From: Microbotryum violaceum
Lineage: Eukaryota
Direction: 5' to 3'
Assembly: GCA_001244265.2 (NCBI GenBank)
Contig: CDLV01000013.1
Span: 248,001-312,000, forward strand
DNA: 64,000 bases
Positions 1 through 64,000 of the stretch are shown one piece after another (positions within the stretch are counted from its first letter, which is position 1; each line of letters begins with the position of its first letter). The notes under the pieces are model-generated. The model made no database searches. It saw only the letters and a program-made list of their open reading frames with translations, and was not told where the DNA came from. The position numbers were made by a program, and so were the translations under genes.

Positions 1-1
1 C

Positions 2-577
2 AATCAGATTCAAATCGTAACTAGTCCGTCGCCGGTTGGGACCTCACCGACAGAGGAGTTCGGTCAAGGCTCTCCTGGACCTCGTCAAGGATCGTCGCCG
101 TCGATGCTTCACTCGCCTGCCAGCAATCTTTCATCAGCTAGTCCCGCAACACCGTTGCAAGACGACGCTCAAGTCCAAGAGGACGGCACCCATCTGACTG
201 TGACACCTCGTCGGCCGAATAAGCTGAACCTCGGTGACTCGGCACCGTTCCGAGTTCGAGACCGCTCCAACTCGGGTCACTCTGGACCTCGAACGCCTAG
301 ATATGCCTCTAGAACTCGCAACGCGCGCTCACCCTCCGTCGCACCATCAGGCATCTCGATCGCTGAAGAGGTAGAAGGCCACAGCGGCGTGGTCGTCATT
401 TCCCAATCGATCGCCTTGATCGAGGAGGTATTGGAGGAAGAACGTAAGGAACACGAAGAGAGGAAGGAGAAGGAGCAAAAAAGGCATGCGCAGGAATCGC
501 AGGATCGTAAATTGGGTTGGTTCTCAAAGCTGTTGCTCAAGTATGGTGAGGATGAGGATGAAGCTAAATCGACTTAG
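2..577 (+). CDS. 3' end of an unidentified gene (S/P-rich disordered region plus charged coiled coil); truncated by window edge
   Basis: Frame is open from position 2 to TAG at 575-577, followed by a T-rich 3'-UTR-like tract; no recognisable domain. Confidence 0.6.
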   Translation, partial: NQIQIVTSPSPVGTSPTEEFGQGSPGPRQGSSPSMLHSPASNLSSASPATPLQDDAQVQEDGTHLTVTPRRPNKLNLGDSAPFRVRDRSNSGHSGPRTPRYASRTRNARSPSVAPSGISIAEEVEGHSGVVVISQSIALIEEVLEEERKEHEERKEKEQKRHAQESQDRKLGWFSKLLLKYGEDEDEAKST

Positions 578-915
578 CGGGGCGATAATGGGTCCCGGGC
601 GTGGGTGTCCGTTTTTATTTTCTATTTTTAATCTTGTTACTTTGTTAGGTTTGTTTTCAAGATTGCTCGTTTCATCCATGTGGTTACCGTAGAGACAGTG
701 GAACCAACATCATCGCTCTTTGAAGGCTACGCAACAACGCATAACGACTCTGATGAACCAGTATTTGAACACGTCCATGTGCCGCCATCCCCTACGGACG
801 AACCTGTTCACTCGTAGCAGTTCTCTGAAAAAGCTCTCCATATTTCAACCACTGCAAGACAAGCCCACCTTGTCATTCCAACAGGCGACCACCCTTAAGT
901 CTTGGGAATCTTCGG

Positions 916-1815
916 ATGACTTCCTGCTCTCAAAGCTGTGTGGCCACACCTCGATCCATTCCCAGAGTCGGTCTCGTCGGTTTCTGTGTCGAGCGCGACA
1001 TCAAGATTTCTCTGGACGACGAGCAAGTCAAAAATTGGCTCAATCTATACAAAAGCAGTTTTCGATGCGACCCGTCTTCCCCATTCATCGTCTCGAACAT
1101 GCTCCGTCGGCGACGAGAAGACTGTTTCGCCAACTCGCTTTTCGGGTTCCCAAAGAGAAGCTGAGGTGGCTCGGATCGCAGCAGCACTGCTCGAAAATGG
1201 ATGTTTTGGCAGAATTGACCCCCAAAAAATCAAGGGCACGAAAAGGTACAGGGCAACAGCAGAAGCAGAAGCAGAGAAGGATATCGACCGTATTCTGGCA
1301 TTCGTCCAAGCACGCACGTACTTCAACCAGGCGAGACTCGCTCAACACGCTCGCTTTCACTCTTTCAGTTTGTGCAGTGCCGCCGCATCGGATCCGAATA
1401 CATGGCCAGGAACAAGGCCTTCTTCACGCAAGTCACGCATACAATCAACTAAATTCTCGTATGGGTAAGCTGATCTGACAATCCTACGGCATGGTCATCA
1501 TTGCAGCCTCGTCCCGCCGGGCCCCTTTTCTCACCGACCGTCCACCGTTGCCCGGAGAAAAAGCTATCACCGGTCAAGAGGTCCATTACCGACGCCGATC
1601 TTGACATTGACCATGCCCCTCCCAGTAACCATAAGTGGCTCCCTGAAGTCTCGCTCTCTCAACGTCAACTGAAACCAATTCTTATAGCCAACAAGTTCGG
1701 TGAACGTCCGATGTGGGTCCCCGGCGCTGACGACCACATGCAAACACTGCAAAAAGTCGTCCAGACACGGACTGTGACTCTGGTGCTGCATGCCCGATCC
1801 ATGGCACGTTCTTAG
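916..1815 (+). pseudogene. Possible frameshifted orphan or TE-derived coding relic
   Basis: Protein-like segments in different frames (916-1164, ~1150-1468, 1501-1815); no family recognised. Confidence 0.25.
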
Positions 1816-2589
1816 TAATACTAGCTGACGTTGTCAGTCGGTGTTACTCCGTCAAAGGTTCAGGAACCTGTCTTCCCCTCCGGGGGCGCTTTAATAGCCT
1901 GTACTACCTGATGGCGAGAGATGAGAATAATGGGATACCAACGAGGAAATAGTTTGAGAGTGATTCGAGCAAGGGGGGCTTAGGGGCGCAATGGTCCGCC
2001 CCAAAACACATTCAAGAACATTTTTCGTGACTGTCGAACTACACATTTCAAGTTTTTCAACACCTCGGGCGCTGAAGAGGTCTACCGCGTCATCTGGTGC
2101 TTCGGCGTCTTCGCGAGCTTCGGAGTTGGGCCCGCGGCTCCCCCTGAGGCTGGCCACGCGAACCTGTTAGTGGGGCTGGGCGACTTGGGGCGGGACAGGC
2201 GGGACAGGGCGGGACGCCGCCGGACGCTGCAGGACGCAGCAGGACGCGGCTCCCTTGCTCGTCATCACCAAGCGCCGTGCTGGGCAAAGCTCCGTTTCGT
2301 CTACCCACCTACATCGCTTGCGTGACCGAGCGTGTCTTTTTTCTCCTCAATCCATTACTTGGCAGGCCCTGGTGGTGACACTCCCTTCAAGGCTTGAATA
2401 TACTTACCGCCAGGCTCGTTGCCGTCCTTCGAGCGGTCGACTGACAGCCAGTGACCCTCGTCATAAAGCGCGACGCAGCGTCGTCGCGACTGCCCGCGCC
2501 AGAGCCAGCCAGCCGGACCACCAGCTGCCGTTCCCAACCTCACAACTCCTACGCTCTTTCGCCAAGGATTGCAGTGACCGTGTTCGACC

Positions 2590-5500
2590 ATGGACTTCGC
2601 CCATATCGTCAAGCAGGCGAGGGAACAACAAAAGTCGCATGGGTTCAAGTCGCCGCACCATCTCTCGCTCAACTCGAATCAGAGCGACCACCACTACGAC
2701 GAGGGAGTGACACCGGGTAGCACACCGGCCTCGCCTGGCTTCAACGGAGCACGATTTCGCTCGAGCCATTCCCCTGCCAACGCCGAGACGTCCCTAGCTC
2801 GGCCCATATCGCGAGGGGCAGGTGCAGGGGCTCCTTCAACCCCAGGCTCGGGGACTCAGCCCGCCTCCACCCCGACCCCAACGCCGACTCGACCCCGTCA
2901 CCGCTCCCAGGCCTCTTTCGACTGGTTCGCCGATCTACCCCCCAATAGCCCTTCGGGTACGGGATTTCCCACCCTGGGACAGCAGACAAGCTCTCGCAAC
3001 CCGAGCAGTCGTAATCCTTCCTTCTCGAAGCGCGACTCGAGATGGAACCCTTCAACCTCGAACGGTCATGCCTGCGTTTCGGACAGTCCTCGGGAGTTGT
3101 CCGAAGCCGAAGAGGAAGACGAAAACCAGGACAACGGCAACAGGAAGAAGAAGTCTCTCAAAAGTGGAAGTCTCGAATCGAGTATACCCCCCAAGGATGA
3201 AGAGCCGCCAGGCAAGGGAAAGCGATCGAGCAGAGATCTCGGCAAGTCGTCCCAGTCCGATCAGTCCGAGTTCCGAGGCGCCTTCACCGAAGAGGACATG
3301 ACCCGCGGCGCAAGAGCTTTGAAAAGACGGTCCGGATCCGAGAGCGCCGCGAGTGGTCCCAGAAGGAACAGTACTATGAATAGTCAGCACGACGAGGCTC
3401 GTGATCGCTTCCAAGAGTTGCCCGAAGAATCATCGCCGCACACCGCCGGGACCGTTCCAGACAAAGGCAAGGATCAACCGGGCTCGTCCTCGACTGGCGC
3501 TGCACCGCCTCCCTTGGGTGGCCGCAAGCAAAGTTTGTGGCAGGGGGCAGCCGAACTTTTTGGTGTGTCTTCTGGCTCTGGACCTGCACCCGCCGAAGCC
3601 GAAGCCGAAGAAGCGGACAACGAGGAACTAGATGGTGACCCCGAGGCGCGGAAAGCCAAGGTGAGCCAAGGAGCCAGGAAATCGTCGGCATGGGGGGTCG
3701 TCAAAAAGAAACTAGGTGGAGAAACCAAACAGCCAAAACAAAAGGCCGGGGCTACGTTGACCGGTCATGAACTCATCGCGGTGAGTTTTTAGGTGATCGT
3801 TGACCTTGCTCACTTCATATCCCGCTGACGATCGACCTTGCGCTTGTTCACAGGAATTGACGACGGGTATCCTGCCAATGGTGATTGTCAAAATGGCCGT
3901 CATGGATCGCGATGAACGAGGCGAGCATCGCATACCCATTCTCATGAACTACCTCAAGCTTCGCATCACCGATTCGGTCTACCCGTTCCACGACCGTCAC
4001 GCCGTCTTCCGTTGCGAACTCGAGTATGGCGACGCTGCGGTCAAGTGGGTCATCTATCGCGAGCTCAAGGATTTCATCAATTTACACGCCCACTACCGTG
4101 TGGCGAACTTGCGACAAGGTATCGAGAAATTCCCGACTTTTCCCAAGACGAGTATCCCGTACCTCAACTGGCTCAAGAGTGAGAGGGGTGGCTCGATCGC
4201 CAAGGCTGACTTTGCCAAGGCGCAGAGGAAGGCGCTGGAGGGCTATTTACTCAAACTTATTCGCGCTACCGTGAGTGGTTTAAAGGCATGTTCTACTACA
4301 GATCGAGCGCACTCCCTAATCCACTGTCTCCCCTGCAGATGTTCGGCCCGGGAGCGAATCGCTTGTGCAAGTTCTTGGAAATCTCGGCCATGTCACTTTC
4401 GCTCGCGACTCGGGGCGGCGAGCAGGGCAAACAAGGCTATTTGGTGAGGCGGACAGACCGTCAGAGTAGCTGGGTAGTATAGCTGATGTGTTCACCTTTC
4501 ACACAGACCATCGCTTCTTCGGGAGCGTCGAGGCGCAAGGCCCCAGGCTTCCATCCATTAGCGTTCAGCAATCGACATCAGCCCAAGTGGTTTATCGTGC
4601 GCGATAGCTTCATTGTTGCCGTCGACGATCCAGCCTCGACTGAGATCTACGACGTCATCATGGTCGACTCGACATTCGAGCTCGAGCGTCCCAAGCGTAT
4701 CCTGCGGCAGGGTCTCAACGCCATCACTTTCAACAGTGACTCCTCCGAAGAAGCCGATGGGCATCAGGATGACATCGTTGCGTCGGAGAAGAAGCCAATG
4801 GGCCATCGCGGCGCTGGCGATCCCAATGATCCCTCGACAACGGGCGCAGGCTCCGATCTACACAAACTGAAAGAGACCTCGAACCATACGTTCTACCTCC
4901 GCACCTCGGAACGCAAGCTCCGTTTGATCGCCAAGACCGAACGTCAGCAGGATCAGTTCATCGCCTCGATTGAAAAGATGCTCGCCAAGACGATTTGGGC
5001 CGGCAAGAACCGCTTCGACTCGTTCGCGCCGATCCGACTCAACGCGTCTGCGCAGTGGCTCATCGATGGCCGAGATTACTTTTGGAGCTTGTCCCGAGCG
5101 ATCTTGTTGGCCAAACATCGCATCTATATCCACGATTGGTGGCTCAGTCCTGAACTCTACATGCGGCGACCGGCCGCGGAGAACGAACAGTGGCGCCTGG
5201 ACCGATTGCTGCAGAAGAAGGCGGAAGAAGGCGTGCAGATCTTTGTGGTTAGTTACCGTAGCATGGGTAATGATGCGCTGCTCAGGTCATATTCTGACGC
5301 TCCGTCTCTCCTTCTGCACCAGATCGTCTACAAGGAAGTCTCGAACGACTTCACCCCCGTCGAATCAAACTACACCAAGAGCAGGCTGCGAGGACTGCAT
5401 CCGAACGTGCACATCCAGCGATCGCCCTCGCACACTTCGACTGGAACGCTTTTGTGGTCTCATGTGAGTCAGTTGAGAGCGCTAGTTCCCGGTTGACAGA

Positions 5501-8500
5501 TAGTGACACGCGGCTTGTCCAACCCACTCCACAGCACGAGAAGATGTGTGTCATTGACGAGACGATCGGCTTCATGGGGGGTCTCGATCTCTGCTTCGGT
5601 CGCTGGGATACCCCAGGGCATGTCCTCACGGATGAGCAACCGAATGTCGTGTTCGATCCCGAGTTGAGCAAGTCCGCAGATGCCGAAGCGAGAGCGGGAT
5701 CACAGATCTGGCCGGGCAAGGATTACTCCAACTCCCGCGTCCTCGACTTCCACACCTTGACCAAGCCCGAAGAAGACATGTACGATCGAGGCAAGGTTCC
5801 TCGTCAGCCTTGGCATGACATTGGGCTGCAGATCATTGGCCAGCCCGCACGAGACCTGTGTCGCCACTTTATTCAGAGGTTCGTGTCATGCTGGAGCCTC
5901 TTATCAGCATTTTTTGAGCCTGATGATCGAGGATTCCAACGCACAGGTGGAACTACCTGCTGCGTACAAAGAACCATACCGTCAAAATGCCGTTCCTTCT
6001 CCCAGCGCCGGACTTTACCCCCAAAGAGCTGCACGACCAGCGCATCACGGGAACTTGCGAGGTGCAGATCTGTCGATCTGTCGGTCCGTGGTCGATGGGT
6101 ATCTCCCACGTTGAGCATTCGATCCAGAACGCCTACATCAAAGCTATCCAGCTCTCGGATCATTTCGTCTACATTGGTGAGCTGACAACCCGCTCCATGC
6201 GCTTGCGAGCTCAGCTGATCCTGGAACGGGCCTGTCTTCCTCAGAAAACCAATTCTTTATCACCTCGACTGAAGTTGAAAGCACAATTATCGAGAACAGG
6301 ATCGGTGACGCGCTCGTCTCGCGGATCTTGCGAGCTCACAGCGAAGGCACAGCCTGGCGCGCCATCATCATCATTCCTCTTGTTCCTGGATGTGAGTTGC
6401 TCTCTAGTATGATAGAGTCGATAAAAAGGCAAAGTCACTGACTCTGTGTTCGAGGCACAGATCCTTTCCCTGTCGACCATTCGGATGCTGGATCGGTACG
6501 ACTGATTATGGAGTGCCAATACCGCTCAATCTGCCGAGGCGAGCACTCGATCTTTGCTCGTCTGCGCCGCGAGGGGATCGATCCGGACGAATACATCACA
6601 TTCTTTGGCCTTCGAGGCTGGGGCAAGATGATTTCGGGGATGCTGACCACCGAGGCGGTGAGTCACGTTCACCCGAACATGACCACTCCTTTGGACGTAC
6701 TAACATGCTCAAGTGCGCATCATCCAGGTCTACATTCATGCCAAGGCCATGATCGTTGACGACCGAATTGCCATCATTGGCTCGGCGAACATCAATGAGC
6801 GTTCTCAGCGAGGCGATCGCGATTCCGAGCTGGCATGCATCATTCGAGACACCGACATGATCGACAGCACGATGGGAGGCAAGCCGTACAAGGTAGGCCG
6901 ATTCGCCCACACGATGCGCGTGCGCCTCATGCGCGAGCATCTCGGTGTCGACGTCGACGAGTTGGATGCGGGTGACGAGGACTTGCTCGAGCAGACGGAT
7001 AACGAGACGAGTCGCCAAGAAGCCGACGAAGCGTGGGATCCCGACAATGAGCAGAAAAAGGGTGATCAAGGCGGTCAACGCGTCGGGCACACGTTCCATT
7101 GGGCGGAGAGCGTGGCCAAAACAATGGGCGAGAACACAGGCAGCGTCATCTCCGGCGCGAAGGAAACTGTGTCGCTCGGGATGCAGAAGGGCGCCGGCAA
7201 GGTCGATAACCACCTCAAGGGCGTAGTTGACAGGATGGACGGAGCCAGTGACGGCGCCGTGCATCGCGAAGAGGAGACAAGTGCGGCGGACAAAATTATT
7301 CAGGGCGAGAAGGGCGGCAAAGGGTTCGCTTCGACGGTCGTTCCGACATTGGAGGAGAAGGTAATGGCCGAGGAGCGACCCACCGATGATCAAAAGACCA
7401 AATCGGGGCTGCGCGAAGGCAAGCTGTCGGCCAACCAGCGAGAAGGGGCTGAAGGAGTGACGGTGAACCCACCAGGAGCCAGCGGTGTGCACGAACATCG
7501 AAACGAATCCGACGACAAAGCGTCAAAGACCAAGCAAGCTTCGAATGACGCCGAGAAGCACCTGGGCGAGAAGATGACGATGAGCAGTCCCGAGGCCGAC
7601 GATGTTCGCAAGTTCGAGCGTGAACCCGTTATGGAAGGTGACGACGGCAAGTCGACCTCGACTACCAGCTCCAAGGAAGAGGGGACCGAGTTGCACCACA
7701 AGCACTTGGATCCAGTCGTACCCAAGACGGAGACCGTGGATGGGAAATCTCGAATTCAGGACGATGCTCCACCTCCAGATAGCAAACCCAAGGGTGGTGC
7801 CAACGGTTCGTTGAGTGATGAGTCGTCCAAGAACAGGTCATCGTCCCCCTCCACCGCGAAAGCGTCATCGTCCACGACCCCCTCCTCACCTTCGTCGAGT
7901 GCAAGCCCGAGTGCGAAGGCCAACGAAGCTGCGGCAAATCGCACGACCATTACCGGAACCTTGCGGCGCAACCTCAAGGAACGCGGCAACGTCTATTCAA
8001 TCCCCGTCCCCGCTCCCAAAATCGATCCCTTCGGCTTCAGCGACCCCATCGTCGACTCCTTCTTCAAGAATGTCTGGGTTGCAGCGGCTGTGCGCAATAC
8101 GCAGGCGTATCGTAAGGTGTTCCGATGCGTCCCTGATGACTTGGTGCAAACGTGGAAGCAATACCGAGAGTTCCAGGTGAGTCTCAGAGAGACTTTGCAA
8201 ACATGTGCCCGTCCTGACGGCGCTCGAGGGACCCACAGATCTGGGCAGAGCGTCACAACAAGGCTCCTAAGGATGTTGTTCCTCCGGGTGACGAAGCGCC
8301 TCACACCGATCCCGATCATCATTCGGGGCAGCACGGCGCGGGTGGAGGCGGTTCCGGCGGAGGAGCCATGGGTCAGGGTCAGGATGATCCGCCTAAGGGG
8401 GAGACGATGCATAAGATCAGTACTCGGGGCGATCGTGCCGCGTCGACGGGAAACTCGGTGACGAGTCCCACGGGTACGTCCAGCCCCGCGGATAACGGCG

Positions 8501-8964
8501 GTCCATCGGTCAAGAGGGATCGGTCGGGTACGTTGGCTGGTGAGGGGCATGACCATGAAGAAGGGTTCCCAGGATGGGAAAGGGAACAGATGGAGAAGTG
8601 CTTGGATCAACTGTCTGGTTGTTTGGGTGAGTCTGGAATGAGTTCAAAGGCGTGCGCTTTGTTTGCGGATGTTCACGGACTGATCTCAAGTCGATCTCTC
8701 TCCCAGTCGTATTCCCAACTCGATTCCTCGAGGCCGAATCTGCTGGGGGCAACTTCTTGTAAGCGTCCGATGGGTCTGCATAAGGGGCCTGTGTGTACTG
8801 ATGGCTTCTTTGTTGCACAATTCGACAACCTCGCAGATTCAGCAAAGATCGCCTGCCTCCCCTTTCTGTGAGTAGCCATGCATTCGACTTTGTTTGGGCG
8901 ACTTTGAGTGCATATATATTCTAACGCCCTCCTCCGTTCTACCATGTCACAGATTTACGATTAG
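2590..8964 (+). CDS. SPO14: Phospholipase D1 (Spo14-type; PX-PH-HKD-HKD), multi-exon
   Basis: PX-like KWVIYRELKDFINLH; NRFDSFAPIR; WLIDGRDYF; IYIHDWWLSPELY; HKD1 H|HEKMCVID split by an intron at ~5464; PRQPWHD; HKD2 YIHAKAMIVDDRIAIIGSANINERSQRGDRDSE; spliced end ...FPTRFLE...NFL|FSKDRLPPLS|IYD*. Confidence 0.95.
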
Positions 8965-10115
8965 GCCTAAATCCATCTTAGTGGTTTCAATGCGCGCTGT
9001 TTATTGTTTGTACCACCCTTGGTAATCTTTGTGTTCGGTGATCGTGTTTCTTGGGCATTTATCTATTGCAATCCTCGTGTATGACAGCAATTTTATCGAC
9101 TTGAACCCAATCGCAACTTTACCCAATGATAGTGGAGCTTTTGACCACGATACTAAGGATGAGGCTGTGGTCAAGCCACGGGCCTGCTTGAAGCTCAAAA
9201 TGTTCACGAGTCGGAGCGTCTGCCGACCCTCTCATGAATCTTCAGGTGGTTCCTTTCTTGAGGTTGATGCATGGAGTAAGACCGGTCATGTAATGTCCGC
9301 CGCAAACCCCGTGCGCCCGGACGAACTCCGGTCTGTGCCGATCGCCTCGCAAAATTGAACGGATGGACGGACAAGTTACGCTTGCGCCCAAGAACGGCTT
9401 TTCACTTGGGGGTGAGGTTAGTACGACCGCACGGCTCGGCCGGCAAGGGGGTTAGAGCAGTCTCGACCACACCCTGAGATCGAGGCTAGATGCGAAGCGA
9501 TGAGTCAAAGGACTCTCGCGTGTGAGAAATTCCGCGCAAAAACTGATCGACTTGTGGCTAATCGGTATTCGTACGAATGATAGGCTGGAATGAGGCTGGA
9601 ACTGGACAGAGGCTCAGAGTCAGCGCTCGATCGGGCGGGAGCTCGGGCACCGGCAACCTTCTTGCCGAGTCGCGTGAGCTCGAGCTGCTGGGCGCCGATC
9701 GCCTGCCTTTGACTCGGTCGACCCGAAAAAGTTCAGTGGGCTCAAGTAAAAGTCATTTTAGGTGGCGAAACAGACTTTTCACGGTGAAATGATAAGAGGA
9801 GCCGGAAGAGAATCAGCACTTTGAGAAGTATGAGCCGGGGCTGAAATAGGTACATCGAGTGAGCCCGGCCAAGCCCCGTCGCGCGAACGGTCGGCGCGTG
9901 ATTGAGGCGAGCGCACGCTTGCGGACAATCACCAGCACGGGTTTCTCATGGGCCGACTGTCTCCGACTGTGGGCCGCGGTGGGCCGTAGCCGTCGCGCTG
10001 ACCTTGAAAGCTTGAACCTCCGAAACGGCACCTCTCTTCTCTTGGCTCTCGTTCTGATTCCTGCAAACTCACCCCTTCGGAAGTCTTTTTGCTCATATCA
10101 TCACCCTCACGTATC

Positions 10116-12581
10116 ATGTCTTCCTCCTTTGAAGCCCAAGAGGACCAATCGTTTCAGCAAGAGGTGGCTGCCGTCAAGGAATGGTGGAAGGTCAGTTCCC
10201 GGTTCTCGGTCGTCATCTCGTCTCGTCATACCCGCCTGGCGCTCGGGCTGGCTGCCTGTCAGCCAAGCCCCGCTCGCCGCTCAGGAGGTCATGCTCGGTC
10301 TGCGGGCGTTTCTTGCGTCTCACCGATCACTATTCGCCGGCATACTTTGCGATTCCATGACACTGACCAGAGATTCGCTCTCGAACACTTCCAGTCTGAG
10401 CGCTTTAACGGTCTGGTGCGACCGTACACGGCCGAGCAAGTCGTGTCCAAGCGAGGCACGATCAAGATCGAGTACCCGTCCAACGCCCAGGGCAAGAAGC
10501 TCTACAACGTCCTCAAGGCCAAGGCCGCGAAGGGGGAACCTTCCCACACGTATGGAGCGTGAGTTTCACACTCGAATGATGTGATGTTTGTGCGTGATCT
10601 CGGCAAAACGGTGTCGTTCTTGGCCCGTCTTTCTGCTTTGCCTCGGGAAAGGCGCGGGCGTCCCTCGGCAGTCGGCCTTCTTGCGCGTGAATGCCTTCTC
10701 CGCGCCCGGCTGCTCGAGCAAGCGGGGATTACGGACACTCGACTCTGCGCGGAGACACCCGGCCACATCGCGTGCACCCACTATATAACAGTGTAACGCC
10801 TATTCGTGGCCTATCGCTAGTAGCTACATCCTATGCTTGAGTTTATTGTATGCGATCACAACTGCAGCACTCCTGCGCAGCTGCCGTGGTTTGCTGCAGA
10901 CAGGATCCCGACTTGATCCGACCTGCTCGAAGCTCCATGGCCTTTCCTGATTCGTCTTCGCGGTTCCGAACGGGCTTTTACCATATCGTTTATCTGTGGC
11001 TTCATTCCGCGATCCGGGCACCGGGTACCCCTTTCTGCAATCGACCCGCCTCACAGGCTAGCTGTCTTCGAGGATAATGCTCACCCCTTAACAAGGCTGA
11101 CCACTTTTCATGACCATCTCCTCTTTACAGTCTTGACCCCGTCCAGGTCACCCAGATGGCCAAATACCTCGAGACCGTCTACGTTTCCGGATGGCAATGC
11201 TCCTCGACGGCCTCGTCCAGTAACGAGCCCGGTCCGGATCTTGCTGGTCAGTCATTACACACCACTCATAGAAGGGAGTGTCATCTCGTCTAAACAACAC
11301 TTCTCCTCTTCCACAGACTACCCTTCGAACACCGTTCCCAACAAGGTCGAGCACTTGTTCATGGCCCAGCTCTTCCACGATCGAAAGCAGCGAGAAGCTC
11401 GCTCGGGCCTCTCCGCCGTCGAACGTGCCAAGACCCCTTACATCGACTACCTCCGACCCATCGTCGCCGACGCCGACACCGGACACGGTGGTTTGACCGC
11501 CGTTATGAAGTTGACCAAGATGTTCGTCGAAAAGGGTGCGGCTGGTATCCATATCGAGGATCAGATGCCCGGAACAAAAAAATGCGGTCACATGGCCGGC
11601 AAGGTGCTCGTGCCCATCTCGGAACACATCAACCGATTGGTCGCCATCCGACTGCAGTACGACATCATGGGCGTCGAAAACTTTGCCGTCGCTCGTACCG
11701 ATGCCGAGGCCGCTACGCTACTTTCGTCCAACGTGGACGAGCGTGACCATGCGTTCATCCTCGGTGCGACCGTCAACCAAGGCGAGGATCTCGTCACTGT
11801 CATGAACATCGCCGAGCGCTCCGGAGCTTCCGGCGACAAGCTGCAGGAGGTCGAGGACACCTGGACCAGAAACGCCAAGCTGCAGCTCTTCGGCGATGCC
11901 GTCGCTGTTACCGCCAAGCAACAGGGGGTCTCGCAAGACCGAATCGACGCCTACTTGAAGAAGGCCGCTCACCTTGCACACGCCAAGGCGGCTGCTTTGG
12001 CCCAACTCGAACTCGGCGTCTCGATCTACTGGGACTGGAACGCCCCGCGAACCCGTGAGGGCTTCTACCGTTACCAGGGTGGAACGCAATGCGCCATCAA
12101 CCGAGCTGTCGCCTTCGCGCCTTACTGCGACCTTCTGTGGATGGAGACCAAGTCGCCAATCCTCGCGCAGGCCAAGGAGTTCGCCGCCGGTGTGCGCGCC
12201 GTGCACAAGGGCAAGTGGCTCGCGTACAACCTTTCCCCCTCGTTCAACTGGTCCGCCGCGGGCTTGAACCAGGACGATATGAAGGGTTACGTTTGGGAAT
12301 TGGGCAAGCTTGGCTTCGTGTGGCAATTTATCACGCTCGCCGGTCTGCATTCGAACGCGTACATCTCGGACCTGTTCGCCAAAGCGTTCGCAAACGAAGG
12401 CATGAAGGCTTACGTCAACCTCATTCAATCCCGAGAACGCGATATCGGGTGCGACGTGTTGACGCATCAAAAGTGGTCCGGTGCGGATTACGCCGACAAC
12501 TTGCTCAAGACCGTCACCGGGGGAGTTTCGTCGACGGCGGCGATGGGTGCCGGTGTCACTGAGTCGCAGTTCAAGCACTGA
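10116..12581 (+). CDS. ICL1: Isocitrate lyase (glyoxylate cycle); introns 10191-10394, 10559-11130 and ~11247-11316
   Basis: [36 protein letters not shown], catalytic [26 protein letters not shown] is the isocitrate-type rather than methylisocitrate-type signature. Confidence 0.97.
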
Positions 12582-13413
12582 ACGCTTCTTTGAACAATGA
12601 AGAGTTTGCCTCTACTTTGTATCAGCGATTCTTGTAGTAGTACCCTTCTCTCTATCGCGCCCATCCTCTCTGTCTGTCCGGGCTCCCTCTGCCCTTCTGT
12701 TCTTTGAGAGAGCAATCAAAATCAAGCATTCAACCCAATTTTTCCTGGACTACACGAAAACTCGCGAGAAGGAGAATAGAATCTGCCACGAGAAGGAGAG
12801 AAAAAAAAATGTACCCATCGCTTACTGCCCGAAATAACAAAGTCCGATACATGTGAATGAATGAAGACTCGTTAAATGAAAAAAGCGTATACGGAGATTC
12901 GAGCCCTTTAGAGCGGATGGGGTTCTAAAAGTGACGCGATAGAAAGTCCAGGTCCGAAGACTGGGACTTGCGCGTGTTTTTTGATCTTCGCTTTCTTTGT
13001 TCTGATGGATGATCGGCCCCCGAAACCACACTCCTTTTGTTATCCCTCGGTGAAGGTTATGTTTGTCTTTCTCAGAGGAGATCCCCTGGTAAGAGCAAAC
13101 GCCGAAGTGGAGCGGGTTGCTTGAGTTTCTTGAAGGAGGGGGCGATCTAAAGAAGCGTATAGGGTGGGGGAACGGAAAATCTTGTGTGGTAAAAAAATCA
13201 TTGGAAATCCCTCAGAGGGGGACGTCCAACCAGGGGGGGGGGGGTGAAGATTAAGGATTTGCCTAAGCTCTCAACGACTCTCTTCTCTCCAATGTGGCTC
13301 CTCCAACTGTTTTACCTCCCTTCTCGAAAGATCGGTATTGCAAGCATTTCGTAATCCTGCGTTCCGTTCCAGCCAAAACTATGATTTTCGTTATCCGTCC
13401 GCCGCCTCGTCGC

Positions 13414-16158
13414 TCAAAAATTCGGTGGTGGCAACCCATAAGGATTATGACTCAACGACGACGACGAATCAGTCGAAGTCGTAAACGACGGATCGAGCGA
13501 GGTATCATGATGCATTAGATGGTGATGATGACTTGATCGGTGGCCGTAGGTCGAATCGAGGGAGGGATCGACACCCCATGCGTTGGACGAGGAAGGGGGG
13601 ATCGCGTACGGGTCGGGAGCGTAGTAGGATGATGTAGATGCCGAGGGTGAACCGGATGGAAGGGCGTAGGGATCGTTGGCTCCTGAATGGGAATGCATCA
13701 ACGAGGGATTGAACGAAGATGATGAATGTTGGATGGGGGATCCGTAATGCTGCGGTTGATGCAGGGTCGGATCGAAAACGCTCGGGTTCCCTGGTGACCC
13801 AGTGGATGAAGGGTACATCATCGGTGAAAGACCGTAGTCCCCCGGCATGCCGTCCATCGTGCTTCTTCTCAACCCTCCCGGACCAGATAAGCCTACTCCG
13901 TCCATCATCGGTCCGACGCTGGCGGACGACCTGTTCCTCTTTTTATTGGCTTCGGCCAAAGCGGGATCCGGATCCTCGACAAAGGTTTGCCAGATGTACG
14001 ACACGACCTGGTTCGCTCCCGGCAATTCCTGAACCAAAGCTTTGACAAGGTTATGGCTGAGTCCAAAGTAATCGGGACCTGAGACCGAATTGGATTGGCT
14101 ACGTGAACGAATAACGTTGACGGCTTTGACGATCTGGGACCACGCCGAAGTCGCCGTCGTGCCCGTAATGACGACGCCGGGTTGATCCTCGGGGTAGACC
14201 TCAAACTGCGGTCCGTTGTTGTCTCCTTCGATGACCTTGCAAACGTATTCGACCGTTGTTTTGGGATCGATCATGGATGGGTATTTCCGCGATGCCTCGT
14301 ACCCGACGGGGAAGATGTACCGCTCCGTATGGAACGCGTCACGATGATCGACCGTGCCAAGATTGCGCAAGACCATCGTCCCAAATGGCAAGGGGAGAAT
14401 CGGTTGCCCATCGCCATAACGGGGTACGAAAGGGATCGTGTGTACTCCTGGAGTGACGACCGAGACCTTTTGTCGCTTTGCCTTTTTGTGCGGCGCAGCT
14501 TTCTTTGTGGGTGCAGGCACAGGCATGGCCAGTGCCGACGATGAAGGCGTCCCAGGCTTGATGTCGTAGGGGTCATCATCGTCCGTGATCGCGCCGAATC
14601 CATCCCGAGACAGGGCAGGCGAGTTGATCGAGTCGTCAAAGAGGTCATTGTCCGCTCCGACAAGGTGGGGGAAGGGGTCGATGGGGTCCGGTAAGGGCGT
14701 GGCTCCAGCAGCTGCGAACGGATTCGGCAAAGCGCTGAGGTGTTCGTGCGATTTGGGCTGCACGGTGGACATGCTCGACTTTTTCGAGTTCGATGAAGGC
14801 CCGTCGCGTTTTCTCTTGCCCGAAGAAGTTGTGGTGGTCGATGTCGAGGTTGCTGGCCCCGCGACGACGACCTGCACGACCCCAACTTTTTCTCCATTCA
14901 AAGCCCTCGTCACATTCTCTGCGATCTCGGCGCCCTGCGCGCCCAAAAGTGACACGAGGGCGAACTCGTTCTTGGAGGCTACTGCGGCGGCCCTTTCCCT
15001 CGCTTCGGGTGACTCTTTGAGCTTTTCCGCGGCGAGATGGGTCGTTAGATGATGGGAGCGGCGTCTCGGTGGGAGGTCGGACGGCAAGAGTTTGGGTCCG
15101 ACGGGGTCGGCATAGGATGAATCGGTGATGTCGGTGGCGGTTGTCAACAAGGGAAGCTCCCGTGGTCGGTCGGCCAGGGAGGGTAGATTCGGCGGGTCGA
15201 GGAGGGGTGTCGCAGAGGTTGAGGAGGCTTGCTGGGCGACCGAGGTAGTTATCCCGGCGGCACGTTCGAGCAGTTGCACTCGGTCGAGCAGGGACCGCTT
15301 CTCGTCCTGGAGCCGGGAAATGATCTTTTGTGACCGATGAAGCGTGTACTGCGCTTGATCTCTCGTCTATGCACGATTGTCATCGGTATCAGTGAATGTT
15401 GGTGCCGGTGCCAGATGGGAAGGGGCGCTCACCTCGACGACCTCGTCGTAAGCGCGCTTGAGCTTGCGGTACTTTGCACTGGTGACGCCTCGAAACTCCC
15501 TGTCGAGCTTGTGCTGTACCTCAGGGTCGCGCGGCTCGGGCTTGCGGACGATGACCGGTCTCGCCGAGGAGAGAGCGATCGGAGGTAAAGACGACGACGG
15601 ACGCGGACGCTCTACGACGGGGCTCGAAGGTACGGATGAGCCCGATGCTTCTGAGCTCGAGGTCGAGGTCGACGCATCGGACGAGGCTCTATTCCGCTGG
15701 GGTGCTGCTGTGGTGGTGGTCGCTGCGGTAGTGGCTGTGGCGGTGACGGGGTGTGCGCTGAGGGAGGGTGCCGCTGGCTTGCGGTGGTGGTGGTGGTGGT
15801 GGTGGTGATGGGCGAGCGTGATGGACGGCTGCGTCAGTTTGATGATCGACGGACCGGCGGCCGAGACCGTAGGGTACGAGCTCAAAGTCGACGTGGATGC
15901 TACAGGAGTCGTATTCGCAGCAGGGGCATGGGCACGGGCATGGGGATGGGACGGTACGACCGACGGTACGACCGAGGGCGCCGACGAGGACGCGAGCGCG
16001 ACTCGGTTTGTGCTGGCACTGCCGCTGCTGCTGGACGAAGTGGCCGAGGCTGACAGTCCGCCCAGCTTGAACTTGAGCTTGAATCCACCGCCAGCACTTG
16101 CACCAGGTACTCCCTGGGGTGCCGGGGTTGGGTGGGACGTCGCCGAGGATGAGGCCAT
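13414..16158 (-). CDS. FYRN/FYRC-domain nuclear protein (TBRG1-like) with coiled coil and poly-His
   Basis: FYRN LRNLGTVDHRDAFHTERYIFPVGYEASRKY; FYRC TSAWSQIVKAV...SGPDYFGLSHNLVKALVQELPGA; one intron at ~15368-15432. Confidence 0.85.
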
Positions 16159-16407
16159 GACGAATGATCAGCGATCAGCAGAGCCGCACACGGCAAGAGG
16201 GCAAGCTGAGCAGGCCGAGCTGAGCAGAGCTGAGCCTAGCTGGGCTTCTCTGGGCTTGGGCGGGGCTTGGGCGAGCTTGGGCCCGGTGAGCCTGGCGCGC
16301 TCGACAGCGCTCGACAACAATTGCCGTCTATCTTGCGCGCGAGTTGCAGTATAGTGCATCTTGTCATCCTTCCCACCCCCTTCTAAGCGCTGGCGCAACC
16401 AGCCAAG

Positions 16408-17834
16408 ATGTCAACACCGCTCAGCTTTTTCGGTCAGTACCCCCCCAGCTCAGACACATCCCGGCCTCACCTAAGCCACCAACAGGGGACTTTCCATCTC
16501 ACAGAAACGAATCGAGCGTTGGAGGCATTCCGTACGTCCATACCGATCGTCTGATCAGCTCCAGCACACACCCATGTAACATCTGCCCAAAATCATCTAC
16601 TCAATTCAACTTTATCGCAGTCGAAGTAGCCATCCATGCATTGCTCTACACCCGCAACGTCTATCCCACCAGTCAGTCCTCTCGAGTAAATCACGTGACC
16701 CTCAACCCCGCACGCCGTGCACCACCGCTCACCGAGTCCCTCCGTCGCACCGACCCAGACATCTTCAAGCAACACCACAAGTACAATATCCCCGTATGGC
16801 AATCCAGATCCCCCCTTGTCAACGAATACGTGTCCAAAATGTGTCGCTGTGTCGGCGAAGAATTGGACAAGGTTCGTCTCGCTCGCCTTCAGTGGTGTCA
16901 ATATCGTCACATCTGACTCGTTCGATCCAACAGAGATCACTACGAAAGATAATTTTGGTCATCAAGGACGATGGGCCCGCAGAAACGCCGTTTGAACGAT
17001 TCGTCTTTGACGTCGAATGGTTGATCCACGACGACATGCTCGGCAAAGACGCTCGTGATTTCATGTCGGTCCGGTCCACACCCGCATCGACAAAGTGCCG
17101 CGCGAGTAAAAGCTAAATAGGCTTTGAAATGCTCGATAGACCTGCGGCAGGAGGGATTACCCGCACGGAAATGGACGAAACGCTGAGGGGCTTCATTGTC
17201 CGAGTCGAAGCGGCGAAGAACTACCTGCCTAAATTGCCCAAAAGTATGACATCCACCCCGAGTCCTCGAGTCCTTACTGTCTATCTGATAGGATTCAACC
17301 ATTTTATTCCCGTCCAGACGTCACATTTTCGGTCGTCCTGGAAATGAGGGACGATGTCGAGCCTCAATCGCTGCAAGCCAAACGAGGAGTGAGTTGGACA
17401 GGTCCTCTTTTCCTCCCCGAGGATCGCTTCATCGCCATCGCATCTCACGTACGGACTGCCCCTCGAATTATTCTTGTCACCTAATCATGATTGTAGATCG
17501 AGCCTTCCGAGTGGTACAGAGCCGAAGCGCGACATTCGGCCGAAGAAGCGCAAGGGCTCGTCAGTCGACTCGTGCCTCATCAAACGACCAACCTTGGCAT
17601 GGTTCAGGTCAGTTCCGAGTTTCCAAAGCGCGCAGTGAGTGTTTGTCTCAATAAAATCTCTTTTTCAAGGTCCAATTCCTCGCCGAAGTCTTAGAAAAGG
17701 ACCCTTGGGCAAGCTTCGAGTCTGGCGAGGCAGAGACGAGTACGAATGAATCGAACGAGGCACCACGGCGGAATCGAGAGGAGGATGAACAGGAGAAGCG
17801 GAGGAGAGGGAAAGGGAAAGCAAGGGCAGAATAG
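16408..17834 (+). CDS. REV7: HORMA-domain protein, Rev7/Mad2L2-like (DNA polymerase zeta subunit), multi-exon
   Basis: Spliced N-terminus MSTPLSFFETNRALEAFLEVAIHALLYTRNVYP; KYNIPVWQSRSPLVNEYV; PFERFVFDV; TFSVVLEM. Confidence 0.85.
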
Positions 17835-18661
17835 ATGGAAGAAGGGTGCATTGTATTTCTACGAGCATTGGCAGGTTTCTTGGCGCGGCCACGTTACGGC
17901 GAGCGCGCACTAACTGTGTGACAATCGAGCGAACCCTGCGCTCCTTCGCGCCCTAAAGCGCACCAAGTCGAAAGCCGATTGCCGAGTTCAAATGGTACTC
18001 GGCAATGCCGATGGACGTCTTGGCAGTCCGTGCACTCGACTGCGGGGTCAAGGAGGTGGCAAAAGCAGCTCCGAGCGGAGCAAAATTAGTGCGCCTGTCT
18101 TCCTGGTTTGGAGCACTGCAACTCAACCTGTTGGCGCTTGAACTTGGCAGCCTCGTCACGGTGATCGAGTTCGGTCCGGCTAACTTAAGCGCTTGCCCCG
18201 AGCCGCAACCCGCCGCATGCAACGGCCTTGGACCTGATCCAGGGCGCTCGTTATCACCGGCGTACCTGCTTGTTCGGGTTCCAACTCTGACCATAGCTTG
18301 TTTGCTCAACCCTGGGATCTTGGTCCGCTTTCAAAGCCTCTAGCGATCGATTTATCAAGTGGCACGGCTGTCAGGTCTCGTCTGACTCGGTGAACTCGGG
18401 CTGTGACCCGTTCCCCGGCCGGCCTCTTTCCAAGGTGAGACTGAGACCGCATGACGAAGATCGCCGGCCCCTTTGTGCCCCCCTGACGGAGGCGGAATAT
18501 CCACCTTGCGTCGCGGTGGGGCAAAGAAGGGCACTAGTTCCATTGAGCAGACAGAACAGCATGGGCTGATATAGGCCGTCCCTTTTCAGCGCAGGTAGAA
18601 GCCAATCACCTACCTCGTCAGCGGCCGACTCGGGACTCGGCGCAGTGAGCGTCCGCCTGGC

Positions 18662-21600
18662 ATGTCGGTGCGATCCGGTTCACGACCCCGCGGCAGCACG
18701 GTCAGTGGTGCAGGCTACCTACCCGAACCACCAACCCTATCGAACGACCTCTCCCACGAAATCAAAAAAGAATTCCACCAGCGACAAGGGGATGCCTCCC
18801 GCGCCGTGCGCTCGCTCGATCAGGACGACCAGCAACGACAAACCCAGGCCTTCACCACCTCGAACGGGCGCCATCATAATCCTCGAGCAGTTCCTGGAAC
18901 GAACGGGTCCACGCCGGGGGGTTCGATCATGTTCCCTTCTTCGAGTGGAGTCTACATCACTCGACATGGTCGATCAGGTTCGTCTGCATCGGCACCCGTC
19001 GCACCCACGTTGAACAAACGCGCTTCAACGACTTCGACGAACCAACCGAATCCTTACGGTGCAGGCGACGAAGCCGAAACGAGTTCAGTCGCCATGGCCG
19101 GATCCCGACCACCTTCAACTACAAGCTTTAGAAACAAAGTTAGTCGACCGCTCAACTCGCATCGGCGTACCGAGTCCAACACAGGTCAGAGCGTCGTTGA
19201 CTCGGACTATGCCGTCGAACACGATGAAGCTGCTTACGGAGGGAGGGCGAATTTAGCGAGCAAAAAGGCCAGAACGGGCGGTTACTTCTTCCATGATCAA
19301 TCGATGCCGCCTGGAACTGTAAACGGATCCAAGAGGAGCAAGAGCGTTTCGGCTTCGCAGACTGCCGTGAACCGTGCTCGGGAGGAAGCGCCGAATCCGA
19401 CTCAGTCCAGACCTGGGACCGTGAACGGCGGTCGGAATGGCTACCCCGATCAGACCGAGATCGAAGGTGTAGAGGACACCGCCGAGGCGGAGCGGGAAGA
19501 TACGCTCGATCGCGAAGAGGCCTGGTACATGTTGCGAGCCCTTGTCGGGCTCGAGTTAGACAGGGAAGAAAGTCAGCTGTGGAAACTCAAGGATCTGGAT
19601 GCTCGAGAAGATCTTTTCAGGGGTGGTAACGGGTCCGTTGTTATTCTGGAAACTTGAGGTCCACAAATATGACTCGCATACTGACATCATTCACGCATGG
19701 GTTCCTGCAGATCCGTTGAGGAAGAGTCCGAGGACGAGATCGAACCTCGCAACGTTCCCATCCTGCGCTACCTGATCCGTCACTTCCTCTTGACTCTCCC
19801 GCTCGTACGGGATACCGTCTCCAAAAACTCCGCCTCGCCCGACGATCAAACGGCCTACTGGACCGAAGGCATCTACCCCCTCATCCGAGCCTTCCAAAAC
19901 GCCGACCTGTCCAAAGTCGAAGATCGAGGCATCGCCAGTCTCGGATCGCAACTCTATGGCAAGCATCTGCGCAATGCGATCGAACGATTCGTCTCAGCTG
20001 GACTGAAGCTGTCAAGTTCTTCGCTTCGACCCCCCTCCGTCGTCGATGTGGAGGCACCTGATGAACCCGGCTCCAGTGGGAACTACAACTTCATGCCCGC
20101 GCCTCGGGAAGGGGATGGATTGGAATCGCCAAACTTTTCGCGCGGCGCCGATTCGAGACGGGATTTACGTCGTTTCTCGTTCAGCAACCTATTTAGCGTA
20201 GCAGGAAGCAAGAAGGGCAGTGATCTACCACCAAGCCCCGCAGTCAAGCAATCTCCCACGGGCTTGGGCGTGGTGTCGAACCCCAACAGCCGTCGTGATC
20301 CCATCGCTTCCACCTACCTGACCCTTGAAGGGATGAACGAGGGTATTGGACTCGAGTTCCGCGGGGATGAAAACCCAGGCGATGCCCAGGTCGCTGCGAT
20401 GTTCCCTAGTCCGCCGACGAGTCCCGCTACCACCATTTCCATTCCTGCTTCGATGAACATCCTAGCCCCCCCTGTCCCGAGCAGTGCCACTCTCCCTACG
20501 CCTCGCGAGGAGCGCGTCAACAAGAATGACGACGAAGAAGAACCTTTACGCGAAGCTCGTTCGCACAAATCTGGCCAGTCGGATCATTCCGTCGCCGGTA
20601 CCGAGAAGGCTCTACCGATAGAACGATCTAGCTCGCAAGCCACTCACACCACGGGTGGTTTCACTTCTGGCTGGGACGACTCGACCAGCTTCGTTTCGGC
20701 TCTTGAAACGGCTGGAACGCGCACGGCGGACGAGAGCGGTCGTGATCTGGAACAAAAGGATTTTCAAAGTACTCCCGACGTCCCGATCTTCCCTTCGAGC
20801 GTGCAGATGCTCAAGCAGAAGAGCGAAGGTGCTCGGACAATCGAAGCCAGCGAGTCGAACGAGAGAATCTCGGCCTGGCTGGAAAGCGACGAAATGACCT
20901 TGACTGCACATCTCGATGAAGCCTTCTCCACCGGTGCTGGTCAGAGGAGCGCTACAAAGACGCCAACGCGAGAGCTGGAAGACCCCTTAGCTGGCCAGCC
21001 CTACATCATCGATGATGGTGACACCACAATTCGCCTCGGTGCACCAACCAGTCCCGCCCGTTCATCGGCGCCAAGTGGCATCTTTGGTTTTACGTCTCGA
21101 CTGCAGACGTTATCGAGCAACAAGAACCATAGCGAAATCGACAACAAAGAGATCGCAGCCATGGCCCTCCCTGCAGAGCTGATGAACAGTCGACCTGTGC
21201 AATCGGCAGCTCTCCAACCCAAGCTATTGTCGAAGGGTGGCGCGCCATGGCCATTCGGAGCTCCCGTGCCTTTCTGGCGTGGTGCACCCTACGAGCGACT
21301 CAAGTGGGGTGGGTTCGAAGCCGACGTTGTGGGCATTCGCAACGGCCTTTTCTCCCATGCCTTTATCATCCGAGTGCGTCGACCCCAACGACTGGACGAA
21401 TATGTCGTTCGCTCGGAGGCGCAATTCCTGAAGTACTTCAAGGTGCTCGACCGCCAGTTTCCGGCGGCTCACATCCGCCGCATCCCGACTTCGGATCCCA
21501 AAGACGACACCGTCGTCACCCTCACACCGGCCCTGTTCTCGGCTCCTAGCTCGGCCTCGATCGTAATGTCTCGACGCGCGGCCTCCACTGCCACGATCGC

Positions 21601-23840
21601 GGATGCTTCGCCGGAAGGTCGAAGCCACTCCCGACTTGCAGCAGGCCTTCGAGAAGCCGCCGCGGACCCTTCGTCGCCGTCGCATTCATCGGTTTCGAAT
21701 CGGCACAGCGTCAATCCGAATTTCGCCAAGACCCTCCGAGATCAAAGTCTGAACGGGGATGTTAAAGGCGTTCGACGCAACACCGTTTCAGGAGAGGCTC
21801 GACCGAGTTTCACTTCGCGTGCGTTGAGCATGCTCTCGAACCGGTCCAACAACTCACTCGCGGCACGCATGTCGTTACCGATGGAGATGAAGAAGATGCC
21901 CCCTTATGATGCGAGGAGGAGGGCGTTGAGAGCTTGGTTGAGGGATACGCTGTCAGTTCGCACCATCGGGCATCACAAGGAGACGGCAGCTTTCCTACTT
22001 TTAGGCGCGATCGTGCCCAAGGACAGAGAGTGAGTCTACACCCATCTATCCATACGGCTTCTCTGGCCGAGACTGATATTATTGCGCTCTTCCAGTGTCG
22101 TCGACATCACGCAACGTGAGATGATCGACGAAGCACGACGATCTGCTCGAGTTGGCGTGGCCGGCGGAGCCGCTGAGCGTGCGCGCGTTGCCCGAGCTCA
22201 CTGGGATGCGGTCGAACGTGAATGCATCAACGGCGACGGCTTCGTCGCCATTTCGGATGCTTTGCGCAACGTCAGCGACATCGAGAAGCTCCCCGCTCGC
22301 TACTTCAAGACGATTGAATCGTTGCGCTTCACCCTCGCGCAAGGCCTGTACGACCTCTTCGTCGACAGCGAGGCCTCGGGGCCGATCTTCACAAAGCTCA
22401 AGGCGTTGCATGCGGCGTTCCCGTACTTCCTCGTCAAACAGGCGTTCAAGATTGGCCGGTCCAAGACGATGGCCAAATACCTGCAAGATATCCTGTTGGC
22501 TCGACCGTTCGGGAGCAAGAGCTTGCTTCAGAAGTGAGTCACACTATCCATGCAACTTTCAGAGATGACATCTGACCGATTATCTGGTCTCGATGCACCT
22601 CATCAGAATTCTCGCCATCACGCTCGACGATGACCCTGCAGTATTGCTCGAGCAAATTGCGCGGTACCGTCAGCGCATCGGCTCAGCGACGATGACAGAG
22701 AAGCTCGACATCTTTGCGTACGAATCGCGCGAGAAGAAGGAGGTCGTTCGTCGTTACGCTGGTAAGTTGAGAATGTTGTGCCTTCATAGCTCCTCAGCTC
22801 GCTGTGCCCATTCTGATGAGCGTGGACTTTGTAGAGGAGAACGGGATCGAGCTCGTGCTTGCCATCGTCCGTGGAGCCGACGAGCCCCGCTTGCCCGCTT
22901 ACGAATTGGAGCGTGTCGTACGAGCCAGTAAACGGTACCGCGCCTTCATGAAGACCAAGCCCTCGGCCCTCGCCAGGGCTCAAGTGACGGACACGGATGC
23001 CCGCCTCGTGCTCGACCTGCAGTACTACTTCCGCCTCGTCTCGCGCGATCGTGACTCCAACATCATACGTGAAATGCTCGGTGAAGATGCGATCGCTTCT
23101 GCTCTCGAGGTTCTCGCGGGTCCCTTTATCGAGCTGATCAAGCGCATCTACAAAGTTGGCAATCTCTCGCAAGCTGTCGGTAGCTTCCAGCGCTTCCTGG
23201 ATCAGTTGATTATCATCATTGAAGCGCTGAGATCGAGGATCCAAGAACCACAAAAGAGCGTGAGGATATTTGCGAGGTTGCTGGGCCGTCATCAGCAGGC
23301 GTTCTATGACTTTATTCGCTCGATTCATCGCGGGGAGACCATCATCGAGGAGCTATTGCAATGGTTCTGGTGAGTGTTTTTGCACCCTTGACTTCGTTAG
23401 GTCCAGCGACTAAACACGCTTCTCTGATCCGTTCAGGACCGCTTCGGTCTTCCTTCGACGAGGTCTCGCCGAACCCATCAACCTCGATGAAGTCCTGCCT
23501 GAAGATCACGAAGAGAAGATGTTCTTCCTCTACGAGGTCGAGGATCTCGTCACGTACCACCGAAGGAAGCGTGCCAAGCAATACCAAGTCATGTGCCGCA
23601 GGTTCGCCGGCGACGTTGACGCCGATAATCCTGTCATTGTCGAAGGAGATGGTGAGTTCTTGTATTGGCATTAGGTTGAGCGACCTTCACTAACGAAGCT
23701 GCTCTTTCTCCTGCGCAGGCAAAGGAAAGTCGAAACTCGAGCCTTTCGCCGAACCGCGCCCTCGGCCCGTCACTTTGCTCGAACTACCCATCTACCTCGA
23801 CGATTTCACTGCCCAGCTCAAACGCGTCTTCGCCGTCTGA
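18662..23840 (+). CDS. Large PX-associated/PX-domain protein (yeast YPR097W-like), multi-exon
   Basis: PILRYLIRHFLLTLPL; GGFEADVVGIR...FIIRVRR; RRALRAWLRDTL; AFPYFLVKQAFKI...ILLARPFGSKSLLQ; RLLGRHQQAFYDFIRSIH. Confidence 0.75.
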
Positions 23841-24550
23841 TGCGCTCTTTATACCTTTCTTGTTTGCGAATACCTCATCATATTCTATGTCCAATGTTCA
23901 TCCCTTTATATACTTCGAGGCCTCCGGCTAATCAACCTTATGCTTATTGCTTGGTCACTTTGCGCTCAGAAGCAAATGTATGTAATTGATTTTCTACTCC
24001 ATCAATGCTATCTACAAGTCACAGTGTGCATAGAGCGCTCCATTGCATCGATGTTTGGCTTTCGGAGTGGGCAGGCCTAATCTCCTGAACGCTCCCTCGA
24101 CGGCCGTGTTTCTACCGTGACTCGGACCTGGCATTCCGCACTTGACCGTGATGTCATACACCGCGGATTCGCTTCGTGGATTGACTGTTCCCGCTGCGGT
24201 CCTTAGTACCATAATGGGAACGATAATCAGGTAAAGGAGGGTACAACCATATCTCCCTGACACCTCCGACGTTTGGTAATAGTACTGCTCGATCATGGTA
24301 GCGAGCAGCCGTTCGATTCATCATGAGCGGCCGGTGCAGATATGGATGTTCCGCAAGATCCTCAAGTCTAATATCGTCAAATATGCCTCTATGCTCAAAG
24401 AGCCAAATCACCACGCGTCCACCACGTGCAAACTTAGGAGCCGGGCTTAATCTCCATGTTAGGCCTTCAATCTCTCTGCAAATAGTCTTTTCGGCTTTTG
24501 CTGCAAGGATTTGACGCGCCGATTCAGGCTCGCGCGCACGGACCTCTCTC

Positions 24551-24673
24551 TCCCCCGTGGATGCTATAGCTGTGCTTCCCACACACGCGGGCTCACGGGC
24601 GGTACTCGCAACGCACGTTCCCTTTTGGGCCCTTCACTGCGTTGTCGACGTTTCCCCCGTGGATGCTATAGCT
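24551..24673. repeat. 21-bp perfect direct repeat TCCCCCGTGGATGCTATAGCT, two copies 102 bp apart
   Basis: Copies at 24551-24571 and 24653-24673. Confidence 0.85.
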
Positions 24674-25002
24674 CCCACCATCCCTGTGTATCACCAAGAA
24701 GTTCGGACTCTCCTCCGTTTAGATCAATTTCTTGCGGTTTTCCCCAGAAGGCTGGGTTTTCACCGCTTGAGGTATTTGTTTAACAACTCCTACACCAATG
24801 TTGTCCTTCGTCTTGCTGCAACTCGAACCACTATTCCGCTACAACTCGCGCGAGTGGTCAGGAGAGTCGAAACCTACTTAGCTCCTGCTTGCAATACAAT
24901 AAGTTGTCTGATGCTGATGAATGGATTGAACTATGCAGCAAAATCGACACTGGACGGGATTCCAGGACCCCGTCGCAATGATCTAGATCGCTCTCTCCAG
25001 CT

Positions 25003-26907
25003 TCAATCTACCAATACTTGTTGATACCGCTCAATTGTAATTCCGGTGATTCCAGATTGAAGCTGGTCCACTACTGTGATTTTTTCAGAGCCTTCCGATG
25101 TCACTGACACTTGCGCTGTCGAACCGGGGGGCAAATCCTTCTTGGCCGAATTTTGAGACAAAGGAGAAGCCTGAGCTCCAATCATGTCCATTAATCCGGT
25201 TGATGCGGTAGACATCGGTGCGAGCGGCAACCATGGCGCAAGTCTCTTGACCGCTTCTGTTGTCGTCGAAGACCTGCTCAACGCGCGGAACAAGATGAGG
25301 ACCGCCACTACAGTTGAACATATCGAGTTGATCCACGCTGCAACGAGGCCGATGATTTGAATGGTCCCATCGTTGTCAGAGAGCTTGATGGGGGTGACAG
25401 ACGACCAGAAAGCTAACGCCGCGTTTGTGCTCAGCATCAGCGAGACCGGGACGGCCGTCAGGAGACGATTGCTTATTGCCCATGCCATGAGCCGCGCTTG
25501 CTGCCTGTCGAACCCGTATCGAGTCATAGTCAGCATCTATGCATCTCGGATGAACGAAAATGAAGTTCATAGTTATTCACATCACTCACTCAAGCTGAGT
25601 ATTCGTACTGTCATTGTTCGAGGAGCCGATTTGCACGGCGAACTTCGCCGAGGTCGACGCGCTCGGTTGCGCGGCGCAGTCCATTTTGCCGGGGAACAGA
25701 CCCTTCCTGTTGGGGGCCATCGCCAGCCCAAACCCCGCTTTGCGGCGCAAGTTGCGAACCTGACGACTGAGGTGACTATATTCGATGACTGTTGCGATTA
25801 CGTATAGCTGCTCAAGGAAAACATCCAGTTGTCTCAACCGACTGGTCTTATCTCGGGCCCAAAGCCTGTCACGCGCGTGACGTACCATGAACGTGATGAC
25901 CAGAACCGATCCGACGAAGCGGAACGCGACACGTGACCAGAATGCATATATTTGAGCGTAGGCGGCAATCGTTGCAAGGGGCTGCAGAGCCTGTACGAGC
26001 TGGGCGAGATCGGTGTCCATGGTGGCGCCACTTGTCCAGGAGGATTCAAAGGCTTTAAGATTGACTATACACTGACCGACGCCGCCGTGTACACCACCGA
26101 GGGCCCGGGCTGCGAGGGAGAAGAAGCCGATGGGAGGTGAAACGGCAACGAGAGGCCATAGAAAAGGAAGAGCCGTGAAGCACGCCGAGATCAAACCGGA
26201 GTCGTCCCTGTGTGGACCGTATTTGCGCATACACCAGGCACTGGCCGTGGCCCAAATTTCGGGGTACTGGCCCAAGAATATAACGACGGGCAGGAATCCT
26301 TGGTAGCCGATGTACCATGATGGGTATACGGAGCCTGATACAATCCTACTTGTGATTACGAGCTCGATGATGCTCATAAGGCTGTACAAGAACGCCCAGA
26401 AGGAATTTTGGATGGAGATGTTGGGCATCGTGATCCTCGAATCCATGCGGTGGACAATCCAGAAATGTCCTTGTGCCAGGCGCAGGATGAGTCCGACTAG
26501 AGCCATAGTCATTGAAACAGTAAACAGCGCAACGAGCCACCAGAGTTGTCTAAAGATCAACCGGGCAGCGCGAGTCAGGATAGGGTCATTTCGGATTTCT
26601 TCAGACATCCGGTGGGCATTTACCGCGTGAATGAAGGCGGCATCTGCGGGTATATCGAGTCATGCGCTGCCTTGATCCCCCAAGGAAAAGGGTTCTGATT
26701 GTTTTTGATCGCTAGGTAAAAAGGAGCACCGTCTTCAAGAAGCCTACAACGGTCAGCATTCGCTGTAGCAGCAGACTGATGTGAGGTGTAGTAGTGGCAG
26801 CGATAGGCTCCGGGGCGGGGCGACTCACATTTCGTCATCCATCTTAGCGTGTTCTCTGGCCCAACAGTTTTCTGGAGTGTGTCGAGTAGTGCTTGAATTT
26901 CGTACAT
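25003..26907 (-). CDS. Orphan multi-pass membrane protein (about 6-7 hydrophobic segments), multi-exon
   Basis: ORFs 26620-26934, 25586-26608 and 25003-25536 can be joined at canonical splice sites; several hydrophobic helices and an S/T-rich C-terminal tail. Confidence 0.6.
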
Positions 26908-27536
26908 CACAGCACTGATGCCGTGTATTGTCAAACGAGGAGTCGGGGCAATACTTGGCCCGGGCCCGAGCGTTTTTTCGACGATTGACTGCGGCGTCGG
27001 AGGACAGTTTTGAAGCTCGATGGTTGAGGTGCGGGAGGCTTACCGATTCCAGTGCGGACAACTGCCGTAGTAGCGGAAGGAAGAAACGATGTCTTTTTAA
27101 AAGCCCTGAGGGGTTTTACAACCAAGGTGGCCAACAATATGGGACCGATGTCCATCACGTCCTCATCAGAGGCTCGAGCTCGTGTTAGGTGCCCTCAGGC
27201 ATGAACGCCCAGAGATGCGCAAAGCACAGCTTGACGGGTATAGACAATTTTCGAGCGATAGCATTGCAAGCACCGATAATTGGCGGAATCCATCCCCGCA
27301 ACATCCAGAAGTTCCCTATCAGCATATACACGTACGATAGATCCGGGCTCTATACAAAAGATGGGATTTATCGCGTAGATTATGCGCAAAGAATCCTAAG
27401 CAAGCGCTGTGCAAAGACTCTCTGTTAGAAGTGGGGTCTGAGAGCCTAACTCATTGCTATTAGTCTTGGTTAATACTTTATTCTGCGCGCGCGCCTATCT
27501 TTGTCTTTGCGTCTTTTTTCCTTCTGGGTTCCTTCT

Positions 27537-27674
27537 CCACGCTATTCTCATCATCTCACTCGTGTATCTCGGAGCTGAGTCGTGGAGTACCTCTTAGGTT
27601 AGTTACTGCAAAGCCACGCTATTCACATCATCTCACTCGTGTATCTCGGAGCTGAGTCGTGGAGTACCTCTTAG
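27537..27674. repeat. 61-bp direct duplication (1 mismatch) with 16-bp spacer
   Basis: 27537-27597 vs 27614-27674 (CCACGCTATTC[T/A]CATCATCTCACTCG...GTACCTCTTAG). Confidence 0.95.
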
Positions 27675-27691
27675 TCCTTGTTGCAACACTC

Positions 27692-30011
27692 TCAACCAAG
27701 CGCCATGGGGCCGAGCGTCCCGTCGATCGCGATCGCTTGAACTCCAACACGTCCTGTAGTGTCTGGAAAGTCTGAGCGTTTCAATGCGAAGAACTCGTCC
27801 GACGTGGCCCCGAGCAATTCGGGCTCCTCTCCATCGCGCGTGTACCATACGATGTACATCAACGCAAGCAACGCAGGGGTCCAGCAATCATCGCTCGGAT
27901 TTGCGCCATCAATTTGCCATTCGATTCGCTCGCCGCTCGATGCCCATTGCACGCCTGTGATCGAGGGTGTCACCGCTATTGAACCATCGCCCGCGAGGAT
28001 GGAAATTGAACCAACCAAGATCCTCGAACCTCCTGGAACCTCGACACCGCAGCTGGTAATCCTGGTGTCGACGTCAGACTCGATCTGAGCTGAAACAGCA
28101 TGCCAGCCTTCCGCCCCCTCACTCGACTTCAAGTCCCCCAGCCGAAGTGGACCGTGAGCGTCGGTCGCAAAGAGGCCGAGCTCGGCTTGCAGAGGTGATG
28201 ATGATTCTTTCCACATGAATTTGATACGCGCGCCATGCACCTTAGACAAAGGTATGTCTGTCGCACTGATGGGCACTTGTATCGTCTCCGAGCGAGTCGA
28301 TTCGATGTTTAACGCGCATGATCCGAACCATGCCTCGTCCTCGACCAGGTCCGTCTTGATCGCTTCTTGTGTTGAGGGTATAGCTAAGCAAGGGAAAGGG
28401 AACGTCATGTTGAGGTCGGTCCATCCCTTGTCCCACGTCGCTTTTTTCTTCCCATCAATGAAGAAGCCAAATCCTGAGCCTCGAGAGAAACACGTCCAAA
28501 ACGACCCGTTCAGATCCGAGGGCGGTCGATTTTGGTCCCGAGCGTAGTTCGAAAGCGGCTTGAAGCTTTGATCCAGAGAAGTGTCCAACGCAGATGCGAG
28601 ACTGGTGAGCTGAGCGGTCCGATTGGCGTTGTCGATTGCGGCTGGAGCGACCAAAGCAGTCTCCTCACGCTTGCCAACAGGTGCGAGCGGTGTTGGTGCG
28701 TCGGGTAGTCGCGGTGTTCCAATCCAAAGGTGTGCATCATCCGCGAACCACTCGCTATAGCCCTTGGGATTCGTAAGGTCGTGTCCGAGACTTTCGACGG
28801 TCCATCCGGGGGCAAAAAGGGCAACAGAGTAGACCGCATTCGGCGACGACCCCGCTGACACTTTATGCAAACTCGATTTGGTCACCCGATCGAGTAAGTC
28901 CAATGCGATCCATGAATCAAAGCCTCCACCCCCGAATTGGCCTCTCCCCCAGACGTCCAAGCCAAAGTAGACCTGGTCCATCTCGATCATCGACGATTTC
29001 TCGGCGACTTGGGTCGTAGTGTCTTCGATTTCCTTCTCCCTCCACCAATAGTTGAGGAAGATCAAGTCGGCCACTTTGAAGAAGGGGAGTGTGTATTCGT
29101 TCAGTTCGTTCTGCCATTCAACGCCCAGGAGGTTGACGGCGTCGTACCTGCCGGGGGCACGAGATGGTCAGCACGATCGAAGAAAGGTCACGTGATTTCG
29201 AAGGACCGCGATGACGACGAACCACATGATTACCGACTGCGGGCCGATGCGGCTTCTGGCCTGCTTCTTGAGGTATTGCAACCAAAGCACCATAACTTGC
29301 ATCTGCTCGGTTTCATGACCCACGACGAATGGCACCTCGACGTTGATCAACCAGCCTTCAAAGCTTTGCTCGACGCACATGTCGATCAGACTGTCGGCGT
29401 AGCTCAGACTCGCCGTGCTCAGACTCGCAGCTGTAAATCGCGGGACGCCACCTTCGTTGGAGTGCCCGAGCAGCTTGAGAAGGTCTTGAGCACCTTCATC
29501 GCCTTCGAAAATGAAGGTGCCGAGCATCTTGACGCCGTGACGATGGGCGGCTCTGGTCCACGCTCGAGGTGGGGGCGACAGTCGATGGTGTGCGAAGCTG
29601 TGTAGCGAGGGAGAGGTTGAGCTACGGCTTTAAGTCCGACGAAAAACTGTCACAGATAGGACGTACTATACGAAAGAGTCGAGCAAATGCCACCAATGGA
29701 ACGTGTAGCCTCGTTTGTCATCGCGCTCGCTGTATCCTCCCTGGCAGGATCAAGGGCAAGACAGGGGTCAGTCATTCTACCTCTACCCGAACAACACCCG
29801 AATGGTTAGCTCTAACCCCGTAGTCATGGCAGACGGAGAACCGATGCTTCCCCGCTGTATCCGACCCGGCCTTCGGGAACGTATAGGGGATCGGCTTCAG
29901 CGGTGACTTCGGCCTTTGTCGATCTTCGGCAAAGTCGGCAAGGGAAGAGAAAAAGGCGGGAGACTGGTGCGTTGCATCCTCAACTAATGGTCCAGCGGCG
30001 GGTGTGCGCAT
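27692..30011 (-). CDS. Cytosolic endo-beta-N-acetylglucosaminidase (GH85), multi-exon
   Basis: FFSSLADF; VCHDY; FAHHRLSPPPRAWTRAAHRHGVKMLGTFIFE; catalytic GWLINVE; IFLNYWW; YFGLDVWGRGQFGGGGF; SVALFAPGWT. Confidence 0.92.
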
Positions 30012-30055
30012 TGCAAGAGAGTAAGAGACTGCAGCAGGGTGGAGGGAACGGTAAG

Positions 30056-30090
<35 letters not shown>
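30056..30090. repeat. (GA)n microsatellite; CT-rich tract on the ENGase coding strand just upstream of its start codon
   Basis: About 12 GA units at 30056-30080, then a degenerate extension. Confidence 0.9.
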
Positions 30091-30357
30091 CGCCGAGTCA
30101 GAGTGGTGGTTCGACACCGAATGTCTCAAGCTCGAGCTAGCTATCAAATAGCTAGCTCGAGCTTCGCGGTTCTCGGGCCGCTGCGCCTCTCGAGCGGTGC
30201 AAAGGCCGGAAATACGAAAGCAGGACTGAATTGCACGTCAATGTGTGCAACCGCATTTTTTACGCGCGCTCTTGTGTCGATGTTGACAAACTAAGTATAA
30301 GCAGAAATCTCCATGCTCCGAAGAGGAAGCTCCCTGGAAGCCTACGAGTTGACCAGC

Positions 30358-32160
30358 TCAGTTCTGGACCATCTCGTCGACGGCCTTCTCGTACTGCTGC
30401 TTCGTCGGCAGCGACATTGAAGGGGGCACAGCGGTCGGAAGCGGCGGCAATGCAGCAGCGGACGCGCGTCGGGAGTTTTGAATCAAAACGGCACTGCATT
30501 ATAGGGTGATCTCGAGTAAGCTGACACAGACACAGCCGGAAAATCTCCCCCCACACAAACCGCGGAAATACATACTCGATGATGACCAAAGCGGCCATGG
30601 CTTCAACGATGGGGACCGCGCGGGGCACAACACATGGGTCGTGGCGTCCTCGAGTGTTCAATACACCGTCCTGCCCGTCGTACTTGGCCGTAGCCTGATC
30701 CTGCGAAATCGTGGCCGGGGACTTGAATGCGACCCTGAGAGATAGTATGACACGTGTCAATAAGCATTCCAACCCCAATCCAGGGCATTTGAAAGCCTAC
30801 AACTCACTTGAAGTAAATGTCCTCGCCGTTGCTGATACCACCCTGGATGCCACCACTTCGGTTCGTCTTGGTCCCGAGCGACCCGTCGGCTTTCCTGATG
30901 AAGGCATCGTTGTGCTTGGACCCGGCCAATTCGGTTCCCCTGAACCCAGAACCAATCTCAAAGCCCTTGGTTGCGGGGATCGACAGCATGGCGTGGGCCA
31001 AGAGGGCTTCCAGCTTGTCGAACACGGGCTCTCCGAGACCGAACGGAGCGTTGCGGATGACGCACGTGACCGTACCACCGATCGAGTCGTTGTTCTGCTT
31101 GGCCAACATGACTCGCTTTGATGTTGTATATTGTCCGAGAAAGTGTCGTCAGCAATGTACCGACCTTCGTTTGCTCTGTCTACAAACTCACCTCCTCCAT
31201 CGCTTTGGCCGTCTCGGGGTGAGGGCATCGGATCGTGGTCTGGTCGACTGTCTCCCTCGAGACGCTTCTCAGCAAAGCCAGATAGTCCTCGTCGTCGGTG
31301 TCATCGTCACGCTTGGAGGTGGGCATGTGTACTTTTCCTACCGACGAGACGAAGGCGACGATTTCGACGTTGTGGGCCAGCTTGAGGTACTTTTCGGCGA
31401 TAGCTCCCGCCGCGACTCGGCCTAAAGAGGGGGAAATTCCTCATCGTGAGCCCGTCTCCAGGTGCAGTCACCCGAGCTGTCGAGCCTCACCGATCGTCTC
31501 TCGTGCACTGCTCCTCCCCCCGCCCGAGCTGGCCTTGATACCGTACTTGAGCAGGTAGGTCCAGTCGGCGTGCGAAGGGCGCGGGTAGTGGTCCGTCTCG
31601 GTATAGTCGTGCGGGCGCTGGTCCTTGTTGCGTACGAGCATGCCGATCGGTGTCCCCAAGGTAACACCGGCCTCTACACCGGATTGGATCGCGACTTCGT
31701 CGGCTTCGTTGCGCTGGGAGGAGCGGTTCGGAGATTACGGGCGTCGCGGTCAGGAGGGGATCGGATCGGATCGGATCGCAGATCAGCCAGAGGTGACCGC
31801 GTACTCACCGGAGTGGTGAGAGCAGACTGGCCAGGACGTCGTCGGGTTAGTTGGGGCTGGAGATCACCGTTGTCGAGCGGCATTCCCTGTTGGCGTGAGA
31901 GGTTCGACCGTCCGAGTCAAGAATGGCCGCCGCGGAGGCAACGAGAACATGGCCGGGTTCCAGATCCAAGGAGCGAGTGAGGGGGAGAGGAGAGTGATAG
32001 TGGAATCGTGTGAGTGGCAGGTTGTGGGGTGCGTCCTCGAGGCAGGGACCCCAGGATGCGATGTACTGACAGGAGGGCAGCCGTCGACGATGCAGCCGAC
32101 ACTGGCGCAGTGCGACTCGCCGTACGTCGTCACACGGAACATGGAACCGAAGGTGCTCAT
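30358..32160 (-). CDS. ARO2: Chorismate synthase, multi-exon
   Basis: [115 protein letters not shown]; spliced end ...EMVQN* (TGA 30360-30358). Confidence 0.97.
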
Positions 32161-33104
32161 CTTGGCTAATTGACTGTACAGTGATCAAGGGGACAAGGAA
32201 ACTATGAATTTCCTGGGTGATGGGTATCCGTCGTCGATCGTTGTCGAGCTCGCACCGTCTTCGCGGGCAGAGAGACTCAGGGGGTTGGACAAGACCGACA
32301 GTTGGCGATCGCCCGTCGCTGTAGCAGGCTGAGCCGGCTGAGGCACTGATCGATCTGAACAGCGCCGAATCATGTGTCCGCAAATGAAAGCGGACCATTT
32401 CGATCCGGGAAAATGTCCAATCCTATGCGTTCAAGATGTTAGTGTGTTGTAATCTTATCCTGAGACTTATGCAAGACCTATCTATCTGTCCAACTTACTG
32501 GACCGGGTCCATGCCAAGGAACGAGCCTACTGGGACCTCGGGCAACTATAAACTCTCCGGCGCATGCAGAAAAACGCTGGGACTTTCCTCAGCTGCTGCG
32601 TGCACGTGTGAGTGATATTCCGGAGACTGTGCTGTTGTGGCTGTAACGACCGCTACCGCGAGCTAACCTACATACCGTCAAGTATCAAATAACTCGTTTT
32701 GCAGCCTGCAGGGGCGAGTGCCGGGCGTGCCCCCTTTCGGGCACCGGGGTGCTCTAACCGGCCTTGCGCCGCCTTGTTCGGTCTGCGCGTTACTTGTTCG
32801 CTCCGCGCGTCGCCGTTCGCCATGGGAGCCATGTTGAGCTTCAAGTCGTTCTTTTTCCTTGTTCTCTTCGCCGACGAGCTCCGGCCCTCATATTAAGAAC
32901 GATCGTTGTCGTGAGCAGGCTTATCTTCCCGCCCTTACCCTACCACTTCCACCTTCTCTTGACCGAGCCAACCCCTCGGGACCGTCATCGCGCTAAGCCA
33001 GCGGACGCCCGCCGCCGGTTCCGATTGCCCACCGCTCCACCGTTCCGGATCGACTCGTCCTTCAACTACGTCAGAGAATCCAGTTCACCCCTTCTCATAG
33101 GGCC

Positions 33105-34886
33105 ATGTCCAGGTGGGTGACAAAGGCTATGCTACTACCGCTATAGCTGTCCTCGACTCGACCTTCGGCTTCAGTTGAAGCTGACTCCTTCCGATTTGGC
33201 TTCCGGCGACCGCCGTCAGCGCCGCCATCGCTTCAATCGTGTCGAGGGCGTTGTCGGCTTCCTCCGAGGACTCGGACTCCAGTGATTTGGACTTCAATAT
33301 TTACGGTCAGCACAGAGTGCGCCTGAAGAATAGCGTAATCGGATCCGCGATTGACGTGGTGGTTTCTTTGCGAGGTCCGCAGGCTACCACCCCACACTCG
33401 GTAAGCCATCGGTGACGCCAGGAAACTCTTTCTCGCGTCAGGATGGCTTCCGCCGAGCCAGGTATCGCAACTCCTTCTGACTCCAGTCCTGACTTTTCCT
33501 TTGCAGCGGCAGCGATCGTGTTCATCACTCTGTTCGGTCTCATTACGATCATCAATACGTTCCATGTTTTCAAGTCCAAAGTATGGTGGATGTCCATTCT
33601 CCTGCTTGGAGGGCTAGGTCAGTCCGCCCGACCTCCTATCATGTTCACTATTCACAACCACCTTTTTGAGAGCTGAAATCTGAGTTTGATGCCTTCAAAT
33701 CACCGCTTGTTTCAGGTCAAGTGATCGGATGGAGCGGGAGGCTCTGGAGCTCCAAGAACGTTTACAGCCTCGACGCTTTTTTAATCCAACAATGCGCGTA
33801 AGTCCGGGGTGATTCACGCTTCTAACGCCACAGTACAGCACACTGTCATTTCTTAATTACTGAAACATCCTGAATTTTTGTTCGTCAGCCTCATCCTATC
33901 CCCCTGCTTCTACTCTGCTGCGCTGTACGGATCGCTTGGCATGCTGACTCGGACGCTGGGGGCCGAGCATTCCCGCCTTCGACCGAATTTTTACATGCTC
34001 ATTTTCTGTCTGGCGGATCTCTTGGTCAGTGAAAACGAGCTTACGTGGTGTTCAGCCCACTTTAAATTTCAACCCACTTTTACTGAGTTTTATCCCCCTT
34101 TCCCAGGCACTGGTTGTACAAGCTGTGGGTGGTGCAATGGCTGCGATCGCTCTTGAGAATGGGAAGGCGTCCGAGACAGGTTCGTCCGCTTCGCTGCCAA
34201 AATGTTTGGAGCCCCGCTCTCAAACTTTATCTACTTACACCTACCTCTTCTTCTATTGCCCCGATAGGAACCCACATCATGGTCGCAGGCATCGCATTAC
34301 AACTTGCCGCGATGCTCGCGTTTTGCGCGCTCGGCTACGACTTTCTCCGACGGGCAATACGCTCGCCGGTATACCAAGAACGCAAGACTCAGCCCGGAGT
34401 CAAGCTGCAACGAATCGTATACGGTATGGTATGGGCCGCGTTTTGGATTCTCGTTCGGTCAGTCGTCGCTTTTCATGAGGTGATTGCTTGGCGTACGCCC
34501 GCCGAAACTGACGAAAATCGAGCCCCTGTTCTGTTGCCGTTCTTTTCTGGTCGAAGTTGCCTCTATCGAATGGTGGAGCTCTCACAAGGGTGGACGGGCT
34601 ATCTTATCAGTCAGTCCGGCAATCGGTTCGATAACTCGTCTTGGACCAACCCAACTCATCTACACCCCGTCCCCTGCTCACAGCCCACGAACCCTTCTTC
34701 ATCTGCCTCGATGCGGTCCCCATGGTGCTCTGCCAGGCTGCGTTCGCCATTGCCTTCCCTCCCTTCTGCATCCCCTACAAAGGCTTCAAAGCCAAGGTGG
34801 ATGCCGAAATGGCTTCTCCAGCACCTACGGTCGTGTCGATTCCCGAGAGTCCTCAAGAGAAGGGTCCGTTTACCGCTGCACGTTGA
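33105..34886 (+). CDS. RTA1-like 7TM lipid-translocating exporter, multi-exon with microexons
   Basis: Spliced IYGYHPTLAAAIVFITLF; QVIGWSGRLWS; LILSPCFYSAALY; ALVVQAVGGAMA; HIMVAGIALQL; YRMVELSQGWTGYL; HEPFFICLDAVPM. Confidence 0.9.
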
Positions 34887-35466
34887 GAAGGGGAACATTT
34901 GGTTTGGAACTCGCCTACTACTGGGCGGTCCAAGGACTCCGAAGACTCGGGATGAAACCTGCTGGTTCGGATAGACAGCTTTTTTATTCTATCACGTTTG
35001 TTGGACTAGACGATTTGATCATGTAGAATGGAGTGAACACAAGTACAAGTTCGAATACGAGCGGCAGGCAGTGAGAGCCTCGTTACGTAATGTGCCTGAC
35101 TGTGCCTGTGCTTGGCCAGTCTAGGCCAGTCGTGTGCCACCCCACCCTACTCGACCTGGCGAAGCTCCCTCTGCTTCCACACCCTTCTACGCTAATCCCA
35201 CTTGATCTGCACACCAATGTACGTGACCGACGCCTCTGTCGAACGCGCGAGACAAGGTGACTGACCTTACACCGCCTTGTTCTGGCACTGTTCTGCTCCA
35301 ATGTGACCCACACCTCTCCGCTTTCCGCCCCCACGCCCCCACGCCCCACACGTCAACGCATGACCTCTGCCACTCGCGCGCCACCGACCGGTGACTGGCG
35401 TGACGTCCTTCCCCTTTTCTCCCATTATCCCTCCTCCACTTGCAGAGCGCAGACCACACAACCAAC

Positions 35467-36727
35467 ATGTCCGGTGCTCCTCTTCCCAAAGCGACATTGT
35501 ATTACTTTGGTGGCTCCGTCTGGGCCTCCGTACCCTTGTTGTGCGCCGAGGAGAAGGGTTTTGGCCCGGACGTGTTGGAGAAGAGGAGCGTCGACCTGCG
35601 TGAGTCAATGTACGAAAATGTTGCAGTTGGAGATATAACCGACCCTTGAATTGGTGACAGTGAATGGTGACAACTTTTCTCCGGCGTATCTGACCAGTAA
35701 GCTCACGCGCTCACACCGGAGGGAGCCTTCCCTAGGCGGAGTCCGTCCATCACCAAACTGATTCCCAAACACCTCTCATCATTGTCCCAGTCAATCCCCG
35801 CGGTAGTGTGCCTACCTTGGTCGCCCCTTACGAACACACGACGACCCCCGATCTCCCGACCAAGTACAAAGCCCTGACGGACTCGGTCGAGATCTGCCAA
35901 TTCCTCGACTCGTCCACGTCCCGCTCGACGACCTTCCAAAGCCCTTCCTTGACCCCAGCGACCGTGCAGGGTAGTTCCGAATCCAAGTTCTGGGTCGAGC
36001 ACGTCCACGGTCCCGAGGCGGCCGATCCGAATGCGTTCTTGATGAGTTTCCGAAGCGACGACGAACGCAAGGCCAAGAATTCGAACCTGCCCGGCGATTT
36101 CTTGAGGGGGCGACAAATGGCGTTGGAAAAGTACGCGAAGGAAGCGGGGGACGATGATGCGAGATTGGCTGCCTTCTATAAGAACAAGATCAAGGTCGGT
36201 TACAGTGCCGCAAAAACCGGGGTAGGCTGAATTCGAGCTCCACTAATCCTTCGCTACCCCAATTGCTGTCTACCCGCAGGAGAATGGTGGTCTCTTGGCC
36301 ATGTACGAAGGCAAAATTGACGCATCCCCCTTCATCGAAGCCTCAAAAGAGATGTACGTTGCCTTGAACAAGACGATCGTTCTGCTCGAAAAGAGCCTTA
36401 GGGCCGCCTACCTCGTCGGGGATCAAGTTTCACTTGCCGAGTGAGTTCCCGCCTCCCTCCCTCCCTCCCTCCCTTCAGGAAACTCCTAAACTAATCCCGA
36501 TCACCTTAACTTTCTCTATCACACCCCTTCGTAGCCTCCACCTCGGAGCCTACCTCGCGCGTATCCTCGCCGCCCTCGGAGCGAAATCCATCACCGACGT
36601 CGACGGAGCGCTTGAGAAACTTGATGCTGCTCTGACCCAAGCTTCCGGTCCCAAGTTCAAAGCTTACGTCAAGGTCTTGTTCGAGAGGGAGACCTTCCAG
36701 AAAGTGTATGCGGAGGGGTTGCATTGA
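35467..36727 (+). CDS. Glutathione S-transferase-like protein, multi-exon
   Basis: LYYFGGSVWASVPLL; DL|VNGDNFSPAYL; NPRGSVPTL; LTDSVEICQFLD; YLVGDQVSLADLHLGAYLARI. Confidence 0.8.
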
Positions 36728-37216
36728 GTGAGAGGCAGGGTTTGTAGGGTAGGATCGGAGGGTGGTCGCTCGGCGTGATAATTGACATGACAGGAGCGCC
36801 GAGGTCCTTGCGCCTCAATGAGAGATAAGTGGGAGGTAGCGTCCAGAGAGTGCGAATTACAGACTTAGAAAATCAATCATTACGTCGAACACGGGAGGGG
36901 GCAATCGAGAGCCAACGGCGCACAGCAGAAAACGGATGCGTGGGGAAAGGGTTTATAGACAACAGACAGCAAAAAAAAAAAGCGATTGGATGAAACAGCG
37001 AGAAGAGCCTGTGATGACAGGCCAGAAGGATACATGCGATATAGGGGTATGCTGGGAGGGGTACGGGAACTGGAAAAAGAAATTGGATGTGCGCGGAGAA
37101 GTCATGTGTAGGGTCCCCCATTTTGCTTAAGACTTGCCCCTTTAGACTCTGCAGTAAGAGTATAATCAGTGTCACCTCCCAGATCCAAAGTCAGACTGCT
37201 AGACACACGCGGTGAC

Positions 37217-39116
37217 TTACTTTCGGCTGACGCGGACAAAGATGCGCAAAAGCGAGACGATCAACACGGCCAGGCACAGCATGACGCTCAAAAAAACTGT
37301 GCGAGGAAGGCAATTCAGAATGAGATGAGCTCAATAGTCGCAAGGGAGATCCGGCGAGCCTGGGACGGACTGAGAACAACCTGAGCCATCTGTTGCTGGC
37401 AGATCGAATCCGCGACCGTGCCATTGACGCTAGAGAGCCCTATAGACGAAGGTGATTCGTTGTACCTCGCGTAAGGAGTGAAGGATGTGCATTCGAGGGA
37501 GGAGGTGAAGAGATCGTCAAACGCGAGGGAGAGGAGGGCGGACCAGAGACAGATGAAGACGAGTTCGAGAAGCGTGTAGGCCATTTTGGTCCGTACGTTC
37601 CAGATCCCGATCGGTGGTCCAAAGTATTCGATATAGACCGTTGCAAACACATGCACGATCGCGAAAGGGCCGACGATAATGACGAACAAAGTCGAAGTCC
37701 CGATGATGCCAATGACGTTATTCCTCGTTTCCTGCAACCGGATATGGGAAGCGATACCCAGCGTGCACCCGGCGAGGACGAGGTTCATTGCTCGGAACAC
37801 CAAGGGTGCGAAGACGTTATTGAGGATGAAGTTTTCAAACTTGGTCGTCTTGGATTGTGAAGCTTGGGCCGCTTGAACGAGCGAAAACGGATCTCGATTC
37901 GCGTTGACGGAATCTTCGTCTCTCGAAAAGGGTGCCCACGGCGTTGACCACCCCGGTGTCTGTTGATCTGAATATGATTAGCTCAGGACACCTTCAGCCA
38001 AAGGAGACAACCTAGACTAACTTGGGTATGATTGACCGAGAAGACGTTGGAAGGCGCCAAGCGAGCGGCCACGTTCATGCTCATCTGCCTCGCATAACTC
38101 GGTCTCGGCGGATCAAGGTCATGGTCATCGTGCTTCTCTGCCTCGGCGCTGCTGTCGCCCGAATGACGCTTCTCCTTGTTGTGCGTGGGTACAGCCGTCG
38201 TGGGAAGCAATGTATCTCCTCTTTGGTCGCCTTCTAGTCGATTGACGTAATCGTGAACGCGGTCGAGGTACCGGCTCGGAAGGGTGAAGGTCCACCAGCG
38301 GTCGCCGGTCGGAGGAGCGCTAACGGCCGCCGCCCCGTTCGACGCGGTGAGGTTACTCGAGGCGTTGTGGGTCGCTTTTGCTAATCCAGCTACTGCATCC
38401 GCGTTAGTCTTGTTCATGGTGTCCTCTTCGGTATCCTTGCGTCGTGGGTTGAGAGGGGCCGCGGAGGAAGCGGAGTGGGCTGTCGACGAGGACGAGCGAG
38501 GCCATGTATGGTTCGGTAAGGCATCATCGTCGTGTGCATTTGTTGCTCCTTGTGGTGTTGATGATTTGTCGTTCGATGTGGATGCTGTTGCCCCTGCGCG
38601 AGTGTTGAAGTTGAGATATGAAGGTGTGAAGCTCGATGATGACGTCGCCGCAGCGGTGGCATTGTGCTTGGCGTCGCCGCTGCCCCTGGCGCTGGCTTGA
38701 GCGTTGCTGCCTTCGTCGGACGCTGGGGCTGGAGCACGAACGATCGACGACAAGGACCGCTGGCGATTCGCACCCGATTGGCCGAGGCTCGGCGGTGGGG
38801 GTGCGTTGTAGTCGTACAGGTACTCGACCTCTTCCTTGGGTATGTTGCGTGCCCATGCTGTGGATGATGCAAGCGATCGGTTTCCGCGGTGGCAGCTGGG
38901 TCAGCGCTGGAGCCTCTCGCGTGCACTGGCCTGAGAGCGCTCTCGTTCAACCCCGGCGCTGGAGCGCGCTGGCAAACTGAGGCACTGTATCGGCCAGACT
39001 GCGGACAACGTACATGGCGTAGTGACGACCCTCTTGTTGCTCATCTGGTACGACTTGCGGGGTGAACCTGTCGATCCGCCATGGTCGCTGGTCGTTGTCG
39101 AGCTAGCACTCGACAT
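37217..39116 (-). CDS. SRF1: Srf1-like regulator of phospholipase D (4-TM, long disordered N-terminus); 5' exon structure uncertain
   Basis: TPGWSTPW; FILNNVFAPLVFRAMNLVL; YIEYFGPPIGIW; LELVFICLWSALLSLAFD; spliced end VLIVSLLRIFVRVSRK*. Confidence 0.75.
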
Positions 39117-39508
39117 GATGGATGATGTCGCTCGCGCCCGCGTACGAGCGAAGGCCAATCCAGCCTCAGCTGTCGGCTTCACTGCGCCTCAATTCGCGCC
39201 CCTGAGACATTGTCTCCCCTCCGAGTCGATCGATTTTCTCCGAAGTACCGAAACACGTATGGCGGGTAACTGTGATTTTGCTTTGGACGTGATTCGTGAT
39301 TCAGGGGGCAAAGTAGTGTATGAAAAGAGGGGGAGGAAGAATGGTCGACTTTTTAAAGGGGTAGTAGGAGGTCGGTGATGTCAGGCAGAGAAAAGGAGAA
39401 ATCGTAAACAAAGAAAGAAAGCTGAAAAACCAAGCACATCCACGCTGGTAGGAGTGTGCAACCCAAAAAATGTAGACACAGAAGAGAGAGATGCTTTAGC
39501 ACTCGTCG

Positions 39509-42500
39509 TTACCACCCTCCTTGGCCTCCCTCCTGAGCATCTGACGGCGCGGACCACCCTTCCCCTGCACTCTTGGACTTTCCACCCTCGTCATTGTTGT
39601 TGTTCTCCTTCCTGTTTGCCCGTCCTCCCTCGGGAACAAGGGACGAGTTCCACCCTTCACCACGCTCAACTCCGCCCGAAGCGGTCTGATGGTGGTTTCC
39701 TCCACCTCGTCCGCCTCGTCCTCCACCTCGTCCTCGACCAGCACCTCGACCCCCCCGACCTCCCCTCTCGCCATGTCCACTGGTACCAGTCGTCGGCGCA
39801 CCTGCTGCCGCTGACTCAGACGACGAAGCCTCTCCACCGCCCGATGCAGCACCAGAAGCGACAGGCGTGGCAGGAGCAGCCGTCGACGACTCGTTGTTCG
39901 ACTCCTTCTCCTTGGCCCCATTCCCACTCGAGCTCGAATGCTGTCCACCACCGCCGGACTTGTGTCCTGCCTGACCACCTCGAGAATGTCGACCCCCTCG
40001 TTCACTCCTCCCATTATGTCCTCCTCGTCCACCTCCCGATGCCGAAGGTGTCGTCGGTGTCGAAGAAGCTCCCTCCTCCTTCCCAGCCGTGGCACTCGTC
40101 GCCTCGATCTTCTTGTCCGCTGCTCGATCACCATCCTTGGCCACTCCCGAAGCAGGTACCTTCGACTCGTTCGTGTTGTTGGACCCATTTGACGCCGCCG
40201 CCGTCTCATTCCTTTCCTTCCTCTCCCCTCGGAACCCACCCTCTGGTCCAGTTCGTTCTCCACCACTACTCCAACTTCCGTTCGAACGACCCACGACGGC
40301 CCCACCTCGACCCGAAGCCGTTCGACCATTGGGACCGAACCCACCTCGGCCGCCTCGCTCACCATAGCCTCCCCGTCCTCCTCGGTGAGCACCGGGTCCG
40401 CCGGGCGAAGGGTCCGTAGGGGGGGCGACGTTGGGGTTCGTCGAGGCGGCAGGTGCCGAAGGAGCAGTTAAGGGAGCTTGGGCTGGGACCGAGGTCGTCT
40501 CGACTTTAGTCTCAGCCGATTTGGGTGCGGTTGTCGAAGCATTCTGAGTCGAGGAGATTTGAGCACCCGAAGATTCAAGGGCGGCGGCGGCGGGAGCACT
40601 AGGTGCGGGTTTGTTTTGTCGGTACGCAAAGTTGAAGCCCTGGCTTCGCATTTCACTACCGATCCGACCATCCACAATGTCAAGAAGGAGTGAGCCGTAC
40701 GCCGCATCGGGGAGGTTCCAGTTCCAGCAATTCTTCCATGCCGTCTCCTCGGTCGCGTTCGTCGTCCCGGCGGCTCCGGCGGGACCACTGGGAGCGCCCG
40801 AGCTGGGTACTCGGTTGGCAACAGCGAGAGCGTTGTTGAGCAAGACACGTTGATTTTGACTGTCAGGAAGCAAAATATGCTTCATCAGTCCTGCTGTTTC
40901 GTGCCCAAATGGGAGCCTTTTCGAAAACTCACTCGACAACACTTTCGACCTGACTCTTGACGGTGTCCCAAATTTCGTTGAAATCCTTCTTGGCGTATTC
41001 CAACTTGAGCTTGTACGCCTCTGGATCATGCTGGACGCTGAACTCGTTGTACGAAACGCCGTAGCGGAAGTGCAGACCGGCCGAGACGGTCAAGTCGGCC
41101 TTGAGCACGAGAGCAAGTTGAGCCAAGAGCCCTTCCCTCCCGGGCGAGGCGTGAGAGACCAGCAGTCGAGTCTCGGTCGCGTCGTATACTTTTTGTGCCG
41201 TGTCGACGAGCTCGCCGACCTGCAGGACCGTGGTCCACATCGTGCCACCTCCACCGGCGATGGTCGCGTTGCCCGTGCCGTTGTCGAACAGCTTGTGCGA
41301 GACGACGGCACCGCCGAGACCGAAGAGACGGAGACGGACACCACCGATGAGCAGGACGCGCGTCGTTGCTTCGTCCAAAACGGTCAAGTTCGGGATCGAG
41401 TAGCCGTAGGTCGTGGTGAGGTTGGACCTCCCTGCTGGTCCTTCACCTGCACCGGTCGCGGCCTGTAGCTCCTCGGCCGAAGCGGGGACGTTGAGGAACG
41501 AAGGTGCGGCAATTCGGATCTTCTCCAGGACAGCGACATCCTCGCACGCTCCCCACACGGTGTAGACGGGCACACGCAACTTGATTTCGCCGGCCAACAA
41601 TTTGGGGAAGTCGGACAGACCAAAGTAGGACGGGTCGTCGACGGTCGGCCCCGGTGCGCCACCTGGCAGCTTGAGCGGCGGCGAGGCTAGCATCTCGCGC
41701 ATTTGGGCCGGTTGTACGTTAGGGGCGAGCAGCGCCGATCGAAAGGCTGGGGAAATGAGGGAAGAGTACTGCACGAGGTGTCGGAGCGTGCGGTCCGAGA
41801 TGGAGGGGAGCGAGGAGGGTTCTATCAAAAGGGAACCGAGGGAACGCGGAGGGGGTTACGCCATTCAGAAGCAAAGCATCAGTAGCCGTTCTCCCGTCCA
41901 GTCTAGTTTCAGAATACGGCATGTCGCACTGACCATAGAAGCCAAAGTCGCCGCTGTGGATGATGGCGACCGCGGAATGCTCGGCCGCAAATTTGTTGAG
42001 CGTCGATAGAGCACCTGACGGTGCACGAGAAGATATCGTTTTGTCAGCAAGCAATTTTATATGTGAGTGATTGTTCAGAGTGTATGGCGGGTGTGTGCGT
42101 CGAACAAGGGCCGCTTTAGGAGCCACCATGAATGGGCAGTCGACCGATTGGTGCGCGGGCACGGCGCCGCAAATAACCACGGGGATGCGCTGAGCAATCG
42201 GACCCCACCACAGAAGCATGCACCGTGTACGGAGCTGAAGAGGGTATACTATTTCCTGCTCGATCTGTCCCGCGTATGAGGTGGCGATGGCGATGGCGAC
42301 GGAGCGACGGAACGAGGACTAGTGCGAGGACGAGTGGAGCTTTCGACTTCCTTCTCCGTGCTCAGTCATCATGCATCTGTGCCAACACTATGCTGCCAGC
42401 CTAAAGATCGACTAGGTCTATAGGAACAGTGTGCATCCATCCGTTCACGATTGTGGCTGAGGGCTGAATCGGCGCAATCTGCGGGTGGTGGGTGCGGTGG

Positions 42501-42741
42501 GTGGGCGCACGGTCCTCTCTGGTCTGGGTCGATCCGCGTGGGTTCCCTTTCTACCCAGACGACGGGTTCAACGGGCTGGGACGAAGAGCATTGGGAGCTC
42601 ACCTCGGATGTCGGACACGCATAGTATCTTGCCCCCCTGGGTGTTGATGACGTCGACGCGGGTCGAGTGGGTGTCGACGCCGTGCTGCTGACCGCTATGG
42701 CCATTCGCTGCTGAGGACGCGGGCGCTGCGGGGGACGCCAT
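39509..42741 (-). CDS. Fungal DUF2433-like protein with metallophosphoesterase-like fold and RGG-rich tail, multi-exon
   Basis: KILCVSDIRG; IIHSGDFGFY; VPVYTVWGACED; LRLFGLGGA; SHASPGREGLL; SAGLHFRYG; WNWNLPDAAYG; C-terminal RGG repeats. Confidence 0.8.
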
Positions 42742-43341
42742 TTGGGACAAAGTGATGAGAAGTCGTTCAGGTGCAGTCGGCAATCGAAGGTGAGTCGATC
42801 TGATGAGGTGAGGCGAGCGAGTGAGAGAGGAGAAGGAGCACGCGCGCACACGAAGAAGGTCGAGACGGGCGTACTGAATAGAAAAAGGGGTCGCCACGGT
42901 CACTACTAGTAATCTGCCACGCTCGCAAAGACTAGCGAGATTTGGTGCGACCTAGGTTTTCCGGGTCCACGAGCCGAGAGAGGAACTTTGGCTGGCACGA
43001 GTGCAGCGCCCAAAATTAAGATTACTAGCACTTCGATTTTTCACGTGCCGAGTCTGACCAGAGATTCATCGGTACCCGTTAGCACTTGTAGCTGCAGTGG
43101 TTCTCAGCCTCCCACTAGGAGGGCCGAGGCCATGCGTTCGACGGCCGGGCTGTGTCCGACGTCGACTCACGCGGCGACTTGAACGACGTGAGCTCATCCA
43201 GCAGGGTCCAGCTGCCGCGTCCGACCCCACCGCCGTCCGCTGGCCACTAGGTGCCCGCTACGACACAAGCACGCCCCATCGAAGCCAGATGATCCGACTC
43301 GCCTCAGTATAGGTGCTCCATCAGTACCACGTGAAACCACT

Positions 43342-45545
43342 ATGATGTCGGCCTCTCCCAGCGAGGTCGACACCTTACATCCGACCCCTTTCTTTCGAAC
43401 TCGTCAGCGGCAACGACAACATCCTCACTCCTCTGATCCATCTTCAGCTGCTCAGCGTGCAACAGGGACCACTTCATCCACGAGTGACTCTGAGTCGTCA
43501 TCAGACTCAGACTCGGGCTCAGAGTCCACGCTCGACAGTGAGACGCCGACAGCGTCGGCCAACAGGCACGACAATGTACATCGATCGCCGCGATCCTCTC
43601 TTCTGCACGGTCGAGCAGAAGAAATCAAGGACGAAACCGAATCTGGCTCCGACCGATCTAGTGACGAAGATGGCAATTCGACCTCGACCGAGGACGAGAT
43701 TTCGCTCCCCGGCGCATGGACTTCGGCTCTCAAACCTCCTCGGCGATTGAGGGGCTTCGCCTCGGCGAGAGCGAGCACCATTGTCGCCCAGCCTCCGACC
43801 GTGAGCAACATCAAGGCCGGTAGCATACAAGCCTCGCGCGCACATCTGCGGCTTTCATTGGCCCTGATCAGGGTCCGTCAGGCGATTGCCTCCTCTTCTT
43901 TCGATGCGCTAGCCACGGCCCTGAGATCGCTTGCCACGGTTCTCACCCCTTCCTCGATCGAAGGATTGGGTGTCTTCTTGCCCATACTCGGTCGACTCGC
44001 TTGCGATCTCGAGCAGTGCGTATCAGGTGACGACAAGGGCAAGGCTTTCCGGAAGGAACTCTCTTCTCAGGACGCCAAGGCCTTGATCGCACTGAGGCAG
44101 CGATGGGCAGTTTCCGATGTCGCGAGGTCGAAAACCACCGATGTGGAGCACGACTGGGCCTCGCAGATTAGAGTTCTGGTAGAACAGGTACGCGCCGTAC
44201 TATCCGTACCTCGCACATGCCCATTCTAACACTCCCAATTATTCCCTTCTTCCAGCATCCAGTAGCGGCCCCTACTTGCCTCTCTCGGCCGTACGACCGA
44301 CGAACCGCCGCGGCCCTCATGGCACTCGAGTCTCTTCTATTGCCTTCGTCTCTCCCCCGCATCAAACTTTCGAACCTGGGTATGACGACGGATCAATTGG
44401 GTTCGCTCGACACCTTCAACCAGGCTGAGCATGTCCTCGAATGGTACCTCTCGTTCCATCCGAGCCGGGAGACGAAACCGACGGCCAGGAGCATCCTCGA
44501 TACCGTGACGAGTCTTGATTTGTCCAAGAACCTGCTCGATAGTAAGCGTTGAACACTGAAACGATCGGCTCCTGAAGATAAACCTCAAGCCCAAGTTTGC
44601 TTGGCATTCCCCGCAGATTGGCCATCGACCATGCATCTTCTCCTGCCGAATCTCGAGACGTTGACCATTTCCAACAACCTCTTCCAGCACATCCCGTCGA
44701 CGATTGTGCTTTTTGTTTCACTTCGACGGCTGCGTCGCCATGGCAATCGATTGGTCAAAATGTCTCGATCGTCCAGGCGCAATAAAGGGTCCGCAGCTAC
44801 CGCATGCGGAGGAACATGTAGCAACACCAAGCAACTCGTCGAGACGATACTGACACGCCGACGTCCGAGGGAGAAGGACGCTCTTGAACGTGGAGAACCA
44901 TCCTCTGTTCCTTCGCTCGTCTCGACGTCGATTCAACTACTCCATCTTCACCTCCCAGCCTTCGATTCCGAAGCTTCCAAAGCCCTGTTCTCGAGCATCC
45001 CACCTCATCTCACCGAGGCGGTTCGGGATTCGTACGAATGCGCATCCTGCCATCGTTTCCTCACGCCTCTGATCCAAGATGCCGCCGACCACCTCCCGCC
45101 TTTCTACGAAATGGTTCACCATCTCGACCCAGGAGTCTCTATCCCCTCCCAGCAACCGACCGTACCGCGACCCTCACCGGATGGATTCCTCACACCAGCT
45201 CCAAGTCGGCCCTTGACCCCTTCAACAGCGTCAGCTCGTTACCTCTTGACTTTGGAAGAGAGGGTACTATTGGCTCTACACGCGCGGAGTTCAGACAAGT
45301 TGCAAACGATCGTCATCGGGGACTCAAAGAGGCATCGCTTCTGCTACGATTGTGGGGCGAGACATCTCGGCGTCGATGATTTTAGGGAAGTGGGCATGTT
45401 GGATTCCAGTGCTGGGAAGAGGTGTGAGTGCGAAATTTGCAAGGAAGAGAGGAGGTTCAAGGGGGAGGGAGCCAGAACAGGTCAGGCGGTCGTTATGCGT
45501 TGGCTGAGAAGGAAGGCTCCGAGATCGCTTGTGGTGTCCTTTTGA
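43342..45545 (+). CDS. Leucine-rich-repeat protein with eIF3c-N-like helical domain and Cys-rich C-terminus
   Basis: LRRs VTSLDLSKNLL, LETLTISNNLFQHIP, LRRLRRHGNRL; VPSLVSTS...IPPHL...CASC; FCYDC; CECEIC; introns near 44188-44254 and 44542-44616. Confidence 0.75.
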
Positions 45546-45635
45546 TCTTTTGATTCGTCTATTTTTTCCATATAGAGCGTGAGAGCGCGCTTTTTTGAAT
45601 ACTACACCTGTTGTTGTTACTACGCTCCACGTCCA

Positions 45636-47091
45636 TCAATCGATCCAGACAGCCGTCGCAGCCGGTGCCTTCCCGTCCAGTTGGACCCTAGCCACCTCCT
45701 TCAACTCCTCCCCATTCCAACTCAGAACCATCACCAGGCCCTCCTCCGAATCCGTCAAGGCCAGATAATCCTTCCCTTCCACTCCCTCCGAAGTCGATGC
45801 CCAAGGAGCTGGCTCGATCGCATTGGCCCAACCACCCGAGGTAGGAGTTTGCAACATCGCCAAAGGTTCGGGGGAAGCAAAGAGGCCCGAAGGGAGCAGT
45901 TTGAACACGGCGACGTAGCCCAAGGTTGAGGGCTCGAGACCACGTGTAGAAGCGTAAAGGTAGGAAGGGGTCGAAGAGGAGTTGGATGGGGAGAGTCGGA
46001 CTTCGTCAGCCCAGAAGAGGGTGGGGGAGAGGTCTGTGTAAGGATCGGATGGACACTGCGGTTGTCAATATCGAGTCGAGAGCTGAATTTTGTCTGAACT
46101 GGTTGCTCCCGCGCTGCGTACCCTTCGGGATGATCTTGACGCCGTCTTTCCAGTCAAGTTTCTCTTGGTCCGACACCTGCACCGAGGTGTCAATAAAGGG
46201 CGTCAATAACGCATGAGTGTATGGATGTATATTCCACTTCGTGGCACTCACCTCAAAGACGTCGACCATGGACGTATGCTCCTGCAATGAATAAACGCAG
46301 TGTCCATTTGGATGAGGGGTGACGTGCCGCGGCCCGTCGGTAGGGCGAGGTGCGATGTTCTTATCCGTCAAAACTAGTTTCCCATCGTCTTGTACCGAGT
46401 ACATAAAGATGCAATTCCTCCCACTGGTATGAACAGAGCGTCGCTCGAGCGGAGCAATCAGAACGCGAGAACCGATGCTGACATGTCATGTACGCCGATA
46501 CTGACATGTCTGCAATGTAAAGCCTCTTTCCATCCAAACTTAAGTCCGCCGAATGAGCCCCATGTCTCAACCCTCCGAAATCCATCACACCCCCATCATC
46601 CTGTTGGCCTTTCGCATCCACGAAATTCAGCGCTTGCAAAGGTCGCTTCGTGCTCGAATCGAAGCCTCCGGTCTCGGGATCGATTTTGAAGACTTCGCCT
46701 GTAGGTCCTCCGGCTGAATAGACAGCGATGCTGGAGTTGCAACAGTATCCTGAACGGGCTTTGGTTTCCACGCTGTTGATATGTTCGAGGACAGGTACGT
46801 GGGTTTCGTTGCGAACGACCCGATAGGAGGCGAGTCCGGGAGGCGTCGTCCATGCCGTTGCATACAGCCGAGTGAGATCGGCCTGTTCGACCCATGAGCG
46901 AATCCATTCGGTCAGCTTCCGTTTCAGCATCAGTGGTCCAAACTCCCACTCACGTTCAAGGAAAGCCACGAATGAGCGCCCGTCGCCTTGCTCTGACCCG
47001 CGACTCGAAGCGAGCCATCTGCGTCATCGAAGGCGAGGGTGAAGACTACGGGGGTAGAAAATGTGCCGACCAAGAAATGATGGGGTGCCAT
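45636..47091 (-). CDS. Muconate cycloisomerase 1 (fungal beta-propeller lactonizing enzyme, Trichosporon MLE type), multi-exon
   Basis: FLVGTFSTPVVFTLAFD; ATGAHSWL; DFGGLRHGAHSADLS; IGRNC; DGPRHVTPHPNG...YSLQEH; FWADEVRLS; TSGGWANAI; ATAVWID*. Confidence 0.88.
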
Positions 47092-48019
47092 GATGTTGGG
47101 GGTCGGAGCACAGGGGTGGAGCAGTTCGGGATAGTGAGGAGCAAAAGCCCAACCCGACTCGGACGCGGTGAGCCCCACACACGCGATTCTCGGCTGGCAG
47201 TTTCCGTTTCGGCGCAGGCTTAACGATGGACTTGGGACATTGCCGAGCAGAGCAGACTCTCGACATTGAAAAAAGTGAGATTGTTGTATTCTGATTTGTA
47301 GCACATTTTAAAGTCGCACCGAAGGCTCTCCGGAGCCGTCACCCAAGATCCGGTTCGGGTGCATCATCCCCGACCTCACGTGACTTCGGGGGTCGCATCT
47401 CGCCTTTCGGCGCTCTATGCCGAATGGTGGTATGTATCAGCTCGGAAACTAGAACCGGTAGTTTTGAGGGACTTTCCGCACTACAATGCTGTGCCCTATG
47501 TCCCGGGCCGCGGTGCACAGCAACCGAAGCCTCAACTCCGCCGGCATCACCAGCGAAGACCGGGCGCGCCGCCGGAATTCCGTGCGATCTCACGGCCGGG
47601 TCGCCCGGGAGGGGGGCTTTCGGCGCCCGCTGTTATTAGTCTTGCCGGCTCCTTCGGCACAGATGCACGGCACGACCGGCGGCGGCACGAGGTACTTTTT
47701 CTCTCTCCACACTCCCACCCACTAGCCTACACTACTCAAGTCCAAGCCTTCCGCTCCACTGAGATCGTGGACGGCCAAATTTGACATATCATTTTCGGAC
47801 CCCGTCGTCGACTCTCGGTCATCACACATCACCACCGCCAGCTTGCACCGCTGCCTCTCCATTTGGCATTCTAGGTTAGCAGACATGACGAACACACCAA
47901 CATTGATCGACTCGGAGCCGTTATCATTGACCGAGTCCCACCTCTCGATCGAGGCAACGAGGGCCTCGTTGCAACCGAGTCAAAGTCGCGCCGGTCGTGT
48001 GCTGCCGAGTTTCCAGGCG

Positions 48020-50378
48020 ATGTCATCGTCGCCTTGCGCAGCGGCTGCATATGCGCACGGGGCCCCTGCTACCGCGCCCGGAGGTACATCCGGTGCACGC
48101 ACAAGTACCACAGGATCCGAGCCACGTCGACCATCAACGGGCCCCAGTATCGACAGTCATGACACCCTGGTGCACGAGTCCGACAACTTAGTGAACTCGG
48201 CACGCGATCCGAAGGACGCCGACGCGCCGTCTTCAAGTGATCGACGCGTGTCGTCGGACTCCGCACGAACCGTTAAGCTGAAGCCGGACGAGGACCTCGA
48301 GAAGGGCAAAGTTGGCGCAATCGTCGGTGAGCCGGTGGAGAAACCGCCCTTGACCGATGACGGACGAGTAATCACCGTCGTAGACTGGGAAGGACCTGAT
48401 GACCCCGCTTTTCCGTGAGTACCGGAGCGCGCGTCTGGCGTCGCACACCTTTGAAGCCTCCTGTCCGCGGGGGGCTGTTCCGAGCGCGCGCTAGCAGTAC
48501 CTGACCCCGACGGAGACGGCTCACTTTGCAGTAAAAACTGGTCGAACAAACGGCGGATGGGAGCCACTATGATCGTGGCGAGCTTCACTTTCCTGTCGCC
48601 CATGTCGAGCACCATGATCGCGCCCGCAACGGGGCAGATCGCTGAGAAGTTTGGCGTCACGAGCACGGTTGAGATCGCGTCTTTCACTTCCATTTTCGTG
48701 GCCGCATACGCCCTGGGTCCGCTTTTCCTCGGACCTGCGTCCGAGCTCTACGGTCGGGTTCCCGTTTTGCAGTCGGCGAATCTAATCTACCTCCTCTTCA
48801 ATCTCGTCTGCGCCTTCGCCAAGACCCCAACCCAGCTGCTCGTTTTCCGCTTCCTCGCTGGACTCGGCGGGTCGGCCCCACTCGGTATCGGTGCCGGTGT
48901 TCTTGGTGACTTATGGCGACCTGAAGAACGAGGCCGTGCTGCGTCCATGTATTCCCTCGGCCCGCTCCTTGGTCCTGCTGTTGGGCCGATCGCGGGAGCT
49001 TGGATCGCCGAAAAGTCCCGGTGGGAGTGGGTCTTTTGGTCGACGACGATCCTCTGCGTGGTGATTCAGGGTTTCGGACTCGTTTACCTCCGCGAAACAT
49101 ATCCGCCGCAAATTTTAAGGGACAAGGCCTCAAAGATCAAGAAGGAGCGAGGATTGCCGACCGATTCCCTCGAGGTGCAAACCATTTTCGAGATCAAGTC
49201 CGGAGGAAGTGGGAAACCGGTCAACGTCTTTAGACACAGCATGGTCATGCCTTTTAAACTGTTCTGGTCTGAACGTGAGTTGTTGATGACGTGCCTAGTC
49301 GTGGTTGGGACGAAATTGACCTCGGTAACACATTTTCTCGACAGATATCTTGCAACTCCTGGCCGTCTTTGGGGCTTTCATTTACGGGCTTATTTACATC
49401 ACGACCGTCACGACGACCGACATCTTCACGCAAGTTTACGGTGAAAGCGTTGGAATTGCAGGTCTGAACTTTATCTCTCAAGGTGAGTTTAAGTAGATGA
49501 CGGTGCACGGCCCGTCACTTTGCTGACATTCGCTGTGAGATTCCTGTCCGTCCTTTTCGCTTAGGTCTTGGCTTCTTGATCTGGGCTCAGACCCAAGGAC
49601 GCGTGCTCGATGTTGTCTACAGAAAGTTCAAGGAGAGGTACGGCGGGGAGGGCAAGCCCGAGTACCGACTACCCAGTGAGTCTCTTATGCGGCTCGAGCC
49701 ATGGCTCCAAGCAGTATAGCAGTAGCTTACCGTCTAATTAATTCCTGTAGTGATGGCTTTCGCTGTAACCTTGCTACCCCTCGGGCTTTTGCTCTACGGG
49801 TGGGGTGCCGAACATCGATTGCATTGGATCGTGCCGAATATTGGATTGGGTTTCATCGTACGTTCCTCGTTGCCTTTTGCCTGGCCCGCGGAACCCGTAA
49901 ACTGACCTATCGTGCATACATAAGGCCGCCGGTATGATCAGTGCCTTCCAGTGCATCAACATGTACTTGATTGATGCCTTTACATTGCATGCTGCGTCCG
50001 CCGTGGCAGCCGCAACCTGCCTTCGTTCGCTGTGCGGATTCGGTAGGTCATCTGCGGCTTTGCTGTCCGTCAAGAGAGACCCTCCAAGCTGATCGATGCT
50101 CAACTTTCGTGCACGAAGGTTTCCCGCTCTTCGCCCCGTCCCTGTTCAAGGCCTTGGGGTACGGCTGGGGGTGCACATTGCTCGCCGTAGTCGGAATTGT
50201 CATCGGTTGGCCGGCCGTAAGTCGCTCTTAGCCATACTTTCGATCCTCAATCTCACAACAATGTCTCTGACCCTCGCACCTCCCTCGTTAGGTCCCCATT
50301 CTGTTCTTTTACGGTGAGCGCATTCGAGCGTCGAGTAAATACGCAGCCAAAAGCAAAGTCAATCCGAACTACTCATAG
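48020..50378 (+). CDS. MFS drug:H+ antiporter (DHA1 family), multi-exon
   Basis: VVDWEGPDDP...NWS; ALGPLFLGPASELYGR; FRFLAGLGGSAPL; GPLLGPAVGPIAG; RETY; GKPEYRLP; YLIDAF...AASAVAA; LGYGWG. Confidence 0.93.
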
Positions 50379-50894
50379 CACTTGAAGACCGGTGGAAATG
50401 TAGTGCAAATTGAAGTGAATAATTGTTGTATATTATATTTCACTCTGGTCATCCGTGAGGCCCATTCGGCATTTCAAGGTGAGACAACCCGGTGTCATGC
50501 AGTGTTCGATCTTGCCGAACCAAACGGACTTGAAGCAGTCAACTTGTTGTCTGCTCCAAAGTTGATGCAGATGTGAACTCGCATTTCGACAATTCACCTA
50601 TCACTCTCTGCAAAGACTCTCTGTCAAGGAAGATCTGAAGTTGCGACTGGTCATGATGGCCTTCAGGACGGGTACTTTGACTCGGATGCGAAATCCAGGC
50701 CGGGGATGAACTGGAACTAGTTGCGCCAGTTAAAGATGCGTAGCAGGTCATGAGCATCGCCGAAGTTTTTTTTCTTCTTCCGCGTAGCCGTGGGGCGTCG
50801 TCACGGAAGCTGTGGAGATGAACACGGGGTAGCTATAGTTGAAGTATCTTGAGAAGCCGGCGGAACGGCCGGCGTCGACTCTGTGCGCACGAGC

Positions 50895-51075
50895 CAGATC
50901 GGCAGGTCCGTTAACCCAGCCAGATGAGCTCCCCCGCGCGGGCGAGTAAAGGCAGCTTTTCTGTTTTTTTGGCCCGGTTGGAGGTTGGTACAGGTCGGGT
51001 GTACCAATGCCCTCCCCACCCCGTCCCACCCCGGCTCAGTGCCCCCTAAATGGTCATAAGTAATAAGGGGCTACT
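50895..51075 (+). repeat. Left terminal/subterminal inverted repeat of the KDZ element
   Basis: Blocks CCGCGCG-GGCGAGT-AGCTTTT-TTTGGCCC-AGGTTGGTAC-GGTG-CCA-TGCC-ACCC-TGGTCA-GCTACT occur in the same order in the reverse complement of 57881-58013. Confidence 0.8.
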
Positions 51076-51958
51076 AGTTCGTGTAAGACTCACCATCAGC
51101 ACGAATAACACTTTCCGAAGACTCGTAAGTTCGAATTATGTCATAAATGTCATACAGCTTGTCGTACTCAGTCCATTCAATTCGTGTAGTTCCATATACC
51201 ATCAACTGATATGTGTATGACAGATCCTGTGTAGACCTTTTCGTCCTGTTTTCTTATATTTGTTAATTTGGATACGACCGAGGGAGTACACACCGTGTTT
51301 ATTGGGCCCGAGAGAGGGATCGGTCCTGGTACGCACCTGGTCCCTGGAATCCTGGGATCGGTCCTCGGGCAGACAAACGCTTATTCTGAACGGTGTGCAC
51401 TGTGTATAGAAAATGGCTAGTGAAGCCGCTTCGGACGGTAGACGTGGGTCCAGCGGCAATTAGTCCTGCATCAATTTCTCGAGAGTAATTAATTGAAGAG
51501 GCAAAATTGAGGCAGGGCTGTGCGGCCGCACGCGGAGCTCAGATTGGCGAGCGCTCTGCGTTAACACTTTGACCTCTGCGCACTCACGTCAACGCGACAA
51601 CGCGCACCCTTGACCCACGCCACGCCCCGCGTCTCAATACATTGAAATCTCCCCGCGCCTGTTGAACAAACATCGATGCTATTGCCGTCTGGAGGTATGT
51701 GGACGCGTTTCCCCGCCTCACATCTCCCTCCTCATGGGCCTAATTGTGTTGCTCCACCATGACGCGACCGTCAGACATACGCGCGGGATCTAGGGAAGGT
51801 TCTCCAGCAGAGTCTATTTCCTTTGGCGCTCATCCGAGTGAATGCTCTTGTCTGGTGTGTCAACTGAGATCCCTTGTAGCAGGGCTGAGATCAGAGTGCC
51901 AGTCATCAACCTCATCCTTCTATCTACTCAATCCTGACGGACAGCTGAAGAATTCTCT

Positions 51959-52294
51959 GTTCTCTCACACCTCTTGCAGGTCGGAGGGACGATCAAAGCC
52001 GTCGAGCCTCCTCACAAGCCAGTACAATTCTGGATGAACCGTCTCGACGCCCGACTCGGAAGAGAAAGCGGCGCATGCCCATGCCCCAAACCCCTTCGTC
52101 AGCCGAGGATTGACTGGAATCGCCCAAATTGGGCTCGTCAGAGTCGGAGTCGGACGAAGCGGTTTGGGGCACGGGCATGCGCCGCTTTCTCTTCCGAGTC
52201 GGGCGTCGAGACGGTTCATCCAGAATTGTACTGGCTTGCGAGGATGCTCGACGGCTTTGGTCGTCCCTCCGACCTGCAAGAGGTGTGAGAGAAC
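51959..52294. repeat. Long inverted repeat: 142-bp arms (51959-52100, 52153-52294), 5 mismatches, 52-nt loop
   Basis: Base-by-base comparison; near-identical mirror ORFs on both strands in the ORF track (51965-52279 -, 51974-52288 +). Confidence 0.97.
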
Positions 52295-52399
52295 GTACTG
52301 GCTTGTGAGGAGTCACTTTCGGTCATGCCCACTCCACTCTCCTACGCTCTCGCTTAAGCTTACCGCTGCGTCCGCAATGTCTGTTCTTACATACCCTGG

Positions 52400-53300
52400 G
52401 TGTGTCAAATGTGCTCAGAATCGGATCAGTCGAAATCGCAATCCATCACCAAACTTGCCGCTCAACTCTGGAACTTCCTGAGAGACCAGGGGGACCTCGG
52501 ATCTGCCCAACTTGGCGAGGACGATGAAGAGCTTGTTCGCGCGGCTTTTGCAGCGGCAGAGGCGGGGAATAATGCGACTTTCACTTCGATAGTACCACCC
52601 ACCATCATCACACGGTCGCCATCCGACACCCCTTCCCCAACTCGGATGGAGCAATGCAAAAAGTACATTGCAGAATTGCGAGACCTGGCGCAACGCATGT
52701 CCAAGCTGTACGGAGTGGAAACTCTGACCTTTATTGTCCCTCGTTATCAAGACGACTGTCGCCAGCGACGAAGGCGACCGTGCATTCGATAGGTGGGCTC
52801 AGATTTGCAGCTCACTGCAACGACTTCAAGGATCCATCCGCTTGTTGTCTAATTTTGCTTCCAAGATGAGCTGGGATGAGACACTCAAGACCAATGAAGC
52901 GGCAGATCTGAAAGAGGGTGAGCCTATTACTTTGGGCATGGGTGACTATGACTTGCTGCAGTTCGACTGTTGAAACGCAAGCGCCCGTGACGACGTACTT
53001 CGCGTCGAGATTACAGTGAGCGTGTGAACTGGGCAGGAAGGAATTGCAACAAAGTAGTACGCTGGCTCTTGGCAACTTAGCAAAGTGTTCATTGACGTGC
53101 CACCAATGTACAATTCATTATATCATACAGAAAAAGACTGTTAGGGGTGATCAACTTGTGTTCCTTGCGTCTGAAAAGCCGTCAACCAAGTGCCGAGGCA
53201 AACACTCAACGGACCTGGTCGAGTGTGAGGCTCGGAGTGGCCGTGGCAACACCACAGAAGACCTTTGTACGACGTTGGGACTGTGAGCCGTATCAGGACT
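52400..53300 (+). pseudogene. Degraded second (accessory) gene of the KDZ element, convergent with the transposase
   Basis: Helical protein-like ORF 52400-52792 (KLAAQLWNFL...ELRDLAQRMSKLYGVETLTFIVPR); GT-AG intron-like breaks at ~52918 and ~53016; frameshifts. Confidence 0.5.
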
Positions 53301-53773
53301 CCGTTCAAGTATACATCAAAATGTAGTCGGCAGTGTAGGAATATAACAAGTACTTTTGCAATCCCTGTTGACTGTTCGGGAAGTGTCACCCAAGGCACGA
53401 CACGGACTGCGCATGTGACTGACTGGCAGGGAGCGCGGTAAGTTCTACCTGTAGGAGATCTCAGCGCAGCCAAGGTGCAATGGAGGCTTGTGTTCACTCC
53501 CTCAGTGTAGCACGCTCTTCATCTAAATCTTACCGGTCGTGTTGGGCTTCCGGCTGCTAGCTTTACCCCAGCGACACTAAATTTTTCAAGCGAGCCACCG
53601 CAAGATCGAGCGATTTAGCGATGCCGGGTCTTGGATGTCTGATCGCTCTTGTTGCACTTCCTGGCAAAGCGTCGTATGACGTGTAGAACTACTAGCGAAA
53701 TGAATGCATCATTGATCTCTTTACTATTTCAAGTAGCAACTGGGCAAAATACTGCAACTATATATGATCAATA

Positions 53774-56700
53774 TCAAATTCCCCAGAAAACATCGCCATC
53801 GTCTTCATCAAAGTTCTCGTTGATCTCGTCACTGAAGGCGCCGTAATCGGTAGGGTCGACGGAATGATGACTCAGATCATCGCTCGAATGATCACTGATG
53901 TCAAGAAAGGCGTCATGATCCGTGGTGATGTCCTCCGACTCTCCGACCATCCCATCATTGATGCAGTCTGCAGTGGCCATGTGTGATTCGGCAAGCCACC
54001 CGCTGTGGTTCGTTGAAAAATATCAACGTCGTCGGTGCACCACATTCGAAGCTCGACCCACTCCTCCATTTGCGGTTAGCCGGTTTGACGGGTGCATTCC
54101 CACAGCCTGTGATCGGCCGTCCTTTGAAAACCATCGGCGCGCACTAGTTCTAAGACGCTCTTCTTCTTGCTCGAGCAGCATTATCGCAGAGTCATCCTGC
54201 TCATCTAGTTGGTGTAATTGCTGGCGAACTTGCTGAAACCTCTTGCGACCGCTTATCAGCCACCGTCCAAATGCGACGCACTTCCCATCCAAGTCGCTTG
54301 ATTTCTTGCTGGCATCTTGCGCGAGACAATACTGCTGGAATGCCGACACGAACGTCATCATCGTAGGCCCACGGCTCAGTGGGATGACTATATAATCCGT
54401 TGTTCCAGAGCGGCGCCAAGATGTCGAGATTGAGCAGTTCGTTGAGATCCTCTGGGGCTGATGGCGGTACCCTTCGGGTTCTCAAGATCGAATGGGAATT
54501 CTGAAAATTGGCGAGGATGGCAGCATACTTTTTCACCTCGTCGTTATACATCGCCACTGCATTCATGAGTCTTGGACTCAAAGAATTAAAATTCATGACC
54601 AGGAGACCAGCCGCTTTCGTACCTATGAGCAGGCATTGCTACACATCAGCGTTCCTTCTGCCGGCGCAGAAGACTCGTACCATGGATTTCCTACCGAGGG
54701 CTTTACCGCCTAGGCGCGGGAGCCGCAGCCTCTCAGCTGCCTGTCGATATTGTACGACCAAGTCCCACAGCGAGCGAGATGCGACCATCAATGTGCAGGC
54801 CGATTCATAGCCTGGGCCAATCAAAGGTGTTGACATATTTAAGCGAGGACAAAGGGGATCACACCGGAGGATCACAATGGAAGAAGGGAGTGACGTACCA
54901 GGGTCCAGGACACTGATGTTTATTTCCGACGTGCGTAAGGAGTTCAGTCGTCATCAAGAACCTGCCCTTGTTTGACCAGCTGTTGAAGTTTAGTCGACTG
55001 TTCTATAAGCTTGTTCGTATCTTTGGTGTTCACGCAGGCTAGTTCTTCTCTGTAGCAATCGGAATACCGAAGTTAGGTTACCGGTTCGTCTCACTCCCAA
55101 ACGACGACGATAGGTCAGACCCACCGGCATGCTGCGATGTCTCTGTTAATTAGCTCAAGCTTAAACATGACGTTGCGCATCTCGGCTACCTCTTTGCGCT
55201 GCTCTTTCAAAGGGATCTTCTTGGATGCTGCACGTTGCGCGTGTCATTGTTCAAGGAGGGTAGCGACCGTCCATTCGGAGCGATTAACGACCTCAGCAAT
55301 GACTCTGTCGGCTTCGGCCTTGAGCTTGATTGCGTTTTTGAGTCGATAATTAAGTTTGGTCACTGGGCATGAAAAGCGCGGATCAAAGTCAACCTGGCAG
55401 GGCCACTTGTGCGCCTGGGCATGCATCGACGAGAGAGCATATTCTAGACGAGGTAAGTGGTCTGCCAGAAGATTGCGCTGCGCATGCCGGGGAGAGCTGA
55501 GCTGCTCAGCTACGGACTAAGCCAATGCTCAGGCTGAGTGTCACGAACAAACTCACACGGCGTAAGTGCGACGAGAAGTTGCAGGCGATATCATACGCGA
55601 CTCCGACGCGACTTCGATCTTGACTCGGACTTTGGTGGGAGTCCGATCCCGAGCTGGATCCGACGTTTGTAGCGTCACTGGTACGCGCAGGCCCCGTAGT
55701 ACAATCCGTTTCTCCGACTTCAACTTCTTCGAGAATCCATTTCAACAGCGACTCGGGATATACTAACCTGTGGTAGACCAAACTCGCTTATTAGTGTTCT
55801 TGCCTGGAGTCACAGATGGCCGGTCCACACATACTTTTCACCTGATTGATGAAGGTTGCAAAGTCGCAGGCAATGATCATGACGGCACACTGCAGCAACG
55901 AGGCCTGTGTCGACCACTACATTTGACGAAGCGGAGGTCACGCCACCATCTGCGGCCTTCCAGTTCGCTGTGCATTCGTCCTATATGATAGAATAGCCCG
56001 TTTAGCAATCACAGACAGTCGGGTCAACGCATTATTGGGTTCGGGTGACCCGACACCAGCAGCACCAAGGTACCTTCTCGCCCGCTTCAGTCGATCCGTC
56101 AATCAAAGCTTGCTCGTTTCGGATTTTGTCTGGTGGCAGGAATAACGCTGGACGTGACTTGAGAGGATCAGCATTTGCCCGCGCGAATCGTCGATGCTGA
56201 AAATTGCCGTCGACAGCAATGATGACATCGAGGTCATTCTCGCTCTTGCCGGCTTCATCGATCCGAGGCCCAAAACATGCCGAACAAACGTCGGCCAGAC
56301 GCTCGCGCGGGGAAAAGCCGAGGATTTCGGCGGTCAAAGTTGCCTGCAGCTGTTGCTAAATAGATATTCATTCATTGCGGCTTGGAGATGCTGACGCACG
56401 GTTGGAACCTGAGAAGCTTCCAATATTTTCTGTAAGCAACAGTGAATGTTTCCGGCCTGTCCCTGTCCTAGAGCCCACCTTGTTAAAAGGATCCTCCGAG
56501 GATAATTCAGAGGACCAAAAGAGAATGAGCGCTTCGGACATGCCATAGATACCAAAAGGATCTACCCCCAGTAGGCGTCGAGATATTCGATCGTGCGAAA
56601 GAGGAATGCGGTGATGCCTTCTCTTTTTCGGATTGAAGATGACGACGTCGGGAGAAGACCGTGAGCTGCCAGGGTTTGGATCTCGGAATAGCGTGGGCAG

Positions 56701-57888
56701 TATCGTAGTTCTCGCACGCCTGCTCATGGTTGGGGGATATAAAACCAGTCCAAGACGATAGCGTAGGGGTGATTGACAAAATACGTGCAACATAAGCACC
56801 TACCTGCAAAGAACAGGTCGACAACCCGGACCTTTCTGGTGACTCGGCGTTCATGACATGCGTCGCACCACTCCTCGTCGTCCGGGGAAGGGACAAACCC
56901 GCTCTGTCGAAGCACTTCTTTGGCCTTTTTCTTCATCAATAGGTACGCCTGGAGAAGGTCAGGTCGTTTTGACGCCATAGTCTTAGCTTCGGCCCTCGCA
57001 GTCCGGCGACGATTGCGCTGCTTCTTGGCGTTCCTCTCGATCCGCGATCGCTTAAGTGAAGAGGGCGCTTGGTCTTGAGAAGCACCGTCTGGGTGGAATG
57101 GCGAATGCTCCGGTCCAGATGAGTATCCACCGCCGAAATCGCGACCGAAGTCGTAGTCGGGCTCAAAGTCGGCTCAAACTGGCGCGCTGTTAGGCTCGAA
57201 GTCGCGCTCGGAGCCGCCGGTCTCGGTGTCTAGAGAATGAGAACGAGAATTCGAATTCCAGCTAGTCTACAAAGAGACGACCCTCTTCGGGCGCTGGAGG
57301 CCACGCCGTTGCGCCATCGGCAATGTCAGTCCAAGGCTCGGACGATGATTTGTGGAGGCCGGCAATGGATTTCTCCGAATGCTCCTTCCGACGACGCGTT
57401 GAGCTCTGGACCGATGGTGATGGGGGAGGGCTCGGCTGACGTTTCGGACGCCTCTTCGTCGGAGAGCGGAAAATACCGAAACTGAAGCCGAACGTCTTGT
57501 CGAACAGCTCGCTATCCGGGGACAACGATGGCTCCCTTTTCCGTACTCGCTTGGTCCATAATCTCCTCCTCTTCTTCTTCTTCGTCTTCGCCTCTTCCTC
57601 TGTTCCCACCGACGTCGTGGCCCCGTTCTCGATCGTGTCCTTGTTGCTGGTCACCTTCTTCCTCCTCCTCCTCACGGTCGTGCTCTTCTTGCGCTTGGCC
57701 TTGTCAGTGCGTTTTCCCTTCTCTGTTCCGACTGGCGATGCTGAGCTAGGTTGTAGAGGTGGTGGTGTGTGTGGTAGAATGACCATGCTTGAAGCGATGG
57801 GTGCAAGCCTGCAAGGCCTTGGGTGGAGGGAAGTGGAGGGAACTCGTGGTGCTGAGGCAGATGGACCATTAGCGGGGATAAGTAGCAA
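53774..57888 (-). pseudogene. KDZ transposase with CxC1-like cysteine cluster; frameshifts, a nonsense codon and an apparent internal deletion
   Basis: CDAC...VRVVD; YC...LAAHGLLP...TAF; CSACFGP; IIAVDGNFQHRR; CTANWKAA...DTGLVAAVCRHD...GEK; VAYDIACNF; HAQAHKWPCQ; PWAYDDDVRVGI...RCQQEIKRL; acidic tail; basic N-terminal ORF 57262-57888. Confidence 0.9.
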
Positions 57889-58054
57889 GTGCCCGAATTA
57901 GTGACCACTTTTGCCTCCGGGGGCTGGGGGTTGGCAAGGCAATGGCGCACCTAGCCCGTACCAACCTTTTCCTGGGCCAAATCTTCCAAAAGCTCCGGAA
58001 CTCGCCGCGCGCGGTGTAGTATATTTGTTAGGCTTATCTTGACCCGCATAGGTG
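57881..58054 (-). repeat. Right terminal/subterminal inverted repeat of the KDZ element
   Basis: Reverse complement of 57958-57981 is TTTGGCCCAGGAAAAGGTTGGTAC vs left TTTGGCCCGGTTGGAGGTTGGTAC (50968-50991), same spacing. Confidence 0.8.
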
Positions 58055-58700
58055 GCACGAGCCAAGCTTTGATCAAGATGACCTCAATTTGCCGCCTGAC
58101 GCCTTCTCAATTCTGCACTTCTCTGCCGCTCCCTGCCAGTCCTCAGACCCGTACTGAGTACTGAGTACTGACCATCGTCGGATCATACGGCTGGTCGGGT
58201 CTCCCTGGCCACGCGAAGGTCGGACTATCTCTGGTTGCGAGGTCCGCTGCAGTGGTTCTCGCGATCGAGAGTCGTGCCGTCCCTATACCTCGGCGAGGAA
58301 CACTCTGGATGGGCTCGAGAGTCCCAAAGTGATATATGTATGCAAAACGCAAAAACTCGACGGCAGGTTGAATACAGTACCACACTTAGTACTAGAGTTA
58401 CTCAGCGCCCCGACTAGTAGCCAGTATAAATCTCCAGTAGTTTGCGGGTGTTCGCGGCAATGGGCCCAAGCTGGCCCAAGAACTCCGAAGAATACTCTCT
58501 GGAGCTCTCTGGCGAGCTCTGGCGCTCTCTGCAACGCTCTGCAACGCGTTCGCGTGCGCTGCTTCTGAACCATCTCGGTTTTCGCCTCTGTCTCCTGTTC
58601 AACAGGTCGTGTACGCGCCACCGTTGACCGCCGATATCTGCTCTTCCGATCTCGACTCGAGCTCTCGCACCGCCCACTCGCCCTGCTCGCCGCTCTTAGC

Positions 58701-60853
58701 ATGTCGACCCGAGCAGCTGCTTCGCTCAACCGGGCGCTCACACGAGCGACCCACGGGTCCATTACTAGCTCATGCAAGACGCGGTCCTGCCACCACAATA
58801 TCGACACCAGCATCCGCCTCCGCAGCTTCGTCTCGTATGCGATTCCACTTCGCAAACATCATCGAGCGCACCCAGCTGCGACGGTCAAAGTGACTACTAC
58901 AAGCACCTCCAAGCCTACGAATTCCATCGAAGGATCTCAATATGCACCTGCCGAACTGCTGACCGTCCTGCAGGAGACGATCAGAGTGAGTCAGTCAGTG
59001 TACGCACCCGCAACGTAGCCGTCGCCATCGGGGCGGATGCTCATCACCATCATCCCTCCACCCACCCCCACTTGCGCTCCGACTCGCGCGCTCGCACAGA
59101 CCCATGGCCCGCTGCCCGTGTCGCGCTACATGACCCTCTGTCTCTCCCACCCGACCCTAGGATACTACACCACCCGCAACGTATTTGGATCCAGTGGCGA
59201 CTTTATTACCAGCCCCGAAATATCCCAGGTCTTTGGGGAGGTGTGTACTTGAGAAGCTTTGCGTGCGTACCTGAGCGAGGCTGAAAAGCCTTCGACCGAA
59301 TCACGGCGGTTCGCTTTTGCATGACCGCTATCAGCTGTTGGCGATCTGGTTTGTCACGCAATGGGCCGCACAGGGCGCTCCCTCCAAAGTCAGGATCGTA
59401 GAACTCGGACCGGGCAAAGGAACACTCCTCGCAGACGTTTTGAGGGTCAGTCTCGGTAGTGCCTTGTCCATCCACTCGCCTTAGCTTCGTCCGCTTATGG
59501 TTTCCAACACGCCCGACCTCCTTCAGACCTTCAAGGCGCTCCCACAAGCATCTGCACGTCCTGTGACCTCGATACATCTCGTCGAGTCATCTGCGGCTTT
59601 GCGTAAAGTCCAGAAGGAAAAACTCGCCAACTCCGGGTTCGCTGACGTCGAAACCCGCTGGTGGGACAATGCCGTTGAGGTACCACCGAGTGAGTCACCC
59701 ATCCACGACGGGCTCCTTTTACAGCACTGAACACGTCTCGAAATAATTGGTCGGCACAGGTGAGGACGAGTTCACGATCGTCATCGCGCATGAGTTCTTC
59801 GATGCTCTGCCGATACATATCTTCGAGGTATGTTAGAACTGATCTTCGAGGGTGGCGTGCTCCTCAATTACTGAGCCTCCCTTTATGTTGTCTACCAGAA
59901 TACGCCAAAAGGGTGGCGAGAGGTCCTGGTCGATGTGGCCGATCCAGAAAAGGCAGTGTACGTCAGGAGCTTTCCAGCACTCACGACTCGAGACTGACTT
60001 TCATCATGTCCGCTGCAGTGTTCCAAACGTTACAGCCGAGCCCCTTCGGCTGGGGCTCGCTCCCGGTCCTACGCCTGCCTCGACTCTTTACACCCGCCTG
60101 TCTACGGTGATTGCCAACCCAGCCTCGAACGCCTCGACTTCTCCTGCCCCCTCATTTGACACGACACTCCCTCCGACGGGGGCGACCTCACCACCAACCG
60201 CGCAGGCGCCCCAAAATGCTGACGAGCCCATCTCCCCCACACTGGCTCGTTTCGCTCGTCTGCCTATCGGGTCTCGTATCGAGATCTCACCCGCAAGCTG
60301 GGAAGTCGCCCAGAGCGTGGGAAAGCTCTTCTCCCCTTCTTCGAGTCCCAAGGGTGCTGCGGGCTTGGTCATAGACTACGGGGACGCCAAGGCCTTCGGA
60401 AGGTCATGGCGAGGTTTCAGAAAGCATGCCGTGGTGGACCCGCTGACTGAACCGGGGCATACGGACTTGACGGCAAATGTCGATTTCGCCTATTTGAACG
60501 AGGCGTTAGCGGAAAATGGTGAGAGCTCATCATTTTGATTCGGATCTGGACTAGACGAGATAATCATGCTGACTCGGAACCTGTCCCCAGCCTCGACACA
60601 TGGCCCTCTGTCCCAAAGGACCTTTTTACGCTCATTAGGCCTAGACGCCCGCATCTCGTCTCTCCTCCGCCATGCTCCCATGGAACGTCAAAAAGAAATC
60701 GCGAGTGCTGCCCAGCGTCTCATTGACAAAGCCGGCATGGGCACGCAGTACAAGGTCATGGCGATCACGCCGAAGGGGAATCAAGAAGGATCGGCGTTCC
60801 CCTTCGTTGAAGGGGTCGAGGAGGCGCTGGATCAGGCCGAGAGGGCTTCATAG
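58701..60853 (+). CDS. NDUFAF7: Mitochondrial protein-arginine methyltransferase NDUFAF7/MidA (complex I assembly), multi-exon
   Basis: Presequence-like N-terminus; [87 protein letters not shown]. Confidence 0.95.
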
Positions 60854-60929
60854 GGAGTATAGGAAAGCGAATGTAGTTCAATGACATTACATGCTACTGA
60901 AAGGATCCGTGGTACACATTCAGATATTG

Positions 60930-61959
60930 TCATCTGCGACGAGATTCGGGCGACGCGGATCGCCGGCGGTGTCTAGAGCGTGAAGAGGCCAGATCCTCTC
61001 GCCTTCCCGAGTTTGACCTACTTCGATCCTTTTCCAAATCCGGAGGTAGCTTGGGCGCGAAACCTTCCTCGTCGTCTTCGTCATCATCTTCATCCTCTTG
61101 CTCATTGTCTATGTGATCTTGCCGTTCGCCCCTGTCTTTTGCGCTGCAGCTCGCCTCCTCCGCTCCCGCGCTGGTCCCTTCTCTCATCCTCTTGGCCACC
61201 TCTCTCCCCTTCTTCAGCTTTCTGCCGCATCTCTTACACAGTACGACCTTGACCAGTGCAGTCTTTTTGATACCCTCCTCCATGTACCCGAACCACGTTT
61301 CTTGTTCAGTCAAGCGCGTGGAGACGAGGGGAAGCTCTTCTCCTTCTGCGTCGGGGTCGAAGGAGGTCAAGTCGTTGCTCAAGGTGGGGTCGGGTTGATG
61401 GTATTTGCAACGTAAAGCAGCGCAAGTGAGGTTCCCAATCCCCGAGATGACTTCCTCTTCTGTCCTCCAGCGCAGAGCGATCTGCGATGCAGTGTGGGAA
61501 TGGATACATGAGCACCTGTGCGATCTCTACAGCAGGTCGTTTTGAACGCGTTCCCGGCCGTACCGCTCCCGTTTTGTAATGCTTGAGATCGACCAGGGCG
61601 AATTCGCGAAAGAGGGATTGATAGTATTTTTCGGCTAGTTGGTCTTCCCAAGACATCGGAGGGGCACCGCCACCACCGGAAGAGGATTGGTCCGAGCGGA
61701 TGAAGCTATTCGGGAATTGATGGAAGGTCAGGGCCGGCGCTTTCAAGAATTCAACGTCCGAAACGCTCTTCTATACTGACCGATGATGTTCCTTCAGTAC
61801 GTCCAACTCGGTCTTGGACGTCGGACGAGCGGGGATTCGGCCGTGCGAGTAGTATAGCTTGGTCGTGTCGTGTAGGCGTTGGAGGCGTTGTTGTGCATTT
61901 TCTACGGCGACGATGGATTTTGAGGAGGAAGAGGTTGCTTTTGATCTGGAGTTTGACAT
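60930..61959 (-). CDS. FRA10AC1: FRA10AC1-like spliceosome-associated protein, multi-exon
   Basis: KTELDVLKEHHR|FIR; SWEDQLAEKYYQSLFREFALVDLKHYK; IALRWRTEEEV; FGYMEEG..K.ALVKVVLCKRCGRKL. Confidence 0.9.
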
Positions 61960-62155
61960 GGCATCGGGGTCAAGGGGAAGGTGAACGGAGCGGAGATGGA
62001 GAGTGGATGAATGATAGAGAGAGGGGGTCGTGAGCGGGGCCGAGTGGAGCAGCGAGTGACGATGGACCGAATTCCAAAGCGGCCCTTCGCCTCGCGGGGC
62101 ATGGGCTTTGACTCCCTCTACATCGCTCAAACCACACTCAAGGCCCTCTTTCACC

Positions 62156-62893
62156 ATGCCGAGACACGATTCAAGCGCTGGGAAGCCTCAGAAGAAGAGC
62201 AAGAGTCAGTCCCCATTTCATGCTCCCATACACTCCCTCGTGAGAGTGCGGAGGTCGGGCTCGAGTCGCCGTCTCGACTTCGACTTCGCAACCCACTCCG
62301 CGAGCGGTCATCGTCCCGTGACCTGAGAGCAGTCTGGTGGAGCTGACCTCGATCCCCTTCTTCTGCGTGTCGACAATAGACTCGAGCCACAAGAAAGCGA
62401 CGTAGGTGCTAGTCAAATTAGTACACGTCCAATAGCCCTGAGAAAGGGCCCTGCACTTACCTCCGCTCCCGATTGCCCCTGGCTGGCAATTCCGCATACA
62501 CTCAGCACCAAGCCTGGTCGATCGTCCAACTTTAACGCTTTCCTTAATGTGAGTGCGGAATGATCCTATCCATCTGTCTCCATCTGATGGGGTTGATACA
62601 AATTCCGACCTGGCATACATCTTAACGACTGTTGCTGACGGCCACGGGAACTCTTGCCGAGACGTGCAGATGAAACTAGCCGAGCTGAAGAAATCCGAGC
62701 CGACTCTGTCCCATGCTGAACGGCTCAAGCAGATCAATGATCTTTGGAAGGTGAGCTCGAAAGACATCCGCCAGACCCTCGGGCGTTGATCCCGTGTTTT
62801 CAAAGCTGGCTGATGGTCCGTGCTGACTTAGTGTGACTTCACTCGGCTCGTGACGTTTGGTAGATCGAGACGGGCAAGAAGAAGCAGCAGTGA
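62156..62893 (+). CDS. 74-aa YABBY/HMG-box-like DNA-binding protein encoded on five small exons
   Basis: Manual splicing (exons 62156-62204, 62380-62401, 62506-62548, ~62669-62750, ~62864-62893) gives MPRHDSSAGKPQKKSKNSSHKKATTKPGRSSNFNAFLNMKLAELKKSEPTLSHAERLKQINDLWKIETGKKKQQ*; all phases compatible. Confidence 0.8.
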
Positions 62894-63144
62894 TCGCATC
62901 CACCCTTGTGTCTTCGTATTCGTGGCCATCTTTCTTTGTTGTAATATCAAGTTGCCCCTTTACTTCTTTTTCTGTCTATATAACACTTTGACTTCGCTGT
63001 CGAGAACCGCTTTCTCGGCCAACGGCCTTCGGGGTTCTTGGCAGCGCAGCCCCACTTTGACTCGGAGATGTCCAGTCCTCCTCGCGCGCGCTTTTCCCCA
63101 CTTCACCCAACCTCCACTCCGCTTCACAAGTTTTGCCATACACC

Positions 63145-64000
63145 ATGGCACCCATCAAAGTCGCCGCAATCCAAGCTTCTTCGTGTGCCTACTCACTCGA
63201 CGAGTCGCTCGAAAAATTGTGGACCTTCACAAAGGAAGCGTCGGACGAAGGGCGAGCACAGCTGCTCGTCTTCCCAGAAGCGTTTCTCTCCGCGTACCCA
63301 AGACATCTGGCATTCGCCATTGGGAGTCGAACGTACGAGCAAAGGGACTGGTACGCGAGATACTTGGAAAGCGCGGTCAAGATCCCGCCGGGCGCCATGG
63401 GTCAACGTCATGGCGACCAAGATCGTAGCGAGACTCGTGACGCCCCGGCCAATGACTCGGATGAGTTTAGGGCGTTCAGAAGAATATGCTCAATCGCCGA
63501 AGTTTTCAAAGTCGTATGTAGCCTGAATCCAATACGATGGACTCTCAAGCGTCGCACTGAGACCTTTTTCTTGGCCCATCCCTTTTCGCAGTTCTTGTCC
63601 GACGATCGGCATCATCGAACGCTCCCTCGTTGGTGCGACGTTGTGGTGCAGCAAGATTCTCGTTTCCCCCGAGGGTAGGCTTTTGAGCCTTCATAGAAAG
63701 CTGCAGCCCACGGCTTGCGAGCGCAAGTTCTATATATCTGGGTTCGTGCTCGTTCACTCCCAAGTGAAGACATTGATAGCTGTGTCTCCTTTGCAGGCGT
63801 CGTATGGTCGCAAGGCCATGCGTGGAACGAGGATCAGCAAGGGTCCAGCTTGCAGGTGGTGGATACACCCATTGGAAAGGTCGGTCTCCCCGAGTGGCAT
63901 GCTGCTACGATCAAGACCTGTCAGTGGCTGACAAAATGTTTCGCTCGGCCATGTGGGGCGGCACATTTCTAGATTGGCGGCCTGATTTGCTGGGAGACCT
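63145..64000 (+). CDS. Nitrilase / carbon-nitrogen hydrolase; truncated by window edge
   Basis: IKVAAIQ; catalytic triad motifs LLVFPEAF (E), HRKLQPT (K), IGGLICWE (C). Confidence 0.92.

Follow-up and report, generated by a model that had tools for sequence, protein, structure and literature searches.

Ds elements derived from Ac, like the deletion derivatives of the P element, are non-autonomous transposons that arise through abortive gap repair, in which templates are switched and filler DNA is added. The classic footprint of template switching, whether during replication or during repair of the gap that excision leaves behind, combines a strand switch at a microhomology with a short templated insertion and a deletion. 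For inverted duplications of transposon genes, a reference case is the Mu killer (Muk) locus of maize, in which part of a MuDR element occurs as a natural inverted duplication (Slotkin et al. 2003, cited in PMC10827316). In basidiomycetes, the KDZ1 element of Cryptococcus neoformans has an antisense non-coding RNA over its transposase and RNAi-dependent small RNAs, and some Cryptococcus KDZ elements appear to be regulated by RNAi, according to a preprint (bioRxiv 10.1101/2024.08.15.608186). A 2022 review of fungal hairpin RNAs considered that natural long-hairpin RNAi still needs exploring (PMC9757828). No fungal counterpart of Mu killer was found in the literature searched, as judged from the matches listed, and no internally rearranged KDZ derivatives were described there either.

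Here we analyse a long hairpin within a 64-kb stretch of Microbotryum violaceum DNA (the window), which lies in a dead copy of a KDZ DNA transposon. Our main reading, to which we assign a probability of roughly 0.65, is that the hairpin genuinely exists, is fairly old and represents a template-switch scar that has since decayed neutrally, and which may incidentally give rise to a hairpin RNA. Non-autonomous derivatives of DNA transposons with internal rearrangements form a well-known class, and the locus belongs to it as a case from a KDZ family. It resembles Ds and the P-element derivatives in its internal deletion, its 5-bp microhomology, its 18-nt templated insertion and its retained ends and target duplication, whereas it differs from them in the family concerned and in an outcome that includes an inverted duplication forming a long hairpin. 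As in Mu killer, the duplicated segment comes from the 5′ part of a gene that belongs to an autonomous cut-and-paste transposon, and it is carried by a defective copy in a genome with intact, multi-copy targets. Unlike the Muk hairpin, however, which is of kilobase scale, the window arms measure 142 bp, the duplicated gene is an accessory one (ORF2) instead of the transposase, and the host is a basidiomycete without the plant pathway of RNA-directed DNA methylation. For the window locus, a transcript, siRNAs and heritable silencing are hypothetical, and its likeness to a Mu killer-type locus is structural only. With KDZ1, it shares the basidiomycete host, the KDZ class, extra ORFs without known domains and a proposed dsRNA trigger of RNAi, but the KDZ1 dsRNA would come from sense/antisense overlap in intact elements, whereas that of the window would be an intramolecular hairpin from one broken copy.

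The window was compared over positions 49000-59500 with the contigs of four coded public runs, three of DNA (X1, X3 and X8) and one of RNA (X17, from an organism that we call C), as well as with annotated proteins. The X1 flank contigs showed 0 differences from the window up to 50922 and again from 58025, so X1 is the same strain. Between these points, from 50923 to 58024, contig depth rose about 10-13-fold in the three DNA runs (338.9 inside the element vs 26.2 in the flank for X8, 62.3 vs 6.1 for X3, and 2665.9 vs 216.7 for X1). Contig depth reflects copy number no more than roughly; by this measure, the KDZ family would have roughly 10 copies per genome. Matches to the family start at 50895 and end near 58056. 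A 10-bp direct repeat (50887-50896, identical to 58055-58064) flanks the element, of which we annotate 8 bp as the target-site duplication (50887-50894 on the left, where the repeat extends to 10 bp through 50896, and 58055-58062 on the right). The termini read CA...TG, and the terminal inverted repeats, of about 110 nt, are imperfect (73%). Because the flanks are single-copy, the interior depth is raised, and both direct and terminal inverted repeats are present, the element is a complete insertion of about 7.16 kb (50895-58054) from a multi-copy family. An 8-bp target duplication has been reported for Zisupton and CA..TG termini for Kyakuja (PMC12730594), and the window element would thus resemble the former in its target duplication and the latter in its ends.

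The surroundings of the insertion gave some further observations. An ORF for an MFS_1 transporter of the major facilitator superfamily (E = 9.6e-36) occupies 48455-49441 of the plus strand, about 1.5 kb from the left end of the element. In the same flank, the X8 contig ends at 50551, some 340 bp short of the element, whereas those of X1 and X3 reach it (region 50404-50922), which may reflect a structural difference in the X8 organism. On the right side, the RNA contigs of X17 skip two plus-strand stretches, 58983-59100 and 59238-59333, the second one with GT..AG ends; an expressed host gene adjoins the element.

The transposase gene of this copy is a pseudogene with CxC1 and KDZ domains (tblastn and Pfam) on the minus strand, convergent with ORF2. 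Residues 2-1195 of P0013, a 1195-aa protein of Microbotryum silenes-dioicae, align by tblastn in 8 pieces from 57817 down to 53777. The KDZ domain (Pfam PF18758) of P0013 scores 163.9 bits, while the window ORFs reach just 22.5 and 17.1 bits, under the cut-off of 26.6, as introns and frameshifts interrupt the gene. For CxC1, protein P0011 scores 28.8 bits (cut-off 26.9) and P0013 stays below it with 22.9; the CxC part of the transposase corresponds to 57233-56358 in the window. Compared with its sister copies, the window gene carries 1-bp indels at 54269, 56564 and 57708, and these broken frames indicate that the copy is dead. The sequence-only reading had described a dead, non-autonomous KDZ element, and the KDZ domain of the aligned P0013, the indels and the frame breaks bear it out. 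The X17 contigs further delimit seven minus-strand introns in the family transposase gene, of 67-93 nt and with CT..AC ends on the plus strand (54620-54691, 54811-54898, 55478-55557, 55766-55832, 55980-56072, 56408-56477 and 56719-56802), from which it follows that the KDZ family is transcribed and spliced in organism C.

The hairpin lies upstream of the ORF2 remnant of this element. A repeat search recovered an inverted pair, 51959-52100 and 52153-52294, with arms of 142 nt that are 96% complementary and separated by 52 nt. When the left arm is set against the reverse-complemented right arm, 5 of the 142 positions differ (3.5%), namely 51993/52260, 52008/52245, 52014/52239, 52081/52172 and 52093/52160, which confirms the arms, mismatches and loop initially noticed. 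The palindrome GCCCA-AAT-TGGGC, also noticed then, sits within the spacer at 52122-52134. Among inverted repeats of at least 35 nt within 3 kb, this pair is the sole one in the entire 64 kb of the window, which contains the arm nowhere else. The RNA of the region is predicted to fold as a single long stem of -320.5 kcal/mol, compared with a mean of -135.8 for shuffled sequences (z = -30.3), none of which folded as well (0/100). The arm had been said to start with a splice-acceptor-like TTGCAG; the motif is indeed in the arm, but it sits 15 nt inside (51974-51979) and not at its first base. Immediately after the right arm, the 18 nt at 52295-52312 are a 100% reverse complement of 52008-52025 in the left arm, a detail absent from the first account of the locus. 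A scan of Rfam over 51400-52900 (E up to 0.1) and a metagenome scan with a 29-nt word of the arm gave 0 matches each. A miRNA or milRNA precursor was considered and rejected, given the lack of Rfam matches and a stem of 142 bp instead of a short, imperfect one.

The origin of the arm became clear from its relatives. When the right arm and spacer, read on the minus strand, served as the query, the matches were five M. silenes-dioicae proteins with lengths of 201-493 aa, in three cases adjacent to a KDZ gene by gene number (C010g05986/87, C004g03028/29 and C001g00913/12). All five gene models start with MPVPQTPSS, continue without interruption through the spacer in sense orientation into an acidic Ser/Asp tract, and then add about 450 further residues. 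These sister genes identify the arm as the 5′ terminus of the element's second gene, ORF2, a plus-strand accessory gene of about 480 aa that converges with the transposase. The proposal that the 5′ end of this second gene has been duplicated in inverted orientation to form the arms finds support in both the sister models and tblastn. The annotated start codon falls inside the left arm, at 52076-52078. Frame 1 of the arm reads ...RRPTRKRKRRMPMPQ... and comprises the basic stretch RRPTRKRKRR followed by MPMPQ. The basic stretch had been taken as an encoded, NLS-like motif, and frame 1 does read it; yet it may be 5′ UTR and not an NLS-coding exon, because the start codon lies downstream of it in 5/5 sister models. 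The function of ORF2 has few leads. Pfam gave just a weak HTH_50 match (E = 0.01, 15.9 bits vs a cut-off of 27), its neighbours in the Atlas are unnamed clusters of Basidiomycota, and an AlphaFold model built on 7 sequences was unusable (mean pLDDT 35.7). With the 144-aa remnant of ORF2 as the query, an exhaustive HMMER search (E up to 0.001) returned three proteins only, two from Microbotryum and P0008 as the third.

A comparison of the window with its sister copies reveals what has changed in this one. Sister contigs from X8 are colinear with 51690-52100, with 6 differences in 411 nt. From 52100, the family contigs of X3 (depth 67.5) and X8 (338.9) resume at 52152, on the other strand, and enter a hexanucleotide repeat, whereas other family contigs, in X1, X3 and X8, match the window from 52316 on and carry a different sequence before this point. 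In agreement with this arrangement, residues 1-28 of sister ORF2 align by tblastn to the minus strand at 52178-52095, that is, to right arm and spacer, with 26/28 identities, and residues 29-139 left no trace in the window. The left arm thus stands as the ORF2 5′ end in its native context, colinear with the element sequence that precedes it, just as in the sisters, and the right arm is the same end inverted and contiguous with the spacer as in the sister genes. The spacer (52101-52152) holds ORF2 codons 10-27, together with their native palindrome, in inverted orientation only. Given the family contigs and the five gene models, the sister copies are single-armed as far as their sequences reveal, which answers the question, raised at the outset, of whether sister elements carry one copy of the arm. 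A foldback transposon or MITE was likewise considered and rejected, as no second copy occurs in the window, the family contigs are single-armed, and the arms consist of gene sequence and not of element ends.

In the window copy, the upstream sequence and the arm are followed by the inverted arm with the next 52 nt, the inverted 18-nt snippet, three unassigned bases (52313-52315) and the remainder of an ORF2 intron (52316-52417). At the inner junction there is a 5-bp microhomology, TCGTC (52096-52100), since the spacer match of the sisters on the opposite strand begins at 52096. After the intron, the exon resumes at 52418 as an ORF2 remnant that extends to 52928 and corresponds to sister residues 140-308 (tblastn 52418-52916, with two frame changes); relative to the sisters it has lost 1 bp at 52756 and 7 bp at 52840. 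A second internal deletion has its junction at 52925/52928, where the contigs of the sisters depart from the window to either side; by tblastn, the window lacks ORF2 residues 309-481. As to the hexanucleotide repeat, of CAGTGA type and coding for the Ser/Asp tract, it comes right after the spacer in the sisters, is missing between 52100 and 52316 in the window, and varies in length among gene models (P0001 vs P0023).

This arrangement would follow from microhomology-mediated template switching, as in the abortive gap repair of cut-and-paste transposons, of which the window copy has the internal deletion, the microhomology and the templated filler. The starting point would be an intact ORF2 5′ region, with one arm, the spacer in the orientation opposite to that of the window, the CAGTGA-type repeat and the rest of exon 1. 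DNA synthesis would have passed through the arm, jumped at the 5-bp microhomology to the opposite strand 52 nt ahead, and copied back across spacer and arm. A second, short jump would have left the 18-nt templated insertion before the original template was rejoined within the first intron. The outcome would be at once an inverted duplication, the loss of residues 29-139 and the inactivation of ORF2. Neutral decay would have added the arm mismatches, the frameshifts in both genes and the second internal deletion. Were the ORF2 promoter still to fire, its transcript would begin with a 142-bp dsRNA stem that Dicer could cut, an incidental activity of the scar.

An independent view of the structure comes from M. 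silenes-dioicae. A plus-strand ORF of 84 codons (52034-52288) reads through left arm, spacer and right arm of the window, and its counterpart is annotated there as a gene, BQ5605_C008g05273 (P0022), identical at 80 of the 84 positions over the full length. The neighbouring g05272 (P0006) matches the truncated ORF2 remnant at 166 of 168 positions, begins at the counterpart of the ATG at 52406 and carries the same frameshifted reading across the 52925 junction, whereas g05270 is a KDZ fragment; the three models are colinear with the window. As both lineages share this derivative, the structure must predate the separation of these lineages, or that of the two copies. The arms carry derived states on both sides, with M where the sisters read V at 52081 in the left one, and a base at 52160 in the right one that differs from that of the sisters, P0022 and P0023. 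The right-arm states at 52239, 52245 and 52260, at least three, are common to the window and P0022. The change at 52160 occurred after the split, is private to the window and is the sole case that is demonstrably uncompensated. Compensatory changes are possible in the M. silenes-dioicae arms, where the partner positions are synonymous third codon positions or fall outside the ORF.

The sequence-only reading held that the arms are either recent or being maintained, a view that these data do not support. The window copy differs from the family contigs by 1.5-4.1% (6/411, 16/610, 63/1522, 38/1075 and 52/1452), and because the divergence between the arms equals this figure, the arms give, at the sequence level, no sign of recency or maintenance. 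The changes derived in both of them, the states older than the split and the uncompensated one point the same way. The likeness of the arms had also been compared with that of the element ends, but this comparison is uninformative, as terminal repeats of 73% identity are imperfect by design. Error-prone synthesis during the rearrangement could be the source of some arm mismatches, which therefore date the structure only loosely. From all this we infer that the hairpin has decayed neutrally, although its retention in two lineages, together with a second hairpin in Microbotryum saponariae, could be a hint of selection rather than chance.

This second structure was found with the hairpin-spanning ORF as a query. 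Chr4-2g07189 of M. saponariae (P0023), a 131-aa protein present on 2 contigs, contains ORF2 residues 1-68 in sense, five odd residues, and then 58 antisense residues of spacer and arm, of which 53 are identical to the window; the protein maps to 52178-52095 on the minus strand and 52112-52285 on the plus strand. Its sequence suggests a second inverted duplication of the same segment, with another inner junction and a longer spacer, within a gene model that may hide an intron. Such a hairpin may mark a hot spot of strand switching; it may also stem from a hairpin subfamily that has spread, or have been retained by selection.

How the locus should be understood depends on what each possible explanation makes of these data. 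It was a reasonable worry that the hairpin might be a fold-back artefact of assembly or sequencing, and the window-specific junctions are in fact not among the matches listed for the contigs of X1, the same strain, which is evidence neither for nor against it. The independently assembled and annotated genome of M. silenes-dioicae, however, encodes the same order of arm, spacer and arm with its own four amino-acid differences, and so removes the concern. Chimeric reads, moreover, would neither produce five arm differences with derived states on both sides nor resume the forward orientation by way of a microhomology and a templated insertion, and we find an artefact hardly credible. No more credible is that the 84-codon ORF is a genuine new protein-coding gene, despite being open in two lineages and annotated in one of them. 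One half of it is the antisense of the DNA of the other half, no protein family was found for it, it accumulated 4 replacements in 84 codons between the two lineages compared with 2 in 168 for the ORF2 remnant next door, and a search for relatives in its length class gave 2 proteins only, both of them readings of a palindrome. The ORF is probably a by-product of the palindrome, and BQ5605_C008g05273 a spurious gene model. A different question is whether the sequence itself invites such events, with the palindrome and the hexanucleotide repeat favouring repeated fold-backs, and with derivatives that keep both ends being mobilised in trans so that they may spread. Two differently joined inverted duplications of one segment in two species (the window with P0022, and P0023), a 13-nt palindrome adjoining a microsatellite, and a window copy with both ends and its target duplication would fit a mutational hot spot. 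Still, two instances are all that is known, the one in M. saponariae comes from a gene model alone with a possible intron, and the window holds no second hairpin copy, all of which makes the idea quite improbable at present.

The explanation that prompted the analysis was that of a family-silencing locus in the manner of Mu killer. The ORF2 promoter of the dead copy would drive a transcript with a 142-bp stem, and the siRNAs diced from it would silence the ORF2 of the sister copies in trans, perhaps even the whole element by spreading. Several facts favour it: the duplicated part of the transposon gene includes its 5′ end with the annotated start codon, the long stem is paired at 96%, and the arm region is about 98.5% identical to the family contigs (6/411), so that siRNAs would match their targets. 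These targets do exist, as postulated, with the family multi-copy by contig depth (about 10 copies). The host machinery that had been presumed is likewise found in the genus, with one Dicer, two Argonautes and one RdRP, all of them expressed, in Microbotryum lychnidis-dioicae (PMC4469406). The partial control of Cryptococcus KDZ elements by RNAi, in the preprint mentioned above, and the presence of the hairpin in two lineages, with another one in M. saponariae, go in the same direction. Against it, the arms are conserved no better than the rest of the copy, with one post-split change left uncompensated, and a purely mutational origin accounts for every feature. In organism C, which may or may not carry the hairpin, the transposase RNA is well covered and spliced at its seven introns, so the KDZ family is not shut off there. 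RNA contigs of this organism also cover the ORF2 5′ region of the family, and they are not assignable to a hairpin copy. No Microbotryum small-RNA data set appeared in the titles and abstract starts of the literature matches listed. Altogether, we regard a silencing role of the window copy as unlikely. Less likely still is its strongest form, a natural fungal locus of Mu killer type retained in at least two Microbotryum lineages, where RNAi acts on the ORF2 of some ten sisters, and for which the M. saponariae hairpin would suggest recurrence as well as retention. Hairpin RNA and siRNAs from the window copy could nonetheless well be made, because the sequence upstream of ORF2 is 98.5% identical to that of the family, family RNA occurs in organism C, and the RNAi core is expressed in the genus.

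As a template-switch scar, the locus offers a clean and datable example of a cut-and-paste transposon broken by strand-switching repair, in a transposon class, KDZ, whose derivatives have barely been described. Two 'genes' annotated in published Microbotryum genomes are, moreover, recognised here as read-throughs of palindromes. The private alleles of the right arm, at 52160, 52239, 52245 and 52260, which the sister copies lack, provide a direct means of tracing small RNAs to the window locus alone. Should the hairpin prove to be transcribed and diced, fungi would have their first natural hairpin silencer derived from a transposon, as far as the literature searched goes.
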